Sequence record: PZ179882.1
Length of the DNA stretch: 64,000 bases
Reading direction: 5' to 3' (one strand)
From: a phage
In this document: in pieces, positions 1 through 64,000 of the stretch
Numbering within the stretch: the first letter of the stretch is position 1
Layout: each line of letters begins with the position of its first letter
The notes under the pieces: model-generated
What the model saw: the letters and a program-made list of their open reading frames with translations, nothing else
What the model was told of the DNA's origin: nothing
The model's database searches: none
Program-made: the position numbers and the translations under genes

Positions 1-410
1 CCACGCTCAATAGCTTCAAGCTGATTCACCATATCAATTTTTAGCTGTTCAACTGACTGAATTGGCGTATGAATTACTCGTTCCGGGTCAACTCCCATGG
101 ATCGCAAATAAGCTGGAGTAATACCAAATTCGCTATCATAGAATAGACAAACCGCGTCAGGATATTTGTTCAAATATGCCGCAACCATAGTCAAAGACAT
201 ATTTGATTTAAAGTGTTTAGAAGGCCCTGCGAAAATAGTTAAACCAGACTGCATACCGCCATCAATCGCACCAGAAATAGCAATATTAAGCATTGGAATT
301 TTTGTACGAATTACATCCTTTTCATTAAAGAATTTAGATGTAGTCAGTTCAGCAGTCATTTTAGAAGTGGAAGCTTTAATCAAACGGGATTTTAAATCTG
401 CAATAGACAT
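1..410 (-). CDS. uvsX: UvsX RecA-like recombinase, N-terminal part (gene runs off the window start)
   Basis: Minus-strand translation from ATG at 410 gives MSIADLKSRLIKASTSKMTAELT..., matching my recollection of the T4 UvsX N-terminus; no stop before position 1. Not in the ORF track because it is truncated. Confidence 0.8.
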   Translation of the reverse strand, partial: MSIADLKSRLIKASTSKMTAELTTSKFFNEKDVIRTKIPMLNIAISGAIDGGMQSGLTIFAGPSKHFKSNMSLTMVAAYLNKYPDAVCLFYDSEFGITPAYLRSMGVDPERVIHTPIQSVEQLKIDMVNQLEAIER

Positions 411-487
411 TCATTTTTTCCATAGGCATCATTATATTTTCCTCACTGGTTAAAGATAGAGTAATTATAACACAATAAATTTAGGCA

Positions 488-1336
488 TTAATCAACTGCT
501 ATTGGATGAATAGCATTAAACTTATGAAATGCTTCTGATTTTTCTTTACGCGAAACACACATGCGAAGAACCTTTAATGGCTCGTCTTCTTCACCCAACG
601 ATTTTCGTTTTTCAATATTCGATGTTTTCCAACGAGCTTGCTCTGGAAACTCTCTATTGATTTGCTCAAGCGCTCTATTATGTTTAGAATTACTACGAAT
701 TGAACTACACCCGCCAGGAGCTTGTGCTTTTCCAGATACAACTAGATATTTGAACAAGGCCAAATGCGGATAACCTTGATTAATTAAATTGAGAAATGCA
801 TACATATCTTCGCATAAATCAATTTTTCCATACCCAATTTGTTCTGTCGTAAGTTTTCCGAGGTCATACCATGTATTCGTGAATCCATATGAATTTTCAC
901 GATAATTACCCCAAGATGAAGTAATTTTAAAAATTGGTAGACGAGCATGACCGTGATAATACCCGCAATCCATGGCATCTTCAACATATTGAATCAATTC
1001 ATAGAACTGTTCACGAGTTAATTGATTAATTTTATCTACGCGCCGTTTATCGTCTCTCTTTCGTATTGAACTCATACGGATAGTAGTATCATCGTCAATC
1101 ATCCAGATTCGTTGACCTGCATACATATCAGTAATTGCTTTACGAGTACCGGCAATTCCGTTTACATCATCAGGAATAGTTATAATTTTAGCTCTAGACC
1201 CATAGGCATCATAATAAGCTTTTTCTTCATGTTCACGCACTACAATATGGGGTTCATAATCAGTCGGAAACATATCAAGGGCAGAAACTGCCCCGACACG
1301 CTGATAACTTGGAATTACGAATTGAATCATTTCCAC
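488..1336 (-). CDS. DNA glycosyltransferase at the position T4 uses for beta-gt (possibly beta-alpha-gt type as in T2/T6)
   Basis: 282 aa ORF between uvsX and gene 42; contains a DDD motif (IWMIDDDTTI); size does not match the 351-aa T4 beta-gt. Function is inferred from position and motif only. Confidence 0.45.
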   Translation of the reverse strand: MEMIQFVIPSYQRVGAVSALDMFPTDYEPHIVVREHEEKAYYDAYGSRAKIITIPDDVNGIAGTRKAITDMYAGQRIWMIDDDTTIRMSSIRKRDDKRRVDKINQLTREQFYELIQYVEDAMDCGYYHGHARLPIFKITSSWGNYRENSYGFTNTWYDLGKLTTEQIGYGKIDLCEDMYAFLNLINQGYPHLALFKYLVVSGKAQAPGGCSSIRSNSKHNRALEQINREFPEQARWKTSNIEKRKSLGEEDEPLKVLRMCVSRKEKSEAFHKFNAIHPIAVD

Positions 1337-2067
1337 TCACCTTTATAGTCTTTTTTCACAATATGAGTTTCGCCAGTATTCCACCAATGATCAACCAAGT
1401 AAAAATGACGAGAATATACATGAAGACTTCCGACATTCCATATAATAGAACCTGCTTTATACTGACGAGTTGAATCGCCTGCATTCAAATCAGATACTAA
1501 TTTATCTAATACGTATTTTTGCCATGCATAATCATTACGGAATCCGAAGACCACGTCATTTGAGCGCATGCTTACTACTGCATTGACTTTCTTATCACGA
1601 ATCAGGTACTGTACTGTATTAGTACACATGAAATCTGACATACCATCTTTATTGTAATCAAATTGCATGGATGGACGAGTATAAATCATGATACCACGTC
1701 GAGAATCAGGATTTTGACCAAGTTCAGCTAAACACATATCATACTGGGCATAGTTATCTTCTGACCAGATGGCCCAACCATAATTCGAGTTAATTTCGCC
1801 TTTAGAAGATGCTACCTGCTGCCAAATCTTTGGTGTTTCACCTGGAATATCTTTAACAAACAAACTCTTAGATTTATACCATTCAAGTTCACGCTGAATG
1901 TATTCATCATTAAGAGCGCCAAAAATAAACGGTTCATCTGCTACAAATGATGCGCCAATAATTTCAATAGTTTTAACACCAGTTTTATCAATTACGAAAT
2001 CTTTTTCCTTTAATGCAGTTCCCAAATAAAAACGGATTTCTTCAACTGTCATAGAGTCACTAATCAT
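1327..2067 (-). CDS. 42: dCMP hydroxymethylase
   Basis: 246 aa starting MISDSMTVEEIRFYLG, recalled T4 gp42 sequence and length. Confidence 0.93.
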   Translation of the reverse strand: MISDSMTVEEIRFYLGTALKEKDFVIDKTGVKTIEIIGASFVADEPFIFGALNDEYIQRELEWYKSKSLFVKDIPGETPKIWQQVASSKGEINSNYGWAIWSEDNYAQYDMCLAELGQNPDSRRGIMIYTRPSMQFDYNKDGMSDFMCTNTVQYLIRDKKVNAVVSMRSNDVVFGFRNDYAWQKYVLDKLVSDLNAGDSTRQYKAGSIIWNVGSLHVYSRHFYLVDHWWNTGETHIVKKDYKGEWK

Positions 2068-2220
2068 TTAAACCTCAATTGATACATTCATATTTAACTT
2101 GTAACAGTAATAAACCCCAACCTAAAATAATAGTTGGAATCATAAGAGGAACCGTTACACTATAGTATATACTTATTATAATCATCAAGATTAAAAGCAA
2201 TGCTGTTATAATTTTGCTTT

Positions 2221-2472
2221 TCATTCCTTCTCTCTGATGATAATTACCTGATTTGGCTGCGCAGACTTTTTAGTTTCACCTGCAATTGACCAAATAAATG
2301 TAATAAACCAACCAATAATTGACCAGTTAAACAGCAAAGATGTGAAAAAGATTCCTACTGTCGATTTTGACCCACGCATCAAAGCAATAAACCATGGAAG
2401 CATGTATATAATAATAGCCAACACACCTGAAACTAAAACCATAAAAATTGAACCTGCTACTAAAGTTTCCAT
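2221..2472 (-). CDS. imm: superinfection immunity membrane protein Imm
   Basis: 83 aa, two hydrophobic segments, located between 42 and 43 as in T4. Confidence 0.8.
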   Translation of the reverse strand: METLVAGSIFMVLVSGVLAIIIYMLPWFIALMRGSKSTVGIFFTSLLFNWSIIGWFITFIWSIAGETKKSAQPNQVIIIREKE

Positions 2473-2479
2473 ATTTTCC

Positions 2480-2860
2480 TCACTTAGTCAAATTTTTTAC
2501 ACATGAATTATAAGAATTCACTACATACTCCATCGGAGCATTTTTACCAGTACGCCATTGGTAATTATTGGCCCAATTAGCCCAAAGCTCGGCGCAGTAG
2601 TTTTCAATTTTTTCTTCGCGTGTAATTACATCCGAATTACGATATGCTTGAGCAGATTCATCTGGACGAATAGCTTCGTCAAAATTCGCCTGCATTTGTT
2701 CGACTGTTTGCTTTGGAGCTTCTTTATAACACTTGACATTAGGATTATAAAATTTGCTTGAACAGTTTACAATTTTTCCTGCATCAGACTGATTTACTAC
2801 CGGTCCTTGAGCTACACAACCAGTAAGACCTAATGCAATAACCAAAATAGCGATTTTCAT
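2480..2860 (-). CDS. putative lipoprotein
   Basis: 126 aa, N-terminus MKIAILVIALGLTGC resembles a lipoprotein signal peptide with lipobox Cys. Confidence 0.5.
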   Translation of the reverse strand: MKIAILVIALGLTGCVAQGPVVNQSDAGKIVNCSSKFYNPNVKCYKEAPKQTVEQMQANFDEAIRPDESAQAYRNSDVITREEKIENYCAELWANWANNYQWRTGKNAPMEYVVNSYNSCVKNLTK

Positions 2861-2870
2861 AATAATTTCC

Positions 2871-3119
2871 TCAAATGCAAGTAGTAATTACTCCAGTAGT
2901 GCTTATGCAGGTATTACCCATTTGCACACCTAAAGATCCATTTGTATTCACATGAAGATTATCATCAATTTTAACTGATATTTTACCATTAGTGTGAATA
3001 ATAGTATTAGATTCAATCACAGGTTGAGTATCATTTTCAACACTAACAAATGGAACTGCTGCTAATGCAACTAAACAAACTGCTAAGCAACCCATAACAA
3101 TTTTCATTTTATTCTCCAA
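2871..3119 (-). CDS. small secreted or membrane protein
   Basis: 82 aa with hydrophobic N-terminal signal-like segment; directly downstream of an early promoter. Confidence 0.45.
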   Translation of the reverse strand: MENKMKIVMGCLAVCLVALAAVPFVSVENDTQPVIESNTIIHTNGKISVKIDDNLHVNTNGSLGVQMGNTCISTTGVITTCI

Positions 3120-3139
3120 ATCCGTATTAGTTGATAGTT

Positions 3140-3171
3140 GTATAGTACCATGGAAGAACAGTCTTGTAAAC
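3140..3171 (-). promoter_or_regulatory. T4-type early promoter
   Basis: Minus strand reads GTTTACA, 17-nt spacer, TACTAT; same architecture recurs upstream of many minus-strand genes. Confidence 0.55.
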
Positions 3172-3287
3172 AGTTTTGTGAAAATTTTTTAGGGAATTCT
3201 AAAGGTCCAGAATCATCTGTTTTTCATAAGTATAGATTTATATTACTTGTATGAAAAAGGGACCCGGAGGTCCCTAGATTTATTCTA

Positions 3288-5984
3288 TCAGCCAAACAGG
3301 AAGTCTAACGAAGCTTTTTCTTCATAGTCCATGCCAGCCGATTCACACATACCCGCAAGCGGTTTAACAAACGATTTTTGGAACAAAGTTGAGTGGTCAA
3401 TCCAAGATAGCACATCAGAACGAATTTCTTTTGGAAGTTCTGTACCCGATGGCCAAGCAATGCACTTGTCACCAAATGGATTTCCTTCACGTAATGGAAG
3501 AACCATTACTTTATTTCCATCCAAAATTGGAGCTACACCCAGACCACTAACAGCTCGACGATAAGTTAGCACACCGCGAATATGGAACGGGCATTTAAAT
3601 CCTGGCCAACCTTTATCATCATATTTAGCTATATCGTTCGCAGTTTTTACTTCAGCAATAACTTTATAGTCAAGTTGACGATATTCTTTCTCGAAGTTCT
3701 TGTAATATTCTTGGACAGACTCTTCACCTTCCTGAAGAATACGACGAATACTTTCTTCGAGAGCTTCTTGCACTGCTTTTGGTGTTGAACTCTGCTGAGT
3801 TTCCATACCCATGATTTTTAGATGCGGTTCAGCAAATCGTTTATCTTCCATATCATAAACGTTCAGAGCATAACGCTTTTTCGCTTTCCAAAATCCACCA
3901 ACACCCTTTGAACCAAGTGGAGGGCAAGAAATAGCTTCACGGTCCATATGCATCAGATGCTCGCGGTTATTCATATAATCACATAACTCACGATATGCAA
4001 CATCAATCATAGGTTCCATCTTTTTCTTACCGAACTGATTCATGAATTCAACTAAATCGTTCTGCTCTTTGAATCGGTCAAGACCAACTTTTTCAATAAC
4101 TTTATCTACACAAACATATACCGAATCAGTATCACCTGCTGCAATGAAATCTTCGCCATTAGTTCCGCATACTTTATTCAGATATTCATTAATTTTACGA
4201 GCAATCCACTGAATACCAACTTGGCCGAAAATTGTGATAGCAGTAGCATTTCGCAAATCATAGTAACGGAAATGAATATTACCAAGAGCACCATAAAGAC
4301 TGTTAATAAGAATTTTACGGTTCAGCTGATTTGTATTAGCAAGTGTAGCTGCTTTTTCACATTCTTCAATCAAACTATTGAGAACAGATTCAGTATAATT
4401 CGATAGTTCATTTAAGAAATCATCACTGAACTTAACATATCGTTCAACTTCAGGTTTAGTTGAACAAGACCCTGCGCCTTTCATAATAATCTTTTTAATA
4501 GCTTCGGCATTCATTTCTTCAGCGAACATTTTCTTTTTCCAGTCTTTACGCTGGAAAAATACTTTAGCGATTTCCTTTGGAATGATACCTTCTTGATGCT
4601 TATCATACATCCATCCATTCGGAGAACAAGAATATTCATCACTCGGTTTAGGAGCTGTTCCTGCGATATATTCATGAATTGGATGAACTTTAAACTGACC
4701 ACGAATAGTCTCAGGACTAATGTTAACCTGACGAATAATGCTCGGATACAGAGACGTCAAGTCAAAACTCATAATATATCGACGAGCAATTGGTTTAGGT
4801 TCAAATACAAATGCACCTGGAAAACTCTGTTTAACGTGCGAACCTTGTTGAGGAATAACCTTATGTTCACCTTTCAATGAGTTAAAAATAATAGCATCCC
4901 AAGTTTTAATAGGACTCATTACACCGGAAAAAGGCATTTTAGCATAATAAGACATACTTAAAACTAGATCGATAAACCCGCGAATTTTATCAATTGCTTG
5001 AACTGATTCTACGTCAATGATGTTATAACTAATGTATCGTTGATGATTAGTCTCACGAAGTTTATTAATAGGACCGTCGTATGGTAATTTACCTTTTTTG
5101 GTTTCATGTTGAGCAACTGATTCCAAAGAGAATGATGGCAAATTAGTAAATGCGAATTTTTTGTACAAATCTAAATAATCAAGAATAGATACGCCATCAA
5201 TAGAATAAATTTCTTTGCTACCGTACATATTTTGAATTAGTTTAGATTTTACTCGACCGATTGGGGAGAAGCGTTTCATACTACGTTCACCGAGAACCAT
5301 TTTAACACGATTCATGATATACGGAACGTCAAATCCCTCAATATTCCAACCGGTAAAAATAGCAGGTCGTTTCTGTTCCCAGAGATTAATATATTCCATG
5401 AGCATATCACGCTCATTATCAAATGGCATATAAATTACTCGGTCAAGAATTTCTTGAGGAACTTCATCACCACCTTCACAGTCAAGCTTAGCAGCTAACT
5501 TTGCATCCCATTTTGATACTGAACCGTACATTGAATTCAAAAGGTCGAAAACATAAAAACGATCATCAATTGAATCGTAATGAGTGATAGCATCAATTTC
5601 ATATTCAGCTTTCATTGGGTCAGGAAATTTATCACCAGTAACCTCAATGTCACAGTTAGCTACACGAACAAATTTTCGGTCATAAACAATTTCTGAACCA
5701 TACGTATCACTGATATAAGCGAGTTTAAAATCGTTCATACCGAGAGCTTCGAGACCGATGTCTTCCATTCGCTTCATCCAATCTCGAGCATCTTTCATTG
5801 ATGGAAATTTTTGAGGAGCGCAGTTTTTACCGTAGATGTCTTTGTATTTTGACTCTTCCTTACAATGCCTAAACATAGTTGGAAGATATTCTACTTCACG
5901 AGTACGTTCCTTTCCGTTTTCATCAATATAACGTTCAACAATATTATTTCCGACTGTTTCGATAGAGATATAAAATTCTTTCAT
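3288..5984 (-). CDS. 43: DNA polymerase gp43 (family B)
   Basis: 898 aa, begins MKEFYISIETVGNNIVERYIDENGKERTREVEYLPTMFRH, recalled T4 gp43 sequence and length. Confidence 0.97.
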   Translation of the reverse strand: MKEFYISIETVGNNIVERYIDENGKERTREVEYLPTMFRHCKEESKYKDIYGKNCAPQKFPSMKDARDWMKRMEDIGLEALGMNDFKLAYISDTYGSEIVYDRKFVRVANCDIEVTGDKFPDPMKAEYEIDAITHYDSIDDRFYVFDLLNSMYGSVSKWDAKLAAKLDCEGGDEVPQEILDRVIYMPFDNERDMLMEYINLWEQKRPAIFTGWNIEGFDVPYIMNRVKMVLGERSMKRFSPIGRVKSKLIQNMYGSKEIYSIDGVSILDYLDLYKKFAFTNLPSFSLESVAQHETKKGKLPYDGPINKLRETNHQRYISYNIIDVESVQAIDKIRGFIDLVLSMSYYAKMPFSGVMSPIKTWDAIIFNSLKGEHKVIPQQGSHVKQSFPGAFVFEPKPIARRYIMSFDLTSLYPSIIRQVNISPETIRGQFKVHPIHEYIAGTAPKPSDEYSCSPNGWMYDKHQEGIIPKEIAKVFFQRKDWKKKMFAEEMNAEAIKKIIMKGAGSCSTKPEVERYVKFSDDFLNELSNYTESVLNSLIEECEKAATLANTNQLNRKILINSLYGALGNIHFRYYDLRNATAITIFGQVGIQWIARKINEYLNKVCGTNGEDFIAAGDTDSVYVCVDKVIEKVGLDRFKEQNDLVEFMNQFGKKKMEPMIDVAYRELCDYMNNREHLMHMDREAISCPPLGSKGVGGFWKAKKRYALNVYDMEDKRFAEPHLKIMGMETQQSSTPKAVQEALEESIRRILQEGEESVQEYYKNFEKEYRQLDYKVIAEVKTANDIAKYDDKGWPGFKCPFHIRGVLTYRRAVSGLGVAPILDGNKVMVLPLREGNPFGDKCIAWPSGTELPKEIRSDVLSWIDHSTLFQKSFVKPLAGMCESAGMDYEEKASLDFLFG

Positions 5985-6043
5985 AGATATTCCTTAGTTT
6001 ATAGCCCGAGTTATTAGGCTCTTGATATATTATACTCCAAATA

Positions 6044-6059
6044 AGGGGCCGAAGCCCCT
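6044..6059 (-). terminator. CUUCGG tetraloop hairpin downstream of regA
   Basis: Plus strand aggggccgaagcccct; the minus-strand transcript forms a GC stem closing a UUCG loop. Confidence 0.4.
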
Positions 6060-6062
6060 TGC

Positions 6063-6431
6063 TTAATTACCAATCGTATATTTGGGAACGAGTTTCCATT
6101 CATGTTTTTGTTTAAAAGAAATAACTCGGAAGTTATTAGTTAAATCTTTCATAAAAGTTCTTTGACCAGGAACGATTTCAATCAGTCCCCAATCTTCTAA
6201 CAGCCATGCAATCGAATCACGACGAACTTCATCTTCTTCTGTCATTTCAACTTGACGGCCATCCATACGAAGCATTTCTTTAAAATGAACGATATAGTAT
6301 AGTCCTTTTTTCTGGAGAATATGACAGGATTGATACAGAACTTTATCTTTATTATTAGCAATTCCCATGCGAGTCAAGGTTTCTTTAACTTTCAGAAAAT
6401 CTTCAGGTTTTTTAAGAGTAATTTCAATCAT
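6063..6431 (-). CDS. regA: translational repressor RegA
   Basis: 122 aa, position between 43 and 62 and size as in T4. Confidence 0.85.
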   Translation of the reverse strand: MIEITLKKPEDFLKVKETLTRMGIANNKDKVLYQSCHILQKKGLYYIVHFKEMLRMDGRQVEMTEEDEVRRDSIAWLLEDWGLIEIVPGQRTFMKDLTNNFRVISFKQKHEWKLVPKYTIGN

Positions 6432-6432
6432 T

Positions 6433-6996
6433 TTACCATTCCAATGCTAGTTTTTTGAGTTGTTTCTGTTCTTTTACGTTCTTAGTCACTTCTTTCAAAA
6501 AATCATCCGTGACTAAACCTTTTAGTTCTTTTAATACTAAAGGAAGTTTTCCATTTTTAGTAAGAATTGATTTATAGTTAATTGCATCATTTGTATTAAC
6601 TTGATACCGCTTAGCAAGTAACTTAATAATCAATACTTCAGTAGAATCTTCAACCAGTTTTGCCCATTTACCATATCTTTTACCCCGAGGAACAGCAGCC
6701 ATCAGATAATTAAAATGGGCTTCATCGCTTAAACCTGATCCAATTAAATTCATAGCATATACAGCTGGCATGCACTCAGGAAATTGTGATAATGCATTCT
6801 CAACCATGTATTTTGAATAATCTTTTTGAGCAATAGAGCATTTAGTTTTATTATTAATAGCTCCAATTATTTCAAAAAACTCATTTTCAGCTTTTTCTTT
6901 AAAAGAATCAGCAGCGGATTGGACAGCTGTCCAATCTTTTGAATACCAAGCAACTTGATGCTCGTTTAATTGAATATCATCTTCAAATAAGCTCAT
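6433..6996 (-). CDS. 62: clamp loader small subunit gp62
   Basis: ORF track gives 194 aa; internal Met [18 protein letters not shown] matches the recalled T4 gp62 start, giving 187 aa. Confidence 0.88.
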
Positions 6997-6997
6997 A

Positions 6998-7957
6998 TCA
7001 CTTCCACTGCATTTCACATGCCAATTGAATGAAAAGATATGCTAAATGTAATTCAGTATTAGCCGCAATTCCATGATACTGGTTATTTTCACCAACAATT
7101 TCATACATACGAATAATACTTTGCGGAGTTACGCGTGTATAGATTTCTTCGGCAAGTTTACCTACGAACCACGAATAATCAGCTGCATATTTTGGTGCTA
7201 AAGCTCTGAGCTGTTTAACATCTTTATTTTTGAGAGACTCAAGAACATCATCAATAGCACCACGATCGTTAGTAACCAGTGATAAAATACCAGCATCCAA
7301 AACACCTTTAGATGAATAACTATCGAGCTCGCCAATAGTTTTACGAAAATCAGGAAAATTCTTTTTAACCAAAGCTGCTACAACTTTCATATCAGCTATA
7401 GCAATTCCTTCACGCTTGCAGATTTCAGTCAATCGACGAATCATCTGCTTCATCATTTCAATTTTATCTTCATCGGTCGGTTGACCGAACGTAATAACTC
7501 GGCAGCGTGACTGAAGCGGTTTAATAATACCATCAATATTGTTAGCAGTAATAATAATACTACAGTTTGAACTATAAGCTTCCATAAAGGAACGAAGATG
7601 TCGCTGAGACTCTGCTAATCCTGAACGGTCAAATTCATCAATGACGATTACTTTTTGACGACCATCAAATGAAGCGGCGCTGGCAAAATTAGTCAAAGGA
7701 CCGCGAACGAAATCAATTTTACAATCTGATCCATTCACAAACATCATATCAGCATTTACATCATGACACAATGCTTTTGCTACAGTTGTTTTACCTGTTC
7801 CTGGAGAAGGAGAATGAAGAATAATATGTGGAATCTTACCTTTACTTGTAATAGATTTAAAGGTTTCTTTATCAAAGGCGGGAAGAATACATTCATCGAT
7901 AGTAGATGGACGATATTTCTGTTCAAGAATGTGTTCTTTTTCATTTACAGTAATCAT
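6998..7957 (-). CDS. 44: clamp loader ATPase gp44
   Basis: Starts [27 protein letters not shown] at the internal Met, Walker [11 protein letters not shown]; about 319 aa. Confidence 0.93.
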
Positions 7958-7991
7958 AATTTCCTCATTCAAGTTTTAGTGTAAATTATAA

Positions 7992-8005
7992 AGGGCCGAA
8001 GCCCT
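7992..8005 (-). terminator. CUUCGG hairpin downstream of gene 45
   Basis: Plus strand agggccgaagccct; followed on the minus strand by a U-rich run. Confidence 0.45.
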
Positions 8006-8008
8006 CTA

Positions 8009-8695
8009 TTAAAAGTCGTGGGTAGAATCGGCTTCAAGAGCTACTACATAATTCGCGTGTTCACCTTCAAATTTAGCAGCACCTTGTTTACCTTTTGCCC
8101 AGAGCAGAAGTTTATAATTTCCTGGTTGCATTTTCATATTTGCCATATTGATAATGAAATTAAATGTATTTTCACCATCATAATCACCAAGAGTCAAAGA
8201 ATATTTAACACGGGTCAAAGCAGAATCTTCTACTTTATTAAAACCGTTAATTACGATTTTACCTTCTTTTACTGTGATAGCAATTGTATCAATCTGCAGA
8301 CCACGAGATACACGCAACAGTTGTTGAAGGTCTTCAGCTTTAATTTCAGTAACAACAGATGCTACCGGGAATGGAATTGGTTTATTAGGAGCAACTACTG
8401 TACTCGGATCGGCTGCTGGCCAAAAAATTGTTGAGCGGGCATCAGCAATTTTAATATTTCCATCTTCTGACTGGGAAATTTCTGCATCATCATTAACTAG
8501 AGACAGAATACCGAGAAAACCGTTCAAATCGTAAATTGCTACATCAAAATCAATAACGTCAGAAATATTTGCTTCCGCATAAGTTGTACCATTAACTGCG
8601 CGAGTCATAATAAATTGACCGGATTTAAGCATAATACCAGAGTTAATAGTAGCGAAATTTTTAAGCAGAGCAGTAGTATCTTTAGACAGTTTCAT
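8009..8695 (-). CDS. 45: sliding clamp gp45
   Basis: 228 aa starting MKLSKDTTALLKNFATINSGIMLKSGQFIMTRAVNGTTYAEANISD, recalled T4 gp45. Confidence 0.93.
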   Translation of the reverse strand: MKLSKDTTALLKNFATINSGIMLKSGQFIMTRAVNGTTYAEANISDVIDFDVAIYDLNGFLGILSLVNDDAEISQSEDGNIKIADARSTIFWPAADPSTVVAPNKPIPFPVASVVTEIKAEDLQQLLRVSRGLQIDTIAITVKEGKIVINGFNKVEDSALTRVKYSLTLGDYDGENTFNFIINMANMKMQPGNYKLLLWAKGKQGAAKFEGEHANYVVALEADSTHDF

Positions 8696-8750
8696 GTAAT
8701 TTCCTTCAATTCAAATGAGATTTAATTTTATAACTAATTTAATAAAGCAA

Positions 8751-9140
8751 TTAACGATTAAAATCAGCTGCGATTGTTTCGGCAACAATTTGAGCGGCAA
8801 CAATCAGACGTTCATCTGCATTGCCACAATATTCATCTTCAAGGCGTTCACCACATGAAGTCATAATAAATTTAGCACCAGCGTTTAGGGATTCTGTAGT
8901 ATGTTTGCGCATTAGTTCAATCCATTTATTACTTACTTCACGATCGATAGCTTCATAATACGCATGACGAGCAGGTGCAGATTTAATTTTATTCTGAATA
9001 ACTTCCATCGCGTTATCAGAAAGAGACAAAACCCATGCTCGACGAATTTTATTTTGGTTTTGCGGATTTGATTCAGAACGCACGTGTTTTGGCTGAATAT
9101 CTTTTACATCAACAGTATAATTCACAGTAATTTTAGTCAT
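8751..9140 (-). CDS. rpbA: RNA polymerase binding protein RpbA
   Basis: 129 aa at the T4 rpbA position between 45 and 46; assignment mainly positional. Confidence 0.6.
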
Positions 9141-9149
9141 AATACACCT

Positions 9150-9338
9150 TTAGTCATAATAATCAGTAACAGTCCAAGCTTCATTCCTGTTGGACATTAT
9201 TTTCGTATATTCTGATTTAAATGCATTCTTAAGCATAGATTCAGTAACTATATGCTCTTCATTAGAAAAATTATTTCTCAGAATATATCGTTTTATTTCA
9301 GGAATAGTTAATAGATGCTGTCCAGTTGAATATTCCAT
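9150..9338 (-). CDS. hypothetical protein (45.2-like)
   Basis: 62 aa ORF between rpbA and gene 46. Confidence 0.45.
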   Translation of the reverse strand: MEYSTGQHLLTIPEIKRYILRNNFSNEEHIVTESMLKNAFKSEYTKIMSNRNEAWTVTDYYD

Positions 9339-9393
9339 GTTTTTCCTCCATAGAGATTATACTCTAATAAATTAAAGCATAATCTCTTATAAA

Positions 9394-11076
9394 TTAAACC
9401 ATTACAGTAAATCGACCGACTTTCTTCATTTGAAGATGCTGACCATATTCTTGCGGGTCATGGTCTTTATGCGAAATTATAAAAACATTAGTATTTTTCA
9501 TTGAATTTATAATATTAGCTACGCCTTTAATACCTTCGGCATCAAATGACCCATCAAATACTTCATCAAGAATTAATGTACTAATACTAACACCAGATAC
9601 GATAGAAGCAATATCACGCCAAGTAAATAAAAGAGCAATATCGATTCGTGCTTTTTCACCTTCACTAAATGAAGCATAACTAAAATCTTCACGACCACGG
9701 GATTTAATCGTCTCATTAAATTCTTCATCTAATGTAAACACATAATCCGCTTCCATTATTTTAAGATAATGGTTAATCTGCTTATTAAATAATGGAATGT
9801 ACTTTTTAATAATAGCGCCTTTAATACCAGAATCTTTGAGCATATCAGTCAAAATTCCTCTATGGTATTTTTCCATTACTAAATTAGTTTTTGTCTTAAC
9901 AATTTTATCAAGTTCTTCTTGAAGCAGTGCTATTTCATCAGCATGGTCAATAAACTCGGATGATGCTTTTTCTATAGCCGCTTTAACTTTTTTAGCTTTA
10001 TCTACCGTCGTAATTAAGGATTGCTTTTTATTGCGAATATCATTTGCTAACGTCTGCTGGGTTTTAATATTATCTCGGTATTCATCAACAAGAACTTTTA
10101 AATTATCACGATGTGTTGAAAGCTGTTCAAACGAATGTGTACATTCAGAAACTTTATCTTTAATTTTAGAAACAACTTTATCACCGGAACTTAATTGTGA
10201 CAAACAGGTTGGACATAATCCACCTTCGTGATACATATTAATGACTTTATTATACGAGTCAATTTTTGATTTAATTAAAAATGCTTCTTGACCGATTTTA
10301 TTAAATGCATCAGTCGGGTCTTCATCCAAAACAATATTAACTAATCTTTCATTAGCTTCTTCTATTTCCGATTTTAGCGTTCTAGCTTCTTTTGCCAAAT
10401 CGTCATACATATTCTGCAGACGAGTAAGGTTTTCACCAGACAATTTTTTCTGGCGTTCAACGTTATCATTATATATTTTAATTTGTTGGATAATACTATC
10501 TTTTTTAACATCAAGCACTTGGTTTTGTGAATTTAATTCACGTATTAGTGCTTTATTAAGCTTATCCATTTCAGCTAATGTTCCTACTTCGAGCAGGTCT
10601 TCGACAAGTTTTCTTCTTGCAGGAGTGGATAGGCCCATAAAAGGGGTATATCCAGCCGTGCCGAGTACGACGATCTGTTTGAAACTGGCGTATGACATTC
10701 CGATAAGCTGTTCAAATTCTGCTTGGAAATCTTTACTGCTGGCAGATTCATTAAGACGTGTACCGTTAACGGTGATTTCGAAAACATTTGGTTTTTGTCC
10801 TCTTTTGATATAGTACTTTTTCTCATCATATTCCATCCACAGTTCAACTAAAAGTTCTTTCTTATTTGTGCTGTTTATTAATTGACCTTTCTTTACATCA
10901 CGAAATGGCTTGCCAAAAAGCCCAAATGTGATGGCTTCTAACATAGTAGACTTACCACCACCATTTCGCCCAGTAATAAGAGTTTTTTGAACCTTATCTA
11001 ATTGAATGTCAATAGGATTTCCACCTACTGACATTATATTTTGATACCTAACTCGGTTTAGTTTAAAATTCTTCAC
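9394..11076 (-). CDS. 46: recombination nuclease subunit gp46 (Rad50/SbcC-like ATPase)
   Basis: 560 aa, Walker A TGRNGGGKST near the N-terminus, long coiled-coil middle, C-terminal signature and Walker B (LILDEVFDG). Confidence 0.93.
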   Translation of the reverse strand: MKNFKLNRVRYQNIMSVGGNPIDIQLDKVQKTLITGRNGGGKSTMLEAITFGLFGKPFRDVKKGQLINSTNKKELLVELWMEYDEKKYYIKRGQKPNVFEITVNGTRLNESASSKDFQAEFEQLIGMSYASFKQIVVLGTAGYTPFMGLSTPARRKLVEDLLEVGTLAEMDKLNKALIRELNSQNQVLDVKKDSIIQQIKIYNDNVERQKKLSGENLTRLQNMYDDLAKEARTLKSEIEEANERLVNIVLDEDPTDAFNKIGQEAFLIKSKIDSYNKVINMYHEGGLCPTCLSQLSSGDKVVSKIKDKVSECTHSFEQLSTHRDNLKVLVDEYRDNIKTQQTLANDIRNKKQSLITTVDKAKKVKAAIEKASSEFIDHADEIALLQEELDKIVKTKTNLVMEKYHRGILTDMLKDSGIKGAIIKKYIPLFNKQINHYLKIMEADYVFTLDEEFNETIKSRGREDFSYASFSEGEKARIDIALLFTWRDIASIVSGVSISTLILDEVFDGSFDAEGIKGVANIINSMKNTNVFIISHKDHDPQEYGQHLQMKKVGRFTVMV

Positions 11077-11336
11077 AAAAGATTCCTTTTAATGTATCTT
11101 TTAGACCATTCTATCATATCATCATAATCTAAAAAGTATTCATCAAATTCAGCCATGCAAACAACACCTTGCGCTGCTTTTGATGTGATATAAATTATTC
11201 CAACATATCTAGAATCTTCTTCGGTGTAATCAATATTTGCTATGAATTCATCGTTAATGTCAAATGTCGAAAACTTCACAGTATGCATCCTTAATACAAG
11301 ATACAGCCATATCTTGTAATGATTTAGGTGTGTCAT
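11073..11336 (-). CDS. hypothetical protein (46.1-like)
   Basis: 87 aa ORF; true start may be an internal Met because the ORF overlaps the next gene. Confidence 0.4.
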   Translation of the reverse strand: MTHLNHYKIWLYLVLRMHTVKFSTFDINDEFIANIDYTEEDSRYVGIIYITSKAAQGVVCMAEFDEYFLDYDDMIEWSKRYIKRNLL

Positions 11337-11523
11337 TATCTAAAATGTTGAAGTTAAAAGATACAGCCCAGTCAGTGCAGACTGTAACCTTTTTAATACA
11401 ATTATCTTCAACCTCTAGCGGTTCAAACCAATATTCAATAATTTCTTTATGCCCAATATCATCTTTTACTTCGCATTCAAAATGCTGACTCATCATAACA
11501 TTTTTAAATTCATCAAAAGTCAT
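11260..11523 (-). CDS. hypothetical protein (46.2-like)
   Basis: 87 aa ORF between 46 and 47. Confidence 0.4.
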   Translation of the reverse strand: MTFDEFKNVMMSQHFECEVKDDIGHKEIIEYWFEPLEVEDNCIKKVTVCTDWAVSFNFNILDNDTPKSLQDMAVSCIKDAYCEVFDI

Positions 11524-12539
11524 TGTGTTGCCTCTACATATAACTGATTTGCATATTGAATAAGTGCTTCACGGTCAGAATCAGTGATGTCTGGAATTGC
11601 ATTAATGTATTCTTCCATCAACGTCTGAAGAGATTGAACTTCAACTTCTTCACTGTCATCTGACTCGACAGAGTTATCAATCTTTGACACAACTCGTAAT
11701 GAATGCACAACTTTTTCTAGTTCAGATTCGAACTTCGTTAGATTTTTGTCTACTTCAGTTACTATAACACGTACTGATAGATTTGTAAAATCTTTATAGT
11801 CAATTTTTCCTTTAAATGGATAATGAATTCTACGATGCCAGGTAGTGTTGTTTGGAATAAATTCCATTCGTTCTGTTTCTGTATCAAACATCCAGAACCC
11901 ACGAGGGTCATTCTCGTCACCTGCAGTTAGTGTCCATGGTGTCCCAATATATCTGACGTTAGCAGCCTCAGAGATAGTATGGAAGTGACCAGACCACACC
12001 TCTTTATAAGTCTTAAGGAAATCAGGTTCAAGACCGTGAGATTTCATTCCTTTATAAAAATAAAATCCATTCAGCTCCCAGTGACCGACACAAAAAGAAG
12101 CAGATGAAGTTTTGATGTGTTCAAGAATTTCACCAGTATTTTCTTCACACATCCAAGGAATTAAATCAATCAAACATCCGTCAAAATCTACTGTAGTAGG
12201 CTTATCATATACTTTAACATTAGGATATTTAGCCAAAAGTTCAGTAGAAGCATTTGGAGTTAAAGTATTTTTAAAGTGCATATCATGGTTTCCTACAACA
12301 GTATGTAGGGTAATACCAGCATCATCAAGCATTTGAACTATTTCACGAGCGAACTCCATAGTTTTATGTGTGATTGCTTTTCGCACATCAAAAATATCGC
12401 CATATTGAATCCATGTAGTAATTCCATTTTTCTTAGAATATTCTATTGCTTGTTTAATTCCATCCAACTGAATGGATTGAACCCACTCATCATCGGCTTT
12501 AACACCTAAATGCCAATCACCTAAATTTAAAATTTTCAT
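11520..12539 (-). CDS. 47: recombination nuclease subunit gp47 (Mre11/SbcD-like phosphoesterase)
   Basis: 339 aa; N-terminal MKILNLGDWHLG metallophosphatase motif, GNHD motif. Confidence 0.93.
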   Translation of the reverse strand: MKILNLGDWHLGVKADDEWVQSIQLDGIKQAIEYSKKNGITTWIQYGDIFDVRKAITHKTMEFAREIVQMLDDAGITLHTVVGNHDMHFKNTLTPNASTELLAKYPNVKVYDKPTTVDFDGCLIDLIPWMCEENTGEILEHIKTSSASFCVGHWELNGFYFYKGMKSHGLEPDFLKTYKEVWSGHFHTISEAANVRYIGTPWTLTAGDENDPRGFWMFDTETERMEFIPNNTTWHRRIHYPFKGKIDYKDFTNLSVRVIVTEVDKNLTKFESELEKVVHSLRVVSKIDNSVESDDSEEVEVQSLQTLMEEYINAIPDITDSDREALIQYANQLYVEATQ

Positions 12540-12699
12540 ATATCAAGAACCGTCATTGAAATGCAAAATAAAATTATTGAAATAAATCCATCTGGAGTAC
12601 TAAAGAATCCAATCCAACATGCTCTAGTGAATAGATAAAACGCTAGAAAAAGTATCACATATCCAAGAAATATCATTATATCAAACTCCGTATAAAGCT

Positions 12700-12716
12700 A
12701 AAGGGCCGAAGCCCTT
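12700..12716 (-). terminator. CUUCGG hairpin at the a-gt stop codon
   Basis: Plus strand aaagggccgaagcccttt. Confidence 0.4.
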
Positions 12717-13918
12717 TATTTTGTAATAATGTCAAACTGTTCTTTAAAGCAGAAGCTTGAATCTTGATGCTGATACAAAAATTCATAAGCTTTTTCGCGT
12801 TCGCGATCATAAAGAGCTCGGTCAGATGACAGTTCTTTAATACGTTCAAATGTTGATTCCATGTCATTTTCATCAAACCAAACGATACCGCTATCGTGTG
12901 AAATTAATGGAGTATTATCAACACGGAATTTTAAATTTTCGCCAGTAGATTTCCAAAATACTGGAATTGTTCCACATGCACCAAGCTCGAGATGAGTGTA
13001 TTCTAAAGAACGCTGTAGATATTTTTTGTCCAACTTACTCAGCTGATAACCAAATCCGGATTTACTCATGCGTTCAAGCATTTCGCTATTTACATAACGG
13101 TCGAGAATTTGCGTTGGCAAATTAGGAGCAATTTTAATTTGGTCTACTTGATGAAGACGATAATACTCGTATGGAATTCCTTTTTCTTTAATAGGAATGA
13201 ATGCTGGAGAACGTTCCAGACCTTCCATAATAGTACTTAGTCCTGCAGGTTTAAGATGTTTTTCATGAAAATCAAACATCTGATAAAAGCCTTTCCATGT
13301 AGTAGTACGACCAATCCAACGGTTGATATTCATGTTAATTTCAGAAACATCTTTCCAGTAGGTTGATCGAACCTTCGCAATATCCATAGGAGGCTGAAAG
13401 TTATATACGGTCGGTGCTTCTTCAATATCATCAAACAGAGAAACAGTTTCCGGATACCATTCTTTCATCAAAACTTTATTAAAGTCACCATTATCAGAAT
13501 GGCTAAAAATAACATCAGCTCGACGAACAGTTTCTTCTAATCCCAAATTTCGACGCAAAGAAAGAGAAGAATGGTCATGCTGATAAACTACAACACGAAC
13601 CGAAGGTTTAATGTTATCAATAATTTTTTTATAGTTATTAATGGTGTCTTCTTCTACTGAAGTAGCAGGAACTGAATTGATAATTAAAATATCGCAATCA
13701 TTTACCAGTTTAAGTGTTTTATCGTATTCTTTTGCCAATAAAACCGGAATTGAAAATGACTTATAATCATGTGCGCAATTACGAGTAAATGATTTATCTT
13801 TAGCATAAACCAAAGTTACTTCATGACCATTTTTAATAAACCAATCACGTTGCTCAAGAGAAAATTTAGTTACACCGCAACCTTCAAGACCTCGAGCCAT
13901 AAAAATACATACTTTCAT
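12716..13918 (-). CDS. a-gt: DNA alpha-glucosyltransferase
   Basis: 400 aa starting MKVCIFMARGLEGCGVTKFSLEQRDWFIKNGHEVT (Rossmann-like GT-B start); size and position match T4 a-gt. Confidence 0.85.
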   Translation of the reverse strand: MKVCIFMARGLEGCGVTKFSLEQRDWFIKNGHEVTLVYAKDKSFTRNCAHDYKSFSIPVLLAKEYDKTLKLVNDCDILIINSVPATSVEEDTINNYKKIIDNIKPSVRVVVYQHDHSSLSLRRNLGLEETVRRADVIFSHSDNGDFNKVLMKEWYPETVSLFDDIEEAPTVYNFQPPMDIAKVRSTYWKDVSEINMNINRWIGRTTTWKGFYQMFDFHEKHLKPAGLSTIMEGLERSPAFIPIKEKGIPYEYYRLHQVDQIKIAPNLPTQILDRYVNSEMLERMSKSGFGYQLSKLDKKYLQRSLEYTHLELGACGTIPVFWKSTGENLKFRVDNTPLISHDSGIVWFDENDMESTFERIKELSSDRALYDREREKAYEFLYQHQDSSFCFKEQFDIITK

Positions 13919-13969
13919 TTAATATCCTCATTGTTTTGGTTTATTTTACCAAAAATTTATAAAGCAATA

Positions 13970-13988
13970 TAGGAGCCGAAGCTCCTAT
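13970..13988 (-). terminator. CUUCGG hairpin upstream of a-gt
   Basis: Plus strand taggagccgaagctccta, U-rich tract follows on the minus strand. Confidence 0.4.
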
Positions 13989-14161
13989 CCGCATAATACG
14001 CCATACAGAGGCTCATTAGAGCTTCTAAATTTTATACGCTTATATGTTATAGTTCCTTCTGCTTTAGCTTTATCATGAGACTCTTTAAAGTGTCTCATCA
14101 TTTCTACTTTAGAGGAACGAATTTTATTATAATCTATTTCAGAAGTCTGGGTGTTCATCTT

Positions 14162-14368
14162 TCACAGTTGCCACCATTTTTTGACTTGATAAGAATCAAC
14201 CCACACTTTCATATTAGGGTCTGCTCTTACAATAGGAGGATTAACTTCTTTGATTGAACTATCATGGTATTCTTTTTCAGAAATTTTCACGCAAAGATGA
14301 CCATTCAAAGATTCAGTAAATCCTGCATTAATTTTAAGACGCTTGAATTTTACGTGTGTAAGCATCAA
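14162..14368 (-). CDS. hypothetical protein
   Basis: 68 aa ORF; its start overlaps the end of the next ORF by about 30 nt, so the true start may be internal. Confidence 0.3.
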   Translation of the reverse strand: MMLTHVKFKRLKINAGFTESLNGHLCVKISEKEYHDSSIKEVNPPIVRADPNMKVWVDSYQVKKWWQL

Positions 14369-14651
14369 TCATATCCTCAATCTGCGATCTAGTAGTCTTC
14401 CAAAGAATACTAATGAGTTCATCGTTATATGGCTGTTTTAGAATATCCCGACTTTTCTTGATAGCATATTCGTATTGAGCAAAATTATTGTTTTCAGCTG
14501 CAATCTGAGCGTGTTTATAAAGACGGTTCAGTTCGCGTTTATTTTTAGACAATAACTTATTTGCTTTTCTTTCTGCTTCAAGACGGTTCTTTTCTTCAAT
14601 AGAAGAAATAAGCTTTTCCACTTCATCATTAATTTCGGGTTTATCAGTCAT
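14334..14651 (-). CDS. hypothetical coiled-coil protein
   Basis: 105 aa, charged helical sequence. Confidence 0.45.
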   Translation of the reverse strand: MTDKPEINDEVEKLISSIEEKNRLEAERKANKLLSKNKRELNRLYKHAQIAAENNNFAQYEYAIKKSRDILKQPYNDELISILWKTTRSQIEDMIDAYTRKIQAS

Positions 14652-14652
14652 A

Positions 14653-14871
14653 TTATTTCTCTAATATAAAATAAAAATCATCATCTGTTAAATGATACCG
14701 ATAGTTTAATTCTACACCATTAGATTTAAAAGCGGTATCATACGGATTTTCTGGATCAATATCAATGTCAAGAGCTAAAACTTCCCTGAGATACATTTTA
14801 AGTAAATAGGGAATAGCTTCAACTTCAGGTATTTCTTCCAAGAATCCGGAGAGGTTAATCGTTAGCCTCAT
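14653..14871 (-). CDS. hypothetical protein
   Basis: 72 aa ORF immediately downstream of gene 55. Confidence 0.45.
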
Positions 14872-15412
14872 ATAAAAAATCCAAACTAGGAGAATCGTCT
14901 ACAACACTTTTCTTTTCAGCCCCCGGTGTTCTATAGGTTGATTCTTCGTAATGCGTCATTTTATCGTAGATGTCTTGAATAAAAGTTTCATCTACTAACG
15001 CAACCATATCGTCGTCACGACTGTCATAGACATTGTGAACGAAGTAACTGTATTTCTTTGCAACTTCCTTACGTTCTTTTTTAATACGTTGGACGAATGC
15101 ATTAAAACAAGCTTGAGTTATATATGCATGCGGGTTTTTATATTTCGTTTCATCAAAATTATGAAGCCCCTTAATAGAAGCTTCTATACCATCTGCAATC
15201 ATTTCTTGTTTCCAAGACTGGGTGTATCCTGAAAAGTTGAAACGTTTAGATAAGCCTTCTGCAATAAGCATAATGGCTAATCCGATGGTATCATTCTGAC
15301 GAACTACTTTATTTGGGTCTTTATTATTTGCTAATTCTGTTTTCCAATCAATAATAGCTTGTAAAAGCTCTTTATTGTTTACGTAATTATATTTAGGCTT
15401 AGTTTCTGACAT
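14855..15412 (-). CDS. 55: late-transcription sigma factor gp55
   Basis: Internal start [33 protein letters not shown] matches recalled T4 gp55; 185 aa. Confidence 0.92.
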
Positions 15413-15490
15413 TTTCACCTCTTAGCTCAATTCATAGATCTATTATATCATAATATTTGAAGATCTATCTTAAAGCATAGAGGATATCAG

Positions 15491-15760
15491 TTATCTAAGT
15501 AAACAGTATGCTTGGAACACTTTCTCCATCATCTTTTTAAATTCATGAATATCTATGTAATGACTAGTTAAATCAGCATGATATAAAAAGTCTAAAAACT
15601 TTTCATGTGTGCTAACATATTCACTTTCATTTAATTCAGAAACATGGCTTTCCCAATATCCAACACCAGTCTTATTTGGGAAAAATGAAATTTTCATATA
15701 TTGGTCAACATAGAAAATTCCATAATTTTCAATAGTAATAGAAATATTAATAAATTTCAT
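15491..15760 (-). CDS. hypothetical protein
   Basis: 89 aa ORF in the 55 to nrdH interval. Confidence 0.4.
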   Translation of the reverse strand: MKFINISITIENYGIFYVDQYMKISFFPNKTGVGYWESHVSELNESEYVSTHEKFLDFLYHADLTSHYIDIHEFKKMMEKVFQAYCLLR

Positions 15761-15972
15761 ACATTCATCAACTTAGCCGCTTCAAGAGCTGCATCTAGTG
15801 AATCAAATTGGTCAACGTATTCAATCAATTCGCCATAATTAGCGTATAACCACCATTGGCTAAATTCATACTCAAGGATGAATCCATTTCCTTCAATTTG
15901 AGTTAAACCAATGCCATTTGTATTTACTTCATATCCAGCAAGACGCAAATCGTTAATAAGAGCTTCGTTCAT
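15757..15972 (-). CDS. hypothetical protein
   Basis: 71 aa ORF, tight 4-nt overlap with neighbours. Confidence 0.4.
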   Translation of the reverse strand: MNEALINDLRLAGYEVNTNGIGLTQIEGNGFILEYEFSQWWLYANYGELIEYVDQFDSLDAALEAAKLMNV

Positions 15973-15974
15973 AA

Positions 15975-16301
15975 TTATACCTTAGTAATTTTCAGGTCTG
16001 CAAATTTTTTCTTACGTTGATTTTTCATGCGACGAATAGTTTTATCGGAAATTTCATGCTTTTGATAAGCTTTAGATTCTACACCAAAAGCTTTAACATC
16101 AAATTCTGACAAGATATATTGAACCAACAATTCACGGACAGTATTGCGTCCAATCTTCTGATCATTCTGTTTCATCATCTGATGAAGCTCTTTTTCCCAT
16201 TTATCCAAAATTTGAGGAGTTACAATATCGCCTTTTTCTAGCAAAGAAACTACTTTATCATATGCGTAAGAATTGATGGCGTTTTTAATTTGAATAGTCA
16301 T
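15975..16301 (-). CDS. hypothetical protein
   Basis: 108 aa basic protein. Confidence 0.45.
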   Translation of the reverse strand: MTIQIKNAINSYAYDKVVSLLEKGDIVTPQILDKWEKELHQMMKQNDQKIGRNTVRELLVQYILSEFDVKAFGVESKAYQKHEISDKTIRRMKNQRKKKFADLKITKV

Positions 16302-16340
16302 ACATTATCCTCAATTACGTTAAAATTTTATTATCCAAAA

Positions 16341-16355
16341 AGGGCCGAAGCCCTT
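16341..16355 (-). terminator. CUUCGG hairpin with U-tract
   Basis: Plus strand agggccgaagccct preceded by aaaaa; minus strand gives hairpin then UUUUU. Confidence 0.5.
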
Positions 16356-16554
16356 AGCTAAACTTTTTGGCACCCTTCCAGCCTTCGTACATCATTGCGG
16401 CTGATATTAATATTGCCCCTGAACAGCTTGAATATTTGTGATTCCAAAACCAGTTCAGAAAAACTTCGTCATCAATACCTTGGGCTATCATATTTTCAAA
16501 GAACTGACGACGAGCTTCGGCAATTCGTTGTGATAATTTAGATTCAGGATTCAT
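16354..16554 (-). CDS. hypothetical protein
   Basis: 66 aa ORF. Confidence 0.4.
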   Translation of the reverse strand: MNPESKLSQRIAEARRQFFENMIAQGIDDEVFLNWFWNHKYSSCSGAILISAAMMYEGWKGAKKFS

Positions 16555-16770
16555 TTAAATTTTCCAGTTACCATTTTCATCAATGAATTTAATCCAGTCA
16601 TTTACTGACCACTTGGTCGTATCGCCTTTTGGAGCAACATTTAAAGTGTATAATCCTTGTTTAAAAAGCATTCGTTTGATATTCATATTTTCCTCAGCTG
16701 TAACGATAGCACTCGTTTGATTTACGCTTAGCAACTCGTTGAGAAGTATTGTAATCAAAATCATCGTCAA
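16555..16770 (-). CDS. hypothetical protein
   Basis: 71 aa ORF. Confidence 0.4.
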   Translation of the reverse strand: MTMILITILLNELLSVNQTSAIVTAEENMNIKRMLFKQGLYTLNVAPKGDTTKWSVNDWIKFIDENGNWKI

Positions 16771-16979
16771 TGTAAACTGATTTTTTCAACTTTCTTACTT
16801 CACCACGTAATTGACGATTTAACTCATCTTTAACTTCTGAATCAATGCCTTTCATTCTACGCCATTTATCAGAGCGAAAAATGTTTTCAACCATATCTTT
16901 ATGACTTACACCATCAGGAGCTTTACGCTTTCCGAAATAGTCATAATCACGTACTTTTAAATCTTTACGACGATACGTT

Positions 16980-17162
16980 TTACCCATGGAGTTTAATTTC
17001 CTTAGCAACTGAACTAAATACAGCACGGTCACAAATCATCTGTTTATGTAACTTAAGTATAAGATAATAAACTTCAAAACCGTTTACATAAGTAACACGA
17101 ACAACATTACCATTAATAAAATAATATTGTCCCTTTTTAATTTCTTTATCAACCACAACCAT
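16980..17162 (-). CDS. hypothetical protein
   Basis: 60 aa ORF directly downstream of an early promoter. Confidence 0.4.
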   Translation of the reverse strand: MVVVDKEIKKGQYYFINGNVVRVTYVNGFEVYYLILKLHKQMICDRAVFSSVAKEIKLHG

Positions 17163-17191
17163 ATCAAATCCTCAAAGGCAATTCATATGTT

Positions 17192-17221
17192 AATAATACC
17201 ACAGTTTGAACTTCTTGTAAA
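17192..17221 (-). promoter_or_regulatory. T4-type early promoter
   Basis: Minus strand GTTTACA, 17 nt, TATTAT. Confidence 0.5.
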
Positions 17222-17320
17222 CAACTTTGTGAAAATTATTTTAGGGAATGATAAGAAGGGAACGATAGCTTAGAATGGTAATATACAGAATGTGAGAAAG
17301 AAGGACCCAGAGGGCCCGTC

Positions 17321-17629
17321 TTAGTCTTCTATGATATCTCTATCATATCCAAGTGAAATGAGAGTTTCTTTGAAATGTTTAATGTTCTTTTGTCTAGAAT
17401 CATTAATGAAAATGACTGGATAACGAATGTTAAGAGATGTGAATCCAGCGCGTTTAGCAAGAGATACAATCAGTGGACGATCATACTCAATCTTACCGTT
17501 ATTTGTAAGAACTTTATAGAAAGTAAAAGGAGCATTGAGCTCCTTTAGAAGTTTTGTAACTGATTGACATCCAGGACAACGACCTACTTCATCTGGAATT
17601 CCATAGACTTCAATCTTATTTTGTTTCAC
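17321..17629 (-). CDS. nrdH: glutaredoxin-like protein NrdH
   Basis: 102 aa with CPGC redox motif near the N-terminus. Confidence 0.8.
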   Translation of the reverse strand: MKQNKIEVYGIPDEVGRCPGCQSVTKLLKELNAPFTFYKVLTNNGKIEYDRPLIVSLAKRAGFTSLNIRYPVIFINDSRQKNIKHFKETLISLGYDRDIIED

Positions 17630-17631
17630 AA

Positions 17632-17844
17632 CTATTCCTTACTGAGAGCAGCATTCAGCTTATTAGTAATTTTATCCAGACGCTCATTGAACTCACTAGA
17701 AGATAGTCCTTTTTCTGGAGAAATCAAACTAATCACGAAAAATATAGCAATAAAAGGAATAAGGAAAATAGCTCCAACTGCCATAAACAAAAAGAATGTT
17801 ACGGTTGTAAGAAAATCAGCTAAACCTTTACGAAATTTATACAT
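17632..17844 (-). CDS. small membrane protein
   Basis: 70 aa with one long hydrophobic segment. Confidence 0.45.
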   Translation of the reverse strand: MYKFRKGLADFLTTVTFFLFMAVGAIFLIPFIAIFFVISLISPEKGLSSSEFNERLDKITNKLNAALSKE

Positions 17845-17958
17845 ATTTACCCTTAATTGATTAACAAAGCATTGATAAGCACTAAACTATATTGCGAATA
17901 AAATTCTGGACCAAAATGAAAAATCATATCATTTATAGTGTCCATAATATAATTCAAT

Positions 17959-18429
17959 TTAATCATGTTTCCACACCCCATCGGTATTTGACCAAAGTCG
18001 CTGATTATCTGATCCTCGCCACAGCTTTTTGGTCGGAAGATTTTTCTCATACTTCCCATCAATAATAACATCAACATATTTAAGCATTTCTAGTTGTTTA
18101 ATATCTTCAAATTTATATCCTGTCCACAACCAAATGCTTTTATTGGGATAAAGATTTTTTACTGTTTGAACAATGCAATGAACAACATCTCGGTTATCAG
18201 GATAGAGAGGGTCTCCTCCAGTTATAGTTAATCCTTCTATATAATCATTATTCAAACATTCAATTAATTGTTCTAGTGTTTCACCAGTGAATGGAACGCC
18301 ATTTCTAGCGTTCCATGTTGATTTATTATAACACCCTTCACATTTATGCAAACAACCTGTAACGAAAAGAACGACCCTGCATCCAGGGCCATTCACAAAA
18401 TCGCAAGGATAAAATCTATCATAATTCAT
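17959..18429 (-). CDS. nrdG: anaerobic ribonucleotide reductase activating protein (radical SAM)
   Basis: 156 aa; GCLHKCEGCYN radical-SAM cysteine motif. Confidence 0.9.
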   Translation of the reverse strand: MNYDRFYPCDFVNGPGCRVVLFVTGCLHKCEGCYNKSTWNARNGVPFTGETLEQLIECLNNDYIEGLTITGGDPLYPDNRDVVHCIVQTVKNLYPNKSIWLWTGYKFEDIKQLEMLKYVDVIIDGKYEKNLPTKKLWRGSDNQRLWSNTDGVWKHD

Positions 18430-20243
18430 TGGTGTTTAACCCTATGCATGATTTCTTTATTTTTTCCAAGATTAAATCCGCGCTCGTTCGGATTTCCCAA
18501 ATAGCCACATGTTCTTCTTATTGTGTTCATCTTTTTAGGATCAGTTTCTCCACAAATAGAACAAACAAATCCGTTTTCAGTAGGAGTCATTTCATGGGTA
18601 CTTCCACACGTAAAACATTTATCTACTGGCATATTAACACCAAAATAATCTAAATGTTGTGCAGCATAATCCCATACAGCCTCAAGACCTTTTAGATTAT
18701 TTTTCATATCAGGAAGTTCAACATAAGAAATGTGACCGCCTGTCGCGATGAAATGATATGGGGCTTCGCGAGAAATCTTTTCAAACGGAGTAATATTTTC
18801 TTCTACTGAAACATGGAAACTGTTAGTGTACCAGCCTTTATCGGTAACATCTTTTACACTTCCATATTTTTCGGTATCAAGTTTACAGAAGCGATAGCAC
18901 AGGTTTTCAGCAGGAGTAGAATACAAGCTAAAAGCAAAACCAGTTCTTTCAGTCCACTGCTTAAGATGAGCATTCATTTTAGTTAAAATTTCTTGTCCAA
19001 TATCACGACCGACAAGAATATTCAATTCGTGAATACCAATGTATCCTAAGGACACTGAACTTCTACCGTTTTTAAATAACTCAATTATATCGTCATCGGG
19101 TTTAAGACGAACCCCGAATGCACCTTCTTGATAAAGAATAGGAGCAACAGTAGCTTTAACTCCTTTTAAGGAACTAATTCTACACATCAATGCTTCAAAA
19201 CATAAATTCATTCGCTCATTGAACAATTCAGTAAATTTCTGTTCATTGAACTGTGTTCCAATATAAGAATCTAACGCAATACGAGGAAGATTCAGTGTTA
19301 CAACACCAAGATTATTACGTCCATCAAGAATTTCATTACCAGTCGAATCTTTCCATACGCCCAAGAAACTACGGCAACCCATTGGAGAAACAGGAATAGA
19401 TGAACCAGTGATAGCTTTATTGTTCTTAGCTGAAATAATATCAGGATACATTCTTTTGCTTGCACACTCTAGAGCAAGCTGCTTAATATCATAGTTCGGA
19501 TCGTCTTTATAAAGATTAACACCCTCTTCAACGAACATAACAAGTTTAGGGAAAATAGGAGTTATCCCATCACGACCGAGACCTTTAATACGATTTTTCA
19601 GAATTGCTTTCTGAATCATTCGTTCAGTCCAGTCAGTTCCAGTACCAAATGTAATTGTTACAAAAGGCGTTTGTCCATTTGAACTAAAGAGAGTATTTAC
19701 TTCATATTCATAAGCTTGGAACGCATCGTATACGTCTTTTTCTGTTTTAGATTGGGCATAATTCAATGCATCAGCGATTTGCCATTTTTCTGCGTCCTCA
19801 ATATGTTTTGCATAGGTGCGTTTAACATAAGGAGAAAGTACTTTGTCTACATTCGCAAAAGTCGTTCCGCCGTATTGATGGGAAGCAACTTGCGCAGTAA
19901 TTTGCGCCATAATTGCAGTAGCAACGCCAATTGATTTAGGAGTTTCAATCTGTGCATTACCAAGCTTAAATCCGTTTTCAAGCATTCCTTTTAAATCTAC
20001 TAAACAGCAATTAGTAAATGGAAGAGCAGGGGAATAATCAATATCGTGGAAATGGATAATTCCGCTTTCATGCGCTTTCATAATAAAAGACGGGACCATA
20101 TTTTTGGCAATGTGTTTAGACACAATACCAGCCATAAGGTCCCGTTGAGTTGGAAAAACACGAGAATCTTTATTAGCATTCTCGTTTAAAAGGTCTTTAT
20201 TAGTTTTATGAATCAATCCTTCAATTTCTTTTTCAATTGTCAT
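18426..20243 (-). CDS. nrdD: anaerobic ribonucleoside-triphosphate reductase, uninterrupted
   Basis: 605 aa continuous ORF; C-terminal glycyl-radical motif RRTCGYLG and Zn-ribbon cysteines. No intron present. Confidence 0.93.
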   Translation of the reverse strand: MTIEKEIEGLIHKTNKDLLNENANKDSRVFPTQRDLMAGIVSKHIAKNMVPSFIMKAHESGIIHFHDIDYSPALPFTNCCLVDLKGMLENGFKLGNAQIETPKSIGVATAIMAQITAQVASHQYGGTTFANVDKVLSPYVKRTYAKHIEDAEKWQIADALNYAQSKTEKDVYDAFQAYEYEVNTLFSSNGQTPFVTITFGTGTDWTERMIQKAILKNRIKGLGRDGITPIFPKLVMFVEEGVNLYKDDPNYDIKQLALECASKRMYPDIISAKNNKAITGSSIPVSPMGCRSFLGVWKDSTGNEILDGRNNLGVVTLNLPRIALDSYIGTQFNEQKFTELFNERMNLCFEALMCRISSLKGVKATVAPILYQEGAFGVRLKPDDDIIELFKNGRSSVSLGYIGIHELNILVGRDIGQEILTKMNAHLKQWTERTGFAFSLYSTPAENLCYRFCKLDTEKYGSVKDVTDKGWYTNSFHVSVEENITPFEKISREAPYHFIATGGHISYVELPDMKNNLKGLEAVWDYAAQHLDYFGVNMPVDKCFTCGSTHEMTPTENGFVCSICGETDPKKMNTIRRTCGYLGNPNERGFNLGKNKEIMHRVKHQ

Positions 20244-20713
20244 TTTAAACTCTTTCTAAGCTGCTTCTTAAATGAAGCTATTAACTGTGTTTTAGTATCA
20301 GATTCATTATATTCAAATCCTCTTTGAAGCATCTCGGCCATCATTTCCTCTTTTCCTAAACGAGAAAATTCCTTTGATTTATCTCCAACAAAGTTAGGGT
20401 GAATATTATTTTGGGTGTAATCGGATTTTAAATAAGTAAGTAAATTTTCTAACCATTCAAGATAATCAACACCTTGTCCCTTTAAGCCAGAACGATTAAA
20501 TTTATGCTTCATTTGACCTTCTGCGGCATTGCAGAGATTACAAAGCAATCCACGTATCTTTCCTGCTTTTGGTCCATTTAATTCATGGTCATGATCAAGA
20601 TGATTAGCTTGAACATCAGGATTTAGTTCTCGTTGGCAAATTAAGCATTTACCGTTTTGTGCATTATAAAATTTTTGTTTTTCTTCTTTGTATAATTTGC
20701 CAGTCAATAACAT
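20240..20713 (-). CDS. 49: endonuclease VII (Holliday junction resolvase)
   Basis: 157 aa with CLICQ and HxH plus CNLCN zinc-binding motifs; size matches T4 gp49. Confidence 0.9.
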   Translation of the reverse strand: MLLTGKLYKEEKQKFYNAQNGKCLICQRELNPDVQANHLDHDHELNGPKAGKIRGLLCNLCNAAEGQMKHKFNRSGLKGQGVDYLEWLENLLTYLKSDYTQNNIHPNFVGDKSKEFSRLGKEEMMAEMLQRGFEYNESDTKTQLIASFKKQLRKSLK

Positions 20714-20720
20714 AATAAAA

Positions 20721-20745
20721 CCCTTACCTTAAATAGATAAGGGTA
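20721..20745 (-). promoter_or_regulatory. hairpin immediately upstream of the gene 49 start
   Basis: acccttaccttaaatagataagggt forms a 7-bp stem. A structure sequestering the gene 49 initiation region in long transcripts is known in T4. Confidence 0.4.
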
Positions 20746-20755
20746 TTTATTATTT

Positions 20756-20932
20756 TTAAGTATTGTAAAACATTCGATGCAATCGTTTATACTGTCGAAT
20801 CATCTTTTTAGTAGGACGAGAATAGGTTCCTACGCAAGTGGTCATATGAGGGTCCGTAGAATGTCCTTTAATAAAAAGTTTCCAAACCTTACCGCCATTT
20901 AACTTTTCAGTATAAACCAATTCGGTTTTCAT
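20756..20932 (-). CDS. small ORF (58 aa) with a pin-like C-terminus
   Basis: Hand translation: MKTELVYTEKLNGGKVWKLFIKGHSTDPHMTTCVGTYSRPTKKMIRQYKRLHRMFYNT. The last 14 aa nearly repeat the Pin C-terminus. Below the 60-aa ORF-track cutoff. Confidence 0.35.
   Translation of the reverse strand: MKTELVYTEKLNGGKVWKLFIKGHSTDPHMTTCVGTYSRPTKKMIRQYKRLHRMFYNT
20759..20812. repeat. direct repeat copy A (about 52 bp; partner at 20974-21027)
   Basis: tattgtaaaacattcgatgcaatcgtttatactgtcgaat... versus tattataaaacatttgatgcaatcgcttatattgccgaat..., roughly 85 percent identical. Confidence 0.6.
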
Positions 20933-20969
20933 TAAAATGTCCTGTCAGAAAAAGAATTTTGAGTTTTTT

Positions 20970-21455
20970 TCAAGTATTATAAAACATTTGATGCAATCGC
21001 TTATATTGCCGAATCTTTTGGTCAGAAAAAGAAATTTGAGTTTCAAGCCATTCAATGTACTCTGCGGCAGCTTGCATCAGGTTACCTTCATAGCCATCGT
21101 TATTTTCTTGCGCAGCTAATTTAGCTAATGCGTATGAAATACGTTCACCTTGAAAAGAGGCTTCAGGCTTCTGAACATCTTGGCTAGTTCTCTCTACAAC
21201 TTCTTCAATTTCGCCATTTTCGACTGATTCAGTATTCCACAAGCACCAATACGTAATTGGCTTATCGTAGATGTTAATAATCTTTCCGTCGGAAAGTTCA
21301 ATTTCAATAATTCCAGTATCAGGTTCTATATCATCTTCACATTCTTTTGCAAGTTCACGAACTTTAAAGACAGTACCTGCACTAAGTTCCGGCCAGTAAT
21401 TACACAGCCCTATATCAACACGATTAATTCTAAACCACTTATCTACTGTAATCAT
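20970..21455 (-). CDS. pin: protease inhibitor Pin
   Basis: 161 aa from the ATG giving MITVDKWFRINRV; the ORF track extends it to a TTG. Size and position after gene 49 as in T4. Confidence 0.7.
   Translation of the reverse strand: MITVDKWFRINRVDIGLCNYWPELSAGTVFKVRELAKECEDDIEPDTGIIEIELSDGKIINIYDKPITYWCLWNTESVENGEIEEVVERTSQDVQKPEASFQGERISYALAKLAAQENNDGYEGNLMQAAAEYIEWLETQISFSDQKIRQYKRLHQMFYNT
20974..21027. repeat. direct repeat copy B (inside the pin 3' end)
   Basis: Partner of 20759-20812; a second short repeat gtcagaaaaagaa(a/t)tttgagttt occurs at 20943-20966 and 21021-21044. Confidence 0.6.
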
Positions 21456-21750
21456 GTCCCATCTCCATATCAATTAAGTCATTTATCGTTGGTTCATTAT
21501 ATACTGTTTCTTCATCAGTGTAAACCGGTTCTTCCGGCTCTGGCTCTACAGTTTCCCATCTAGCCGCCCACCAAGGTTTAACCCCGAAGCTTATTAAGTT
21601 CTTCATAATCAATCCAGGATTCTAATCCTGATGGCAAATCAGATTCAATTTCCCAAAGAAGCTCTTCAATTTTCTGAAGACGATCTAGTTCTTCGGCTGG
21701 AATAGTAACCATTGACGGAGCTCGTGATACATTAATATCGTAAATCATAT

Positions 21751-21966
21751 TTACCCCAATTTAACCATACAATCGCCGTATTTCCACTTAGAAATAGACT
21801 TTTCACCATTAGAATAATAAACTTCGAGTTTAGCACGATTATTTTTAATTTGAATAACCTTGGCTGTCATCAAAGTTCCATACCCATAATAAACTGCAAC
21901 TTCATCACCTACATATACCGCGCTTCCGCGGTAATCATGAATATAGTCAGTTCCTTCGAGCATCAT
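21751..21966 (-). CDS. hypothetical protein
   Basis: 71 aa ORF just downstream of nrdC. Confidence 0.45.
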   Translation of the reverse strand: MMLEGTDYIHDYRGSAVYVGDEVAVYYGYGTLMTAKVIQIKNNRAKLEVYYSNGEKSISKWKYGDCMVKLG

Positions 21967-22226
21967 TTAAAATATTCTCGCAGTTGGTCAAATCCACCAA
22001 TATGACTTCCATCAGGAGCAAATACCTGGGGCATTGTCAAGCCGATTTGAGTATCACGACCTAGTTTAGTCAGAAGCTCAGCAATTTTCTCATCATCAAA
22101 AACACCTTTTTCCGGCATAATGTTGATAAATTCAAACGGCTGTTTCTTCACGGTCAAAAGACGTTTTGCATTATCGCAATACACACATTTATGAATGTTG
22201 CTATCATAACCATATACTTTAAACAT
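21963..22226 (-). CDS. nrdC: thioredoxin/glutaredoxin NrdC
   Basis: 87 aa with CVYC redox motif. Confidence 0.88.
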   Translation of the reverse strand: MFKVYGYDSNIHKCVYCDNAKRLLTVKKQPFEFINIMPEKGVFDDEKIAELLTKLGRDTQIGLTMPQVFAPDGSHIGGFDQLREYFK

Positions 22227-22227
22227 A

Positions 22228-22470
22228 TTATTCCTTAATTCCTAGTACTTGTTTAAAAGTCTCGTCGTAATCAAGACTTTGGCCCGTTTGTTCTTTATGT
22301 TTGTATATAATATCACTTACTTCTGATAGCATATTTTTATATGAACGAGTTAAAGCAGATTTAAGCACGCTGTATCTATCAGGAAATTTACCATGTTCAT
22401 TATAATAAGCTATTGCTAATTCACGGACTGCCTTTTCAGCAGCCTCCATATATTCTTTACGCTTGGTCAT
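22228..22470 (-). CDS. hypothetical protein (nrdC.1 position)
   Basis: 80 aa ORF. Confidence 0.45.
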
Positions 22471-22472
22471 TT

Positions 22473-22862
22473 TTAATCCAAAATATTATTAGGCATTGGT
22501 TGAACACTCACAAGTTCTTTAAAGAACTCAGTAGAGTCAGGCAATTTAACCATTTCCGGAGCATGCTTACTGAATTTATGTTTACATTGACGGCATTTAT
22601 ATTCAAGCTCTGGTTTACGCCAGTTAATCAATTGAACTTGTTCAGTACCGCATTCAGGGCAATTAGGAACGTTTTTAGAAGCTCTTTCACGTCGTTCAAC
22701 CATAGCCATAATAGCATCCCATGCTGGAGGTTTAAAATCTAAATCGTCGCAGCCGTGAATCTTTCCACGCATTTCTAGATCGTCTTCTTCACCAGCCATA
22801 ATAATTTTAATTAAACTGGAATTACTTGAAGCTGCAATGTCTTCTAATAAACGCTTTTTCAT
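22473..22862 (-). CDS. zinc-ribbon protein
   Basis: 129 aa; CPECG ... CRQCKH cysteine pairs. Confidence 0.5.
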
Positions 22863-23788
22863 TTCAATACCTCAATAGCATTACGTAAACCATTTGCTTT
22901 GGCGGTTAAAGCCTTAAGAACTTTAGTATGATCTTCAATCTGTTTTTCAACTTCAATTAAGCGTGTATTAAGATATTCGCGTTCTTCGCTCAGATTATCA
23001 GCCTTTTCTGCTTTAGGTTCTTTTACAACTGGCTTATACGTATTAGGGTTCTTCAATTTAATTAGAATGCGTGAACTGTATAACATTGAACCATTATCTT
23101 CGGTTTCATCATACATTTCCACTACGTCCATCATCTCCACCATCGTGCAGAGTTTATAAGACAACGAACGAATAGTTTTGTTGTGCTTATTAATTTCTCT
23201 AGCTGTCATGGTGCCGAGATTACGTGAGTAATAATAAGGAACCTGGATATTAATTAATACTGATGAACCACCTGGCTTGTGTGTTACTTCATCAGCAATA
23301 ACCCAGTCCTTAACATGAACTGTATTTGTACGGTCATCGCCCGCGGTAAATAGTTTACGAGCATGCTTAAAAAGCATATTCACTTGGTCATTGAATTGAC
23401 AGGCGAATTTATCAGCAAATTTAGTTTCAGGAATGGTAGATAACCAATCAGCCAAATGGGTCTTTTTAACATCGTTAACAATAGTAAATTCAACCAAATC
23501 GGTTATAGATGTCGCAGATTTAATGAAGCTCGGCTTCATAAAGTTTTTAATGTTATCACTAGCTACAGTAGAAGATAACAGACGAGAACGTTTAAACCAT
23601 TGAAGCAAATTGCCTAACGAATGAGAATAAGCGTTTTGAGTATCTTTACAGATATGATTTTCCTGGCCAACATATTGAAGGAAATCACGAAGAATATTAT
23701 TGATTACTGCTCTGTGCCCGATCTGATAATTACGATGTTTAGTAATAAGACTGTCAAAATAATCAATATAATGTTTACGAGTTTTCAT
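22859..23788 (-). CDS. hypothetical protein with C-terminal coiled coil
   Basis: 309 aa; N-terminus MKTRKHYIDYF; C-terminal heptad-like helix. Confidence 0.5.
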   Translation of the reverse strand: MKTRKHYIDYFDSLITKHRNYQIGHRAVINNILRDFLQYVGQENHICKDTQNAYSHSLGNLLQWFKRSRLLSSTVASDNIKNFMKPSFIKSATSITDLVEFTIVNDVKKTHLADWLSTIPETKFADKFACQFNDQVNMLFKHARKLFTAGDDRTNTVHVKDWVIADEVTHKPGGSSVLINIQVPYYYSRNLGTMTAREINKHNKTIRSLSYKLCTMVEMMDVVEMYDETEDNGSMLYSSRILIKLKNPNTYKPVVKEPKAEKADNLSEEREYLNTRLIEVEKQIEDHTKVLKALTAKANGLRNAIEVLK

Positions 23789-23840
23789 GTTCTTCTCACT
23801 TGGTTAATGATTTATACTCCGAGCCATCCTTGGCTTTAAA

Positions 23841-24843
23841 TTACTTAATTAACTGTAAAGCTTGTTCAAGACGATCCAGGCGATTAACAGATTCTTCCCA
23901 AATCCTTTTAGCCTGCTCATATTCTTTCTGCGCTTTATTAGAAATTTCTAGAGCTTCTTTATAAGCTTTTTCTAGTGCAATAACTTCTGGACGAATTTCT
24001 ACCGGTTCAGGCGAATCATCAAGACATTCCATTAGTTCCTCAAGGGTAGTTTCTTCTTTAGGAGTATTCACAATTTCATCACATTTTTGTTGGTAAATTT
24101 CTTTATCAGTCGGTAAATAAGCACATTTCACTTCACGAAGACTAACTACAATTTTATATCCTTCCCAACCGCATATACTCTTAAAAGGATACGTATGAAT
24201 ATTTTCTACTGTTTCCATACAAAGTAATGCAGTCTCTAATTGACGAGTTATATCACTAGCAATTGAGAAAAATTTATTAATGTTCTTTTGATTAGCTTCT
24301 GGCGTAAAAAATCCATAATTCACAAAAATAGCTGCTTTATTTTTATCAAGTTCATATTCTTTTATGATAATCATATCAGAAGCCCAAGGATGAATTTGAC
24401 GATAATCACCATAGCATAATTTAGAAGCTGATTTTAGAATTTGCTTTTTGAAAAGTCTGAAATTACTAATCCAACGACGAGTAAAAATATTCTCAGGGTC
24501 TTCTTTAATATTAAGATGATAAGAATTAACATCACCGAACCAATTATATCCTACTACATCTTTAGTTCGTTTAATTTCTTTCCCAAATTTACCAAGAATA
24601 TCCTGATTAACTAAATATGAAAGAAGACGAGAACCTTTAAAGGTTTCCTTAATATCACTTTTATCTTCGCGACTAGAAATTTTATGAACTTCATGAATAA
24701 ATTTGCTGGAAGAAACAATGCTTACATCAATATTATTGAGCCATTGATTGATAATGGAAATAACGTTATTCTGACTAGACATAGGTTTAACTTTATCATC
24801 AATAACACTATTGAATGATTTGATATATTCGTTACGAGTCATA
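23841..24843 (-). CDS. hypothetical protein with C-terminal coiled coil
   Basis: Start moved to the internal Met (MTRNEYIKSF) because the ORF-track start lies inside the promoter -10 element; GAGGAG ribosome-binding site precedes it. Confidence 0.5.
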
Positions 24844-24871
24844 TTAATCTCCTCAGTAGAAAGTAAGAACA

Positions 24872-24901
24872 TTATACCACATCCTTGTGGTAAAGTAAAC
24901 T
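24872..24901 (-). promoter_or_regulatory. T4-type early promoter
   Basis: Minus strand GTTTAC, spacer, TATAAT. Confidence 0.5.
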
Positions 24902-25922
24902 AGTTCAGTGCATTTAGTGCATTGTTCAGTTTAGAACGTTGCTTCGTGAGATTTTTGACTTTTTCTTGAGCTTTTTCTAGCGTCTTTTCAGCTTCTAGCA
25001 CTTCATTAGTTGCTTTAACGAGTTCATCATCTACTGCCTTGATAGACTTCTCAATCGCATCTGCATGCCATTTTTCAACAGGTTTAAGACTCGGATTTTC
25101 AATAGGAAGAAAATTCACTTTATTGAATTTCCATGCATCTTTATTACCTGAACTATACATCCAAAATTTAGGATCGTTTGATGAGTAATTGGATAAATTT
25201 AAGTTATCTTGCACTTCCTGCTTTTTCTCTTGTGTGACTTCGTCCTTTCTCAAAAAATCGTATTTAAATGAAACGATCATATCAAGTTCATATGTTGTTG
25301 TATGTTCCCAATTTCGCTCAAAATGAGGTAAAATCTTAGACTGAACAGCGGCAACAACATCCATATACTTAAATGCTTCTGTCAACTGTGATTTAAGGCA
25401 TTCACAAATTGAAAGAGAATTTTTTGTATTAGGTTTAAAGCTAATTCGTGCAGTTCTATTATTTTCTTTTAATGGTCTTACTTCCATCTGAAGAGTATAA
25501 CCATCAAATTTCAGGTTCTTTAAGTTAATGTCAGAACCTTTTAATCGACTAGCCGTCGACAAAATTTGCTTTAATTGTCTACGGAACAGAGCAATAAATC
25601 TCCATTCAATACGATAATGATTTGGATTGAAAAATCCAGATGATAAATCGACCTTACTTTGACCAACGCCTTGAACAAATAGAGGATTTTTATAATCAAT
25701 AGTTTTACAGAAATCGGTGAGCAGCTCACGAGCCGTCATTTGTGTAATATACCCTGCTTTACTAAAATTACGCACCCATTCACTGCTATTCGTATACTTA
25801 AAGTGATGAATAACACGATTAACTTTATCAGGGTCTAAATTATTTTCACACAAAAATGTCATAACATCACGAGTATAACTGGCATTACGAACTATATCTT
25901 CAATTTGAGAACGAGTTTTCAT
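24900..25922 (-). CDS. hypothetical protein with C-terminal coiled coil
   Basis: 340 aa; N-terminus MKTRSQIEDIV. Confidence 0.5.
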   Translation of the reverse strand: MKTRSQIEDIVRNASYTRDVMTFLCENNLDPDKVNRVIHHFKYTNSSEWVRNFSKAGYITQMTARELLTDFCKTIDYKNPLFVQGVGQSKVDLSSGFFNPNHYRIEWRFIALFRRQLKQILSTASRLKGSDINLKNLKFDGYTLQMEVRPLKENNRTARISFKPNTKNSLSICECLKSQLTEAFKYMDVVAAVQSKILPHFERNWEHTTTYELDMIVSFKYDFLRKDEVTQEKKQEVQDNLNLSNYSSNDPKFWMYSSGNKDAWKFNKVNFLPIENPSLKPVEKWHADAIEKSIKAVDDELVKATNEVLEAEKTLEKAQEKVKNLTKQRSKLNNALNALN

Positions 25923-25930
25923 GGTATTCC

Positions 25931-26833
25931 TTAAGATTTAAGTAAATCAACAATTTTAATTAACTTTTCACGCTCAGATTTAGCTTTACTACTCAATCCA
26001 GATAGTCTGAAAATTTCATCATCATATTGCTGAATAGAAATATTTAGCTCTTCAATCTGCTTATTAAAATAAGCAATTTGTTCAGAATGTTTTTCATTAC
26101 TGCGAACTGGTACAGGTTTTGTAGGTAATTTAGTTGAACTGGATTCATCTGGGCGATAAATTAAAATGCAATTTGAACCAATCGGACATTTAGCACCAGA
26201 CACATATTCTAATGTTCCGGCTTCTTTTAAAACTTCAAAAGCTAAACAGAGATGATGCCCCATATTAACATAATCTGTAGAGCGAGCTCTGATGTAATAA
26301 TCATCTCCACGAGTACTAAATTTAAAGCATTTAAGGTCTTCTGTATTATTGGTCTTAAAAATCATTTGTTTATCTAGACCTTTAGCTAATCGAGCGCCTA
26401 ATGCTAATAATCGTCGTTGATTTTCCCACAAATCCGCAATCATTTGGTCAAATGATAATTTCGGCATTAGTCGACCATAAAGGTCATATCCTTTATTATA
26501 ATTGCGAAGGATTTCACTCGCATTAATACGAGACAACGCTCCAATTTTATTAAGGGCTTTCATGATGCGATTAGATAAACCCATTCCAGATCCGTTTGTT
26601 CGTTGCAAATGTTTATCTAATCCAAACCCAATATCAACTTTAAATTTATCTAAAATTTCAGCATGAACATCTCTGTCAATAACATTCAAATCCAAAGTTG
26701 GGTTAAATCTATGAAAAAATTTATCTGGCTCTCCACGACGAAGTACAGTCCATTCATTTAATTTTTTATTAACTAAAGATTTAATTACTGCATTGACATT
26801 ATTAATTACTACTGACATATTTTCCTCACTCAA
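25931..26833 (-). CDS. hypothetical protein with C-terminal coiled coil
   Basis: 300 aa. Confidence 0.5.
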   Translation of the reverse strand: MSEENMSVVINNVNAVIKSLVNKKLNEWTVLRRGEPDKFFHRFNPTLDLNVIDRDVHAEILDKFKVDIGFGLDKHLQRTNGSGMGLSNRIMKALNKIGALSRINASEILRNYNKGYDLYGRLMPKLSFDQMIADLWENQRRLLALGARLAKGLDKQMIFKTNNTEDLKCFKFSTRGDDYYIRARSTDYVNMGHHLCLAFEVLKEAGTLEYVSGAKCPIGSNCILIYRPDESSSTKLPTKPVPVRSNEKHSEQIAYFNKQIEELNISIQQYDDEIFRLSGLSSKAKSEREKLIKIVDLLKS

Positions 26834-27234
26834 TTTTCAATTTTACTAAATATACAGAATAAGATGGAACAGACTATATAAGCACCACACACAGATTGAA
26901 CTAATACCATTCCAAAGAACCAAACAATATTATCAAACAATGTCTGTTTTACGTCGAAAGGACGTAAACTTACAGTAATATTATCACCTTTTTCTATTGA
27001 AGAATACATCTCTGGGGAAATATATTCACTAAATCTATAACCGTCTTTGAGTTCATATACGGCAATAAACGATAAACTAGACCCTTTTCCTTGTGTTCCT
27101 GTAATGGTATTAACTACAGTAACATCATAATCTTTATAATGCATATAATCATTAATTGCGTAATAACCATATGCAACTACTATACATAAACAACATATCA
27201 ATAAATTCAATCTTTTAATTATCAACCGTTTCAT
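26830..27234 (-). CDS. membrane protein
   Basis: 134 aa with N- and C-terminal hydrophobic segments. Confidence 0.5.
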   Translation of the reverse strand: MKRLIIKRLNLLICCLCIVVAYGYYAINDYMHYKDYDVTVVNTITGTQGKGSSLSFIAVYELKDGYRFSEYISPEMYSSIEKGDNITVSLRPFDVKQTLFDNIVWFFGMVLVQSVCGAYIVCSILFCIFSKIEN

Positions 27235-27289
27235 AATAATCTCAATTAAAAGGGCTTAGAACCATTATACCATCCTTGGTATAAAGCGG

Positions 27290-27817
27290 TTATGCGAGTA
27301 CCGTCTTTAACCGTTCTTCAAACTTCCGAAGAGTATTTTGGCGTTCAGCTCTTTGCTTTTTGTAAGTTTCAATACGCTCTGAAATGAGAGAGTATCGTTC
27401 ATTTACTGATTCTTTCATAAAATCAGGAATTTCACGAGAAGCTTTAATCTCGTCAAATTTATCAATAACAGCTTGCTCTTCAGCAATTAAGTTATCATAC
27501 ATTAAAATATCTTTCTTGATGAACTCAATATCTTCTTGAGTTACACGAGACATTTTAGATGCTTTATCCTTTTTGTACTGTTCGTTAGTATCACGAGACC
27601 AGTGTAATGTACGATTTTTATTCGTATTCTTGTAAATTTCTACAATACCGATCTCATCAATAATAACGATCCAATTCCAACGGGATTTGTAAATTTGTCC
27701 TCCATCAACAGTGATTTCACCTCCGATTGAGATGTCGTTAAAGAACTTGCTTTGCGCTTCAGATTTAAATTTGCCATCGTTGTAATTTACTAAGTTGAAA
27801 ATATCTTTAGCGTTCAT
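27290..27817 (-). CDS. hypothetical protein
   Basis: 175 aa charged protein directly downstream of an early promoter and GGAGG ribosome-binding site. Confidence 0.5.
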   Translation of the reverse strand: MNAKDIFNLVNYNDGKFKSEAQSKFFNDISIGGEITVDGGQIYKSRWNWIVIIDEIGIVEIYKNTNKNRTLHWSRDTNEQYKKDKASKMSRVTQEDIEFIKKDILMYDNLIAEEQAVIDKFDEIKASREIPDFMKESVNERYSLISERIETYKKQRAERQNTLRKFEERLKTVLA

Positions 27818-27842
27818 TTTCTGTTCCTCCGTAGTTGATAGG

Positions 27843-27875
27843 GTAATAATACCACAGAGGAACAGTCTTGTAAAC
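27843..27875 (-). promoter_or_regulatory. T4-type early promoter
   Basis: Minus strand GTTTACA, 17 nt, TATTAT, then GGAGG and ATG. Confidence 0.55.
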
Positions 27876-27877
27876 CA

Positions 27878-28192
27878 CTAAAAGAAACTTCTTTCACAAT
27901 TTTTTCCACTGAACCATGCACTTACCGCTTTCTTGGTCTCAGGAGCAGTGTTATCCATAAACCATTCAAAGGCAGCCTTTTTATGATTCTGGAGGGCTTC
28001 TCGGGCTTTAATCTGCTCACGGTCTATTAACACTAACATATGAGCCTTTCTTGTCACCATGGACTTCTTATGATTTTTTGAATACTCCCAGTCATTTGTC
28101 CATCGCATTGTCGTTGCGAATTGAAATACTGCTTCTTTAATTTTAGTTTCGTAAATTTCACGAGCCTTTGAGTATAACATCACTACCTCCAT
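27878..28192 (-). CDS. hypothetical protein
   Basis: 104 aa ORF. Confidence 0.45.
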   Translation of the reverse strand: MEVVMLYSKAREIYETKIKEAVFQFATTMRWTNDWEYSKNHKKSMVTRKAHMLVLIDREQIKAREALQNHKKAAFEWFMDNTAPETKKAVSAWFSGKNCERSFF

Positions 28193-28262
28193 TCACCAGT
28201 TTAATTCTAGTCATCTTTTTAATGGCAGTCCATATAATCTATTTCTGAACTGTCTTTTTGTC

Positions 28263-28982
28263 TTAGGATTCTTCTAAATGTCTTTTCTGAAAAGTTGATA
28301 CCATACTACGATACGGTTCATTTGGATACCCGTGTTTTATAGCTTCCTTTGTAAATTTTCTCCATCCATATTTAGTTTCTTTCCAAAGCTCGAATAATTC
28401 ATCTTCATATTGCCATATAGTTAAATGAGAACGCTTTGCAGCTTTAATTCCATTAATATGCTTTTCTTTTACTACAGGATTACTTAGTTTCTTTTTAATA
28501 ATATTACTAACTTTTCTAACAAAAACTGGGTCCTTATATCGTTGCGAAGTTTTTATTGAAGTGTTTAATTTAGCTTCCGGTGTGGATGTGACCTCTTTCA
28601 TCTTTTTCTTCATATGCTGTATATGATTAGGATTTTTCCATAAATTTATAGAATGCTTTTTGCATTTTATCCTAGTTTCATCTGCAACCTTTCCTCCTTC
28701 ACCTCCGTATGACAGGTTAACACAGTTTTTTCCATATTTCAATTTACCTGCCATGATATATAATATTTCAGCTTGTACCATTTTATCATAATTATCAAAA
28801 ACTTCTAAAACCGTTTTTGTTAATATGTGGTCATTTGACACTTTTACACGTTCTATATAATTTCCACTACCAACATACGAATCATTGATGTTATTAGTTA
28901 TATGTCGACCATAATAGTATTTCTTAATACCTGTCTTTAAATTTAATATTTCAGTTTTATAGATAGTAAAATATTTTTTCAT
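28263..28982 (-). CDS. GIY-YIG family endonuclease (Seg-like, free-standing)
   Basis: 239 aa; N-terminal IYKT...YYYGRH...YVGSGNY GIY-YIG-like module; lysine-rich C-terminal repeats (WKNPNH, YKDPVF, LSNPVV). Confidence 0.6.
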   Translation of the reverse strand: MKKYFTIYKTEILNLKTGIKKYYYGRHITNNINDSYVGSGNYIERVKVSNDHILTKTVLEVFDNYDKMVQAEILYIMAGKLKYGKNCVNLSYGGEGGKVADETRIKCKKHSINLWKNPNHIQHMKKKMKEVTSTPEAKLNTSIKTSQRYKDPVFVRKVSNIIKKKLSNPVVKEKHINGIKAAKRSHLTIWQYEDELFELWKETKYGWRKFTKEAIKHGYPNEPYRSMVSTFQKRHLEES

Positions 28983-29965
28983 TTTAATAATACCGTTTCA
29001 GCAATTTCTTCCCAACCGTTTTTGTCGGTCATAATAAAGTCAGCAAGATAAAGAGCAGTACGCAGTGAAACATTGCGTAAACGATTAACATTAACTTTCA
29101 TCCATGATAATGCTTTATAAGTTTCTTCATCAGAAAGACCGCGCTTTTGCATCATGTCGGTTGAAAGAATAACATCTTCAACCCTGACCATAATTTCTTC
29201 ATTAGTGTGAACACCCAAATCTAAATAAACTGAGCGGGACACTAATGCTTGTAAATGTGGAGCAAGTTTAGTACCACGGTCTAATTCGCGGTCAATATCA
29301 ACGTTTGTGATAAAAACAATCGTTCCTTTAAATTCAAACTCACGCTCAATGCCTTTTTCTTCTAAGTAAGAAGATGCAGTGCTCCAGCAGACTTTACGGG
29401 TCTCTCCAGTGTCCAGAGCAGCTTTTAGAAGATTAAGAATGTCCATATCAGAGAAAACATCCACATCATCAATCAAAAGGACAGAATTCTCTTCACGATT
29501 ATTCCAAAGCTGCTCATAAAGACCAATACCAGAGATTTTACCATTAATGCTTTTATATTCAATGTATCCATTATCATTTGCTTTATTTAAAGCTTTATCT
29601 AAAGAATACGTTTTACCAATACCTGCTGCGCCAGAGATAATTAATGAACGAATATTTCCATTAATAATACCATTCGTCATCATTCCCATAACATTAAATC
29701 TTTTATTAATGCGGGTTTTCATATCTTCATATGATTCTTTAACTTCTTCAACTTTTACACCATCATATGAAATATCTGATTTGTAAACCCAAACACCGCG
29801 ACGTTTACCGTCAATTTCAACAAAAACTTTACCATCTCCTTGTGCATCTACCGGAGCATTATCTGGGAACCATTCGCCTAAGAGCTCAAAAGTTCCAGAG
29901 ATTTCTTTACCGAAGTAGATACCCTTATTGATAGTTACAGTTTTCATTTTATTCTCCAATTTCAC
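28979..29965 (-). CDS. P-loop NTPase
   Basis: 328 aa; Walker A ISGAAGIGKT and Walker B-like VLLIDDVD. Confidence 0.55.
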   Translation of the reverse strand: MKLENKMKTVTINKGIYFGKEISGTFELLGEWFPDNAPVDAQGDGKVFVEIDGKRRGVWVYKSDISYDGVKVEEVKESYEDMKTRINKRFNVMGMMTNGIINGNIRSLIISGAAGIGKTYSLDKALNKANDNGYIEYKSINGKISGIGLYEQLWNNREENSVLLIDDVDVFSDMDILNLLKAALDTGETRKVCWSTASSYLEEKGIEREFEFKGTIVFITNVDIDRELDRGTKLAPHLQALVSRSVYLDLGVHTNEEIMVRVEDVILSTDMMQKRGLSDEETYKALSWMKVNVNRLRNVSLRTALYLADFIMTDKNGWEEIAETVLLK

Positions 29966-29979
29966 ATTTGTTTTGATAG

Positions 29980-30014
29980 GGTAATAGTATCACACTACTA
30001 CCCTGCTGTAAACA
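29980..30014 (-). promoter_or_regulatory. T4-type early promoter
   Basis: Minus strand GTTTACA, 17 nt, TACTAT. Confidence 0.5.
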
Positions 30015-30016
30015 AT

Positions 30017-30280
30017 TTATTTTAATGTTTGCCAAATTTTTACTGCTTCGCGACGAGATACTTCTACAGCTCCAAGTTCTACAGCTTTTTGGCGTCGCCG
30101 AGCGTGTAAGTCATAATGTTTAATGCGTTTATCTTGAAACCAAGAACGTTTCATTCCTATTGCTTCTGCCATTTCGTGAAGCTCTTCAATATCTCCATCA
30201 GTGAACATATGACAATTTTTAGTTGGATGACCGCGAAGTTTCCATCCATGATTCATTAAAACATCTACGTAAACTGTCAT
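30017..30280 (-). CDS. small conserved protein (DUF4031-like by recollection)
   Basis: 87 aa; motifs GHPTKNCHMFTD and HYDL. Confidence 0.35.
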   Translation of the reverse strand: MTVYVDVLMNHGWKLRGHPTKNCHMFTDGDIEELHEMAEAIGMKRSWFQDKRIKHYDLHARRRQKAVELGAVEVSRREAVKIWQTLK

Positions 30281-30495
30281 TGATTCTTCTCCAAATAAGT
30301 TTCGATAATTTTCTGGGCAAGATAAACCGCGTTATCTTCAGTTGCGTCTTCTAAGAAACTTTCAAAACACTCTGAAATTTCTTCTGTATCAATCAACTTT
30401 TTTACTTCAATTGGTGTAATTTTCATTTTGTTTTTCCGTTTAAGTGTTTGTTTTGATAGTTGTATAGTACCATAAAGCTTTATGCTTGTAAACAA
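30277..30495 (-). CDS. hypothetical protein
   Basis: 72 aa acidic protein. Confidence 0.4.
   Translation of the reverse strand: MFTSIKLYGTIQLSKQTLKRKNKMKITPIEVKKLIDTEEISECFESFLEDATEDNAVYLAQKIIETYLEKNQ
30460..30493 (-). promoter_or_regulatory. T4-type early promoter
   Basis: Minus strand GTTTACA, 17 nt, TACTAT. Confidence 0.5.
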
Positions 30496-30510
30496 TTTTG
30501 TGAAAAATTT

Positions 30511-30540
30511 TTGAAATAAAAAAGGGAGCCCGAAGGCTCC
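30511..30540 (-). terminator. intrinsic terminator (CUUCGG hairpin plus U-tract)
   Basis: Plus strand aaaaaagggagcccgaaggctccc; minus strand gives a GC stem, UUCG loop and U-run. Sits after the 337-aa gene. Confidence 0.6.
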
Positions 30541-30543
30541 CTA

Positions 30544-31557
30544 TCATTTATAATAACTTCGGTGGTTTTCAAGATAAACCCTCTCAAGGAAGTCATCCCA
30601 AAAACCCATGTCTACTTTTTGCTGCATACCGTTCTTAGAAGCTTCAGTAGATGCTGCTTCTACTTGATCGACCACATCTTCCAAAAACTCTTGAACCGTT
30701 TTAAATGGATGTTTACCCAACTTCACGTCGAGAATAAATGGAGCATCTTGGAGTGGATAAACCAAGTCACCAGTTTTGTAAATTTCCAATAGTTGGAGTC
30801 CACCACGGCAAGCATGACTCAGAGCTTTCCAGTCAATACCTTCATTGGCTTCGGCCTTACGAGCACGTTCACCGTATTCAGCATCTAATTTGTTCAGTGA
30901 CTGCTTAAGCTCAATAAGAGAAAGCGTTGTCTGATATTTACGACCCAACACTGTGTAGAACGTCTGTGGGCCTGTTTTCTCATGATTATGGAACACCCAT
31001 TCACAGAATTCGTTTTCTGGAAGACGATGCTTAATATCTTCAACTTTAGTACGACGCTGCTTAATAGAACCATCTTCTTGGTAATCAACCCATTTCTCAG
31101 GGATTTGATTAACTACTTTCAATACATCACGTAATGCAGCCAAACGAGAACCCTTAACGCCGTATTTAGAAGCTTGCTTACGGACATATCCTAAATAGGA
31201 TTTCATGTTAGTCGTATAAAAACGAGAACGGTTGTCTTGAATAAACTTCCACACATCAGGCAAATCAGATTTAACCACTAACTCAGGTGGAGTGTGAAGC
31301 ATATCTAACGCTACAGTTTCACCATCTGCTGCTAATTTAAAGAAATATTTAAGACTATACAATTCGTGGTCAATATCATCTTTAGTGTTTTTAGATGATG
31401 TGTTGTTAGTGTTTTTACTCATATGCTCTTTAACATTTCCGATAAGAATATCACGAGCAGGAGGAACAAAGATTTCTTTAAAATCTACATCAGATTCTGG
31501 GGTAGAAGTTCCATAAAGATGACTACCAAAATAGCTTTTCATTACTGTTTTCATCAT
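30544..31557 (-). CDS. predicted nucleotidyltransferase-fold protein
   Basis: 337 aa; N-terminal YFGSHLYGTSTPESDVDF fits the hG[GS]...D.D minimal nucleotidyltransferase motif. Confidence 0.45.
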   Translation of the reverse strand: MMKTVMKSYFGSHLYGTSTPESDVDFKEIFVPPARDILIGNVKEHMSKNTNNTSSKNTKDDIDHELYSLKYFFKLAADGETVALDMLHTPPELVVKSDLPDVWKFIQDNRSRFYTTNMKSYLGYVRKQASKYGVKGSRLAALRDVLKVVNQIPEKWVDYQEDGSIKQRRTKVEDIKHRLPENEFCEWVFHNHEKTGPQTFYTVLGRKYQTTLSLIELKQSLNKLDAEYGERARKAEANEGIDWKALSHACRGGLQLLEIYKTGDLVYPLQDAPFILDVKLGKHPFKTVQEFLEDVVDQVEAASTEASKNGMQQKVDMGFWDDFLERVYLENHRSYYK

Positions 31558-32015
31558 TCAGCCTTATATTCAATAACAGGACATACTTTAGCTTTACGAG
31601 CTTTTAAAAATTCAACGATAACCGATTTCTTGGGTTGAATAGGAGGTAAACCTTTATACGCCCTATCAATATTTTCTACGTGTAAAGCATAATCCTTTTT
31701 CCATTTATAATCTTTATATTTTTCACGCAGTTGTGCAGGAATAACAAATGAACCGATAATAAGTAAAACAACCAAAAGTGCAAGTATAAATGCCGATGGA
31801 AGAAGAGTCCATAAACTACCAAAAATAAGCCATTTCTGTATGATTTCTGCACAGATAATAGTTAGACCTGCGAGTATAGTACATCCGAAAAAAGAAACGA
31901 AAAATGTAGGGATAACAATAGACCAAAAGTATGCACACAGTGTCTTAGGTCGTTTCCATTCGTCGTTAAACAGTTTGAATAATTTATAGTGCCAAGAGTT
32001 TTCATTAATAATCAT
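31554..32015 (-). CDS. membrane protein
   Basis: 153 aa with several hydrophobic helices; 4-nt overlap with the upstream gene. Confidence 0.5.
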   Translation of the reverse strand: MIINENSWHYKLFKLFNDEWKRPKTLCAYFWSIVIPTFFVSFFGCTILAGLTIICAEIIQKWLIFGSLWTLLPSAFILALLVVLLIIGSFVIPAQLREKYKDYKWKKDYALHVENIDRAYKGLPPIQPKKSVIVEFLKARKAKVCPVIEYKAE

Positions 32016-32017
32016 AA

Positions 32018-32539
32018 TTATCCTTTCATTGAAGGTGTAACAGTTGTTAAATACTTAATCATAGCTTCAGCTTCTGATTTTGATAATGAAATTTCTTCAT
32101 TGTTTTGACGAATAGAAATAAAATCCGGATGACGGTCACCACCAGCTTTTAAAACACACATATAAGTATCAGTTTCATCTTCAATATCTGAAATGATTGA
32201 AGCAGTTCCACATGAATGTGGTTTTTGATAAATCAATACAGCTTTTCTTCCACCGTTTGACTGTTCATAAACTTTTAACACATCAAACAAATCGCTTCTT
32301 TTATCAATAGCTAAGATGTTGTTTTCATCTTCAATATTAAATCCTTCGGATACTTCATAAAGTGTCACCCATAAATCACCAATATCAATAACAGCGTTCA
32401 CTTTTCCATGACTTTCAAGAGCATTACAAATTTTCTTAATTTCATCATAACTCATTTTAATAATATCATCTCCTTGAATAAGGAAGATGTCATTTTTAAA
32501 TTCAACACGAATTAAACCACTTCCACTTGAAATAAACAT
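32018..32539 (-). CDS. hypothetical protein (paralog A)
   Basis: 173 aa; C-terminus SKSEAEAMIKYLTTVTPSMKG. Confidence 0.45.
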   Translation of the reverse strand: MFISSGSGLIRVEFKNDIFLIQGDDIIKMSYDEIKKICNALESHGKVNAVIDIGDLWVTLYEVSEGFNIEDENNILAIDKRSDLFDVLKVYEQSNGGRKAVLIYQKPHSCGTASIISDIEDETDTYMCVLKAGGDRHPDFISIRQNNEEISLSKSEAEAMIKYLTTVTPSMKG

Positions 32540-32545
32540 ATTTCC

Positions 32546-33103
32546 TCACTTTGAAATCATAGTTGGAATGACAGAATCGAGATAAGTCTTTAGCGCAATA
32601 GCTTCGTCTTTGGTAAATGTGACAATATACGATCGAAAATCATCAATTTGACGAATAGTTAAGACATCACCATCTTCATAGCATTTTGATACGTTTAAAA
32701 CAGTTTCATCATTCTGATTGCAAGCGTTAGTAATAATAGCATTGCAATTTTTGAGCCATTTTAAACTATGTTTTCTTTCATTAGAATAATAAAAATATTT
32801 AATCTTATCTATAAAACTATCCCAATGGATAACTGATAAACACATTGACTCACTTTTAATATTAAATCCTGGGCATGAAGAATAAAAATGAATTTTGTGC
32901 TCATCATTGATGCTTACTATTTTATCAGTATAAGGATATTCAATTTGGGTTAAATGAATGATTTCACTAGGCGTAAAATATAGCATATCGTCTTCTTGTG
33001 TCAAACGATACATATTATTTACTTTTTCTATAGCTAATTCACCAAAAAGCGGACTAACTTCTAATACTAATCGTTTCATATTGATTCTCTTCGACTCACC
33101 CAC
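32546..33103 (-). CDS. hypothetical protein (paralog B)
   Basis: 185 aa; C-terminus TKDEAIALKTYLDSVIPTMISK resembles the neighbouring gene. Confidence 0.45.
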   Translation of the reverse strand: MGESKRINMKRLVLEVSPLFGELAIEKVNNMYRLTQEDDMLYFTPSEIIHLTQIEYPYTDKIVSINDEHKIHFYSSCPGFNIKSESMCLSVIHWDSFIDKIKYFYYSNERKHSLKWLKNCNAIITNACNQNDETVLNVSKCYEDGDVLTIRQIDDFRSYIVTFTKDEAIALKTYLDSVIPTMISK

Positions 33104-33433
33104 AATTACATACTCCTTTGAATAATATCAATAATGTTGTTCACCAGATTATAAGTAAACATTGGATAATTATATTGAATCATCACATACACAACAAACA
33201 AAACTTTCATTCTCTTCTCCTTGGCAGTTGGCAAGATTACTATATCATAATCTTGCCAACTTGTAAACCATTAAATGACGTTTTCAATAAAATTCTGAAG
33301 CTTTGTGTGAGCATCAACCATGATTTTCAATTCTTCTTTAGCGAAAGCTGTACCTCTTTCCCGAGCAGAATACTCATAGTCAGAAACTGCATTAGCATAT
33401 TCTTCAATTAGCTTCATTAAAAACATCTGCTTT

Positions 33434-33628
33434 TCAGTTTTCATTATTCCACCTAATCATTTCAAGATATTGAACTAACTTAGCTTTGGATTTATCCAAA
33501 TCCTTTTTAGCTGCTTCTATACCGTCGTATGAATATCCTTCACAATGCTCAACTGCTAATTGGTATGAATCTATTTCAATATCACGTGCTAATTTAATAA
33601 TTTTTTCAAACTGTTCACGTGTTAGCAT
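33434..33628 (-). CDS. hypothetical protein
   Basis: 64 aa ORF. Confidence 0.4.
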   Translation of the reverse strand: MLTREQFEKIIKLARDIEIDSYQLAVEHCEGYSYDGIEAAKKDLDKSKAKLVQYLEMIRWNNEN

Positions 33629-33630
33629 AA

Positions 33631-33849
33631 TTAAACTCTCGTATTATGATCGATAATTTCATCAAGAAACATATCTAACGCTTCTAAAGCATTATCAACT
33701 TTAGCTTCAAATTCTTCAATACCTGATAAGGCAAAGTTAATGCGTTCCTCATCTGCTTTGCGAATTAAAGCTACCAATTCTTTAATTTTATCTGCTTGTT
33801 CAATGCTAGTCATTATTCCACCACATATGAAAGAGAGAATATTGCACAC
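33631..33849 (-). CDS. hypothetical protein
   Basis: 72 aa ORF. Confidence 0.4.
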
Positions 33850-34001
33850 GCCATATGAGTTGCAGCTTCATCACACATATCATAACGTTTCTTAAGAAGT
33901 TCTACAAGTTCTTCACTAGTAACTTCATCCATGTCGACGAAAAAATCACCATTAATGATGACGTAGATATTTCCTTCTTGATTGAGTGCTTCAATTTTCA
34001 T
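33813..34001 (-). CDS. hypothetical protein
   Basis: Start moved to the internal Met ([10 protein letters not shown]) preceded by GAGGAG; the ORF-track start lies upstream of the promoter. Confidence 0.4.
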
Positions 34002-34029
34002 GATGTTCTCCTCTTTATCCGATGGTTGT

Positions 34030-34060
34030 ATAGTATCACAGCTCAAATTGAAAGTAAACT
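34030..34060 (-). promoter_or_regulatory. T4-type early promoter
   Basis: Minus strand GTTTACT, spacer, TACTAT. Confidence 0.5.
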
Positions 34061-34070
34061 GGTAAAATGA

Positions 34071-34092
34071 AAAAAGTCTCCCGAAGGAGACT
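34071..34092 (-). terminator. intrinsic terminator (CUUCGG hairpin plus U-tract)
   Basis: Plus strand aaaaaagtctcccgaaggagact. Confidence 0.6.
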
Positions 34093-34096
34093 AATG

Positions 34097-34483
34097 TTAT
34101 TCGAGGGAAAGAAGATATTTGCTCTGGTAAAACATCCCAGTAATATCATCTATCGTGCTTTGAATGGCTGGAGGCATTTCTTTATAAATGCTGTTAGATT
34201 GGTCTAGTATGCGATCAATCATTTTAATTGTGTCGGTAGGAAGTTTACTGGCATCCGGAATTGACGGCGTGTATTTTCTACCAGAATACCCCAAATATTG
34301 CTCACCAAATTTATCAATCAAATCTGGCAACTCAGAGAAAATAAAATCGTATGCTTTGTGTCTAGCATAACTTTTAGTTTCAAAATGCGCAGAATGAAAA
34401 TAAGCTTGTGCAGCCATTAATAAACCTAAGTATTCATCTGCCTTTGAAGGTTTTCCACTTTGTGAAAAGTCGCTGAATTTCAT
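34097..34483 (-). CDS. hypothetical protein
   Basis: 128 aa ORF upstream of rI. Confidence 0.45.
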
Positions 34484-34773
34484 TCAGTCTCCAATTTAAT
34501 GTTCATAATTCTAGCGTATGATTGTGCCATCTCCGCGCCTCGCTCTATACATTCAAAATCGGAAGAGCACGGGTCATTTTTATAAGTCGTTCGCATAAAA
34601 CTATAGAACTGTTCAGATGATTCTACGCTTTTATTTTCAAAAAGCATATAAACGTGTCTAATACCAGATTCCATAAATTTATCAAAATGAGGATCGACAT
34701 TCGCTTCAATCGGTGGAGATAAAGCAAACGCTAATCCTAGCATGGCAAATAGTGCCGTTGCTTTTAAGGCCAT
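34480..34773 (-). CDS. rI: lysis inhibition regulator rI
   Basis: 97 aa with N-terminal signal-anchor MALKATALFAMLGLAFALSP; size and position match T4 rI. Confidence 0.8.
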   Translation of the reverse strand: MALKATALFAMLGLAFALSPPIEANVDPHFDKFMESGIRHVYMLFENKSVESSEQFYSFMRTTYKNDPCSSDFECIERGAEMAQSYARIMNIKLETE

Positions 34774-34785
34774 AAAGGCCTCCTA

Positions 34786-34998
34786 TCATTTTTGTCCTGT
34801 ATTTACTTTATGCCGATGCACGGCCTTAACTTTATCAAGGTATTTTTCAAAATTTCGCAATCTAGTATAGTCTGCCGGAGATTGGTTGAGTGATACTTCT
34901 CGACGCAAAGCTGAAATGATATTTCCAACTTCCCTACGAATTTCATCTAATTGAAGAACAGTAAGATTGCGAAGTTGCTTTTCAGTTAATTGTAGCAT
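34786..34998 (-). CDS. hypothetical protein (rI.1 position)
   Basis: 70 aa ORF. Confidence 0.45.
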
Positions 34999-35040
34999 AT
35001 ATACCCCTTTAGTTAGATAAACCTATTTATAACTTTTGCA

Positions 35041-35622
35041 CTAACCGAGCTTTTTAGTTAATTCATTCCAATGTTTTCTACACAAAGAAACATAAATTTC
35101 ATCACCAATACAGATTTGATTACCTTCTTTAACTGGTGTTCCATCTTCCATTAATCGAGCTGTCATAATAGCTTTTTTACCACAATGACAAACTGCCTTT
35201 AGTTCAATAAGTTTATCTGCAATCGCCAAAAGTTCTTTAGAACCTTCAAATAATTTTCCAGCGAAATCAGTCCTTAGCCCATAAGCCATAACAGGAACAT
35301 TATATGTATCGACAATTCGGCTTAATTGATGCACCTGTTCAGTTTTTAAAAACTGGGCTTCATCTACAAATACACAATGAATATCTTTTTGTGCTTCAGC
35401 CCATTTATAGAACTCAAAAATATCCATATCATCCGTAATAATATTCGCTTCCTGTTTAATTCCAATGCGAGAAACGACTTCACAGACAGAATCACGAGTA
35501 TCAATAGCAGGCTTAAGAACTAATACACCCATTCCGCGTTCTTTGTAATTATGTGCAGCAGTCAAAAGAGAAGCAGATTTTCCAGCATTCATTGCTGCGT
35601 AAGTAAAAATTAAACTCGCCAT
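35041..35622 (-). CDS. tk: thymidine kinase
   Basis: 193 aa; Walker A AAMNAGKSASLL and C-terminal zinc-ribbon cysteines. Confidence 0.92.
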   Translation of the reverse strand: MASLIFTYAAMNAGKSASLLTAAHNYKERGMGVLVLKPAIDTRDSVCEVVSRIGIKQEANIITDDMDIFEFYKWAEAQKDIHCVFVDEAQFLKTEQVHQLSRIVDTYNVPVMAYGLRTDFAGKLFEGSKELLAIADKLIELKAVCHCGKKAIMTARLMEDGTPVKEGNQICIGDEIYVSLCRKHWNELTKKLG

Positions 35623-35631
35623 ATCACCTTC

Positions 35632-35817
35632 TTAAAGCGTATTCACATAAGCTATTAATTCGTTTTCTTTCTTATCAAACCGATCAGCAAATTCTTCTTG
35701 CTGATCGGGAGATAGCGGGCCGTATTCATCATAAAAGGTGTTTGCTTCTGTATGCTCATCTAGAAGTTCATGGATAAGCTCAAACAATTTATCTTTTTGT
35801 TCTTTACTCAGACTCAT
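35632..35817 (-). CDS. hypothetical protein
   Basis: 61 aa acidic protein. Confidence 0.4.
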   Translation of the reverse strand: MSLSKEQKDKLFELIHELLDEHTEANTFYDEYGPLSPDQQEEFADRFDKKENELIAYVNTL

Positions 35818-35983
35818 ATATTAATTTCCAGGAGTTTTAAAATAATTCGCTTTTGCTTAAATATTTCCATAGTTAAATGACCAGTATCTTTTTGACCGAT
35901 TCCAATGGCAAAACCTTTATTGACAGCGAGTTCAATTAAATTATCAAGCTCACATAACACTTCATATTGTAACTCAAAACTAT

Positions 35984-36211
35984 TCATTTTGGTTTACCTT
36001 CTTTAACGAAATCAGGATAAGGATAAAATCCTGAATAAAATCCTTCGCCTTTATGATTGACGCATCCTTTATTAGAGCAATAGCACCAATAATCGAAATC
36101 ACAAGCCATTTCATCATTACATAAAGCAAAAACAACTGGCCATTCACACTTTTCGCAGTGGGCATTTTTAAGAATACTAGTTTGGCTCATAACCATGTAA
36201 CCTTTAAACAA
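35984..36211 (-). CDS. cysteine-rich small protein
   Basis: 75 aa with at least 9 Cys (CEKCEW, CNDEMAC, CYC, KGC). Confidence 0.45.
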   Translation of the reverse strand: MFKGYMVMSQTSILKNAHCEKCEWPVVFALCNDEMACDFDYWCYCSNKGCVNHKGEGFYSGFYPYPDFVKEGKPK

Positions 36212-36399
36212 TATTCTTCTACATGTTGTTTACGACCTTTCCTATCAATAAAGGTATATTCAACGAATGTTCCAATATAGTCTTTATCTACATCATGTGG
36301 ACTATTAATTGGGCATTTAGTACGGCAAATGCGTTCCCATTGACGAATAATTTCCACTTTGTTTTTAGGATCAAACGGATGCGGGTAATGTACTTTCAT
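36187..36399 (-). CDS. hypothetical protein
   Basis: 70 aa ORF. Confidence 0.4.
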   Translation of the reverse strand: MKVHYPHPFDPKNKVEIIRQWERICRTKCPINSPHDVDKDYIGTFVEYTFIDRKGRKQHVEEYCLKVTWL

Positions 36400-36850
36400 A
36401 ATCCACCACTATTAAATCAATATCAGGAGTAAACATGTCGATTAATTTAGAAACCTTATCCCAATCGCCGCCAGCAATACCGCAACCTATGCGTGGAATG
36501 TAAATTACTGGTTTAAACAAAAGGGTTTCTGCCTGTAGATTTAATTCTATCATGCAGTTTACTAAAGCACCATAATCAAGATTAGGACCCGGTTCGTATT
36601 GCGTATACAGGTTATAGCATATACCAAATCCTGTAGGATTATGTTTAAAAACAATAGACATATCACCTAATTTATCACGAGAACCGTACTCGGTAGTGGT
36701 TTTATCTATTTCTAAAATTTTGGGATAGGCTCTTGCTAATTGACCTGCTACGCCAGAGCCCATTGTGTGGAAGCAATTACACCCGTGCGCAATAATATTA
36801 CCTTGAAGAAATAGGGCGACAATATCGCCCTTGATATATTTTACAATCAT
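36371..36850 (-). CDS. macro-domain protein
   Basis: 159 aa; HGCNCFHTMGSGVAGQLARAYP resembles the macro-domain ADP-ribose-binding core. Confidence 0.55.
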   Translation of the reverse strand: MIVKYIKGDIVALFLQGNIIAHGCNCFHTMGSGVAGQLARAYPKILEIDKTTTEYGSRDKLGDMSIVFKHNPTGFGICYNLYTQYEPGPNLDYGALVNCMIELNLQAETLLFKPVIYIPRIGCGIAGGDWDKVSKLIDMFTPDIDLIVVDYESTLPASV

Positions 36851-37194
36851 CTAGTACTCAATCCTCGATTATAAGAATCTACTAAACGGTCAACCATTGA
36901 ATGACAAGCGGCTTTATCTTTCTCCTCCGCAACTGAACATTCTAAGGTATTCCACTTTTTAGCATATCGTTTTAACAATGTATCATTTTTGTATCTGCTT
37001 GATTTATCTCTTTCTCCGTCTTTATATGCATATATTAATTTCTGCGCAAATTCAGCTTGGCATGCTTTATTTTTCCCACAATAATCCGCGGCAGTACGGT
37101 TTACATACTCTCTAATTTCAGTATATGATGTATCTGCTAACGCAGAAGCAGAAAATGAAATTAATCCTATACATAAAACCAAAATTTTAGTCAT
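36847..37194 (-). CDS. vs: secreted protein at the T4 vs position
   Basis: 115 aa with signal peptide MTKILVLCIGLISFSASALA; assignment is positional. Confidence 0.4.
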   Translation of the reverse strand: MTKILVLCIGLISFSASALADTSYTEIREYVNRTAADYCGKNKACQAEFAQKLIYAYKDGERDKSSRYKNDTLLKRYAKKWNTLECSVAEEKDKAACHSMVDRLVDSYNRGLSTR

Positions 37195-37732
37195 TTACTA
37201 TTTCCAAAAGTTTATTATTTTTAAGGTAATTAGCCTTTTCTAGGACTTCAGAAGCATATTTAGAACCTGCTTTAACATTCCATCCCGAATTATAAGAGGA
37301 TATTGCTTTTCTTATATCGCCCTTATGTATATTTAACCAATAAGAAAGTTCAATGTACGCCCAGGAAGCTGAATTGGACCGTTTATTCAACATTCTTTTT
37401 ATTTCAGCATCGGTCATATTATAACCAAGTTCCTTAACTCTTGCTCGCATAGTAGGCAAATAATTTTGGAACATTCCATAAGCGTGATGCTTTGGTTTAG
37501 ATTTTAAATTAACTCCGCCAGAGCTTTCTTGCCATAAAATAGCAGCCATTATATGACCTAATCCGCTCTTGTGGATATTTTTGTGTGTTTTATATTTTCC
37601 ATCCTTAGAAAATTGTTCCCCGAATTGATACGCGTAACGCATGTTATCGAGTTGGACATTACTGAAAGTATGCTCGGAGCTATGTGCCATCATTGAAATG
37701 GCCAATAGACCAGCGAGTAGTGCTTTTCTCAT
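37187..37732 (-). CDS. secreted lytic-transglycosylase-like protein
   Basis: 181 aa; signal peptide; QESSGG and YGMFQ motifs typical of SLT-domain enzymes. Confidence 0.55.
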   Translation of the reverse strand: MRKALLAGLLAISMMAHSSEHTFSNVQLDNMRYAYQFGEQFSKDGKYKTHKNIHKSGLGHIMAAILWQESSGGVNLKSKPKHHAYGMFQNYLPTMRARVKELGYNMTDAEIKRMLNKRSNSASWAYIELSYWLNIHKGDIRKAISSYNSGWNVKAGSKYASEVLEKANYLKNNKLLEIVND

Positions 37733-37739
37733 GCTTACC

Positions 37740-38201
37740 TCATTGAGTTTTAATTACTGCTTTAGAAGCCTTTCCTGGTAAACGACGACTGTTAATAATT
37801 GCCATCCTACATTGAAGTGACGGGTCTTTGAACTTCGCATTAGGTTTACAAACTGTAAATCCAAGCCAAAGATTTCCATCTGTGATTTCTAAACGTCCAG
37901 GACGGTATTCAACCCCATCAATAAAATCCTCATCAATGTCAGGACGCGGAGGCATACTCAGGAATTCATTAACTTCTAAAACATGGTCTTTTATTTTATG
38001 GAATAATTCAAAAACATATGTCTCATCAATCTCCCGTTGAATTGCACGATCAAGAAGATGTTGAGAATATTTTAGATGAAACGATGAGACTCCTGCTGCT
38101 TTTGATGCCTCACGAATCTCATTGTTAATTTGACGAAACTCCGACTCAAAGTGACGACGAAGCTTATTTCGACGGATAAAAACTTCTGTATTGATAGTCA
38201 T
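37740..38201 (-). CDS. regB: site-specific RNA endonuclease RegB
   Basis: 153 aa; size and position as in T4; preceded by an early promoter and GAGGAG. Confidence 0.75.
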   Translation of the reverse strand: MTINTEVFIRRNKLRRHFESEFRQINNEIREASKAAGVSSFHLKYSQHLLDRAIQREIDETYVFELFHKIKDHVLEVNEFLSMPPRPDIDEDFIDGVEYRPGRLEITDGNLWLGFTVCKPNAKFKDPSLQCRMAIINSRRLPGKASKAVIKTQ

Positions 38202-38228
38202 GTTATTCTCCTCTTAACTGATAGAAAA

Positions 38229-38257
38229 ATTATACCACAGTCAAGAGGAAAAGTAAA
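38229..38257 (-). promoter_or_regulatory. T4-type early promoter
   Basis: Minus strand GTTTAC, spacer, TATAAT. Confidence 0.55.
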
Positions 38258-38260
38258 CAG

Positions 38261-38581
38261 TTATTCTTTAAATCTAATCAATTTATTCATAGACTTTGAA
38301 ACTTCTGCACGAACCTCATGTAGATTTTTGAGCTGTTCAAGACGCTGCTCATAGTAAGCAATTTCATCTTCTTCGAGACAGTCCTGTGAATCTTCTTTAA
38401 GATAACGTGCATAGTCCTGGAAAGCGTTACGAACTACTTCCTGGAAGTCATCAAGACTTTGAATTTTCTTAGGAGCAACAGATACACGACGAGGGGCAGT
38501 ATAATACTCATAACCAAACCCTGCGCTTAATTGAGCCATTAATATTTTTCCTCTGGTTGGAACACTGCGCGACAAGCCCAC
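38261..38581 (-). CDS. hypothetical protein
   Basis: 106 aa ORF. Confidence 0.45.
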
Positions 38582-38805
38582 ATACTGGCTTCTTTGAGTT
38601 TCATTTTAGCAATAGTTAACTGATCGAGGCTTTCGGCGTAATTCTTCGCGAGTTCATCATCTTCACAGCTATCAAATGCTTCCCAGAATTCATCATATAA
38701 AGCATCAAAGATAAGCCCTAAACGAACTTCAGCATCTTTGATAGCATTCACTTTACTGATTTTATCGTCAGTATGTGGTTTATAACCTTTAATGTCTTCA
38801 ATCAT
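38539..38805 (-). CDS. hypothetical protein
   Basis: 88 aa acidic ORF. Confidence 0.4.
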
Positions 38806-39019
38806 ATTTTACTTCCTCACCTGTTCCCAAATCATATTCAACTAAACGAATAGGTTCATGAATGCCATATCCTTGAACAGAAATTTCTGTCGTAGGATAA
38901 ATTCCATTAATATCACCCATGTTCCATGCTTCGTTAAATTGCTGTTCGCCTGAATTACTAAACCACTCGGCGAAAGCATTTAGCACATCTTCAGAACCTT
39001 CAATAATTATCTTTGCCAT
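38798..39019 (-). CDS. hypothetical protein
   Basis: 73 aa ORF. Confidence 0.4.
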   Translation of the reverse strand: MAKIIIEGSEDVLNAFAEWFSNSGEQQFNEAWNMGDINGIYPTTEISVQGYGIHEPIRLVEYDLGTGEEVKYD

Positions 39020-39381
39020 TACAAACTCTCGGTGAAGGTACGAGCGATAACGTCGCGCTGCTGTTCCGGAGTCAGAGAGTTAAAGCGAACTGCATAACCG
39101 GATACACGGATGGTCAGCTGCGGATATTTTTCCGGATGCTTAACTGCATCTTCCAGAGTTTCACGACGCAGAACGTTAACGTTCAGGTGTTGACCACCTT
39201 CAATTTTAACTGTAGGCTGTTGCTCAATTTCAATTTCACGGGCATGCAAACCATAGAAAATTTCTGGGTCTACAAAAGAGTCCTCTTTAAAGGTTTTAGA
39301 GACAATAATTCGTGCTTGAATACCATCTTCAAAATAAATAGTACCTTTATGTGTGCCTTCAAGAATTTGATATGCTTTCAT
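39019..39381 (-). CDS. hypothetical protein
   Basis: 120 aa ORF. Confidence 0.45.
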
Positions 39382-39387
39382 ATAACC

Positions 39388-39714
39388 TCAATTAGAAAAT
39401 AAATTTATCCAAGATTGTTCTTTAATTAAAAATGGCTCAGAATCATATGCCATTAAACTCTGTGTGATTAGTCCTTTAAAAGGCCCATCAATAAATTCCA
39501 TGGTAAAATATGGAATTTTATTCATTAGCCGTGCATTAGGAGCCGTGCACAAAACTCTGCATCCTTTGAATACGCCTTTTTGTAATTTGTATTGCTTGGG
39601 ATAAAATTCGCTCAAAATGTTATTTTTTGCCAAAATTTCAAAATGATTCACCAATTTATTTTTAATAGTTTTTGGCGAAAAATAAAGATATTCGAAAAGC
39701 TGAGTGTCTGTCAT
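39388..39714 (-). CDS. hypothetical protein
   Basis: Start set to the ATG giving MTDTQLFEY, which overlaps the upstream stop by 1 nt (TGATG). Confidence 0.45.
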   Translation of the reverse strand: MTDTQLFEYLYFSPKTIKNKLVNHFEILAKNNILSEFYPKQYKLQKGVFKGCRVLCTAPNARLMNKIPYFTMEFIDGPFKGLITQSLMAYDSEPFLIKEQSWINLFSN

Positions 39715-40301
39715 CATTGCATTCCGATTACGAAAAACTGTGGACGAGTAATACCACCAATGCAACATTTAATATTACAGCAGCAGTGTACAGTGTCAAT
39801 ATGGACACTATAAATCTTATCCATATCAGGAGATTTGACAGGCTCATCAATTATATACAAAATTCGCGAAAGCGATAAACCTCTGAACTTGCTTCCTTTA
39901 TTACCAATAAAACTGCGCACAGAATCAGTAAATAAACGAAAACGTATATCATCATTAGAATAACGCGAAAATTCCTTTTTAATATTATCTGCGGAAATTT
40001 TAGCGTAAGCTGAAGTATTAGAAAGAACAATAACTGTTCCACCGTCATACAACCAATTAGCGGCAAAATTAGTTACTGCAGTTGATTTACCAGATTGACG
40101 CCCACCATCTAGTCGAAGTGTACAATACTGTTTAAGTAAGTCTTCAAATGGCGGGATATATTCGTTTTTACAAATTTCTTCTACTCTAGCATCAGAATGG
40201 TGTGTAAAAGCATTCATCAGGGATAGATAAGGACCAGTTAAAAATGTTCTCATTTTGTTCTCTCTAGGTTTGGGCCATTCCATGGCGCATGAATTGTCCA
40301 T
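39714..40301 (-). CDS. P-loop NTPase
   Basis: 195 aa; Walker A GGRQSGKST. Confidence 0.5.
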   Translation of the reverse strand: MDNSCAMEWPKPRENKMRTFLTGPYLSLMNAFTHHSDARVEEICKNEYIPPFEDLLKQYCTLRLDGGRQSGKSTAVTNFAANWLYDGGTVIVLSNTSAYAKISADNIKKEFSRYSNDDIRFRLFTDSVRSFIGNKGSKFRGLSLSRILYIIDEPVKSPDMDKIYSVHIDTVHCCCNIKCCIGGITRPQFFVIGMQ

Positions 40302-40398
40302 TTCTGTATTTACCCATTACGGCACTTGGGCTCGACCTTATTACAGGTTGGCGGGAATCCCTCACAGAATCATGAGGTCCAGGTTATTCCCATGTTAT

Positions 40399-40815
40399 TT
40401 AAATGTAAATATTTTTGCCGTAATACTTATACCAGTGTGGCTTCATTAAAATTTTTTCATCGAGTCGTTGTTGACTCAACTTAATAGCTGATTTGCATGG
40501 ATTATAATCATTTTTCCATTCTACTGGAATATCGCTGATGTCAGGAACTTCAGTATCTTTTATACTAAACCCACGTTTTAAGCATTCCGTTATAATGTCT
40601 GATTGACGCTTTCGCAAAAATTCTAACTTATCGTAAAAGAACGTAACATGACCAGAACCTAAAATAAACTCGGAAGATATTTTAAAATCTTTAACCCGCT
40701 TACCATTTGCCACGTGTTTACGAACTATACCAAAAACACGTGGCAATTCACGATACTCAGCCATAAGATGTTGGTCGGTCAGTTCAGAAACAAGTGTTAA
40801 ATTGATACGAGTCAT
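40399..40815 (-). CDS. denV: endonuclease V (pyrimidine-dimer DNA glycosylase)
   Basis: Starts [12 protein letters not shown]...[15 protein letters not shown]; 138 aa from the internal Met; C-terminal half is diverged from the T4 sequence I recall. Confidence 0.88.
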
Positions 40816-40839
40816 AATTTCCTCCAAGTAGTTGATGAA

Positions 40840-40872
40840 TGTATAGTATCAAAGTCCTTGGAGGAAGTAAAC
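40840..40872 (-). promoter_or_regulatory. T4-type early promoter
   Basis: Minus strand GTTTAC, spacer, TACTAT, GGAGGAAATT, ATG. Confidence 0.5.
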
Positions 40873-40873
40873 A

Positions 40874-41676
<803 letters not shown>

Positions 41677-42132
41677 TTAAAAGAGGCTGTTCATTATTCG
41701 GTAAAGTGAAGGGCCCATCACATATTGCCACTGAGTACGAGGAATAAGGGCAAAAGCATCCATCTCTGGAATCATAACACCATCTTTATTTTCAAAATAA
41801 GACTCGCAATGGCAATTTCTAAACATCTCATGCTCTACTGGAATCGTATAATAAAATAACTGTAAGTCTTTATTACTAGAATATTTAAATACACCTAGGT
41901 CTTCTAGAAGGTCTGGATTATAATTGCTAAAACCAGTCTCTTCTAAACATTCTCTTCGTGCTGCATCTAGTGCGTTTAAATCAGAATTTTCTACACGGCC
42001 TTTTGGAATATCCCAGCGATGTGCCATCATTCCAGGCTTACGAGAACCAGTAACCCGTCCCATGAATAAATCTTTATCTTCTGTCATAAAGATAATACCA
42101 GCTGATAATGTTTTCATTTTAATTTCCTGCAT
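41677..42132 (-). CDS. nudE: Nudix hydrolase
   Basis: 151 aa; Nudix box GRVENSDLNALDAARRECLEETG. Confidence 0.85.
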   Translation of the reverse strand: MQEIKMKTLSAGIIFMTEDKDLFMGRVTGSRKPGMMAHRWDIPKGRVENSDLNALDAARRECLEETGFSNYNPDLLEDLGVFKYSSNKDLQLFYYTIPVEHEMFRNCHCESYFENKDGVMIPEMDAFALIPRTQWQYVMGPSLYRIMNSLF

Positions 42133-42602
42133 TCAATGATAAAGTTATTTAAATTTTGAGTATATTTCTTTTCATCAAAAATCTTTTGTTGTCTGCGTAG
42201 CCGCCATGGCATTTCGATGAACACACACCATATTCCTGATAGTATTGCTGCTGTCAAAATATTAACAAGTATGATTAAAAGAATCCAATCTCCCGTTCTG
42301 CCTACTGGACTTTCTCCAAAGAAGCAAAATACAAATGATGTCACAGGAAAACTAATAATGTACCACAGAATCATAATTTTATCTGTGAACCAATCAGCGT
42401 TCGTTAATTTAGCGCGACCATTATGAATACATACGAATTTATCATCTGTTGCAGTAGATGGCTTAACTGGTTGATATCCCATTCTAAACTCCCTAATCAG
42501 CAAATTTTTCATATCTTCGGAACAGCCATTCCAGTCAACTCTATCAACTGGAATGCCATCATCCCCATCATCTAAATCATACCAGCGAGTTTTTAAAATC
42601 AT
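42114..42602 (-). CDS. membrane protein
   Basis: 162 aa with several hydrophobic helices. Confidence 0.45.
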   Translation of the reverse strand: MILKTRWYDLDDGDDGIPVDRVDWNGCSEDMKNLLIREFRMGYQPVKPSTATDDKFVCIHNGRAKLTNADWFTDKIMILWYIISFPVTSFVFCFFGESPVGRTGDWILLIILVNILTAAILSGIWCVFIEMPWRLRRQQKIFDEKKYTQNLNNFIIECRKLK

Positions 42603-42961
42603 CTGATTTTCCTACAATCACTCACAAACTCTTTCATTGATTCATTTTCAATATAAGACATGTAGTTATTATATTCTTTTAATTGTATTTTGTAATCCTT
42701 TTTTCTTTGCCAATTTATTTTAAAATTATCATAATGAAAATATAGAATGATACAAAAGAATGAAAATAATGAAATAATTTTAGTATAGCGAAGTTCACTC
42801 CAAACTTCTATTATATTTACTGTGCCATCGATGTTTAAAATAAGACAGTCAATTAACAATCCAAAAAGACTACCCGCAAGAGCTGCAGCCAACGCCACAG
42901 CAAAAATTAAAAATGACTCAGGAAGCGAATATTTGACTTTATTTAGTTTTGGCTTTTGCAT
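42599..42961 (-). CDS. membrane protein
   Basis: 120 aa with two hydrophobic helices. Confidence 0.45.
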   Translation of the reverse strand: MQKPKLNKVKYSLPESFLIFAVALAAALAGSLFGLLIDCLILNIDGTVNIIEVWSELRYTKIISLFSFFCIILYFHYDNFKINWQRKKDYKIQLKEYNNYMSYIENESMKEFVSDCRKIR

Positions 42962-43356
42962 CGTGATTCCTTAACAAATTTCATAATTTCATCAAATTCA
43001 TACGCAGCAAGTTTAAGCTGATATTCCTTTTTAATCTTTTTACACTGTGCTTTCCAATCACGTACGCGTTTACGATAATGCCTTCCTTGATACCAGTATC
43101 CTACCCAATTTACAGGTACTAATAAAAATGGAACTATTAATGGAAGAATTAGCATTAATACAAGTATTTCGCCAGAATCAATATCAGTCATAACATCTAA
43201 AACACCTCCAATAATCAATAGAATTACAAATGATATGAGTATAACAGGACCCATTAATACATCGGTAGAAATTATCTGGCGCTTTAGTTCATACTTCAAA
43301 GGTTTACTTGGAAGGTATAGTGATGGCTTTGACATATTCTCTGCATTCCTTAACAA
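42943..43356 (-). CDS. membrane protein
   Basis: 137 aa with hydrophobic segments. Confidence 0.45.
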   Translation of the reverse strand: MLRNAENMSKPSLYLPSKPLKYELKRQIISTDVLMGPVILISFVILLIIGGVLDVMTDIDSGEILVLMLILPLIVPFLLVPVNWVGYWYQGRHYRKRVRDWKAQCKKIKKEYQLKLAAYEFDEIMKFVKESRCKSQN

Positions 43357-43912
43357 ATTTTTCTAGTAATAAATCGCTTTCAAAATTAGGATTTTCTACG
43401 AATTTATCAAAAAGATCATCAACAATAGTAAAGATATTCTTTTTACTAAGAATACGCTTATTTTCATATTTTGTTTCAGAGTCAACTATAAGAGTAAAGA
43501 AATATTTCTTTCCCTGAAATTTTACTGTAGTATCAATATAAAATAAATTTGACTTTTGTAAATTACGTCTAAAACACGCGTCACTTAAACTATAAATGCC
43601 AAGATAATCATAATCGTCGTTTAAATAACAAACTGTCCATTCAGGAGAAATGAAATCAGTAAATTCAACATCAAAATCACATGTCAATGAATGAATTGAT
43701 TCAATACTGTTAATAAGTATTCCAGGACGTATTAAGGACTTTTTACCTCTATAAAATCTTCCAGAAAGACTTTCGTCAGTTTCATACGAAGACCCCCAAT
43801 AGTAATTACGCCCTTCTGCCATACGTTTAAGAGCATTTAGTAATTGGTCTGGAACATCAACATGTCTTTGGAACTCTTCAAACATTGAATTGAAATCATT
43901 TTGCATTCTCAT
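43304..43912 (-). CDS. hypothetical protein
   Basis: 202 aa ORF. Confidence 0.45.
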   Translation of the reverse strand: MRMQNDFNSMFEEFQRHVDVPDQLLNALKRMAEGRNYYWGSSYETDESLSGRFYRGKKSLIRPGILINSIESIHSLTCDFDVEFTDFISPEWTVCYLNDDYDYLGIYSLSDACFRRNLQKSNLFYIDTTVKFQGKKYFFTLIVDSETKYENKRILSKKNIFTIVDDLFDKFVENPNFESDLLLEKFVKECREYVKAITIPSK

Positions 43913-43924
43913 TCCTATTTACTC

Positions 43925-43948
43925 CAAGTATAAGGGGCCGAAGCCCCT
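43925..43948 (-). terminator. CUUCGG hairpin
   Basis: Plus strand aaggggccgaagcccctt. Confidence 0.4.
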
Positions 43949-43953
43949 TATCA

Positions 43954-44547
43954 TTATTTCAGAGAATTAATGTATTCCTGAACATCAGCAGAGGTAGTTT
44001 CAACCCCAGAAATATTACCGTTAAAGGTTTCAACTCGAGCAAGGGTATCTTCAATATCAACCTTAGTCAGTGCTGCAATTTCAACTACATCATCGGCAGT
44101 ACTAATTCCAAGGGCATTTGCTGCACGAGTTTCACGGATATATTCCAATTTAACCGCAAGTTCTTGACGAGCATCATCTAACTCAACTACTTTCTTGGCG
44201 ATTTCAATTCGCATTTCAGCATAACCGTCAGCCTTAGTAGTCAACTGCTCAGCTGTTCGACGATATAGTAAACCGAGTTTAGCATGCATTGTTACATCTT
44301 GGCCTTCGGAAAGAAGTTTACGAATTTCACGCTCTTTTGATTCGGCCTGTCGATTCTTTTCGATAACAAGTTCACGAATACGTTTTTCTTCGTTAATAGA
44401 TTTAACAGAAGCAGTTTTTAGATCTTTAATTTTATCAAGTAGTTTTGCTGCTGCAGCAGTATACTGTTCTTCGACAGATAGATTTTTAGCCATAGCAGAA
44501 CCAAGTTTAGTGCGAATAAACTCAACAATTTTCTTCAATGTGTTCAT
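43954..44547 (-). CDS. coiled-coil protein (PspA-like?)
   Basis: 197 aa, almost entirely charged helical heptads. Confidence 0.4.
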
Positions 44548-44618
44548 AGTATTTCCTTAGGTTAATTGAGATTTAAAATCCGTAGGAGTATAATACTCTA
44601 TCGTCAAATTATAGGCTC

Positions 44619-44648
44619 ATAATATCTCAATCATGAGCCTGCGTAAAC
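44619..44648 (-). promoter_or_regulatory. candidate early promoter
   Basis: Minus strand GTTTAC, 18 nt, TATTAT, overlapping an inverted repeat (aggctcat ... atgagcct). Confidence 0.35.
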
Positions 44649-44912
44649 TTATTTCATATTATTGAAATATTCTTCTGCGATTTCGTCGTTATCATGGTAA
44701 ACTTTAGAAGACAGTTTAACATAACCTTCTGCTGTGAACATATTAATCACAACTTTTACAGTATACCACTGACCGTCTTCATTACCCATTACTGCGTAAG
44801 TTTCAAACATCGGATGATCAGGACCGATAACTTTAATATCATTCACTGTACGACCGAAATCTTCTGAAACGCATTTCATAAAGAAGTTGAACAGTTCGCC
44901 GTAATTATCCAT
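44649..44912 (-). CDS. hypothetical protein
   Basis: Start set to the internal Met (MDNYGELF) preceded by GGAGAA, because the upstream part of the ORF overlaps the promoter. Confidence 0.4.
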   Translation of the reverse strand: MDNYGELFNFFMKCVSEDFGRTVNDIKVIGPDHPMFETYAVMGNEDGQWYTVKVVINMFTAEGYVKLSSKVYHDNDEIAEEYFNNMK

Positions 44913-44953
44913 TTCATTCTCCAAGTTGTTTTCTGTATCAGTAGTTGATAGTT

Positions 44954-44984
44954 GTATAGTACCATGGAAGAACAGAGATGTAAA
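44954..44984 (-). promoter_or_regulatory. T4-type early promoter (near-identical copy of the one at 3140-3171)
   Basis: Minus strand GTTTACA, 17 nt, TACTAT; the surrounding 60 bp nearly repeat 3128-3196. Confidence 0.55.
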
Positions 44985-45107
44985 CAGTTTTGTGAAAAAA
45001 TTTTTAGGGAATTCTAGGGCAGGGATGGGCAATTAAAGGATAGGATAATATATTATAAAGGGTATAAACTAAATGATGCCTAGAGAGGTCCAGAAAGGCC
45101 TAGATAC

Positions 45108-45133
45108 CAAAAAGCCCTATCATTTAGATAGGG
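45108..45133 (-). terminator. intrinsic terminator
   Basis: Plus strand ccaaaaagccctatcatttagataggg; minus strand gives hairpin plus CUUUUUGG. Confidence 0.55.
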
Positions 45134-45141
45134 ATTTAAAA

Positions 45142-45705
45142 TTATTTACCTAGTTTACTTATTATAGCTTCTGCAGCAGCTTTTAGCTTAGATGCAGTGT
45201 TAATACGATTTTTAATTTCAGTATACGCATCGCCAAGAACATCAAGGCTATCAGAATAAACACTTACACTATTGCGTTCGCTATTTGAAATAGAACCTTT
45301 AGTTTTGCGGTCAAAATCGGTGTACACGTCTTGAAGATCGCGGGCTGCCTTCTTTGCATCATCCAATGCATCAAGAGCTTTATTCAAAGCATTAACGTAT
45401 TTTTTAGTGTCGAACATATTCTTAGAAATTTTAACAGGTGCGCGTTCAGGAGTAGCTAACACAGATTTAGGAACCTGAGCGCCAGATGCCAATTTCTTAG
45501 AAATTTTGAAAAATGCTTTATTGAATTTATTTTCTTGACTCATTGTAAAAGAACTATTATCGATGTTGTACATTTCAATAGCTTTAGCTTTCCACTTAAG
45601 AAAATCGCCGCGGTCTTTTGGGTCCAATTGGAAGAATACTTTAGTAAGATCTGCTTCAGATGGTAATTTTGCTGCTTCGGTTAAAAATTCGGCATAGGTT
45701 TTCAT
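45142..45705 (-). CDS. internal protein (ipIII-like)
   Basis: 187 aa starting MKTYAEFLTE, the internal-protein capsid-targeting leader; size near T4 ipIII. Confidence 0.6.
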   Translation of the reverse strand: MKTYAEFLTEAAKLPSEADLTKVFFQLDPKDRGDFLKWKAKAIEMYNIDNSSFTMSQENKFNKAFFKISKKLASGAQVPKSVLATPERAPVKISKNMFDTKKYVNALNKALDALDDAKKAARDLQDVYTDFDRKTKGSISNSERNSVSVYSDSLDVLGDAYTEIKNRINTASKLKAAAEAIISKLGK

Positions 45706-45797
45706 TTAAAATCCTTGAAATAATTTATCGGTTGGTTATTAATTATTTATTACTTTGTTACTATCCGTAACAGCGTTATCCGAGTGATTCAAACTAA

Positions 45798-45827
45798 AAA
45801 GCCCCAACCTTTCGGTCGGGGCTAAGA
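45798..45827 (-). terminator. intrinsic terminator (GAAA-loop hairpin plus U-tract), copy 1
   Basis: Plus strand aaaaagccccaacctttcggtcggggct; the minus-strand RNA forms a 10-bp stem with GAAA loop followed by UUUUU. Identical 33-bp element at 46349-46381. Confidence 0.65.
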
Positions 45828-45830
45828 ATG

Positions 45831-46304
45831 TCATTTGATTTGTTTAGCAGACCAAATGCGGTCTTTAATAATTTTTTGGATGTCTTCAACATACTCAAGA
45901 GAGTGAACATGTGGATTATCTTTGAAACTATAAGCACGGGCTAACTTTTGGCCTTCGGTTTTGATTACTAAAAGCTCTTTAAGGATAGCTTCATATTTAG
46001 CGATAATTCCTTTAACGATATTTTTTTCTTGTGCCGCTTTAGGATCTGCTTTAGGAGCAGGTTTACCCGAAGCCTTTGCAAAAGCAGCGCCAGTAGCAAC
46101 TAAACTTTTCCAGGCCATACTAACTGCATTTCCCGTAAATCCTTCCGCTTTCATGTCGCGTGCAAACTGGAATCGCGATTCATCAGAAGCATCTTTATAG
46201 GAATATTTACCCGCGGCAATGGCAGCTTTTGCAACAGCTTGAATTTCGGTGCTAGATGCTTCATTTAACACCGCTTCATTTAAAAATTGAGTATATGATT
46301 TCAT
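45831..46304 (-). CDS. internal-protein-like gene
   Basis: Start set to ATG at 46304 (MKSYTQFLNEAVLNE) preceded by AGGAAA. The ORF-track 216-aa version reads through a terminator and late promoter. Confidence 0.55.
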   Translation of the reverse strand: MKSYTQFLNEAVLNEASSTEIQAVAKAAIAAGKYSYKDASDESRFQFARDMKAEGFTGNAVSMAWKSLVATGAAFAKASGKPAPKADPKAAQEKNIVKGIIAKYEAILKELLVIKTEGQKLARAYSFKDNPHVHSLEYVEDIQKIIKDRIWSAKQIK

Positions 46305-46342
46305 CTTATTTCCTGTTTTAATTTGTAGATTTAATATACTAA

Positions 46343-46350
46343 TATTTATA
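46343..46350 (-). promoter_or_regulatory. late promoter (TATAAATA)
   Basis: Plus strand tatttata about 40 nt upstream of the ip-like gene start. Confidence 0.5.
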
Positions 46351-46351
46351 C

Positions 46352-46381
46352 CAAAAAGCCCCAACCTTTCGGTCGGGGCTA
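46352..46381 (-). terminator. intrinsic terminator, copy 2 (identical to 45798-45827)
   Basis: Same 33-bp hairpin plus U-tract element. Confidence 0.65.
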
Positions 46382-46687
46382 AGCCTTGCGGCAACCTTGT
46401 CGGGGTTCCACCTGCTAAGGCAAGTGTTTGTACGAAACGCCGGGATTCGAACCCGGTTATTAAGTAGTTGACGCTACTCAATATTTTTAAAAGGCCATAT
46501 CTCGACCATATCCGAACGTTCCGTCAAAAACGCTACTCGGCTTACGGCAAAGATATTTCCTCGAATCGATAATTCGGTGCGCCGTTTCTGCTGTGATAGT
46601 AAAGAGCCAGAACACAGTAAAACTGTGGGAGGAAACTATACTCCAGGGAACATCAGTCCGACGACTTACCGGTAGCGACCCGGTTTC
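46381..46687 (-). ncRNA. candidate structured non-coding RNA region (tRNA-like T-arm; possible stable RNA)
   Basis: About 300 nt with no ORF of 60 aa or more on the minus strand. Contains CCGGGTTCGAATCCCGG (T-arm-like), a possible acceptor pairing CGGAACG/CGTTTCG, several hairpins, and ends at a strong terminator. Confidence 0.35.
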
Positions 46688-47038
46688 TTAATATTCTTTT
46701 AAAGAATCAATATATTCACGGCGTTTACGCCACAAATCAATTGCTTCATACGCGGATTCAGCATTTCGAATTAGCCGGCATTTATGTAAAGACTTATGAT
46801 TTTGATATTGTGTAGATAACGGAATTGTATCTAAAAGGTCTTTACGATCAAAATATTCGTAACCATCTAAACCAAATGAACGATTTTTGAGAAATTGCCA
46901 ATGACCATATTCGTTTTCGACATAAACATAATCTGCATGCTGATAAAGCAAATTAATTACACGTTCAGAAATAACAGTATCATTATGATTAAAATAGAAT
47001 GTTAAATCATGAACTACTAAATAAACATTACCTTTCAT
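46688..47038 (-). CDS. hypothetical protein
   Basis: 116 aa; strong ribosome-binding site GAGGAAA; immediately downstream of tRNA-Arg. Confidence 0.5.
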   Translation of the reverse strand: MKGNVYLVVHDLTFYFNHNDTVISERVINLLYQHADYVYVENEYGHWQFLKNRSFGLDGYEYFDRKDLLDTIPLSTQYQNHKSLHKCRLIRNAESAYEAIDLWRKRREYIDSLKEY

Positions 47039-47056
47039 ATTTTCCTCACTTATAAT

Positions 47057-47132
47057 TGGTCGAGGCAGTAGGGATCGAACCTACGACCTAGGACTTAGAA
47101 GGTCCTTGCTCTTCCTTCTGAGCTATGCCCCG
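47057..47132 (-). tRNA. tRNA-Arg (anticodon UCU)
   Basis: Hand-folded cloverleaf: acceptor CGGGGCA/TGCCTCG, anticodon loop CTTCTAA, T-loop TTCGATC, CCA encoded. Confidence 0.8.
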
Positions 47133-47138
47133 TAATTG

Positions 47139-47211
47139 GGTGACCGATGGGAGTCGAACCCATGACTACGAGAATCACAATCTCGAGTTCTACCAACTGA
47201 ACTACGGCCAC
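47139..47211 (-). tRNA. tRNA-His candidate (anticodon GUG), CCA not encoded
   Basis: Acceptor GTGGCCG/CGGTCAC, anticodon stem CGAGA/TCTCG with loop TTGTGAT, T-loop TTCGACT, discriminator C; the 3' flank is CAA rather than CCA and position -1 is U. Confidence 0.6.
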
Positions 47212-47325
47212 ATTAATACCTACTCCAACAATCAAGATGTCTTCACACGAAATTAAGAGAAGAGTGATCAGTTCAACCCCTATAATCGCGTCAAGTAGAT
47301 ATTAATGTGACAGTTGTCACAAATT

Positions 47326-47400
47326 TGGCGGACGTGATAGGATTCGAACCTATAACCAATCGCTTAACAGGCGATCGCTCTGCCATTGAGCTACACATCC
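47326..47400 (-). tRNA. tRNA-Asn (anticodon GUU)
   Basis: Acceptor GGATGTG/CACGTCC, anticodon loop CTGTTAA, T-loop TTCGAAT, CCA encoded. Confidence 0.7.
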
Positions 47401-47404
47401 AAAT

Positions 47405-47491
47405 TGGTGGGGAGTGATGGAGTCGAACCACCCGAGTCGCAATGACAATGGATTTACAGTCCACACCGCTACCTCTACGGGATAACTCCCC
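47405..47491 (-). tRNA. tRNA-Tyr (anticodon GUA), long variable arm
   Basis: Acceptor GGGGAGT/ACTCCCC, anticodon loop CTGTAAA as in bacterial tRNA-Tyr, 87 nt, CCA encoded. Confidence 0.7.
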
Positions 47492-47503
47492 TAATTCGTA
47501 ATT

Positions 47504-47578
47504 TGGTGGCCCTGGGTGGAATTGAACCACCATCTGGCGATTATGAGTCGCTTGCTTGAACCTTCCAGCTACAGGGCC
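47504..47578 (-). tRNA. tRNA with CAU anticodon (Ile2-type or Met)
   Basis: Acceptor GGCCCTG/CAGGGCC, anticodon stem-loop GCGA-CTCATAA-TCGC resembling lysidine-type tRNA-Ile2; CCA encoded. Confidence 0.7.
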
Positions 47579-47579
47579 T

Positions 47580-47655
47580 TGGTGCTGATTGACGGAATCG
47601 AACCGCCGACCTTCTCATTACAAGTGAGTTGCTCTACCTACTGAGCTAAATCAGC
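47580..47655 (-). tRNA. tRNA-Thr (anticodon UGU)
   Basis: Acceptor GCTGATT/AATCAGC, anticodon loop CTTGTAA, T-loop TTCGATT, CCA encoded. Confidence 0.75.
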
Positions 47656-47660
47656 AAAAC

Positions 47661-47750
47661 TGGCGGAGGCGATAGGATTTGAACCTATGAGTCGCCGGAG
47701 CGACTGCCGGTTTTCAAGACCGGTGCATTAAACCACTCTGCCACGCCTCC
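47661..47750 (-). tRNA. tRNA-Ser (anticodon UGA), long variable arm
   Basis: Acceptor GGAGGCG/CGCCTCC, anticodon stem CCGGT/ACCGG with loop CTTGAAA, 90 nt. Confidence 0.8.
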
Positions 47751-47752
47751 AG

Positions 47753-47826
47753 TCTCCGTGGCAGGATTTGAACCTACGACATTCTGCTCCCAAAGCAGAC
47801 GCTCTACCAAACTGAGCTACACGAAG
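47753..47826 (-). tRNA. tRNA-Pro (anticodon UGG), CCA not encoded
   Basis: Acceptor CTTCGTG/CACGGAG, anticodon loop TTTGGGA; abuts tRNA-Ser, like the classic T4 Pro-Ser dimeric precursor. Confidence 0.75.
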
Positions 47827-47836
47827 TAAATTAAAT

Positions 47837-47910
<74 letters not shown>

Positions 47911-47915
47911 AAATT

Positions 47916-48002
47916 TGGTGCGAGAAGTGGGACTCGAACCCACAAGGAAATCATTCCGCAGCATTTTAAGTGCTGTGCCTTTACCAATTTGACCATTCTC
48001 GC
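47916..48002 (-). tRNA. tRNA-Leu (anticodon UAA), long variable arm
   Basis: Acceptor GCGAGAA/TTCTCGC, anticodon stem CAGCA/TGCTG with loop CTTAAAA, 87 nt. Confidence 0.75.
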
Positions 48003-48008
48003 TCTATA

Positions 48009-48641
48009 TTATTTATTACGTGAAAAAGATTGTTCTATCAATTCTGGACACTTTCGTTCTATCCATTTTCTAGCTTTTTGTGGGCTTATACCTATTATTT
48101 TAGCAGCTTTACTAACCCATCCAAATTTAGAATAATCGATTTTAACTAATTCTTCGTAAATTTCATCAGTTAAAATCTTTTCATTAATATTTACCAGTAA
48201 ATGATATAATTTATTATCATTAGCAATTTTAATGAATCTTTTATAGTTTCCGCCTTTACTTAAACCTAATGAAGTAATTGCAGATGATATAGTAGCTGAA
48301 TTTAATAGTGCGTTTAAAATTTCTTCATCACTAACATTATAACGCTTTTTATTATTTTTAATATTTTTACCGGCAAAAGTATCAGTTTGCGAATGGCAAT
48401 TTGGACATAATAATCTTAAATTTGATTTAAGATGATTTTTGTTATTTCCATCAATATGGTCTAATTGCAGAACAATATGCTTATTTTGCCATTTTGAAAT
48501 TTTACAAATTGCACACTCATATGGAAAAATATTTTCTTTTATTATTTTGTCTTTCAGCTTTCCTGTACTAAAATTTGGATGTTTTCCTTCAAAAATTTCA
48601 GCTAATTTAGTATCCATAATATAATTCCCAATTATTAACAA
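48009..48641 (-). CDS. HNH family endonuclease (free-standing, homing-endonuclease-like)
   Basis: HNH core CAICKISKWQNKHIVLQLDHIDGNNKNHLKSNLRLLCPNCHSQTD; probable real start at internal Met MDTKLAEIF; the stop codon lies 6 nt from the tRNA-Leu 5' end. Confidence 0.7.
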   Translation of the reverse strand: MLIIGNYIMDTKLAEIFEGKHPNFSTGKLKDKIIKENIFPYECAICKISKWQNKHIVLQLDHIDGNNKNHLKSNLRLLCPNCHSQTDTFAGKNIKNNKKRYNVSDEEILNALLNSATISSAITSLGLSKGGNYKRFIKIANDNKLYHLLVNINEKILTDEIYEELVKIDYSKFGWVSKAAKIIGISPQKARKWIERKCPELIEQSFSRNK

Positions 48642-48727
48642 AGGCTCTCAAACAAGAACCCTTGATGATAGAGGGTATTAATCAGTGCGATATGAGTTAA
48701 TAATAACAAATAATTCTTAAAGCATAT

Positions 48728-49015
48728 TTACCATTTATAATAATACATATTTACGATGCATTCAAGACCCAAAGGATTCTTGAAAATATCATATTCAAGA
48801 GGACCTTTTTCTGTTTCAATAAAGAAATCAAAATTTACTGTATTAAATTTACGTTCTTCCTTCACTAATTTAACTTGAGAAGATGAACGGTCAATGTAAA
48901 CCTTTTCAACTTCAAAACATGTTAAAATGCCATAATCATCAATCAAAGCTTTAGCCGCGTCTTGATCATATTTATATCCATTTTCAATGGATGATACTTT
49001 TGCATAAAGAATCAT
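48728..49015 (-). CDS. hypothetical protein
   Basis: 95 aa ORF. Confidence 0.45.
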   Translation of the reverse strand: MILYAKVSSIENGYKYDQDAAKALIDDYGILTCFEVEKVYIDRSSSQVKLVKEERKFNTVNFDFFIETEKGPLEYDIFKNPLGLECIVNMYYYKW

Positions 49016-49017
49016 TA

Positions 49018-49416
49018 TCAGCCTTCATCAACAATAGTGTGAGTATTAGCATTTACGATTTGCCACCAATCAAAGCGATTAGAATCCATCGGTTTGTTTT
49101 CATTTTCTTTGATAATGTCACGGAGTTCATCTTCAGAGAATGCTTTAGCAATTAAATCGGTATACCCACCACGGGGATAATAATTATCACCTGCAAACAA
49201 AAGGAAATTTACCTTCCCGGAAGCAACATATGCTTCCTTAGGATACTTGTTTCCTGCGTGGTCAACCACTTCAATATAACGGTAAGGAATATCGGTTCTT
49301 TCAACCCATTGCCATGCCGCCGCAGGGGAATCGAAAGCATCTACACCTAAACGATTATCTTCATCTTTAGACGGATTATTTTCGTAATCCGCATATACAT
49401 AATATTCAACGTTCAT
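49018..49416 (-). CDS. hypothetical protein
   Basis: 132 aa ORF. Confidence 0.45.
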   Translation of the reverse strand: MNVEYYVYADYENNPSKDEDNRLGVDAFDSPAAAWQWVERTDIPYRYIEVVDHAGNKYPKEAYVASGKVNFLLFAGDNYYPRGGYTDLIAKAFSEDELRDIIKENENKPMDSNRFDWWQIVNANTHTIVDEG

Positions 49417-49601
49417 TATTCACCTTTAGAAATTTTATCCATAACAATAGCAATTAAACCAATTAAAAATGCTACTACAAGTGAAAAAACATTTTCTGCC
49501 GTAGTCAATAATCCGCATATAAATCCAACAATCATTGAAAAACTGAAAGCGGAAGCAGAAATTGCAATAGCAACATTTCGAATTAATTCACAACGTTTCA
49601 T
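49416..49601 (-). CDS. small membrane protein
   Basis: 61 aa, two hydrophobic helices; preceded by an early promoter and GAGGAG. Confidence 0.45.
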   Translation of the reverse strand: MKRCELIRNVAIAISASAFSFSMIVGFICGLLTTAENVFSLVVAFLIGLIAIVMDKISKGE

Positions 49602-49628
49602 TTTATTCTCCTCAGTAGTAGATAGGGT

Positions 49629-49659
49629 AATAGTATCACTACCCTATCTAAAAGTAAAC
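49629..49659 (-). promoter_or_regulatory. T4-type early promoter
   Basis: Minus strand GTTTAC, spacer, TACTAT. Confidence 0.5.
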
Positions 49660-49893
49660 TTATTTTTTACGAAAAATTGATTTATTTTCTGCTGCCCATT
49701 TTTCAATAACTGCAGCAGGACCAGTAACAACAATTTTATCACCGTAATCTTCTGCGGCGAGTTGACCGAAATTATCTAATGCATCACGAAGAACTCCATG
49801 AGGCATTTCACCCATTTTATCTTTCTTGCCGGTGTAAATAAACTCAACTTTTACATCAGCAGTTTCAGCAATAAATTCTTGGTAAGTTTTCAT
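49660..49893 (-). CDS. internal protein (ipI-like)
   Basis: Begins MKTYQEFIAE at the internal Met, the canonical internal-protein leader; located next to 57B where T4 carries ipI. Confidence 0.6.
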   Translation of the reverse strand: MKTYQEFIAETADVKVEFIYTGKKDKMGEMPHGVLRDALDNFGQLAAEDYGDKIVVTGPAAVIEKWAAENKSIFRKK

Positions 49894-49925
49894 TTTGATT
49901 TCCATTTGGTTTTGTTTTGATAGGG

Positions 49926-49956
49926 TAATAGTATCACAACTAAAACCCTATGTAAA
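49926..49956 (-). promoter_or_regulatory. T4-type early promoter
   Basis: Minus strand GTTTACA, spacer, TACTAT. Confidence 0.5.
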
Positions 49957-49969
49957 CAACTTTGTGAAA

Positions 49970-50654
<685 letters not shown>

Positions 50655-50655
<1 letters not shown>

Positions 50656-51380
50656 TATAGTACCTTTAGTGTATTTTTAATTTTAGAAAAAAGTTCTTCA
50701 AGAGAACCATCGTTTGTAATTACTAAATCGCCATCACGAATTGGCAATCCAGCTTCTGTAATATGTGTATCATTGGATTTTTGACCAGGACGAACTACAT
50801 GAATTACTGTAGCACCCATCGCCCTAGCCGCATCCATTTCATGATCTTGACGGGTATCAGGAACGATATAATAATCATAACCTGAGTTAAATTTATCAAG
50901 ATAATCTAAAGCAAATAATTTTACCCAGTACATGCGGTCGAAGTTATTAACAATCAAATCCGTACCTAGGGCTTGCATCAGACGACGGACTGACCATTGA
51001 TCTTCAATATTATTTATAACGTCAGTAATTTTGTTAAATGCTACGAAATTAACTGATTCTTTTCCTTCGTCATCAAAAACAAACACACCTTTAATTGGGC
51101 TTTTACCATTAAGATAGCAAAATGCTTGTTCCATAATCGTGATTACTTCTAATTTAGTCAGATTTAAATTAGTCTCACGATCATAGTCAATTCCTTCAAA
51201 CTCTTTACGAGTTAAGCAAGGATAGTCGGTGTTTGCTGCAAATACACCCCATGCATAAGCCAATGCATCCTTAATAGGACCAGCAAGTTGATATTTAACT
51301 GCAGAATAATTATTCATGATAAAATCTGCAGTAGTATCTTTTCCACTACGCTTTACACCACTTAAAAAGATTAGTTTCAT
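50655..51380 (-). CDS. 1: deoxynucleoside monophosphate kinase
   Basis: 241 aa; P-loop GVKRSGKDT; size matches T4 gp1. Confidence 0.9.
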
Positions 51381-51429
51381 GTGTTTCTCCTCAAATTTAG
51401 TTAAGATTATAACACATGAAACTTAAGCA

Positions 51430-51960
51430 TTAAACTTCTGCTATAATTTTGCCATCTTTTTCTACTTGAAAATACGTATAAGGAATCGTTGCTGTGCATA
51501 CTAAAGCTGGGTCTGAATCTTCTGTGTAGCTAAATTCTACTTCAGACAGGTCAGAAACCCAAGGCTTATAAAAATTTATTGACATCACGATTTCAGTTTT
51601 ACTATTATCTAAAATGTAAAGCGTAATGTACTCAGGACCTGTTTTTTGGGCAGTATTTTCGCCTGTAAGATAGTTACTAGTTCCTAGCATCCATTCATAC
51701 ATTCCTATCCACGACTTAAGCTCTTCATCAACTATAAATCTCACGATGAGTGGATCGTACTCAAATGTAACACCTGGACGTTGTGCTCGGCCTAGTCCAA
51801 ACGGCCCAGTCACGGTATCAGTAACAGGTATCCTAATTCCTGGAATAGGAACTGACTGAGCATTTAAAGTAAAAGCAGATGTAGTATTACTATGCGGTAT
51901 TGATACTACAAAGTTAGTTGTATTTGCTTGGTTAAAAATTTGTTGCAGAGCTTGCGACAT
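51430..51960 (-). CDS. 3: tail completion and sheath stabiliser gp3
   Basis: 176 aa from the internal Met (MSQALQQIF); position between genes 1 and 2. Confidence 0.7.
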   Translation of the reverse strand: MSQALQQIFNQANTTNFVVSIPHSNTTSAFTLNAQSVPIPGIRIPVTDTVTGPFGLGRAQRPGVTFEYDPLIVRFIVDEELKSWIGMYEWMLGTSNYLTGENTAQKTGPEYITLYILDNSKTEIVMSINFYKPWVSDLSEVEFSYTEDSDPALVCTATIPYTYFQVEKDGKIIAEV

Positions 51961-52066
51961 ATATTCCTCATAATGCTTTATAAATGTTGGTGGTATAATG
52001 GGTCTAAGTCCCTTCCATTCAATTCCAATTAGAACAAACAATAGAAAAGAATGGAAGATAATAGAA

Positions 52067-52891
52067 TTAGATATTTGACCAGACTTTGTTTGCAGAGAAA
52101 CGTTTTCCTTTTGAAACGAACTGCTGAAGTGGCATTAACACAACGTTCGCCCAGTCTTTCGGGGCGATTTCAACAAGGCTACCCATAATATTACCAGGTA
52201 TATATGCCTTAATCATTTGGTCTGCACCCCTAAATCCTTTCACTTGACTCCAATCAATTTTTAATTTCGTTTTATTAGTAATAGTAGGTGTATTTGAATA
52301 TTGCTTTAAAAGCTCTTCTAGAAACTGTTGACGAGCTTTAGGTGGAATATAGTGCAAGTTCAATCCATACATTAAATTATGTTTACCTAAACCGAGGTAA
52401 ATTATCAAAGGAAATTTATCCCAATAAGGAAGAGTTTCCTTGTGTTTAGCATCATAAGCAAAAGCATATATTCGTCCCGGCTGCGGGCGAACAACCTTAT
52501 GTCCTTTTACTTGCTTAATAGTTTCAGCAAACCACTTTCTGGTTTTATTATTAATTGCTGCACCTTCATTACGAATTTTATCACGCAATGTTTGTCTGAA
52601 TGAATTTATCATAAGCAGTTGTCTTTCTTGCTTATTGAGTTTATTCATTGGTTTTGATTCAAGATTTTGAATCTTTTCAGCCGTTTTAATTCCTGAAGCA
52701 TATTTTGACATTGCCGAAGTAAACGTAGAGTATTTGATTCCTCTTTCTTCAGCAAATTGCTTTCCTGTCATTCCTTTTGCTTTGGCCTTTTTATATTCAA
52801 GACCTATCTGAATCCATTTCTTTTCGTTTAATGATTGCTTAACCTTTGGAACTTGGGGAGTGCTTTCATTAATTATTTGAAAAATAGCCAT
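52067..52891 (-). CDS. 2: DNA end protector gp2
   Basis: 274 aa basic protein; size and position as in T4. Confidence 0.8.
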
Positions 52892-53343
52892 TATGCCCCC
52901 TTAAAGCCAAGAGCTCGTAATCCATCTTCTGTTAGAATTCTAAATTTTATTCCACGCTTTTCAGCTAAAGATTGTGCTGCTTTCCATTTGTCGGTATTAA
53001 CAGAATATGTATAAATTTCATTCATAAATCTTTTCTTCGCTGCGGTTGTTAGATGTGCTGGTTTAACTGGTGGTTGTGTTTCTTTTTTAGGTTTTATTTC
53101 AATAAAAAATTCTTGTCCAGAAGAATCTTTCATCCAAATATCCATGAAGTATCTACGTTTTTTCCCTTCTGCATTACAAAAATAAGGAATTACTGCTGTT
53201 TCACTACCCCATGCAATAATTTCTGGATTTTTATCTAACCATTCAAAAAAGAATTTTTCCCAATTTGATCTATACGTAATTTTTTTAGGGTCACCTCTAT
53301 ATTTTGATATATTTTTAGGAACCCATTTTCCAGAATATGCCAT
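52891..53343 (-). CDS. 4: head completion protein gp4
   Basis: 150 aa; position adjacent to the divergent gene 53. Confidence 0.8.
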
Positions 53344-53354
53344 TGGATTCTCCT

Positions 53355-53362
53355 TATAAATA
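53355..53362 (+). promoter_or_regulatory. late promoter (TATAAATA) for gene 53
   Basis: Exact TATAAATA about 30 nt upstream of the gene 53 start, followed by GGAGGG. Confidence 0.65.
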
Positions 53363-53390
53363 GATAATATATTTATAAACAGGAGGGCCC

Positions 53391-53981
53391 ATGCTCTTTA
53401 CATTTTTTGATCCGATTGAATATGCGGCCAAAACGGTGAATAAAAACGCGCCGACTATTCCTATGACAGATATTTTTAGAAACTATAAAGACTATTTTAA
53501 ACGCGCTCTTGCGGGATACCGCTTACGTACTTATTATATCAAAGGTTCACCACGCCCGGAAGAATTAGCAAATACTATATATGGAAATCCGCAGTTGTAT
53601 TGGGTTTTATTGATGTGTAATGATAATTATGATCCGTATTATGGATGGATTACTTCGCAAGAAGCTGCTTATCAAGCATCTATACAAAAATACAAAAACG
53701 TAGGTGGAGACCAAATAGTATATCATGTGAATGAGAACGGTGAAAAATTTTATAATTTAATATCATACGATGATAATCCATATGTTTGGTATGACAAAGG
53801 CGATAAAGCTAGAAAATATCCTCAATATGAAGGAGCACTTGCTGCGGTCGATACGTATGAAGCTGCTGTTCTTGAAAATGAAAAACTTCGTCAAATAAAA
53901 ATAATAGCAAAATCAGACATCAATTCATTTATGAACGACCTTATACGTATAATGGAGAAATCTTATGGAAATGATAAGTAA
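53391..53981 (+). CDS. 53: baseplate wedge protein gp53
   Basis: 196 aa; size and position as in T4. Confidence 0.85.
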   Translation: MLFTFFDPIEYAAKTVNKNAPTIPMTDIFRNYKDYFKRALAGYRLRTYYIKGSPRPEELANTIYGNPQLYWVLLMCNDNYDPYYGWITSQEAAYQASIQKYKNVGGDQIVYHVNENGEKFYNLISYDDNPYVWYDKGDKARKYPQYEGALAAVDTYEAAVLENEKLRQIKIIAKSDINSFMNDLIRIMEKSYGNDK

Positions 53982-55695
53982 TAACCTTAATTGGTTTGTT
54001 GGTGTTGTTGAAGATAGAATGGACCCATTAAAATTAGGTCGTGTTCGTGTTCGTGTAGTTGGTCTGCATCCACCTCAAAGAGCACAAGGCGATGTAATGG
54101 GTATTCCAACTGAAAAATTACCATGGATGTCAGTTATTCAACCTATAACTTCTGCAGCAATGTCTGGAATTGGAGGTTCTGTTACTGGACCGGTAGAAGG
54201 AACTAGAGTTTATGGTCATTTTTTAGACAAATGGAAAACTAACGGAATTGTCCTTGGCACGTATGGTGGAATAGTTCGCGAAAAACCGAATAGACTTGAA
54301 GGATTTTCTGACCCAACTGGACAGTATCCTAGACGTCTAGGAAATGATACTAACGTATTAAACCAAGGCGGAGAAGTAGGATATGATTCGTCTTCTAATA
54401 TTATCCAAGATAGCAATCTAGACACTGCGATAAATCCTGATGATAGACCGCTATCAGAGATTCCAACTGATGATAATCCAAATATGTCAATGGCTGAAAT
54501 GCTTCGCCGTGATGAAGGATTAAGACTAAAAGTTTATTGGGATACAGAAGGATATCCGACAATTGGTATTGGTCATCTTATCATGAAGCAGCCAGTTCGT
54601 GATATGGCCCAAATTAATAAAGTTTTATCAAAACAAGTTGGTCGTGAAATTACCGGAAATCCAGGTTCTATTACAATGGAAGAAGCGGTAACTTTATTTG
54701 AACGCGATTTGGCTGATATGCAACGTGACATTAAATCACATTCTAAAGTTGGCCCAGTTTGGCAAGCAGTTAATCGTTCTCGTCAAATGGCGTTAGAAAA
54801 TATGGCATTCCAAATGGGCGTTGGTGGCGTAGCTAAATTTAACACAATGTTAACTGCTATGTTAGCCGGAGATTGGGAAAAAGCATATAAAGCCGGTCGT
54901 GATTCATTGTGGTATCAACAAACAAAAGGCCGTGCATCGCGTGTTACCATGATTATTCTTACAGGGAATTTGGAATCATACGGTATTGAAGTTAAAACAC
55001 CAGCTAGGTCTTTGTCAGCAATGGCTGCTACTGTAGCAAAGTCTTCTGACCCGGCCGATCCTCCTATTCCGAATGATTCAAGAATTTTATTCAAAGAACC
55101 TGTTTCTTCATATAAAGGTGAGTATCCGTATGTTCATACAATGGAAACTGAAAGCGGTCATATTCAGGAATTTGATGATACCCCTGGGCAAGAGCGATAC
55201 AGATTAGTTCATCCGACTGGAACGTATGAGGAAGTATCACCGTCAGGAAGAAGAACAAGAAAAACTGTTGATAATTTGTATGATATAACAAATGCTGACG
55301 GTAATTTTTTGGTAGCCGGCGATAAAAAGACTAACGTCGGTGGATCAGAAATTTACTACAACATGGATAATCGTCTTCACCAAATAGATGGAAGCAACAC
55401 AATATTTGTCCGTGGCGATGAAACTAAGACAGTTGAAGGTAATGGAACTATCCTAGTTAAAGGTAATGTTACTATTGTAGTTGAAGGTAATGCTGATATT
55501 ACAGTTAAAGGGGATGCTACTACTTTAGTTGAAGGAAATCAAACTAATACAGTAAATGGAAATCTTTCTTGGAAAGTTGCTGGGACAGTTGATTGGGACG
55601 TTGGTGGTGATTGGACAGAAAAAATGGCATCTATGAGTTCTATTTCATCTGGTCAATACACAATTGATGGTAGCCGTATAGACGTAGGTTTATAA
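53965..55695 (+). CDS. 5: baseplate hub and tail lysozyme gp5
   Basis: 576 aa; lysozyme domain MAEMLRRDEGLRLKVYWDTEGYPTIGIGHL homologous to gene e; C-terminal VxGxxTxxVEGN beta-helix repeats. Confidence 0.95.
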   Translation: MEMISNNLNWFVGVVEDRMDPLKLGRVRVRVVGLHPPQRAQGDVMGIPTEKLPWMSVIQPITSAAMSGIGGSVTGPVEGTRVYGHFLDKWKTNGIVLGTYGGIVREKPNRLEGFSDPTGQYPRRLGNDTNVLNQGGEVGYDSSSNIIQDSNLDTAINPDDRPLSEIPTDDNPNMSMAEMLRRDEGLRLKVYWDTEGYPTIGIGHLIMKQPVRDMAQINKVLSKQVGREITGNPGSITMEEAVTLFERDLADMQRDIKSHSKVGPVWQAVNRSRQMALENMAFQMGVGGVAKFNTMLTAMLAGDWEKAYKAGRDSLWYQQTKGRASRVTMIILTGNLESYGIEVKTPARSLSAMAATVAKSSDPADPPIPNDSRILFKEPVSSYKGEYPYVHTMETESGHIQEFDDTPGQERYRLVHPTGTYEEVSPSGRRTRKTVDNLYDITNADGNFLVAGDKKTNVGGSEIYYNMDNRLHQIDGSNTIFVRGDETKTVEGNGTILVKGNVTIVVEGNADITVKGDATTLVEGNQTNTVNGNLSWKVAGTVDWDVGGDWTEKMASMSSISSGQYTIDGSRIDVGL

Positions 55696-55713
55696 ATAAT
55701 TCAGAGGTGAATT

Positions 55714-56580
55714 ATGAAAAAATCTAACACTGTTCAATTTAGATACATATATAAAACAACCGTTACTAATCCGAAAGGATTAGTACGTGTTTATATTGGT
55801 AAACATGAATCTAGATATTTTGATTTAGAAAATGACAAGTATATAGGTTCCGGTGATTATATTAAAAAGATACGCAATAAACCTGGTTATAAAATAGATT
55901 TTGAAATAATTGAATTTGTTTCTACTTATGAAATTCTTAATTTAAGAGAAAGGTATTGGATTTCGAAATATAAATCATCTGACATTCTATGTACCAATAT
56001 AAAATCCGGCGGTGATGGTTTTTCATCCGAAGATTTGAAGAGAATGTGGTCTAATCCTGAATATAGGAAAGCTCAATTGAAGGCATTAGCTAAATCAACG
56101 TCAACTAAAGAATTTTCAGAGAAAATATCTAAAATAAACAAAGAAAGATGCGCATCACCAGAATATCGAAAGAAAATGAGTAATGCGATGAAAACTGCTT
56201 TTGAAAATGACCCGACATTAAAAATTCGTATTTCTAATACTGTTAAATCTTTATGGAAATCCGATGAATACAGAAATAAATTAATCAATCATCCAGGAAA
56301 AATAGAAGGAACGAAACAATCATGGAATGATCCTTTGATAAGAAAATCGAGATTAGATGCTAGAAATAAAAAACTAAGATCAGTTGAACCTTGGATTAGT
56401 ATAGAAAAAGTCAAAAAACTTTGGGAGGATTTGGGAAAACCGCATCCGCAGAAATACAAATGGTTTAGAGAAAAAGCAATTGAACATGACCTTCCGGATG
56501 TAAGTTATAACGCAATTTTAAAAGCTTTGAAAAAATGTGATTATAAATTTACATCATTAGAGAATTCAACAATTGGCTAA
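55714..56580 (+). CDS. GIY-YIG family endonuclease (Seg-like) inserted in the baseplate cluster
   Basis: 288 aa; N-terminal YIYKTT...VYIGKH...YIGSGDY; C-terminal repeated W.NPEYRK and SDEYRNK motifs. Confidence 0.65.
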   Translation: MKKSNTVQFRYIYKTTVTNPKGLVRVYIGKHESRYFDLENDKYIGSGDYIKKIRNKPGYKIDFEIIEFVSTYEILNLRERYWISKYKSSDILCTNIKSGGDGFSSEDLKRMWSNPEYRKAQLKALAKSTSTKEFSEKISKINKERCASPEYRKKMSNAMKTAFENDPTLKIRISNTVKSLWKSDEYRNKLINHPGKIEGTKQSWNDPLIRKSRLDARNKKLRSVEPWISIEKVKKLWEDLGKPHPQKYKWFREKAIEHDLPDVSYNAILKALKKCDYKFTSLENSTIG

Positions 56581-57109
56581 TATACTTCCAATGAGCGCTG
56601 ATTTAGGAGAATCCATGGAAGGTTCTTCTATCGACGTCACCTTTACCGCTCAATTAGAAACAGGTGAAACGTTAGTATCTATAAATATAACTAGTTACGA
56701 AGAAACTCCTGGGGTTTTAGTAGAAGAAAATCGTTTATATGGAACGTATGAATCTGTATTTGGATTTGGAAATGACGCATTGAAATATCGTTTAGATGAT
56801 GAATTTAAAACTGCTGCTTCATGGGAAGACCTTCCAACTGATTCTAATACTCAGTTATATCTATGGAAAGCTCCTCAAAACCTCCAGAAGACATTCACTT
56901 ATGAAGTAACATTAATATATGACTACCAAGAACAAAGTGAATCTGGAGGTTCTGGCAGTAATTCTAGGTCATCTTCTGATACTACTGAACCAACGGATCC
57001 TCCTGCTCCAATAAGAAAAACTCTTGTTAAAAATTACACAAAAACTATAGTTGGAAATTGGAGCCGTTGGGCTAATAAATTGAGAAGCTACGTATATGAG
57101 AGGCAATAA
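56573..57109 (+). CDS. gp5.1-like protein
   Basis: 178 aa ORF between the Seg-like gene and 5.4; assignment positional. Confidence 0.5.
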
Positions 57110-57402
57110 TGTCAGGATTAAGTTATGATAAGTGTGTTACTGCTGGCCATGAAGCATGGCCTCCAACAGTTGTGAATGCTACACAAAGTAAAGTATTCAC
57201 CGGAGGAATTGCTGTTCTCGTAGCAGGTGATCCAATTACAGAACATACAGAAATTAAAAAGCCATATGAAACACATGGCGGAGTGACACAACCTAGAACT
57301 TCTAAGGTATATGTCACTGGAAAGAAAGCTGTTCAAATGGCTGATCCAATATCATGCGGTGATACTGTGGCTCAGGCATCATCTAAAGTATTCATTAAAT
57401 AG
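57109..57402 (+). CDS. 5.4: PAAR-like spike tip protein gp5.4
   Basis: 97 aa, matching the T4 gp5.4 length, immediately upstream of gene 6. Confidence 0.7.
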
Positions 57403-57410
57403 GATTTAAA

Positions 57411-59393
57411 ATGGCAAATACCCCTGTAAATTATCAATTAACAAGAACAGCAAATGCTATTCCCGAGATATTCGTCGGGGGTACATTTGCTGAAATAAAA
57501 CAAAACCTCATTGAATGGCTTAATGGTCAAAATGAATTTTTGGATTATGATTTTGAAGGCTCAAGATTAAACGTTCTGTGCGACCTTTTGGCTTATAATA
57601 CATTGTACATTCAACAGTTTGGTAATGCTGCCGTGTATGAAAGCTTTATGCGTACTGCTAACTTACGTAGTTCAGTAGTTCAAGCGGCACAAGATAATGG
57701 ATATTTACCTACTTCAAAATCAGCTGCTCAAACTGAAATTATGCTAACTTGTATAGATGCATTGAATAGAAATTACATTACTATTCCTCGCGGTACTCGC
57801 TTTTTAGCATATGCAAAGGATACTTCTGTTAATCCTTATAACTTTGTCTCTACTGAAGATGTTATTGCTATTCGTGATAAAAATAACCAGTATTTTCCAC
57901 GTTTAAAATTAGCTCAAGGACGTATAGTAAGAACTGAAATCATTTACGATAAATTAACACCTATTATCATTTATGACAAAAATATAGATAGAAACCAAGT
58001 TAAACTATACGTTGATGGAGCAGAATGGATTAACTGGACAAGAAAGTCAATGGTTCATGCTGGTTCTACATCAACAATTTACTACATGCGTGAAACTATT
58101 GATGGAAATACTGAATTTTATTTTGGTGAAGGTGAGATTTCTGTTAACGCGGCAGAAGGAGCATTGACCGCTAATTATATTGGAGGTCTTAAACCTACCC
58201 AGAACTCTACGATTGTTATTGAGTACATCAGTACTAACGGTGCAGATGCGAATGGTGCAGTCGGATTTTCATACGCAGATACATTAACAAATATAACTGT
58301 CATCAATATTAATGAAAACCCAAACGATGACCCAGATTTTGTTGGGGCAGATGGCGGCGGTGACCCAGAAGATATTGAACGTATTCGCGAATTGGGTACT
58401 ATTAAACGTGAAACCCAACAACGCTGCGTAACTGCGACTGATTATGATACATTCGTTTCAGAAAGATTCGGTTCTATTATTCAAGCGGTTCAGACTTTCA
58501 CTGATTCTACTAAACCTGGTTATGCATTTATTGCTGCTAAACCTAAATCAGGACTATATTTAACTACTGTACAACGTGAAGATATTAAAAATTATCTAAA
58601 AGATTATAATTTAGCTCCTATTACACCATCAATTATTTCTCCTAATTATCTTTTTGTTAAGACTAATTTAAAAGTCACATATGCTTTAAATAAGCTGCAA
58701 GAATCCGAACAGTGGCTCGAAGGTCAAATAATTGATAAAATTGATCGTTATTATACCGAAGACGTAGAAATTTTTAATTCATCTTTCGCTAAATCTAAGA
58801 TGTTGACATATGTAGATGATGCAGATCATTCTATCATTGGCTCATCCGCGACAATTCAAATGGTACGTGAAGTACAAAACTTCTATAAAACGCCTGAAGC
58901 GGGTATTAAATACAATAATCAAATAAAAGATCGTTCTATGGAATCTAATACGTTTTCATTTAATTCTGGACGAAAAGTTGTAAATCCTGATACTGGTTTA
59001 GAAGAAGATGTATTATATGACGTTCGTATAGTATCAACAGACCGAGATTCTAAAGGAATTGGCAAAGTTATTATTGGTCCATTTGCTTCTGGCGATGTTA
59101 CAGAAAATGAAAACATTCAGCCATATACAGGCAATGATTTTAATAAATTAGCAAGTTCCGATGGACGTGACAAATACTATGTTATCGGTGAAATAAATTA
59201 CCCAGCTGACATGATTTATTGGAATATCGCTAAAATTAATTTAACATCCGATAAATTTGAGGTTCAGACTATTGAGCTATATTCTGATCCAATAGACGAT
59301 GTTATTTTCACGCGCGATGGTTCACTGATTGTATTTGAAAATGATTTACGTCCACAATACTTAACTATCGATTTGGAGCCTATATCACAATGA
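57411..59393 (+). CDS. 6: baseplate wedge protein gp6
   Basis: 660 aa; size and order as in T4. Confidence 0.9.
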   Translation: MANTPVNYQLTRTANAIPEIFVGGTFAEIKQNLIEWLNGQNEFLDYDFEGSRLNVLCDLLAYNTLYIQQFGNAAVYESFMRTANLRSSVVQAAQDNGYLPTSKSAAQTEIMLTCIDALNRNYITIPRGTRFLAYAKDTSVNPYNFVSTEDVIAIRDKNNQYFPRLKLAQGRIVRTEIIYDKLTPIIIYDKNIDRNQVKLYVDGAEWINWTRKSMVHAGSTSTIYYMRETIDGNTEFYFGEGEISVNAAEGALTANYIGGLKPTQNSTIVIEYISTNGADANGAVGFSYADTLTNITVININENPNDDPDFVGADGGGDPEDIERIRELGTIKRETQQRCVTATDYDTFVSERFGSIIQAVQTFTDSTKPGYAFIAAKPKSGLYLTTVQREDIKNYLKDYNLAPITPSIISPNYLFVKTNLKVTYALNKLQESEQWLEGQIIDKIDRYYTEDVEIFNSSFAKSKMLTYVDDADHSIIGSSATIQMVREVQNFYKTPEAGIKYNNQIKDRSMESNTFSFNSGRKVVNPDTGLEEDVLYDVRIVSTDRDSKGIGKVIIGPFASGDVTENENIQPYTGNDFNKLASSDGRDKYYVIGEINYPADMIYWNIAKINLTSDKFEVQTIELYSDPIDDVIFTRDGSLIVFENDLRPQYLTIDLEPISQ

Positions 59394-62300
59394 CAGTAAA
59401 AGCACCTTCAGTTACTAGTCTCAGAATTTCCAAGTTATCCGCAAATCAGGTGCAAGTACGCTGGGATGACGTTGGTGCTAATTTCTACTATTTTGTAGAA
59501 ATCGCTGAGACAAAAACAAACTCGGGAGAAAATCTCCCGAGCAATCAATACAGATGGATTAACTTAGGATATACTGCAAATAACAGCTTCTTTTTTGATA
59601 ATGCTAATCCATTGACATCGTACATTATTAGAGTAGCTACAGCTGCACAGGATTTTGAGCAGTCTGATTGGATTTATACCGAAGAGTTTGAAACTTTTGC
59701 TACAAACGCTTATACATTTCAAAACATGATTGAAATGCAATTAGCTAATAAATTCATTCAGGAAAAATTTACTCTTAATAATTCTGACTATGTTAATTTT
59801 AATAATGATACTATAATGGCTGCATTGATGAATGAATCATTCCAATTCAGCCCATCATATGCTGATGTTTCATCAATAAGTAATTTTATTATTGGTGAAA
59901 ATGAGTATCATGAAATACAAGGTTCTATTCAGCAAGTATGTAAGGATATTAATCGAGTTTATTTGATGGAATCAGAAGGGATTCTATATCTTTTTGAGCG
60001 TTATCAACCTGTAGTTAAAGTATCTAATGATAAAGGACAAACCTGGAAAGCCGTAAAGCTCTTCAATGATCGTGTAGGATATCCTTTATCTAAGACTGTA
60101 TATTACCAATCTGCAAACACAACATACGTTCTAGGATACGACAAGATTTTCTACGGCCGCAAATCTACTGATGTTAGATGGTCAGCTGATGATGTTAGAT
60201 TTAGTTCGCAGGATATAACATTTGCTAAACTTGGAGATCAACTTCATTTGGGATTTGATGTTGAAATATTTGGTACTTATGCTACATTACCAGCGAATGT
60301 ATACCGCATTGCAGAAGCTATTACTTGCACTGATGATTACATTTACGTTGTCGCCAGAGACAAAGTTAGATACATAAAAACGAGTAATGCGCCCATAGAT
60401 TCTGACCCATTATCTCCAACATATTCGGAAAGACTTTTTGAACCTGATACAATGACTATAACCGGAAATCCTAAAGCAGTATGCTATAAAATGGATTCTA
60501 TCGGTGATAAAGTTTTTGCTCTTATTGTTGGAGAAGTTGAAACATTAAATGCTAATCCTAGAACATCAAAAATAATTGATTCTGCTGATAAAGGAATATA
60601 TGTTTTAAATCATGGCACGAAAACATGGAAAAGAGTTTTTGGCAACACTGAAGAAGAAAGAAGACGTATTCAACCTGGATATGCGAATATGTCAACTGAT
60701 GGTAAATTAGTTTCTCTGTCTTCGAGTAATTTTAAATTTTTAAGTGATAACATTGTTAATGACCCTGAAACTGTGGTGAAATATCAGTTAATCGGTGCTG
60801 TTAAATATGAATTTCCTCGTGAATGGTTAGCTGATAAGCATTATCATATGATGGCATTTATAGCAGATGAAAAGTCTGATTGGGAAACTTTTACGCCTCA
60901 GCCAATGAAATACTATGCAGAACCATTCTTTAACTGGTCTAAAAAGTCTAATACACGGTGCTGGATAAACAACTCTAATAGAGCTGTAGTAGTTTATGCT
61001 GATTTAAAATACACTAAAGTTATAGAAAATATTCCGGAAACATCACCAGATAGATTAGTTCATGAATACTGGGATGATGGTGATTGTACGATAGTAATGC
61101 CAAATGTTAAATTCACGGGATTTAAAAAATATGCGTCTGGGATGCTTTTTTATAAATCTTCTGGTGAAATAATTTCTTATTATGATTTTAACTATCGTGT
61201 GAGAGATACAGTAGAAATTATTTGGAAGCCGACTGGAGTATTTTTAAAAGCATTTTTACAAAACCAAGAGCATGAGACTCCTTGGTCGCCAGAAGAAGAG
61301 CATGGATTAGCTGACCCTGATTTAAGACCATTAATTGGCACAATGATGCCTGATTCTTATTTACTACAAGATTCGAATTTTGAGGCATTTTGCGAAGCAT
61401 ATATTCAATATCTTTCTGATGGATATGGAACTCAGTATAATAATTTACGAAATTTAATTCGTAACCAATATCCGCGAGAAGAGCATGCATGGGAATATTT
61501 GTGGTCAGAGATATATAAAAGAAACATTTATTTAAATGCTGATAAACGTGATGCTGTTGCAAGATTTTTTGAATCACGTAGCTATGATTTTTATTCTACT
61601 AAAGGAATTGAAGCATCATACAAATTTCTTTTTAAAGTTCTTTATAATGAAGAAGTTGAAATTGAAATTGAATCTGGGGCTGGTACTGAATATGATATAA
61701 TCGTTCAATCTGATTCTTTGACTGAAGATTTAGTAGGACAAACGATTTATACTGCTACAGGAAGATGTAATGTTACTTATATAGAAAGAAGCTATTCCAA
61801 TGGCAAATTGCAATGGACCGTAACTATTCATAATCTTTTGGGAAGATTAATTGCCGGTCAAGAAGTTAAAGCAGAAAGACTCCCTAGTTTCGAAGGCGAA
61901 ATTATTCGCGGGGTTAAAGGAAAGGATTTGCTTCAAAATAATATAGACTATATTAATAGAAGTAGATCATATTATGTAATGAAAATTAAATCAAATTTAC
62001 CTTCTTCCCGCTGGAAATCTGACGTTATTCGTTTTGTTCATCCAGTAGGATTTGGATTTATAGCAATTACTCTTTTAACAATGTTTATTAATGTCGGTTT
62101 AACTCTTAAACATACAGAGACTATAATTAATAAATACAAAAACTACAAATGGGATTCTGGATTGCCTACTGAATATGCTGATAGAGTAGCTAAATTAACT
62201 CCAACCGGTGAAATTGAGCATGACTCAGTTACAGGCGAAGCAATTTATGAACCTGGCCCAATGGCTGGTGTAAAATATCCTCTTCCTGATGACTATAATG

Positions 62301-62488
62301 CTGAAAATAGTAATTCAATATTTCAAGGTCAATTGCCTTCTGAACGACGCAAGTTAATGAGTCCTCTATTTGACGCATCTGGAACAACATTTGCACAGTT
62401 TAGGGATTTAGTTAATAAACGTCTAAAAGATAATATAGGAAATCCAAGAGACCCTGAAAATCCAACACAGGTTAAAATAGATGAATGA
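59390..62488 (+). CDS. 7: baseplate wedge protein gp7
   Basis: 1032 aa; size and order as in T4. Confidence 0.9.
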   Translation: MTVKAPSVTSLRISKLSANQVQVRWDDVGANFYYFVEIAETKTNSGENLPSNQYRWINLGYTANNSFFFDNANPLTSYIIRVATAAQDFEQSDWIYTEEFETFATNAYTFQNMIEMQLANKFIQEKFTLNNSDYVNFNNDTIMAALMNESFQFSPSYADVSSISNFIIGENEYHEIQGSIQQVCKDINRVYLMESEGILYLFERYQPVVKVSNDKGQTWKAVKLFNDRVGYPLSKTVYYQSANTTYVLGYDKIFYGRKSTDVRWSADDVRFSSQDITFAKLGDQLHLGFDVEIFGTYATLPANVYRIAEAITCTDDYIYVVARDKVRYIKTSNAPIDSDPLSPTYSERLFEPDTMTITGNPKAVCYKMDSIGDKVFALIVGEVETLNANPRTSKIIDSADKGIYVLNHGTKTWKRVFGNTEEERRRIQPGYANMSTDGKLVSLSSSNFKFLSDNIVNDPETVVKYQLIGAVKYEFPREWLADKHYHMMAFIADEKSDWETFTPQPMKYYAEPFFNWSKKSNTRCWINNSNRAVVVYADLKYTKVIENIPETSPDRLVHEYWDDGDCTIVMPNVKFTGFKKYASGMLFYKSSGEIISYYDFNYRVRDTVEIIWKPTGVFLKAFLQNQEHETPWSPEEEHGLADPDLRPLIGTMMPDSYLLQDSNFEAFCEAYIQYLSDGYGTQYNNLRNLIRNQYPREEHAWEYLWSEIYKRNIYLNADKRDAVARFFESRSYDFYSTKGIEASYKFLFKVLYNEEVEIEIESGAGTEYDIIVQSDSLTEDLVGQTIYTATGRCNVTYIERSYSNGKLQWTVTIHNLLGRLIAGQEVKAERLPSFEGEIIRGVKGKDLLQNNIDYINRSRSYYVMKIKSNLPSSRWKSDVIRFVHPVGFGFIAITLLTMFINVGLTLKHTETIINKYKNYKWDSGLPTEYADRVAKLTPTGEIEHDSVTGEAIYEPGPMAGVKYPLPDDYNAENSNSIFQGQLPSERRKLMSPLFDASGTTFAQFRDLVNKRLKDNIGNPRDPENPTQVKIDE

Positions 62489-63485
62489 TTCAAGTGTTAT
62501 CTATCGTGCGATAGTTACTTCAAAATTTAGAACAGAAAAAATGTTGAATTTTTATAATTCAATTGGGAGTGGTCCGGATAAAAACACTATCTTTATCACA
62601 TTTGGAAGATCAGAACCGTGGTCATCAAATGAAAATGAGGTGGGCTTTGCTCCACCTTATCCAACTGATTCTGTATTGGGTGTAACTGACATGTGGACTC
62701 ATATGATGGGAACCGTAAAGGTTCTTCCATCTATGCTTGATGCGGTTATTCCTCGTAGAGATTGGGGAGATACTAGATATCCGGATCCATACACATTTAG
62801 AATTAACGATATTGTAGTATGTAACTCAGCTCCTTACAATGCTACTGAATCAGGCGCAGGATGGCTAGTATATCGTTGTTTAGATGTTCCTGACACAGGA
62901 ACATGCTCAATAACATCTTTGACTGACAAGGATGAATGTATTAAGTTAGGTGGAAAATGGACTCCTTCTGTTAGGTCAATGACTCCTCCTGAAGGTCGAG
63001 GAGACGCGGAAGGAACAATCGAACCTGGAGACGGATATGTTTGGGAATATCTTTTTGAGATTCCGCCTGATGTATCTATAAATAGATGCACAAATGAATA
63101 TATCGTAGTTCCTTGGCCTGAGGAATTAAAAGAAGACCCAACTAGATGGGGGTATGAAGATAATCTCACTTGGCAACAAGATGATTTTGGATTAATTTAC
63201 CGTGTTAAGGCAAATACTATTCGTTTTAAAGCATACTTAGATTCAGTTTATTTTCCTGAAGCTGCATTGCCAGGAAATAAAGGATTTAGACAAATATCGA
63301 TAATCACGAATCCTCTTGAAGCTAAAGTTCATCCAAATGACCCAAACGTTAAAGCTGAAAAGGATTACTATGATCCGGAAGATTTAATGAGGCATTCGGG
63401 CGAAATGATTTATATGGAAAATAGGCCACCTATTATCATGGCAATGGATCAAACAGAAGAAATCAATATTCTGTTTACATTTTAA
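62481..63485 (+). CDS. 8: baseplate wedge protein gp8
   Basis: 334 aa; size and order as in T4. Confidence 0.9.
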   Translation: MNDSSVIYRAIVTSKFRTEKMLNFYNSIGSGPDKNTIFITFGRSEPWSSNENEVGFAPPYPTDSVLGVTDMWTHMMGTVKVLPSMLDAVIPRRDWGDTRYPDPYTFRINDIVVCNSAPYNATESGAGWLVYRCLDVPDTGTCSITSLTDKDECIKLGGKWTPSVRSMTPPEGRGDAEGTIEPGDGYVWEYLFEIPPDVSINRCTNEYIVVPWPEELKEDPTRWGYEDNLTWQQDDFGLIYRVKANTIRFKAYLDSVYFPEAALPGNKGFRQISIITNPLEAKVHPNDPNVKAEKDYYDPEDLMRHSGEMIYMENRPPIIMAMDQTEEINILFTF

Positions 63486-63488
63486 ATT

Positions 63489-63514
63489 AAGGGAGCCCAT
63501 AGGCTCCCTTTTTT
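63489..63514 (+). terminator. intrinsic terminator after gene 8
   Basis: gggagcccataggctccc followed by TTTTTTC. Confidence 0.6.
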
Positions 63515-63517
63515 CTT

Positions 63518-63525
63518 TATAAATA
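63518..63525 (+). promoter_or_regulatory. late promoter (TATAAATA) for gene 9
   Basis: Exact TATAAATA about 25 nt upstream of the gene 9 ATG. Confidence 0.65.
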
Positions 63526-63549
63526 CTATAAACTCATAAGGAAACCGCT

Positions 63550-64000
63550 ATGTTCATTCAAGAACCAAAGAAATTGATTGATACCGGCGAAATTGGTAAC
63601 GCTTCTACTGGTGATATCTTATTCGACGGTGGTAATAAAATTAATAGTGATTTTAACGCAATTTATAATGCGTTTGGCGATCAGCGCAAAATGGCAGTAG
63701 CAAATGGCACTGGTGCTGACGGCCAAATTATCCATGCTACTGGATATTATCAAAAGCATTCTATCATAGAGTACGCAACTCCGGTGAAAGTTGGTACTAG
63801 ACATGATATTGATACCTCTACTGTAGGTGTTAAAGTTATCATTGAAAGAGGCGAACTTGGCGACTGCGTTGAATTTATTAACTCAAATGGATCAATATCA
63901 GTTACTAATCCTTTAACGATTCAAGCTATTGATTCAATTAAAGGTGTTTCGGGTAATTTGGTAGTAACTAGCCCATATAGTAAAGTTACTTTACGTTGTA
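63550..64000 (+). CDS. 9: baseplate wedge / tail fibre socket gp9, N-terminal part (runs off the window end)
   Basis: Translation MFIQEPKKLIDTGEIGNASTGDILFDGGNKINSDFNAIYNAFGDQR matches recalled T4 gp9. Confidence 0.85.
   Translation, partial: MFIQEPKKLIDTGEIGNASTGDILFDGGNKINSDFNAIYNAFGDQRKMAVANGTGADGQIIHATGYYQKHSIIEYATPVKVGTRHDIDTSTVGVKVIIERGELGDCVEFINSNGSISVTNPLTIQAIDSIKGVSGNLVVTSPYSKVTLRC

What the first reader, a model, noticed from the sequence alone, without database searches (positions are those of the whole stretch)
488..1336. Glycosyltransferase at the beta-gt locus is not the T4 enzyme
The ORF between uvsX and 42 is 282 aa with a DDD motif, not the 351-aa T4 beta-glucosyltransferase, while a-gt (400 aa) is present. 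This pattern fits T2/T6-type DNA decoration (alpha-glucosyl plus a second glucose added by beta-alpha-gt) and would change sensitivity to glucosylation-dependent restriction.
Basis: partly seen in the sequence, partly recalled or inferred. Interest (0 to 1): 0.45.

Follow-up and report, generated by a model that had tools for sequence, protein, structure and literature searches.

The report
T2/T6-type second DNA glucosyltransferase (βα-gt)
The gene between uvsX and gene 42 is the well-known T2/T6-type enzyme that adds a second glucose to already glucosylated phage DNA; this is the usual arrangement in T4-like coliphages, so the finding is correct but ordinary.

Summary
A minus-strand ORF at 488-1336 lies between uvsX and gene 42, carries a DDD motif and has no similarity to T4 β-gt. 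A 400-aa α-gt lies at 12716-13918. One correction: the start is almost certainly the ATG at 1330, which overlaps the gene 42 stop as ATGA, giving 280 aa rather than 282.

The interpretation also holds. The protein is about 98% identical to T2 β-glucosyl-HMC-α-glucosyltransferase (βα-gt). It matches PHROG 842 (5e-89) and Pfam PF20691 TAGT, and it models as a GT-A fold. It keeps all four residues invariant across 88 family members (R11, D80, D175, G207). About 475 phage records carry this gene at ≥90% nucleotide identity, against about 29 with T4-type β-gt, so T4 is the exception.

Published work already covers the locus. This includes LC-MS of phages with 98-99% identical enzymes (α-gentiobiosyl-5hmC present, no β-glucosyl-5hmC), T6 Δba-gt genetics, and a GT-A assignment for the T6 TAGT.

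Verdict: already known, low interest.

Side observation: the T2 references examined and both T6 sequences carry changes at conserved sites of this enzyme. The window allele is consensus at those sites.

The parts
488..1330 (-). βα-gt (ba-gt / ggt / TAGT) coding sequence, 280 aa plus stop. It is a β-glucosyl-HMC-α-glucosyltransferase.
   Evidence: About 98% aa identity to T2 βα-gt. PHROG 842 at E=5e-89. Pfam PF20691 TAGT at 40.7 bits against a cut-off of 27.5. 475 phage records at ≥90% nt identity, where annotated mostly as β-glucosyl-HMC-α-glucosyltransferase or glucosyl transferase.
1327..1336 (-). Start region. A GTG at 1336 opens the mechanical ORF. The ATG at 1330-1328 overlaps the gene 42 stop TGA (1329-1327) as ATGA, with GGTGAG just upstream.
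   Evidence: Sequence read directly. Orthologues are annotated from this ATG in T2, NC_054907 T6, EL, EH2 and Some.
1088..1096 (-). DDD (D79-D80-D81), the DxD metal and nucleotide-sugar binding motif of GT-A enzymes.
   Evidence: D80 is invariant and D79/D81 are ≥90% conserved in 88 family members of 17-64% identity. Coordinates.
1298..1300 (-). Arg11 codon (CGT), in the N-terminal IPSYxR motif after strand β1.
   Evidence: It is one of only four invariant columns in the 88-sequence family alignment. The four T2 and T2-like records translated or aligned here have His at this position.
806..808 (-). Asp175 codon (the ED motif in CEDMY), candidate catalytic base of an inverting GT-A enzyme.
   Evidence: Invariant in the family alignment. 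The catalytic-base role is inferred by analogy with GT2 enzymes, not tested.
1327..2067 (-). Gene 42, dCMP hydroxymethylase. It makes the 5-hydroxymethyl-dCMP that gives rise to the 5hmC in DNA.
   Evidence: 95.5% identical to T4 gp42. PF00303 at E=9.6e-16.
12716..13918 (-). a-gt, DNA α-glucosyltransferase (400 aa). It makes α-glucosyl-5hmC, the acceptor for βα-gt.
   Evidence: PF11440 at E=2.4e-236. 91% identical to T4, 99% to T2 and EH2, 100% to phage Some.
1..410 (-). N-terminal part of uvsX (cut by the window edge). It is the left neighbour, and there is no segA homing-endonuclease gene between it and the transferase, unlike in T4.
   Evidence: 83% identical to T4 UvsX residues 1-134. T4 carries segA here. 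T2, T6, EL, EH2 and Some have the same segA-free arrangement.
411..487 (-). 77-nt intergenic spacer between the βα-gt stop and the uvsX start.
   Evidence: The 49 nt after the βα-gt stop that were included in the alignment are identical in T2 and T6. The motif TCTATCTTTAACCAGTG recurs, with two mismatches, just downstream of T4 β-gt, marking the left edge of the swapped cassette.

Best explanation
The ORF encodes the T2/T6-type β-glucosyl-HMC-α-glucosyltransferase (βα-gt, also called ggt or the phage TAGT).

Proposed pathway:
- Gene 42 makes hydroxymethyl-dCMP, which is incorporated into DNA as 5hmC.
- α-gt (12716-13918) puts an α-linked glucose on roughly three quarters of the 5hmC residues.
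- βα-gt, an inverting GT-A enzyme with a DxD motif, uses UDP-glucose to add a second glucose in β-1,6 linkage to that first glucose.
- The product is α-gentiobiosyl-5hmC.

There is no β-gt in the window, so the 5hmC residues that α-gt cannot reach should stay bare. The phage DNA is therefore expected to carry a mix of 5hmC, α-glucosyl-5hmC and gentiobiosyl-5hmC, with no β-glucosyl-5hmC.

The gene is probably translated by coupling to gene 42, through the ATGA stop/start overlap.

What is shown: sequence orthology, synteny, family motifs and the predicted fold. What rests on published experiments with 98-99% identical enzymes: the chemistry and the defence phenotypes. What is inferred: the actual glucosylation ratio of this phage, and the roles of individual residues.
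For: Orthology and family:
- About 98% full-length aa identity to T2 βα-gt and 98-99% to the EL, EH2 and Some enzymes.
- PHROG 842 'beta-glucosyl-HMC-alpha-glucosyltransferase' at E=5e-89. Pfam TAGT PF20691 above its gathering score.
- Same position between gene 42 and uvsX as in T2, T6, EL, EH2 and Some.

Partner genes:
- α-gt is present and is of the T2/Some allele type.
- No T4 β-gt anywhere in the window.

Fold and motifs:
- All invariant family residues (R11, D80, D175, G207) and all near-invariant ones are present.

Literature:
- LC-MS of EL, EH2 and Some shows α-gentiobiosyl-5hmC and no β-glucosyl-5hmC, and places TAGT syntenic with T4 β-GT (PMC13390438).
- T6 Δba-gt carries only α-glucosyl-5hmC (PMC11078745; bioRxiv 10.64898/2026.02.25.707755).
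- The T6 TAGT is modelled as GT-A, sister to GT2 (PMC13216743).
- T2 ba-gt is 280 aa, and 12 RB phages carry a-gt plus ba-gt (PMC6024577).
Against: Nothing here contradicts it, but there are limits:
- No experiment exists on this particular phage.
- Only 64 kb of a genome of about 168 kb is visible, so a β-gt elsewhere cannot be formally excluded. One of 753 surveyed phages carries all three transferases (PMC13216743).
- The model is of moderate confidence, with pLDDT below 50 in residues 127-141 and 197-210.
- The extent of gentiobiosylation cannot be predicted from sequence. Near-identical enzymes go with about 5% (T2), about 40% (EL group) and about 67-72% (Some group, T6).
Confidence: 0.95

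Rival explanations
1. It is a TAGT-family glycosyltransferase with a different specificity from T2/T6 βα-gt. For example, it might glycosylate bare 5hmC directly, use another sugar donor, or extend the chain beyond a disaccharide.
For: TAGT homologues occur with α-GT, with β-GT or alone, so specificity varies within the family (PMC13216743). The window allele has a small variant patch (I89, K95, R97, I101) that it shares with phage EL but not with T2, T6 or Some.
Against: It is 98-99% identical to enzymes of phages whose DNA was shown by LC-MS to carry exactly α-glucosyl- and α-gentiobiosyl-5hmC, including EL, which has the same patch. The patch lies outside the conserved family positions.
Confidence: 0.03
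2. The gene is present but inactive or strongly hypomorphic, so the DNA is essentially α-monoglucosylated, as in T2.
For: Reference stocks show that such alleles exist. T2 has R11H at an invariant residue and only about 5% gentiobiosyl. Two T6 records carry an amber codon or a deletion within DDD.
Against: The window ORF is intact. It carries the consensus residue at every invariant and near-invariant family position, and at Q10, R11, DDD and P251 in particular.
Confidence: 0.02
3. It is a highly diverged T4-type β-glucosyltransferase that puts β-glucose directly on 5hmC.
For: Only that it occupies the same locus as T4 b-gt.
Against: There is no sequence similarity (BLASTP E=4.1). The fold class is different: GT-A here against GT-B for T4 β-GT (PMC13216743). 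There is no PF09198 match.
Confidence: 0

Closest known systems
Phage T2 β-glucosyl-HMC-α-glucosyltransferase (ba-gt; UniProt Q06717, 280 aa, as cited in PMC6024577)
   Same: Same length (280 aa), about 98% identity, same position between gene 42 and uvsX, same ATGA overlap with gene 42, and the same T2-type α-gt partner (99%).
   Different: Seven substitutions. The window has R11 and P251, where T2 has H11 and S251. R11 is invariant and P251 is ≥90% conserved among homologues. The window enzyme may therefore be more active than the T2 one, but this is inference.
Phage T6 βα-gt / TAGT (ggt; YP_010067197.1, AXN58083.1)
   Same: About 97% identity and the same locus. This is the enzyme deleted in the T6 Δba-gt experiments that define the function.
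   Different: The window allele is intact. MH550421 has TAG at codon 10. AP018814/NC_054907 lacks one Asp of the DDD motif. T6 also pairs it with the T4-type α-gt allele, which is 91% identical to the window's.
TAGT of Durham-collection Tequatrovirus phages EL, EH2 and Some (PMC13390438)
   Same: 98-99% identical enzymes with identical synteny. Phage Some has a 100% identical α-gt. Their DNA chemistry was measured by LC-MS.
   Different: A few substitutions only. The window shares the I89/K95/R97/I101 patch with EL, but its α-gt allele matches Some and EH2. It therefore cannot be assigned to the 1:2:2 group or to the group with about two-thirds gentiobiosyl.
Phage T4 β-glucosyltransferase (b-gt, NP_049658, GT-B fold)
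   Same: It occupies the same genomic slot downstream of gene 42, and it also glucosylates phage 5hmC DNA from UDP-glucose with inversion, giving a β linkage.
   Different: The sequence is unrelated (E=4.1). It is 351 aa with a GT-B fold, against 280 aa with a GT-A fold here. Its acceptor is bare 5hmC rather than α-glucosyl-5hmC. In T4 it is followed by segA, which is absent here.

Membership tests
T2/T6 β-glucosyl-HMC-α-glucosyltransferase (βα-gt, PHROG 842) | Full-length sequence orthology to the T2/T6 enzyme. | tested here: met
   About 98% aa identity over 280 aa to T2. PHROG 842 at E=5e-89, covering profile positions 3-269 of 270.
T2/T6 β-glucosyl-HMC-α-glucosyltransferase (βα-gt, PHROG 842) | Position between gene 42 (dCMP hydroxymethylase) and uvsX. 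| tested here: met
   for the window. The order is the same in T2, T6, EL, EH2 and Some.
T2/T6 β-glucosyl-HMC-α-glucosyltransferase (βα-gt, PHROG 842) | Co-occurrence with α-gt, which supplies the α-glucosyl-5hmC acceptor, and absence of T4-type β-gt. | tested here: met
   α-gt at 12716-13918 matches PF11440 at E=2.4e-236. There is no β-gt hit at E≤1 in the 64-kb window. The rest of the genome is not visible.
T2/T6 β-glucosyl-HMC-α-glucosyltransferase (βα-gt, PHROG 842) | Transfers glucose from UDP-glucose in β-1,6 linkage onto α-glucosyl-5hmC in DNA. | not testable with these tools
   Supported only indirectly, by LC-MS and deletion genetics on 97-99% identical enzymes (PMC13390438, PMC11078745).
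Pfam PF20691 TAGT (TET-associated glycosyltransferase), GT-A superfamily | HMM score above the curated gathering threshold. | tested here: met
   40.7 bits against a cut-off of 27.5, E=3.3e-10, profile positions 2-205 of 205.
Pfam PF20691 TAGT (TET-associated glycosyltransferase), GT-A superfamily | GT-A (nucleotide-diphospho-sugar transferase) fold. | tested here: met
Pfam PF20691 TAGT (TET-associated glycosyltransferase), GT-A superfamily | DxD motif and the other conserved family residues. | tested here: met
   DDD at residues 79-81. R11, D80, D175 and G207 are invariant, and I6, P7, R63, D79, D81, G186, G206 and R212 are ≥90% conserved, in 88 homologues. All are present in the window protein.
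T4 β-glucosyltransferase (b-gt; PF09198; GT-B) | Sequence similarity to T4 β-gt. | tested here: not met
   BLASTP E=4.1. No PF09198 hit.
T4 β-glucosyltransferase (b-gt; PF09198; GT-B) | GT-B two-Rossmann-domain fold. | tested here: not met

The most novel reading that the evidence does not exclude
The classic, unexplained difference between T2 (about 5% gentiobiosyl-5hmC) and T6-like phages (about 70%) may be due to one derived substitution in T2 βα-gt. R11H changes one of only four residues invariant across the whole TAGT family. P251S may contribute.

The window phage has the consensus R11 and P251 and an α-gt identical to that of phage Some. On this reading it would be a high-gentiobiosyl phage, and 'T2-type' DNA would be a peculiarity of the T2 lineage rather than a natural class.
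Probability: 0.35. Interest if true: 0.3.

Novelty: already known. Interest (0 to 1): 0.08.

Why it matters
It tells an annotator or phage-therapy user what DNA chemistry to expect from this phage: 5hmC, α-glucosyl-5hmC and gentiobiosyl-5hmC, with no β-glucosyl-5hmC.

That chemistry bears on how the phage fares against defences that read the modification:
- Brig1 excises α-glucosyl-5hmC but does not degrade T6 DNA, which is mostly gentiobiosyl-5hmC.
- Brig3 excises bare 5hmC, so phages left with unglucosylated residues are exposed to it.
- BapA removes glucose from α- and β-glucosyl-5hmC but not from gentiobiosyl-5hmC.
- GmrSD and BrxU attack these glucosylated forms.

All of this is already established for T2, T6 and many field isolates, so nothing new follows from its presence in this window.

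Tried and rejected
- **Solved structures:** a sequence search of the PDB with the protein found nothing at E≤1. No TAGT structure is solved, so fold evidence had to come from a model.
- **Word-indexed homologue search:** it returned only 11 hits. The resulting 10-row alignment gave a model of only moderate confidence. The exhaustive representative search found 344 homologues and was used for conservation, but not for a second model.
- **Promoter and terminator scan of 300-2400:** 12 promoter-like sites against 10.6 expected, and 1 terminator-like hairpin against 0.8 expected. That is no signal above chance. The hairpin at 1294-1278 lies inside the coding region and was not pursued.
- **Diverged T4 β-gt:** considered and rejected.
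- **Predicting the gentiobiosylation level from α-gt and βα-gt allele types:** rejected as undecidable. T2 (5%) shares its α-gt allele with EH2 and Some (about 67%). T6 (72%) shares its α-gt allele with EL (about 40%).
- **Technical problems:** two scripted comparisons failed or ran incomplete because fetched loci were not yet visible to the script machine. Two literature and paper look-up attempts failed on terms that were too short. All were redone by other routes.

Full report
**1. What is there**

The mechanical ORF list gives a minus-strand ORF at 488..1336, 282 aa from a GTG. The sequence around the start reads ...AAAGGTGAGTGGAAATGATTCAA.... The ATG at 1330-1328 overlaps the TGA stop of the upstream gene (1329-1327) as ATGA, and a GGTGAG lies a few bases upstream. 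The orthologues in T2, EL, EH2 and Some are annotated from this ATG as 843 nt or 280 aa. The T6 record NC_054907 also starts there, at 840 nt. The DDD motif is at residues 79-81, window 1096-1088.

- To the left (lower coordinates) is the N-terminus of uvsX, at 410..1, 83% identical to T4 UvsX.
- Immediately upstream is gene 42, dCMP hydroxymethylase, at 1327..2067. It is 95.5% identical to T4 gp42 and matches PF00303.
- A 400-aa α-glucosyltransferase lies at 12716..13918 (-). It matches PF11440 at E=2.4e-236 and is 91% identical to T4 α-gt.

The window as a whole is a Tequatrovirus. Its first 8 kb is 98% identical to many T4-like coliphages.

**2. It is not T4 β-gt**

BLASTP of the ORF against the 351-aa T4 β-gt (NC_000866) gives only noise, E=4.1. 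tblastn of T4 β-gt finds nothing at E≤1 anywhere in the 64-kb window, while T4 α-gt, gp42 and UvsX are all found. T4 also has the homing-endonuclease gene segA between β-gt and uvsX, and that gene is absent here. The short motif TCTATCTTTAACCAGTG just after the transferase stop recurs, with two mismatches, just after T4 β-gt. The exchanged segment is therefore essentially the transferase gene alone, from the gene 42 stop to the spacer.

**3. What it is**

- megablast finds 475 phage records with ≥90% nucleotide identity over the whole ORF. Where annotated, most call it 'beta-glucosyl-HMC-alpha-glucosyltransferase' or 'glucosyl transferase'.
- The protein is about 98% identical to T2 βα-gt and 98-99% identical to the enzymes of phages EL, EH2 and Some.
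- It matches PHROG 842 (that same function) at E=5e-89.
- It matches Pfam PF20691, TET-associated glycosyltransferase (TAGT), above its gathering score.
- An exhaustive HMMER search finds 344 representative homologues. In an alignment of 88 of them (17-64% identity), only R11, D80, D175 and G207 are invariant. I6, P7, R63, D79, D81, G186, G206 and R212 are ≥90% conserved. The window protein has every one of these.

**4. How it works**

What is established for the family, from the literature:
- T2 and T6 lack β-gt and encode this enzyme, which adds a second glucose, β-1,6-linked, onto α-glucosyl-5hmC to give gentiobiosyl-5hmC (PMC6024577; PMC13216743; bioRxiv 10.64898/2026.02.25.707755).
- Deleting the gene in T6 gives DNA with only α-glucosyl-5hmC. 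It also makes the phage more sensitive to the Brig1 glycosylase (PMC11078745) and to the BapA glucosidase.
- LC-MS of the Durham phages EL, EH2 and Some shows 5hmdC, α-glucosyl- and α-gentiobiosyl-5hmdC, and no β-glucosyl form. The authors state that the TAGT gene sits where T4 has β-GT (PMC13390438). Their enzymes are 98-99% identical to the window's.
- PMC13216743 models the T6 TAGT as GT-A, sister to GT2. This agrees.

What I infer for this window:
- Gene 42 supplies hm-dCMP, α-gt makes α-glucosyl-5hmC, and the 280-aa enzyme then uses UDP-glucose with inversion.
- The DDD motif would bind the metal and the diphosphate, and D175 is the likely catalytic base, by analogy with GT2 enzymes. Neither role was tested.
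- Translation is probably coupled to gene 42 through the ATGA overlap.
- The 5hmC residues that α-gt cannot reach should stay unglucosylated, because no β-gt is visible.

**5. How common it is**

T4-type β-gt at ≥90% identity occurs in about 29 records of the phage collection. The βα-gt at ≥90% protein identity occurs in about 473. PMC13216743 reports that only 6 of 753 transferase-encoding phages combine α-GT with β-GT. PMC6024577 lists 12 RB phages with a-gt plus ba-gt, and gives T2 ba-gt as 280 aa. The arrangement in the window is the norm and T4 is the exception.

**6. What cannot be said**

The proportion of gentiobiosyl-5hmC cannot be read from the sequence:

| Phage or group | Gentiobiosyl-5hmC | α-gt allele |
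|---|---|---|
| T2 | about 5% | window type (99%) |
| EH2, Some group | about two thirds | window type (99-100%) |
| T6 | about 72% | T4 type (91%) |
| EL group | about 40% (1:2:2 ratio) | T4 type (92%) |

The fractions are and the allele identities. Allele type does not track the phenotype. The window's βα-gt shares a small patch (I89, K95, R97, I101) with EL. Only 64 kb of the genome is visible, so a further transferase elsewhere cannot be excluded.

**7. Side observation on the reference phages**

- The four T2 and T2-like βα-gt sequences that I translated or aligned (PV648363, AP018813) carry R11H and P251S. R11 is one of the four family-invariant residues, and P251 is ≥90% conserved among closer homologues.
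- The nearest natural haplotype, RB32, differs from T2 in an 86-nt stretch only by CGT→CAT at codon 11. The T2-identical stretch occurs in just eight of 462 records, seven labelled T2 plus SV76.
- The two T6 GenBank sequences each carry a different lesion. MH550421 has TAG at codon 10 and is annotated from Met20. AP018814/NC_054907 has a 3-nt deletion that turns DDD into DD.

The window allele is consensus at all of these sites. Whether R11H explains T2's low gentiobiosylation is untested. I did not find it discussed in the papers I read.

**8. Verdict**

The feature is an ordinary, already described member of a known enzyme family in its usual genomic place.

Noticed in passing
L002:16007-16849 and L009:3283-4125 (T2 ba-gt). 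Window equivalents are the R11 codon at 1300-1298 and the P251 codon at 580-578.: T2 βα-gt carries R11H, at one of only four residues invariant in 88 TAGT homologues, and P251S. The nearest natural haplotype (RB32) differs in the compared 86 nt only by this CGT→CAT change. The T2-identical stretch occurs only in T2 records and SV76. This could explain T2's about 5% gentiobiosyl-5hmC against about 70% in T6-like phages.
   Followed up: partly
L004:1138-1980 (T6 MH550421) and L008:821-1660 (T6 NC_054907 / AP018814).: The two T6 reference sequences each have a different apparent lesion in βα-gt. One has an amber codon at position 10 (CAG→TAG) and is annotated from Met20 as 261 aa. The other has an in-frame 3-nt deletion that turns the near-invariant DDD motif into DD (279 aa). 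These may be stock-specific mutations, tolerated variants or sequencing errors; this is unresolved.
   Followed up: partly
Phage records behind H120-H125 (for example Serratia phage PS2, Salmonella phage Melville, Enterobacter phage myPSH1140).: In several Enterobacter and Salmonella records the annotated features under the T4 β-gt match include an adjoining TAGT-type or second transferase gene. Serratia phage PS2 carries both a β-gt homologue and a TAGT homologue (P0010). This implies a second sugar on β-glucosyl-5hmC. It is already remarked on in PMC6024577 and PMC13216743.
   Followed up: no
Window 28287-28922 (-) and 55714-56580 (+).: T4 SegA (a GIY-YIG homing endonuclease) has no counterpart next to uvsX here. 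It gives weak tblastn hits (25-26% identity, E=3e-10 and 1e-7) to two other ORFs in the window, which are probably other seg-type homing endonuclease genes.
   Followed up: no
Window 2075-2224 (-) and 2871-3119 (-).: Two small ORFs have no Pfam match. One is a 49-aa, very hydrophobic ORF between gene 42 and imm. The other is an 82-aa ORF with a signal-peptide-like N-terminus between imm.1 (DUF5481) and gene 43. T2, EL and EH2 annotate small ORFs at these places, while T4 has an unannotated gap after gene 42.
   Followed up: no
Window 12716-13918 (-), with alignment A3.: α-gt falls into two allele classes about 91% identical to each other. One class is window/T2/EH2/Some and the other is T4/T6/EL. 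The classes do not track the measured gentiobiosylation level.
   Followed up: partly

Follow-up and report, generated by a model that had tools for sequence, protein, structure and literature searches.

Why should two short promoter sequences, lying 42 kb apart in one phage genome, be nearly the same letter for letter, even in the spacer between their -35 and -10 elements? This question is raised by a window of 64,000 nucleotides from sequence record PZ179882.1 (the window is the whole stretch of DNA analysed here). A preliminary description had reported a near-identical repeat at 3128-3196 and 44941-45010 with a handful of differences, and had read both copies as minus-strand early promoters. 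It had also suggested that the shared spacer points to selection, and that the copies are substrates for homologous recombination that could delete or invert the 42 kb between them. The sequence of the window is that of a T4-like phage (Tequatrovirus), and Megablast searches with both regions returned more than 500 Tequatrovirus records at 90–100% identity. According to the T4 annotation, the first copy (copy A) is located between the end of the DNA polymerase gene 43 and imm.1, and the second (copy B) just upstream of e.8. The features of the two loci are as follows.

3128..3201, minus strand: copy A, core of the early promoter cassette, from alignment and consensus scan.
3171-3166, minus strand: GTTTAC of copy A, with the -35 hexamer TTTACA at 3170-3165, from the consensus scan.
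3164-3148, minus strand: 17-nt spacer of copy A, including the TG of the extended -10 at 3150-3149.
3147-3142, minus strand: -10 element TACTAT of copy A, followed next by the conserved start-site region ACAACTATCAAC.
~3176-3195, minus strand: A/T UP-like tract of copy A.
3099..3127, minus strand: 5' leader of A, with the Shine-Dalgarno sequence GGAGAA at 3117-3112 and the ATG at 3107-3105; gapped alignment to 44903-44941.
3258..3275, minus strand: intrinsic-terminator hairpin upstream of A, AGGGACC-TCCG-GGTCCCT and a T run.
2871..3107, minus strand: first ORF after promoter A, 78 aa, with a hydrophobic N-terminus.
2480-2860, minus strand: imm.1 homologue (DUF5481), second after promoter A.
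2221-2472, minus strand: imm, after the imm.1 homologue.
44942..45016, minus strand: copy B, the same cassette core, from alignment and consensus scan.
44984-44979, minus strand: -35 hexamer TTTACA of copy B (GTTTACA at 44985-44979), with the -10 TACTAT at 44961-44956 and TG before it.
44903..44941, minus strand: 5' leader of B, with a Shine-Dalgarno sequence and the ATG of the e.8 homologue at 44912-44910.
44649..44912, minus strand: e.8 homologue, first ORF after promoter B, 87 aa.
45115..45133, minus strand: intrinsic-terminator hairpin ~130 nt upstream of B, CCCTATC-TAAAT-GATAGGG and a T run.

Both cassettes are built in the same order, i.e., terminator hairpin, A/T UP-like tract, GTTTACA, 17-nt spacer, TGG-TACTAT, CTATCAAC, leader, Shine-Dalgarno sequence and ATG. 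The consensus scan returned TTTACA-17-TACTAT with a TG extended -10 for A and B alike, and the A/T UP-like tract directly upstream of the -35 reads AAAAAATTTTCACAAAA in A and AAAAATTTTTTCACAAAA in B. The ATG follows 35–45 nt beyond the -10 with GGAGAA before it in both copies, and the ORFs lie on the early-transcribed strand. The hairpin at 3258..3275, which ends gene 43 ~85 nt upstream of promoter A, is the stem-loop component of the cassette. In addition, the orthologous A and B sites of fPS-65 and fPS-90 are annotated as 'predicted early promoter', each with an annotated terminator upstream. Every sequence-level feature of a T4-type early promoter is found in A and B, and by this sequence evidence they are T4-type early promoters on the minus strand, as had been proposed.

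T4 early promoters have been described as 'uber' UP/-35/TGn/-10 sigma-70 promoters (Hinton 2010, PMC2988021), and published work shows that they carry consensus information beyond the hexamers. A and B resemble them in the GTTTAC at -36 to -31, the 17-nt spacer, the TGn, the TAnnnT -10, the upstream A/T tract, and the placement ahead of early ORFs in the early-transcribed strand; both sites exist in T4 itself. There is no essential difference, A and B being just the most similar pair in the window. The two copies also belong to a published cassette class, PeSL (promoter-early stem-loop), in which a terminator stem-loop, an AT-rich tract, an early promoter, a Shine-Dalgarno sequence and a start codon follow each other (PMC2839356; PMC4122927). 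A and B match both this layout and the PST/T4 PeSL consensus TTTACW-N17-TAYWAT (Arbiol et al. 2010, PMC2839356; Comeau et al. 2014, PMC4122927), and a terminator-like hairpin stands beside the promoter at each of them (3275-3258; 45133-45115). That is, the pair is already known in kind, as T4-type early promoters of the PeSL class in known places, and is not a new element.

From the T4 literature, we infer that unmodified host sigma-70 RNA polymerase would transcribe from both promoters during the initial minutes of infection. Copy A would restart transcription past the gene 43 terminator into the small ORF, imm.1 and imm, and copy B would restart it past its own terminator into e.8 and the genes below e.8. 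Unlike this activity and its timing, the anatomy, the family membership and the conservation across the genus are seen directly. Actually, both copies are present in T4, T2, RB32, pSs-1, PhiZZ30, e11/2, Lutter, Shfl2, ECO07P5 and fPS-65. Their neighbours vary among relatives: three alternative first ORFs occur after A (imm.1, an MKIVMGC ORF and an MKNIQ ORF), and T4 has rnaC/rnaD upstream of B, where protein ORFs are found in the window and in other phages. The Pfam scan of the downstream proteins gave imm.1 (DUF5481) as the sole match, which has no bearing on the repeat, and no match for the 78-aa first ORF after promoter A (2871..3107).

The surroundings of promoter B contain another repeat, which is ~40 nt long, contains a terminator (AAAAAGCCCCAACCTTTCGGTCGGGGCT...) and occurs in three copies in the window (45100-45139, 45787-45826 and 46344-46383). 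The copies at 45787-45826 and 46344-46383 are 93% identical, and the copy spacing is 557–687 bp. These repeats bracket the ORFs just upstream of promoter B, the place of rnaC and rnaD in T4; for an ORF homologous to those upstream of B, the RB32 record states 'flanked by 34 bp imperfect direct repeat'.

How far does the likeness of A and B go? In the local alignment, core A (3128-3201) and core B (44942-45016) share 70 of ~74 positions, which confirms a near-identical repeat with few differences. The identity is carried by exact blocks of 34 nt (A 3128-3161, B 44942-44975), 20 nt (A 3165-3184, B 44979-44998) and 16 nt (A 3186-3201, B 45001-45016). The differences consist of one mismatch cluster, TCT at 3162-3164 versus AGA at 44976-44978 on the plus strand, i.e., adjacent spacer bases beside the -35, and a 1-nt phase shift within the A/T tract. 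When gaps are allowed, the likeness reaches the leader, the Shine-Dalgarno sequence and the start codon (3099-3201 versus 44903-45016).

We have evaluated chance with a pattern of the shared flanks and a free 18-nt spacer, searched in the window and in 100 shuffles. It matches A, B and a third cassette, C, which share one orientation and are its only sites in the window; the 100 shuffles contain none. In register, 54 of 58 gapless positions match between A and B, compared with 30.2 expected when a profile is made from the remaining 12 early promoters (P ~3.5e-13), and the identity extends beyond the short consensus elements. Over the same 58 positions, A/B is the closest promoter pair, while the next-best pair has 44 matches and the median pair 31. 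The similarity of A and B is far above chance.

Just outside the cores, the 10-mer AGGTCCAGAA is found directly after core A (3203-3212) and ~70 nt past core B (45086-45095). The extra B segment between (45017-45085) has CTAG at both edges and is kept in all B loci examined. Copy B may be copy A plus a 70-nt insertion, or the match may be due to chance, the 10-mer being too short to decide. In the A/T tract of locus B (~44999-45005), set against L019 (T4), L020 (T2), L021 and L022 (PhiZZ30), most relatives carry another 10–11 nt, CTTTTTAAAAA, a near-tandem duplication, which is absent from the window, ECO07P5 and two IMG/VR genomes. Because it does not have these extra 10–11 nt, copy B of the window is closer to A than the B of T4 is.

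Is the spacer shared because the whole promoter family requires it? A scan of the minus strand of the window with GTTTAC-N18-TAnnnT has revealed ~14 plausible early promoters, including two further ones that matter for the comparison.

30455..30506, minus strand: copy C, a third cassette, identical to A/B on the UP/-35 side and on the -10/start-site side, with the unrelated spacer AGCATAAAGCTTTATGG.
27832..27894, minus strand: promoter D, a paralogous early promoter whose GTTTAC has its G at 27875; A and D are 83% identical in the spacer, which reads AAGACTGTTCCTCTGTGG in D.

Of the blocks on the two sides of the spacer, TTTTCACAAARYTGTTTAC is common to five of the promoters and TAYTATWMMMCTATCAAC to about ten. 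The spacer itself is not shared across the 14: mean pairwise spacer identity is 0.40, with A/B and A/D (27875) each at 0.83. Its 3' third (TGTGG/ATGG) is kept family-wide, while its centre is not conserved. We have also observed that the leader, Shine-Dalgarno sequence and first codons after A (3097-3132) are 83% identical to those after promoter 30013 (29937-29972), and that in T4, T2, pSs-1 and PhiZZ30 a C-type promoter carries an A-like leader before the gene that in the window stands downstream of 30013. From such sequences, leaders too appear to be shuffled as modules.

The relatives are more informative about the origin of the likeness. The comparison covers locus A in 16 copies and locus B in 13; its sample of ~20 genomes was chosen by hand from more than 500. 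A scan of IMG/VR with the free-spacer pattern gave 14 loci, and the comparison was then extended to GenBank phage records. Locus B is fairly uniform, with the spacer ATCCCTGTTCTTCCATGG and variants at three or four bases beside the -35. Locus A has three classes of spacer.

Locus A, class I: AAGACTGTTCTTCCATGG, in the window, T4, RB32 and others.
Locus A, class II: AAGAC[TC]GTTCCTCTGTGG, in T2, PhiZZ30, pSs-1 and Lutter; equal to the spacer of paralogue D.
Locus A, class III: ATCCC[TC]GTTCTTC..., in e11/2, CT01, ECO07P5, Shfl2 and two IMG/VR genomes; equal to the spacer of B.

Across 16 genomes, these classes combine freely with four types of upstream flank and three first ORFs, and therefore the recombination joints lie inside the cassette of ~80 nt. 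Some alleles go beyond the spacer. In fPS-65, where 81 nt of A and B are identical, locus B has an A-type spacer and A/T tract. In RB14, locus A has a B-type spacer and the entire B leader, joined at the ATG to imm.1. Each of these two alleles comes from one assembly, and both surfaced in the junction searches described below. Locus A of T2 (L020:400-600) and of PhiZZ30 (L022:430-640) has a D-type spacer and the whole D leader, joined exactly at the ATG; the first ORF after gene 43 is in these phages a different gene, MKNIQTNFI..., RB51ORF048.

On the basis of these comparisons, it is quite probable that A and B are paralogous T-even early-promoter cassettes that resemble each other beyond the family consensus because they share ancestry and keep exchanging short tracts. 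Their identity most likely reflects ectopic gene conversion and not selection on the spacer, since multi-nucleotide alleles equal paralogous sequences and the tracts end at the start codon. Alleles of this kind are best explained by conversion, and less well by spacer selection or independent mutation. The chimeric and homogenised alleles in natural genomes bear out the suggestion that the copies serve as substrates for homologous recombination. The exchanged tracts would be ~10 to 100 nt long and may reach the start codon. Unlike the alleles, which are directly observed, the mechanism is our proposal: it would be non-crossover homologous recombination, i.e., ectopic gene conversion, during recombination-driven replication.

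The number of independent ectopic events is probably small, at least three to four by a count that is not rigorous, because a chimeric allele that already exists can spread by ordinary allelic recombination. Selection for particular spacers, through promoter strength or the response to Alt-modified polymerase, could favour recurrent alleles. A broader statement seems to us somewhat better than an even bet, namely that distant paralogous early promoters of Tequatrovirus evolve in concert by short-tract ectopic conversion, in both directions and without crossovers. The direction would be A to B in fPS-65, B to A in RB14, e11/2, CT01 and Shfl2, and D to A in T2, pSs-1 and Lutter, with tracts that range from a few spacer bases up to the whole promoter and leader, ending at the start codon.

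Could the likeness have been maintained without any copying? Purifying selection might keep the whole promoter variant, including the spacer, through DNA shape, a phage or host regulator, or the Alt-modified RNA polymerase. This would agree with the conserved information that T4 early promoters carry outside the hexamers, with the different Alt responses of some T4 early promoters that have identical core elements, and with the family-wide conservation of the 3' third of the spacer. However, the central spacer varies among the 14 promoters, viable natural phages carry three different spacers at locus A, and locus B varies beside the -35. Moreover, the variant alleles equal paralogous promoters, whole leaders included, which selection at a single site would not predict. 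We thus regard this explanation as unlikely. As the spacers of the family are on average 40% identical, locus A has three alleles and no RNA fold is significant (see below), the earlier suggestion that the shared spacer reflects selection is unsupported. Selection beyond the hexamers does stand for T4 early promoters generally, where the UP tract, TGn and start-site region are kept family-wide, in line with published work, but it does not hold for the spacer.

A special form of selection would act on RNA. The shared spacer might form the 5' arm of a hairpin that masks the Shine-Dalgarno sequence in read-through transcripts, and be kept for translational control. The minimum-energy fold of A and B indeed pairs TTCTTCC with GGAGAA. 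For each of the 14 promoters, we have folded the minus-strand RNA that spans GTTTAC to the start codon and compared it with 200 dinucleotide shuffles. Eight of the 14 have a strong hairpin (z <= -2.8) and a ninth has a weaker one (z ~-2.0), which would speak for such a role in the family; but A, B and C fold no better than shuffled sequence (z = +0.67, -0.25 and -0.46, respectively). In addition, the chimeras of pSs-1 and Lutter join the class II spacer to a leader that is not complementary to it. Overall, the RNA-structure explanation is rejected for A/B in view of the lack of a significant fold, though it holds for many neighbouring promoters, and we consider it very improbable as the reason for the shared spacer.

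The hairpins of the other promoters deserve a description of their own. The strong ones (z from -2.9 to -5.9) belong to the promoters whose GTTTAC begins with G at 27875, 33268, 38258, 40872, 49659, 49957, 30013 and 44648, and the weaker one (z ~-2.0) to promoter 24900. In their layout, the -35/-10 spacer supplies the 5' arm and the loop contains the -10; the 3' arm falls just downstream of the -10 or on the Shine-Dalgarno sequence. At 27875, 38258 (the regB promoter) and 40872 (denV), the 3' arm covers the Shine-Dalgarno sequence, and therefore the ribosome site is predicted to be hidden in read-through from upstream and exposed in transcripts from the local promoter. Sequestration of the Shine-Dalgarno sequence is known for e, soc, 49 and I-TevI; the window hairpins resemble these cases, with the difference that early promoters are involved here. 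They also resemble the PeSL class of RB49 with a stem-loop overlapping the -10, and the ipII and ipIII promoters of T4 have a palindrome around the -10. A T2 promoter (L020:45673) is apparently chimeric, with a spacer of the window-49957 type and a downstream block of the T4 L019:47440 type; it loses the complementarity between spacer and downstream block that is present in both parents.

Does the pair matter instead as a substrate for large rearrangement, that is, for deletion or inversion of the 42 kb between? The exact blocks of 34 and 20 nt inside a 74-nt repeat would offer the homology, short homologies suffice for T4 recombination, and in RB49 and phi1 mini-circles arise from PeSL pairs separated by a few kb. 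However, A, B and C all have one orientation, and no copy of the cassette was found on the opposite strand of the window with up to three mismatches. Inversion is excluded, because A and B are direct repeats. As to deletion, the interval holds the T4 genes 43, regA, 62, 44, 45, 46, 47, 55, nrdD, regB, denV, e and others. We have built synthetic junctions for the deletion (A-left|core|B-right) and the circle (B-left|core|A-right) and searched them against 50,697 phage records. About 530 related records match the halves, and none covers at least 80% of a deletion or circle junction. Short-tract conversion is what the genomes display in place of the proposed deletion.

Such an absence of crossover products among sequenced phages would be expected, because essential genes would be lost or the head capacity exceeded. 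A reciprocal crossover between A and B would delete or duplicate ~42 kb with essential replication genes and hence go unrecovered; T4 packages DNA by the headful, and a duplication of 42 kb would exceed the headful capacity. The large-rearrangement reading is thus largely refuted for viable genomes, and there is little chance that the importance of the pair lies there. The weakest explanation, namely a recent duplication, a transfer private to the window genome or an assembly artefact, which high identity alone would suggest, is hardly credible and is refuted by the presence of both loci, in the same place and orientation, in T4, T2, RB32 and every relative examined.

Ectopic conversion between A and B can be compared with what has been described for related cassettes. 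To account for indels and mini-circles, the PeSL papers invoke homologous recombination from one cassette to another, and they put the homology required by T4 recombination below 50 bp (Singer 1982, cited in PMC2839356). The A/B loci share with these cases the replacement of ORFs between close relatives, after A (three ORFs) and before B, as well as the recombination joints, for which the support at A/B is comparative (chimeric and homogenised alleles). The difference is that in the published events, apart from mini-circles, ORFs are inserted, deleted or swapped between cassettes that lie near each other, whereas A and B stand 42 kb apart across essential genes and appear to convert promoter and leader without rearrangement. 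Early-promoter/stem-loop repeats that flank the T-even IP loci have likewise been proposed to shuffle adjacent genes (Repoila et al. 1994, as reported in PMC2839356). They too are T4-type early promoters with AT-rich stem-loops, while A and B are without a palindrome around the -10 and are located outside the IP loci. Our literature search found no description of promoter-to-promoter conversion between T4 early promoters, and the term 'gene conversion' is absent from Comeau 2014 (PMC4122927). The addition made here would be a small extension of a known mechanism, namely that cassettes 42 kb apart seem to exchange short tracts without rearrangement.

The value of the pair as a discovery is small, and it is modest for the population picture. 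A regulatory repeat of 74 nt that exchanges across 42 kb of essential genes would illustrate how little homology T4 recombination needs, and tract exchange would show why promoter sequences in T4-like phages look 'too similar'. The natural chimeras offer a ready series of spacer and leader swaps for dissecting, in promoters that are very strong, what sets strength and the response to Alt-modified polymerase. If the concerted evolution of distant early promoters is true, the promoter set of these phages would be an exchanging gene family, in which UP tract, spacer and leader are reshuffled as modules.

Follow-up and report, generated by a model that had tools for sequence, protein, structure and literature searches.

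Direct repeats at the pin locus of a T4-type phage as the very probable record of two rearrangements in which Pin took its C-terminal tail from a neighbouring DUF7279 gene

PinA of phage T4, a member of the Inhibitor_I24 family, is the reference phage inhibitor of the Lon protease and is still in use as a reagent (e.g. PMC8835725). As far as the work cited there extends, binding and inhibition of Lon have been shown biochemically only for T4 PinA, which is the fused form described below, and PinA is itself not degraded by Lon (PMC8835725). Pin has neither a solved structure nor a relative in the PDB, and a single-sequence AlphaFold2 model (pLDDT 38) was unusable. C-terminal truncation of PinA has reportedly been studied, which plays no part in our argument. 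A second point of comparison is provided by the promoter-early stem-loop (PeSL) cassettes and the modular shuffling in hyperplastic regions of T4-type genomes that Arbiol and colleagues are said to have described. Like PeSL regions, the pin region varies between close relatives and holds small non-essential ORFs between conserved genes that are gained, lost and recombined via short repeats. Unlike them, the recombining sequence here is coding, the conserved 3′ end of a gene, with no early promoter and stem-loop, and the outcome includes an in-frame chimeric protein. The papers searched that cite PinA are silent on its C-terminus, and a literature search returned nothing relevant on DUF7279, on ORF087c/ORF078c or on a pin gene fusion.

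The window, a 64,000-nt stretch of phage DNA (PZ179882.1), carries a pin gene on the minus strand (20970-21455, 161 aa from its ATG, ending IRQYKRLHQMFYNT) that is collinear with T4 pin over its full length and shares the identical fusion junction and tail. The gene itself is not distinct from T4 pin; what is new is that residues 147-161 are indicated to be foreign to the Pin family and derived from DUF7279. The elements of the locus are as follows.

21018..21455, minus strand: pin codons 1-146, the native body of Pin (PinA, Lon inhibitor), by Pfam Inhibitor_I24 and phrog_2167
21021..21043, minus strand: R2, the native short-repeat copy, pin codons ~138-145, (E)TQISFSD; 22/23 identical to 20944-20966
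20970..21017, minus strand: R1, pin codons 147-161 and the TGA stop, KIRQYKRLHQMFYNT then stop, the tail very probably captured from DUF7279; 41/48 nt identical to R1′
20964..20970, minus strand: A-run at the putative duplication junction, 7 A including the last base of the pin TGA, reading CTTGAAAAAAACTC
20932..20967, minus strand: putative fossil of the native pin 3′ end, containing R2′ (20944-20966); in the old frame KTQNSFSDRTF then stop
20756..20932, minus strand: DUF7279 gene, 58 aa, intact; RB32 ORF078c / RB69 ORF087c family, by PF23945 and phrog_3272
20756..20803, minus strand: R1′, the native tail copy, DUF7279 codons 44-58 and the TAA stop, MIRQYKRLHRMFYNT then stop
20720..20744, minus strand: gene 49 leader hairpin, directly 3′ of DUF7279; 10-bp stem, then TTTATTATG, the gene 49 start
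20240..20713, minus strand: gene 49 (endonuclease VII), the downstream neighbour, 157 aa, so annotated in all relatives

Both pairs of direct repeats lie on the minus (coding) strand. A repeat search placed the long pair at 20750-20801 and 20964-21015 (52 nt, 45/52 or 87 % identical, spacing 214 nt); the 15 codons and stop alone (20756-20803 and 20970-21017) are identical at 41 of 48 positions (85 %). The similarity stops at pin codon 147 and codon 44 of the 58-aa ORF, and the longest perfect run within it is 10 nt. The short pair (20944-20966 and 21021-21043) is identical at 22 of 23 positions with a spacing of 77 nt. The 58-aa ORF ends IRQYKRLHRMFYNT, identical to the end of Pin at 13 of 14 residues. 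A sequence-only reading of the locus had listed all of these repeat and ORF elements, and each is present with small shifts in coordinates, including the second short repeat and the 14-residue near-repeat of the Pin C-terminus; its estimate of about 52 bp and about 85 % identity for the long repeat holds, whereas the outer limits it gave, 20812 and 21027, overshoot by about 10 nt.

We compared the repeats with 200 first-order Markov randomisations of positions 20400-21800, in which the best 52-mer direct match by chance reached 30.1 +/- 1.1 (maximum 36, observed 45) and the best 23-mer match 17.1 +/- 0.7 (maximum 20, observed 22). Both repeats are far above chance expectation, and on proper alignment their identity does not fall to background. 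That the similarity arose by convergence or chance, or that the repeats are an assembly artefact, has nothing in its favour beyond the shortness of the repeats. Synonymous sites and the 3′ flank match as well, and an artefact of assembly is excluded because the junction in the window recurs in 114 independent phage records, so that we count this explanation as refuted and its probability as negligible. No sigma-70-like promoter was predicted within 20700-21050, the predicted sites lying at 21445-21648. An origin of the repeats as a promoter or mobile cassette was ruled out, since they are coding sequence and 20700-21050 contains no promoter; nor does the locus qualify as a PeSL cassette, its sole hairpin, in the gene 49 leader, being single-copy. 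The repeats themselves are most likely without function.

The 58-aa ORF is a full-length member of the DUF7279 family (PF23945, phrog_3272 and the hypothetical proteins like RB32 ORF078c and RB69 ORF087c), scoring 62.7 bits against a Pfam gathering cut-off of 24.5 with residues 7-56 aligned to positions 1-53 of the 53-position profile, and matching phrog_3272 over residues 1-58 (E = 3.4e-34). Its product is 100 % identical to the RB33 protein. Homologs are encoded in 358 of 50,697 phage records, all from T-even-type enterobacterial phages, and form 19 clusters at 90 % identity and ~3 at 50 %. An exhaustive family search also returned P0054, which was left out as repetitive junk, and P0055 (1089 aa, eight short matched stretches, E = 1.5e-05), which was left out of the family count. 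Comparison with six relatives gave pN/pS values of 0.11-0.38, consistent with purifying selection, and AlphaFold2 predicted a beta3-alpha fold of three beta strands and a helix at residues 42-54 (mean pLDDT 90). Selection and a confidently predicted fold thus agree in pointing to a real protein-coding gene. A fold search of the model against the PDB gave nothing significant (best E = 0.34, with scattered dsRBD-like matches that were likewise not significant), and matches in BFVD were to family members only, with no structural match giving a function.

The tail is found in every DUF7279 homolog and is the most conserved part of the protein: it lies in the predicted C-terminal helix and holds five of the nine invariant columns (R46, K49, R50, R53 and F55), and among the Tequatrovirus copies it shows zero nonsynonymous changes. 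The family occurs in six Tevenvirinae genera, pin-less phages included. DUF7279 with its tail accompanies a Pin without tail in HY01, ESCO47, tp3, Merlin, JS98 and VR7, and is present in ST0, Shf125875 and S16, which have no pin.

In Pin, Inhibitor_I24 (PF10465; 157.9 bits, cut-off 27) covers residues 4-141 (profile 2-135 of 136) and phrog_2167 covers residues 1-146 (profile 146/146), both family profiles ending short of the tail, while residues 147-161 match positions 44-58 of phrog_3272. The window Pin body is collinear with the 148-aa native Pin of the HY01 type up to ...ETQISFSD(R/Q); R2 translates as ETQISFSD, a segment kept in the Pin of other genera (...AQLRFSD, ...RLEFSD). Native Pins range from 136 to 152 aa and end in ...FSD(R/K/E)(A/V)F in Tequatrovirus type A, Dhakavirus, Gaprivervirus, Moonvirus and Kanagawavirus (ETQ(I/N)SFSDRAF in HY01, Aplg8, EPIMAM01 and LF73P3), in ...FNSRKF in Karamvirus and in ...YLERRLS in Mosigvirus. 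The Pins of HY01-type Tequatrovirus, Mosigvirus, Moonvirus, Karamvirus and Kanagawavirus all lack the 15-aa tail, as do the Pin-like ORFs in Dhakavirus and Gaprivervirus, and neither the 33 Pin clusters nor the 732 phage records that match Pin contained an outgroup Pin with a diverged tail.

The sequence-only reading had proposed that part of the pin 3′ end was duplicated downstream, creating a new small pin-tail ORF. The 85-87 % DNA identity of the tails and the position of the ORF directly downstream of pin are what such an event would leave, and R2′ is truly a copy of pin sequence. We nevertheless consider this origin of the ORF very improbable, since the ORF has a Pfam family of its own whose profile includes the tail, the tail is part of the C-terminal helix in the predicted structure of its product, the Pin profiles leave the tail out, and ORF and tail are conserved independently across six genera in relatives that lack the repeat structure, an observation which the reading itself had named as its refutation. 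The repeats were rightly taken for a footprint of illegitimate recombination and duplication; it is the direction that has to be reversed, Pin very probably having received the tail from the ORF.

Base-level alignment of the window with RB33, T4, HY01, Aplg8 and EPIMAM01 resolved three Tequatrovirus architectures. In type A (HY01) a 148-aa Pin ends in a TAA stop overlapping the DUF7279 ATG (TAATG), followed by the gene 49 leader hairpin. In type B (T4) a 137-nt deletion joins Pin codon 146 to DUF7279 codon 44, with 0-1 nt of microhomology at the junction. In type C (the window, RB32 and RB33) the fused pin is followed by the A-run, a 36-nt fossil and an intact DUF7279. T4 lacks 137 nt and type C carries 77 extra nt at identical positions in the alignment, and the long-repeat spacing less the deletion equals the short-repeat spacing (214 - 137 = 77). 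The A-run, of 7 A in the window and 6 in RB33 and IMGVR14, joins ...CTTGAAAA, the end of a DUF7279/T4-type tail with its 3′ flank, to AAACTC..., pin codons 137-138. The fossil now supplies DUF7279 with its untranslated leader and Shine-Dalgarno region, and the TAA of the fossil overlaps the DUF7279 ATG exactly as in HY01, Aplg8, EPIMAM01 and LF73P3. The hairpin sequence after the tail is kept in all three types as well as in Mosigvirus and is the right-hand boundary of all architectures. The 50,697 records include ~300 of type B, 114 of type C and 66-78 of type A; Pin at at least 80 % identity is present in 507 records, junction-specific queries gave 417 records for the fused junction and 114 for that of type C, and the Pin protein clusters split into 161-aa and 148-aa classes. 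Coverage in an 851-nt search was dropped as a classifier, joined pieces giving type B ~82 % coverage. The overlap of pin and DUF7279 recurs in Merlin (TAATG or ATGA in type A and Merlin); a frameshift or read-through linking the two in type A was also considered and set aside, no canonical slippery site being evident.

These architectures are very probably the record of two rearrangements at the pin/DUF7279 boundary. The ancestral state would have been type A, a 148-aa Pin ending ...ETQISFSDRAF and overlapping the start of DUF7279. In a first step, whose product the alignment shows, an in-frame 137-nt deletion with little or no microhomology would have joined pin codon 146 to DUF7279 codon 44, giving the T4-type Pin of 161 aa, with most of the DUF7279 C-terminal helix as its final 15 residues, at the cost of destroying DUF7279 (type B). 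In a second step, type C may have arisen when a type-B genome crossed over unequally with one of type A, or by tandem duplication of 214 nt, the first copy then undergoing the same deletion; both routes would place an intact DUF7279 behind the fused pin across the A-run joint, the leftover of the native pin end persisting as the short repeat and now serving as the DUF7279 leader. In that leader CGAGC of type A reads AGGAC in the window, placing AGGA 7 nt upstream of the DUF7279 ATG, a stronger Shine-Dalgarno sequence that, by two substitutions, fits a loss of translational coupling to pin.

All type-B and type-C Pin tails share the identical junction and a derived CAA (Gln) in place of the CGA (Arg) of DUF7279, and the fusion therefore had a single origin. 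The order of events may be A to B to C, or A to a duplication, then C, then B. The history has been blurred by recombination, since B and C genomes share the DQK junction variant and the types partly intermingle in their pin-body identities. The type-B tails that were sampled end CTTGAAAATAA, as in type A, and not CTTAAAAATAA, as in type-C DUF7279, which argues weakly against descent of the sampled B genomes from present-day C genomes.

The converse history, in which the tail was ancestral to Pin and lost repeatedly, DUF7279 having taken it from Pin long ago and type A being derived, would suit the fact that the fused form prevails among sequenced Tequatrovirus (~417/507 records). It would however require convergence on ...FSD(R/K)AF in at least five genera. 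Pin and DUF7279 tails within Tequatrovirus differ at only 3-7 of 48 nt and are therefore a recent copy, while the DUF7279 tails of Mosigvirus, S16 and Merlin are far more diverged and Pin there is yet tail-less. Together with the lack of any diverged-tail outgroup Pin in the sampled clusters and records, this leaves an ancestral Pin tail scarcely credible, and we retain capture by Pin from DUF7279.

The sequence-only reading had the repeats bracketing pin and capable of driving its deletion. In the window they enclose the DUF7279 body and the fossil of the old pin end, not pin, and a crossover between them would delete DUF7279, restore the T4-like arrangement and spare pin. The idea of pin loss does apply to Mosigvirus, in which two copies of DUF7279 flank pin (tp3-like DUF7279-pin-DUF7279): the pin-less ST0 and Shf125875 carry exactly what a tail-tail crossover in this arrangement produces, the exchange lying at ACTTTTATA. 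Direct repeats of this kind do mediate gene loss in the pin region. Pin-DUF7279 fusions have arisen independently three times, in the T4 type, in a Mosigvirus Pin-tail fusion at an ACGTTT microhomology (P0047) and in a DUF7279-Pin read-through fusion found in two assemblies (P0046). Two further 'Pin' proteins of 180-184 aa (P0041 and P0044) were rejected as fusions, the gene caller having extended them too far, into an alternative frame of the DUF7279 that lies upstream.

It is tempting to regard the capture as adaptive, the DUF7279 helix being a functional module (e.g. Lon- or Pin-binding) that altered inhibition of Lon by Pin and places DUF7279 in the Pin pathway. The repeated fusions, the coupling of pin and DUF7279 in type A and Merlin, the opposite charges of DUF7279 (pI 10.2) and the Pin body (pI 4.15) and a fused frame that stays open in ~417 records would all suit such a role, and the C-terminal [KR][IL]Hxx[FL]Y weakly resembles the Lon degron sul20 of SulA, KIHSNLYH (PMC8087443). 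Neighbouring genes however fuse readily without a functional link, Pin and DUF7279 each occur without the other in some phages, and the structure searches gave no functional match. In contrast to the DUF7279 tails, Pin tails have changed at (nearly) invariant residues (Q for R53 in all, Q for R46 in T4 and N for H52 in four IMG/VR genomes), replacements that, small as the numbers are, suggest constraint to be relaxed and not conserved. The likeness to sul20 is a basic/aromatic C-terminal segment with H and Y equally spaced (KIHSNLYH and RLH(Q/R)MFYN); of 8 positions 2 are identical and 3 conservatively matched, and the likeness was picked post hoc and is a lead only. Moreover sul20 is a random coil with Y19/H20 as its last two residues (PMC8087443), whereas the DUF7279 tail is predicted to be helical and ends in YNT. 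We therefore regard an adaptive capture as unlikely. Equally doubtful is its more specific form, in which the conserved, basic and amphipathic DUF7279 helix would contact Lon or the acidic Pin body, DUF7279 would be a second factor by which the phage controls proteolysis in its host, and the capture would have improved or altered Lon inhibition by T4-type Pin.

The mechanism is ordinary, as is the locus as a genome feature; the consequence is new and specific. The evidence indicates that PinA as used throughout Lon biochemistry is a chimera, with 15 C-terminal residues from outside the Pin family, and, were the helix a functional module, the classical T4 PinA biochemistry would describe this chimera and not the ancestral inhibitor. 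Close relatives supply natural controls, a 148-aa Pin with DUF7279 (HY01), a 161-aa Pin alone (T4) and a 161-aa Pin with DUF7279 (RB32/RB33), opening to test which part of PinA contacts Lon and what role DUF7279 has. The locus also offers a clean, base-resolved case of phage gene fusion, duplication and loss via short coding repeats.

In the interval from pin to gene 49 (20713-21455) a family scan of pin and DUF7279 found no homing endonuclease that could have mediated an insertion, each of the two matching its own family only. The other ORFs of the interval are short overlapping ones of 36-60 aa, called mechanically and annotated in no relative. A MobE-like HNH gene, absent in the window, lies upstream in VR7.

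The window phage is of the T-even type, a Tequatrovirus resembling RB32 and RB33, and its nearest records share 99.5% identity across window 20650-21500. The genes around pin, which encodes the T4-type Lon protease inhibitor PinA, are:

18426-20243, minus strand, nrdD, a single unbroken 605-aa ORF
20240-20713, minus strand, gene 49 (endonuclease VII)
20756-20932, minus strand, the small ORF, 58 aa
20970-21455, minus strand, pin, 161 aa counted from the ATG
21439-21612, minus strand, 49.1
21963-22226, minus strand, nrdC

A repeat search recovered both direct repeats that the sequence-only reading had reported near the pin 3′ end, a long one (20750-20801 and 20964-21015, 52 nt, 87% identity, spacing 214) and a short one (20944-20966 and 21021-21043, 22 of 23 nt identical, spacing 77). 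Neither was equalled when the 1.4-kb region was randomised 200 times with a Markov model, the best observed matches being 45 for the 52-mer (randomised 30.1 ± 1.1, maximum 36) and 22 for the 23-mer (17.1 ± 0.7, maximum 20). The long repeat corresponds exactly to the final 15 codons and stop of both pin and the small ORF (41 of 48 nt identical), the Pin tail being KIRQYKRLHQMFYNT and that of the small ORF MIRQYKRLHRMFYNT, each followed by the stop.

Duplication of the pin 3′ end had been proposed as the origin of the small ORF, a direction that homology reverses. The small ORF matches Pfam DUF7279 (PF23945; 62.7 bits, cut-off 24.5) and phrog_3272 (E = 3.4e-34), and tblastn located it in 358 phage records, distributed over Tequatrovirus, Dhakavirus (JS98), Gaprivervirus (VR7, VR26), Mosigvirus (ESCO47, ST0, Shf125875) and Gelderlandvirus (S16), with a remoter homolog at the same position in the Moonvirus Merlin (hhalign probability 94.8%, E = 4.9e-8). 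It is already annotated as 'RB32 ORF078c / RB69 ORF087c-like', and its pN/pS of 0.11-0.38 denotes purifying selection. The small ORF is an old, independent gene, conserved also in phages without pin. Its family is very small, with 19 clusters at 90% identity, or some three at 50%, among 1.84 billion representatives. AlphaFold2 predicts a C-terminal helix (residues 42-54) after three beta strands (17-sequence alignment, pLDDT 90), which would place the common tail within the helix; fold searches with this model gave no structural or functional match, with nothing significant in PDB and family members alone in BFVD.

Several comparisons indicate that the tail is proper to DUF7279 and was borrowed by T4-type Pin. 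Five of the nine invariant DUF7279 columns in a six-genus alignment lie within it (R46, K49, R50, R53 and F55), and DUF7279 carries it in ST0, Shf125875 and S16, all three lacking any pin. Pin is tail-less in the Tequatrovirus members HY01, EPIMAM01, Aplg8 and LF73P3 (ending AAAEYIEWLETQISFSDRAF), in Dhakavirus and Gaprivervirus (WLEAQLRFSDEAF), Merlin (QLKFSDKAF), Kanagawavirus (RLEFSDRAF), Karamvirus (QLEFNSRKF) and Mosigvirus (YLERRLS). Curated Pin profiles stop short of it (Pfam Inhibitor_I24 covers residues 4-141, phrog_2167 1-146), and Pin 147-161 matches the DUF7279 profile phrog_3272 instead (positions 44-58).

The pin/DUF7279 arrangements fall into three types, defined at single-base resolution. 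Type A, that of HY01, contains ACTCAAATTTCTTTTTCTGACCGAGCATTTTAATGAAAAC, and the TAA stop of its 148-aa Pin overlaps the DUF7279 ATG. Type B, that of T4, lacks the 137 nt between GACCGA and ATGATTC, so that Pin codon 146 runs in frame into DUF7279 codon 44, with the gene 49 leader directly after; T4 has no DUF7279. Type C, found in the window, RB33 and the IMG/VR locus L014, consists of a T4-like fused pin, TGA and an A-run, AAACTCAAAATTCTTTTTCTGACAGGACATTTTAATG, and an intact DUF7279. In the old pin frame the AAACTCAAAATTCTTTTTCTGACAGGACATTTTAATG stretch (window 20932-20967, minus strand) reads KTQNSFSDRTF and a stop, native Pin ending ETQ(I/N)SFSDRAF, and is a fossil of pin's original end. 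This fossil is the second short repeat of the sequence-only reading, and the spacings agree (214 - 137 = 77). The type-C junction CTTGAAAAAAACTC comprises the tail 3′ flank CTTGAAAA and pin codons 137-138 (AAACTC). The A-run at this duplication junction (window 20964-20970) differs in length among otherwise near-identical type-C genomes, with 7 A in the window and 6 in RB33 and L014.

In a search of 50,697 phage records, 507 had the Pin body and 417 the fused junction peptide (each at ≥80% identity), 114 had the type-C junction, and DUF7279 was present in 117 at ≥95% and in 78 at 80-95% identity. This corresponds to roughly 300 records of type B, 114 of type C and 66-78 of type A. Pin protein clusters likewise form 161-aa and 148-aa classes.

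By outgroup comparison type A is ancestral, and a single deletion in it would yield B. All B and C Pin tails have one common junction position and a derived CAA (Gln) against CGA (Arg) in DUF7279, which points to one fusion event. Type C could have arisen by unequal crossover of B with A at the A-run, or by tandem duplication of 214 nt and then the same deletion in the first copy. The sampled B genomes have the ending CTTGAAAATAA, as in A, while type-C DUF7279 ends CTTAAAAATAA, which argues weakly against derivation of sampled B from present-day C. B and C genomes both include carriers of a DQK junction variant, and the types are partly interleaved in pin-body identity; these phages recombine heavily. 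The mechanism is of a familiar kind, deletion fusion and unequal crossover in a plastic T-even region.

The repeats had also been proposed as able to drive deletion or amplification of pin. In the window they enclose the fossil and the DUF7279 body, not pin; crossover between them would yield the T4 arrangement with loss of DUF7279, and should be rare since no perfect run exceeds 10 nt. Repeat-driven pin loss does fit Mosigvirus, where DUF7279 copies flank pin. O157 typing phage 3 (tp3) and LF82-31 have a second paralog upstream of pin, and in tp3 (locus L009 868-1641) the copy downstream is frameshifted and annotated as two fragments. In ST0 (L007) and Shf125875 (L006; both 1501-1671) pin is absent, and the upstream copy, as far as AACTTTTATA, continues with ACGTTTACTAA of the downstream copy and then the gene 49 leader, as would result exactly from crossover within the two DUF7279 tails at ACTTTTATA.

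Two further Pin fusions are independent. Mosigvirus cluster P0047 ends YLERR-FHRDFYNVY, joined at an ACGTTT microhomology (L034 1501-1926, Logan SRR20302901), and P0046 is a DUF7279-Pin read-through fusion of 191 aa in which a 1-nt deletion has removed the stop codon, present in two assemblies (L035 and L036, 1501-2076; ENA ERZ15185091, ERZ28615551). Clusters P0041 and P0044 (e.g. the 180-184 aa 'protease inhibitor' of Shigella phage ESh15) were rejected as fusions, being annotation artefacts; many Mosigvirus pin annotations are about 43 residues too long N-terminally, the upstream DUF7279 paralog being read out of frame. In Dhakavirus JS98 (L003 1029-1504) Pin is split into two ORFs whose order is exchanged: the first, of 57 aa, matches Pin 102-146 (E = 2e-10), and the second, of 100 aa, matches Pin 9-79 (E = 8e-5). 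In VR7 (L004 1056-1501) the second ORF, orf83, has no obvious similarity by eye.

T4 PinA, the standard Lon inhibitor, carries a borrowed C-terminal helix, and natural variants are available for testing its role. DUF7279 is strongly basic (pI 10.2, charge +8.7) and the Pin body strongly acidic (pI 4.15, charge -18.5). Within Tequatrovirus, DUF7279 tails show 0 nonsynonymous and 2-3 synonymous differences and Pin tails 1-3 nonsynonymous changes, several at invariant or nearly invariant DUF7279 positions (R53Q in all, R46Q in T4 and H52N in four IMG/VR genomes); these small counts suggest relaxed or altered constraint on Pin's copy. The tail, RLH(Q/R)MFYN, bears a weak likeness, noticed post hoc, to the SulA sul20 Lon degron KIHSNLYH (PMC8087443), and we consider it improbable that it is a functional module contacting Lon or Pin. 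Pin and DUF7279 are translationally coupled in type A and Merlin; the DUF7279 leader has AGGA in type C as against GAGC in type A, which fits compensation for lost coupling. A literature search outside the primary PinA papers found nothing on DUF7279, ORF087c/ORF078c or a chimeric origin of T4 Pin.

T4 nrdD, unlike that of the window, is interrupted at the matching position by a group I intron with I-TevII. In the window, ORFs of 56 and 71 aa occupy the stretch between 49.1 and nrdC (21578-21966) that holds 49.2 and 49.3 in T4, and HY01 and Aplg8 have both kinds; this variation among close relatives marks the region as plastic. Within the 49.1 ORF, shortly upstream of pin, there is a strong sigma-70/T4-early-like promoter match (TTTACA-17-TATAAT, 11/12; 21496-21524, minus strand). 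A hairpin with a 10-bp stem (20720-20744, minus strand) immediately precedes the gene 49 start. It includes the gene 49 Shine-Dalgarno, in agreement with the known translational control of this gene, and is preceded at 20745-20755 by the T4 late promoter-like AATAAATA (Mosigvirus: TATAAATA). All the rearrangements seen share this hairpin as their fixed right-hand limit. It is kept in Tequatrovirus and Mosigvirus, and in PG7 and KLB31 its position is taken by a different stem-loop.

Follow-up and report, generated by a model that had tools for sequence, protein, structure and literature searches.

The window analysed here is a stretch of 64,000 nucleotides (record PZ179882.1) from the genome of a T4-like phage of the genus Tequatrovirus. 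The genes around the interval follow one another on the minus strand in the order nrdC, DUF7205 gene, 56-aa gene, 49.1, pin, DUF7279 ORF, gene 49 (endonuclease VII) and nrdD. The features considered below are as follows.

21963-22226, minus strand: nrdC
21751-21966, minus strand: 71-aa DUF7205 gene (RB32ORF082c type; T6 name "Gp49.3"), between nrdC and the 56-aa gene
21578-21748, minus strand: 56-aa gene, ortholog of T6 "Gp49.2" (RB32ORF081c / RB69ORF091c type; phrog_3402)
21439-21606, minus strand: ortholog of gene 49.1, 55 aa; ATG at 21606, stop codon at 21441-21439
21578-21606, minus strand: overlap of the 56-aa gene and 49.1, 29 nt
21582-21585, minus strand: run of four G (G4) one base before the stop codon of the 56-aa gene (CTTCGGGGTTAA); natural indel site
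21496-21525, minus strand: promoter motif of the T4 early type, GTTTACA-N17-TATAAT, within the 49.1 coding sequence
20970-21455, minus strand: pin, inhibitor of the host Lon protease, 161 aa; ATG at 21455
20756-20932, minus strand: 58-aa DUF7279 ORF, between pin and gene 49

A 701-base segment around the junction of the 56-aa gene and 49.1 had 99.9% identity to Escherichia phages OES_C-1, OES_C-2 and OES_C-3 and an identity of 95% or more to over 500 further records. The upstream ORF is translated as MIYDINVSRAPSMVTIPAEELDRLQKIEELLWEIESDLPSGLESWIDYEELNKLRG and ends with TAA at 21580-21578, while the downstream ORF encodes 55 aa from the ATG at 21606 (MKNLISFGVKPWW...), or 57 aa from an alternative TTG at 21612. 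A sequence-only reading of this interval had described both minus-strand ORFs, and its translations proved correct, with no hand-translation error. It had put their overlap at about 30 nt in the +1 frame; the exact value is 29 nt (21578-21606), the second ORF being +1 relative to the first. It had also noted that the second ORF overlaps the start of pin, and this overlap is 17 nt, the 49.1 stop codon (21441-21439) lying inside pin (ATG 21455). Annotations of both genes already exist, among T4, T6, RB69 and hundreds of relatives, and a function has been published for the upstream one.

On the other side of pin, the 58-aa DUF7279 ORF, which T4 does not have, shares the C-terminal residues IRQYKRLH[R/Q]MFYNT with pin. 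This part of the window also contains a 52-nt direct repeat (87% identical; 20750-20801 and 20964-21015) and a 23-nt direct repeat (96% identical; 20944-20966 and 21021-21043), and the ORF has the appearance of an insertion by which the 3' end of pin was duplicated. Between gene 49 and this ORF, an Rfam scan of 20000-23000 gave a sub-threshold match to ohsC_RNA at 20712-20783 on the minus strand (26.5 bits against a gathering score of 50; E 0.41), which is probably due to chance; a terminator-like hairpin at 20720-20744 adjoins it.

The upstream gene and T6 Gp49.2

We compared the 56-aa protein with known phage protein families. In the PHROG profile search, it matched phrog_3402 over 56/56 profile positions (E 2.6e-40), and it shared 54 of 56 residues (96% identity) with the T6 protein annotated as RB32ORF081c. 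The T6 protein was recently named Gp49.2 and, when expressed alone, abolished OLD-mediated defence against T2, T4 and T6 (PMC13096335, Nat Commun 2026; Fig. 5f and source data). OLD (overcoming lysogenization defect) is a nuclease, which T6 Gp49.2 reportedly blocks by binding its ATPase domain (PMC13096335). In that study, T6 gp49.2 was cloned from ATGATTTACGAT... to ...CGGGGTTAA, and the T6 primers (ATGATTTACGATATTAGT... and the reverse complement of ...AAGCTTCGGGGTTAA) as well as residues M13, T15 and W32 match the 56-aa ORF exactly. Relative to T6 Gp49.2, the protein in the window carries two substitutions, N6S and A10T, and retains all three residues that were mutated in the T6 work. The neighbours (the 71-aa DUF7205 gene upstream and 49.1 downstream) and the junction sequence are the same in both phages. 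Since T6 Gp49.2 is active alone with exactly these boundaries, the 56-aa ORF represents a functional protein in its own right. Judged by its sequence, it would be a small acidic helical inhibitor of OLD defence, an activity that has been demonstrated for the T6 protein.

The 56-aa gene is under purifying selection, with dN/dS of ~0.1-0.2 across genera. The best-conserved part of the protein is its C-terminus, ...LPSGLESWIDxEELxxLRG, and the end point ...LRG was identical in every genomic context, whatever gene comes next. Longer relatives (99-153 aa) were all N-terminal fusions to other small proteins of the region, and none of them runs into 49.1. In these longer proteins (P0092, P0094 and P0032-P0041; L008 573-929), the anti-OLD domain forms the C-terminal domain, and its fusion partners are a T4-49.3-like domain, a T4-49.2-like domain (PF26835) and a Mosigvirus-specific N-domain of ~60 aa, which hints at joint action of these small neighbouring proteins.

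Two other assignments of the 56-aa protein were considered and rejected. PHROG labels the family "antitoxin from a toxin-antitoxin system", which would imply a ribbon-helix-helix or RelB-type protein. However, no antitoxin Pfam family matched at E<=1, no toxin-like gene lies next to it, and the AF2 model consisted of two helices (pLDDT 78) with no N-terminal strand. Foldseek comparison of this model with the PDB gave no match, and a PDB sequence search with the protein returned noise only. The HHpred match of T6 Gp49.2 to RelB3 was likewise weak (probability 79%, E 8.8; PMC13096335). The second candidate, the T7 Gp5.9 inhibitor of RecBCD (PF25708), scored 20.2 bits against a cut-off of 24.5 and covered residues 13-31 only (phrog_6234, E 9.7e-4). 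Note that T6 "Gp49.2" and T4 gene 49.2 (106 aa, Pfam PF26835) are unrelated proteins despite the shared name. The T4 RefSeq record calls its gene 49.2 (L003 3507-3827) "ribonucleotide reductase", and many records copy this label or give "nucleotide reductase subunit C". Neither "ribonucleotide reductase" for T4 49.2 nor "antitoxin" for the 56-aa gene is supported by our searches.

Conservation of gene 49.1

The 55-aa protein matched phrog_2382 over profile positions 1-51 of 51 (E 1.7e-33); its homologs carry the precomputed Pfam family PF26863, and a search of the local Pfam library gave no match. It consists of a conserved core, K10-R55 (46 aa; 21579-21442), and a variable leader, residues 1-9, whose codons lie within the upstream gene. 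The core shows 100% identity to that of T4 gp49.1 (NP_049695, UniProt P39490; PHROG 2382; PF26863), and over its full length the protein shares 96% identity with T6 gp49.1. T4 49.1 (51 aa) also lies directly upstream of pin, with the same 17-nt overlap, is of the same size class and contains the embedded promoter motif too. On the other hand, the leader is MKNLISFGV here and MDYAI in T4, because the upstream gene differs. The overlap with that gene measures 29 nt here, with 49.1 in the +1 frame, as against 16 nt and the -1 frame in T4.

We fetched 11 loci from Tequatrovirus, Mosigvirus, Gaprivervirus, Gelderlandvirus, Moonvirus, Winklervirus, Jiaodavirus and others. The core, KPW[WY]xARWETVEPE...NEP..N[DE]L[IL]D.E, was an open frame in 11/11 of these loci, covering at least 8 genera of the Tevenvirinae, with residues K10, P11, E21, P22, P39 and D46 invariant and all indels being multiples of three. 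Pairwise dN/dS between the source phage and Mosigvirus, Gaprivervirus, S16 and Merlin was ~0.1-0.3, and that against X20 and JD18, which are poorly alignable, was 0.5-0.7. Given the full-length PHROG matches and purifying selection across genera, each of the two ORFs is more than a chance open frame.

An exhaustive HMMER search with 49.1 against 1.84 billion representatives returned 13 proteins, all of 47-70 aa. The core starts within residues 1-13 in these proteins, one of which begins directly at MKPWY; the exception is a 70-aa chimera that matches from residue 1 (P0006; UniRef A0A173GAH3, Escherichia phage UFV-AREG1). The chimera joins the first 24 residues of 49.1 to a fragment of T4-type 49.2; it arose either by recombination or through an assembly error in an earlier release of the UFV-AREG1 genome.

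At the protein level, the classification table in the supplement of PMC9697503 lists T4 gp49.1 (P39490) in the class "early RNA, late protein". For T4, which is not the source phage, this entry implies that gp49.1 was detected as a protein. When T6 Gp49.1 was cloned by itself, from ATGAAGAACTTAATAAGC..., OLD was unaffected (PMC13096335). In the AF2 model, 49.1 was mostly coil apart from a short helix spanning residues 41-49 (pLDDT 68, pTM 0.25), and a PDB search gave no match. The 49.1 product is strongly acidic and, as modelled, would be a largely disordered protein of ~50 aa.

The two genes occur independently of each other

The sequence-only reading had offered two explanations, namely two tightly overlapping genes or one gene of roughly 100 aa disrupted by a frameshift, and had proposed a comparison with T4 and its relatives. 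The same two annotated CDSs were found in fFiEco06, U115, T6 and RB69, and the same two ORFs with the same junction in T6, RB69, fFiEco06 and ~200 other phage records. In T4, 49.1 lies behind the unrelated 106-aa gene 49.2, and the 56-aa gene is absent. DNA homology between T4 and the source phage begins at the upstream stop codon (T4 ...GCTATAAAACCTTGGTGG, here ...GGGGTTAAACCTTGGTGG), and the proteins are identical from K-P-W-W onward. The order in RB6, S16 and Merlin is 56-aa gene, 49.2, 49.1; in JD18 and X20, one or two other genes lie between the 56-aa gene and 49.1; and in RZ, 49.1 follows a 49.3-like gene and has a GTG start. The 49.1 core is found behind four unrelated upstream genes. 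Its frame is +1 relative to the 56-aa-type and RZ-type genes and -1 relative to the 49.2-type and JD18-type genes, and an in-frame ATG or GTG located 3-9 codons (3-27 nt) before the core is kept in all four contexts.

We also looked for proteins in which the two are fused. None was present in word-indexed searches of 5.8 billion clusters, which returned proteins of 48-70 aa related to 49.1, and relatives of the 56-aa protein with either the conserved C-terminus or a tail of at most 11 residues (the G5 tail described below). Nor was any fused protein found among the 1.84 billion representatives in the exhaustive HMMER search with the 49.1 query. Of the two explanations, that of two tightly overlapping genes therefore stood and that of a single disrupted gene did not, as relatives carry the genes separately with the same boundaries, which the sequence-only reading had itself named as grounds for refutation, and no fusion was found. 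We conclude, with a probability of roughly 0.93, that the interval holds two independent protein-coding Tequatrovirus genes whose ends overlap, the upstream one being the ortholog of T6 Gp49.2 and the downstream one 49.1. Overlapping gene ends are usual in T4-like genomes.

The G-run at the junction

According to the single-gene explanation, an ancestral gene of ~100 aa was broken by a frameshift mutation or a sequencing error and is now a pseudogene. Deleting one G of the G4 run (21582-21585) would indeed join the frames into an ORF of ~100 aa, and the run is demonstrably prone to indels. We therefore queried a phage collection with the junction in its G3, G4 and G5 versions. The G3 junction, which would fuse the frames, was absent from all 50,697 phage genomes, while the G4 junction region was found in ~200 phage records, 130 of which were identical across the 62-nt query. 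The G5 query gave no exact match; isolates G28 and G2133 aligned with it over all 63 nt with one mismatch. Reading the sequence of G28, an isolated phage, confirmed the G5 run, and G2133, with the same full-length alignment, probably carries G5 as well. Several metagenome contigs (L013-L017), which represent two lineages or more, likewise have the G5 run (protein variants P0016 and P0017); L018 620-632 is a further locus noted for the G4/G5 polymorphism.

In the G5 variants, the anti-OLD protein is lengthened to 67 aa by an 11-residue tail (...LRGLNLGGRLDGKL), and the frame of the 49.1 ATG stops after MKNLISFGG, so that the core, though intact, no longer has a start codon. Frameshift mutations thus do occur at the junction, but they part the genes further and reveal no fused ancestor. 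Against such an ancestor also stand the missing G3 junction and fused protein, the ~200 records that share the junction, the occurrence of the two halves apart and in other orders, the constant ...LRG end of the 56-aa protein and the activity of the T6 56-aa ORF alone against OLD (PMC13096335). The ancestral fusion is refuted by synteny and the fusion searches, and we assign it a negligible chance. The existence of G5 variants suggests that the phage can, in some conditions at least, do without 49.1; in these variants, it may be dispensable, recently lost or expressed in some other way.

Read in the 56-aa frame, the overlap itself encodes YEELNKLRG and the stop codon; read in the +1 frame, it gives the 49.1 leader MKNLISFGV(K). 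Between the source phage and RB69, 4/4 substitutions in the overlap were synonymous in the 56-aa frame and changed amino acids in the 49.1 frame, turning the leader MKNLISFGV into MKSSINSGV in RB69. Because these substitutions spare the upstream frame only, selection sees the C-terminus of the 56-aa protein and ignores the 49.1 leader.

These data also bear on the idea that programmed +1 ribosomal frameshifting near the stop codon yields a fusion of the 56-aa protein and 49.1 besides the 56-aa protein itself. The +1 frame of the overlap, the G-run within CGG GGU UAA and the weak Shine-Dalgarno sequence of 49.1 would all be compatible with such a shift, and genes of the prfB type likewise have a +1-frame ORF overlapping the end of the upstream one and a G-rich stretch near the stop. 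However, the junction does not have the CUU-stop slippery arrangement of prfB or a conserved site, the frame relation is variable, and independent start codons are conserved. The sequence-only reading had suggested looking for a slippery heptamer at the frame junction; neither a conserved heptamer nor a recognised +1 motif was found among the relatives, and O157 typing phage 6 has CGC GGT at this position. Moreover, behind the 49.2-type and JD18-type genes, the shift would have to be -1 rather than +1, an in-frame ATG or GTG precedes the core in every context, and the leader is free to vary, in contrast to the conserved upstream frame. Over 21560-21660, the RNA fold was no better than that of shuffled sequence (z = -0.24), and the Rfam scan of 20000-23000 gave no frameshift element. 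On balance, programmed frameshifting is very improbable. Note that a terminator-like hairpin at 21614-21631 lies inside coding sequence and is not conserved in O157 typing phage 6.

Signals for pin within 49.1

The coding sequence of 49.1 contains signals that point to the next gene. The motif at 21496-21525, ~40 nt before the pin ATG, is an exact GTTTAC-N18-TATAAT and matches the sigma-70 consensus at 11 of 12 positions. When one mismatch at most was allowed, this pattern occurred at 10 sites in the window, compared with 0.98 expected, and all of them were on the minus strand; other minus-strand sites include 24871-24900 and 38229-38258. In the codon alignment, Tequatrovirus, Gaprivervirus and S16 retain the motif, Mosigvirus has TATGAT as the -10 element, and Merlin has lost it. 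In addition, the Shine-Dalgarno sequence of pin, GGAG (21463-21466), is encoded by the C-terminal codons of 49.1. Judging from the motif, GTTTACA-N17-TATAAT within 49.1 is a probable early promoter of pin, and 49.1, carrying both signals, would double as the regulatory region of pin.

One may then ask whether 49.1 is a gene at all, or whether it is conserved solely because it houses the promoter and ribosome-binding site of pin. Besides the presence of these signals, the G5 variants, which break the 49.1 frame without obvious consequence, and the lack of an effect of T6 49.1 in the OLD assay (PMC13096335) would fit the latter view. However, dN/dS is ~0.1-0.3 for the closer genera, and the frame stays open, with indels in threes, across at least 8 genera. 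The best-conserved segment of 49.1 (KPWWAARWETVEPE) lies upstream of the promoter motif, and RB69 and S16 retain the ORF even though a gene other than pin comes next there. The family also has its own PHROG and Pfam entries, and T4 gp49.1 appears in the protein-level table cited above (PMC9697503 supplement). It is hence highly unlikely that 49.1 is not a gene, and we retain the reading of two overlapping protein-coding genes.

Proposed expression of 49.1

The 49.1 core starts at the upstream TAA, which overlaps the invariant lysine codon of 49.1 by 1-2 nt, the start codon lies inside the upstream gene, and the Shine-Dalgarno sequence is weak (GGA, 6 nt before the ATG). Together, these features suggest that 49.1 is probably translated by coupling to the upstream gene, with ribosomes starting at the nearby 49.1 ATG after completing the upstream gene or on opening its mRNA. 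Initiation at the ATG at 21606 would be preferred over the TTG at 21612, and the variable leader may be no more than a side effect of the overlap. In T-even phages, coupled overlapping genes with stop/start arrangements such as ATGA show a similarly tight same-strand packing, a start inside the upstream gene and a weak or absent Shine-Dalgarno sequence. In those genes, however, the overlap is usually 1-4 nt, whereas it is 13-29 nt for 49.1. Also unlike the usual coupled genes, 49.1 has its start supplied by four unrelated genes, and its core begins at their stop codon.

A more far-reaching proposal, which we consider unlikely though worth stating, is that 49.1 is a "portable" core with no start codon of its own, always coupled to termination, for which the G4/G5 run serves as an on/off switch. 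The 3' end of whatever gene recombination puts in front would then drive 49.1, and the switch would at once add the 11-residue tail to the anti-OLD protein. Related to this proposal is the equally doubtful idea that 49.1 encodes an unrecognised anti-defence peptide, since the island in which it sits is amplified under defence pressure and contains pin (anti-Lon) and the anti-OLD gene.

Implications

The annotation question is settled in favour of two genes, and a recent experimental function, anti-OLD activity, is attached to the upstream ORF. In practice, the name 49.2 is shared by unrelated proteins of T6 and T4, and there is no support for the labels "antitoxin" and "ribonucleotide reductase", which propagate in GenBank. 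The start codon that 49.1 borrows from its upstream gene, and the G-run indel that breaks 49.1 in some isolates, may be of interest to phage biologists.
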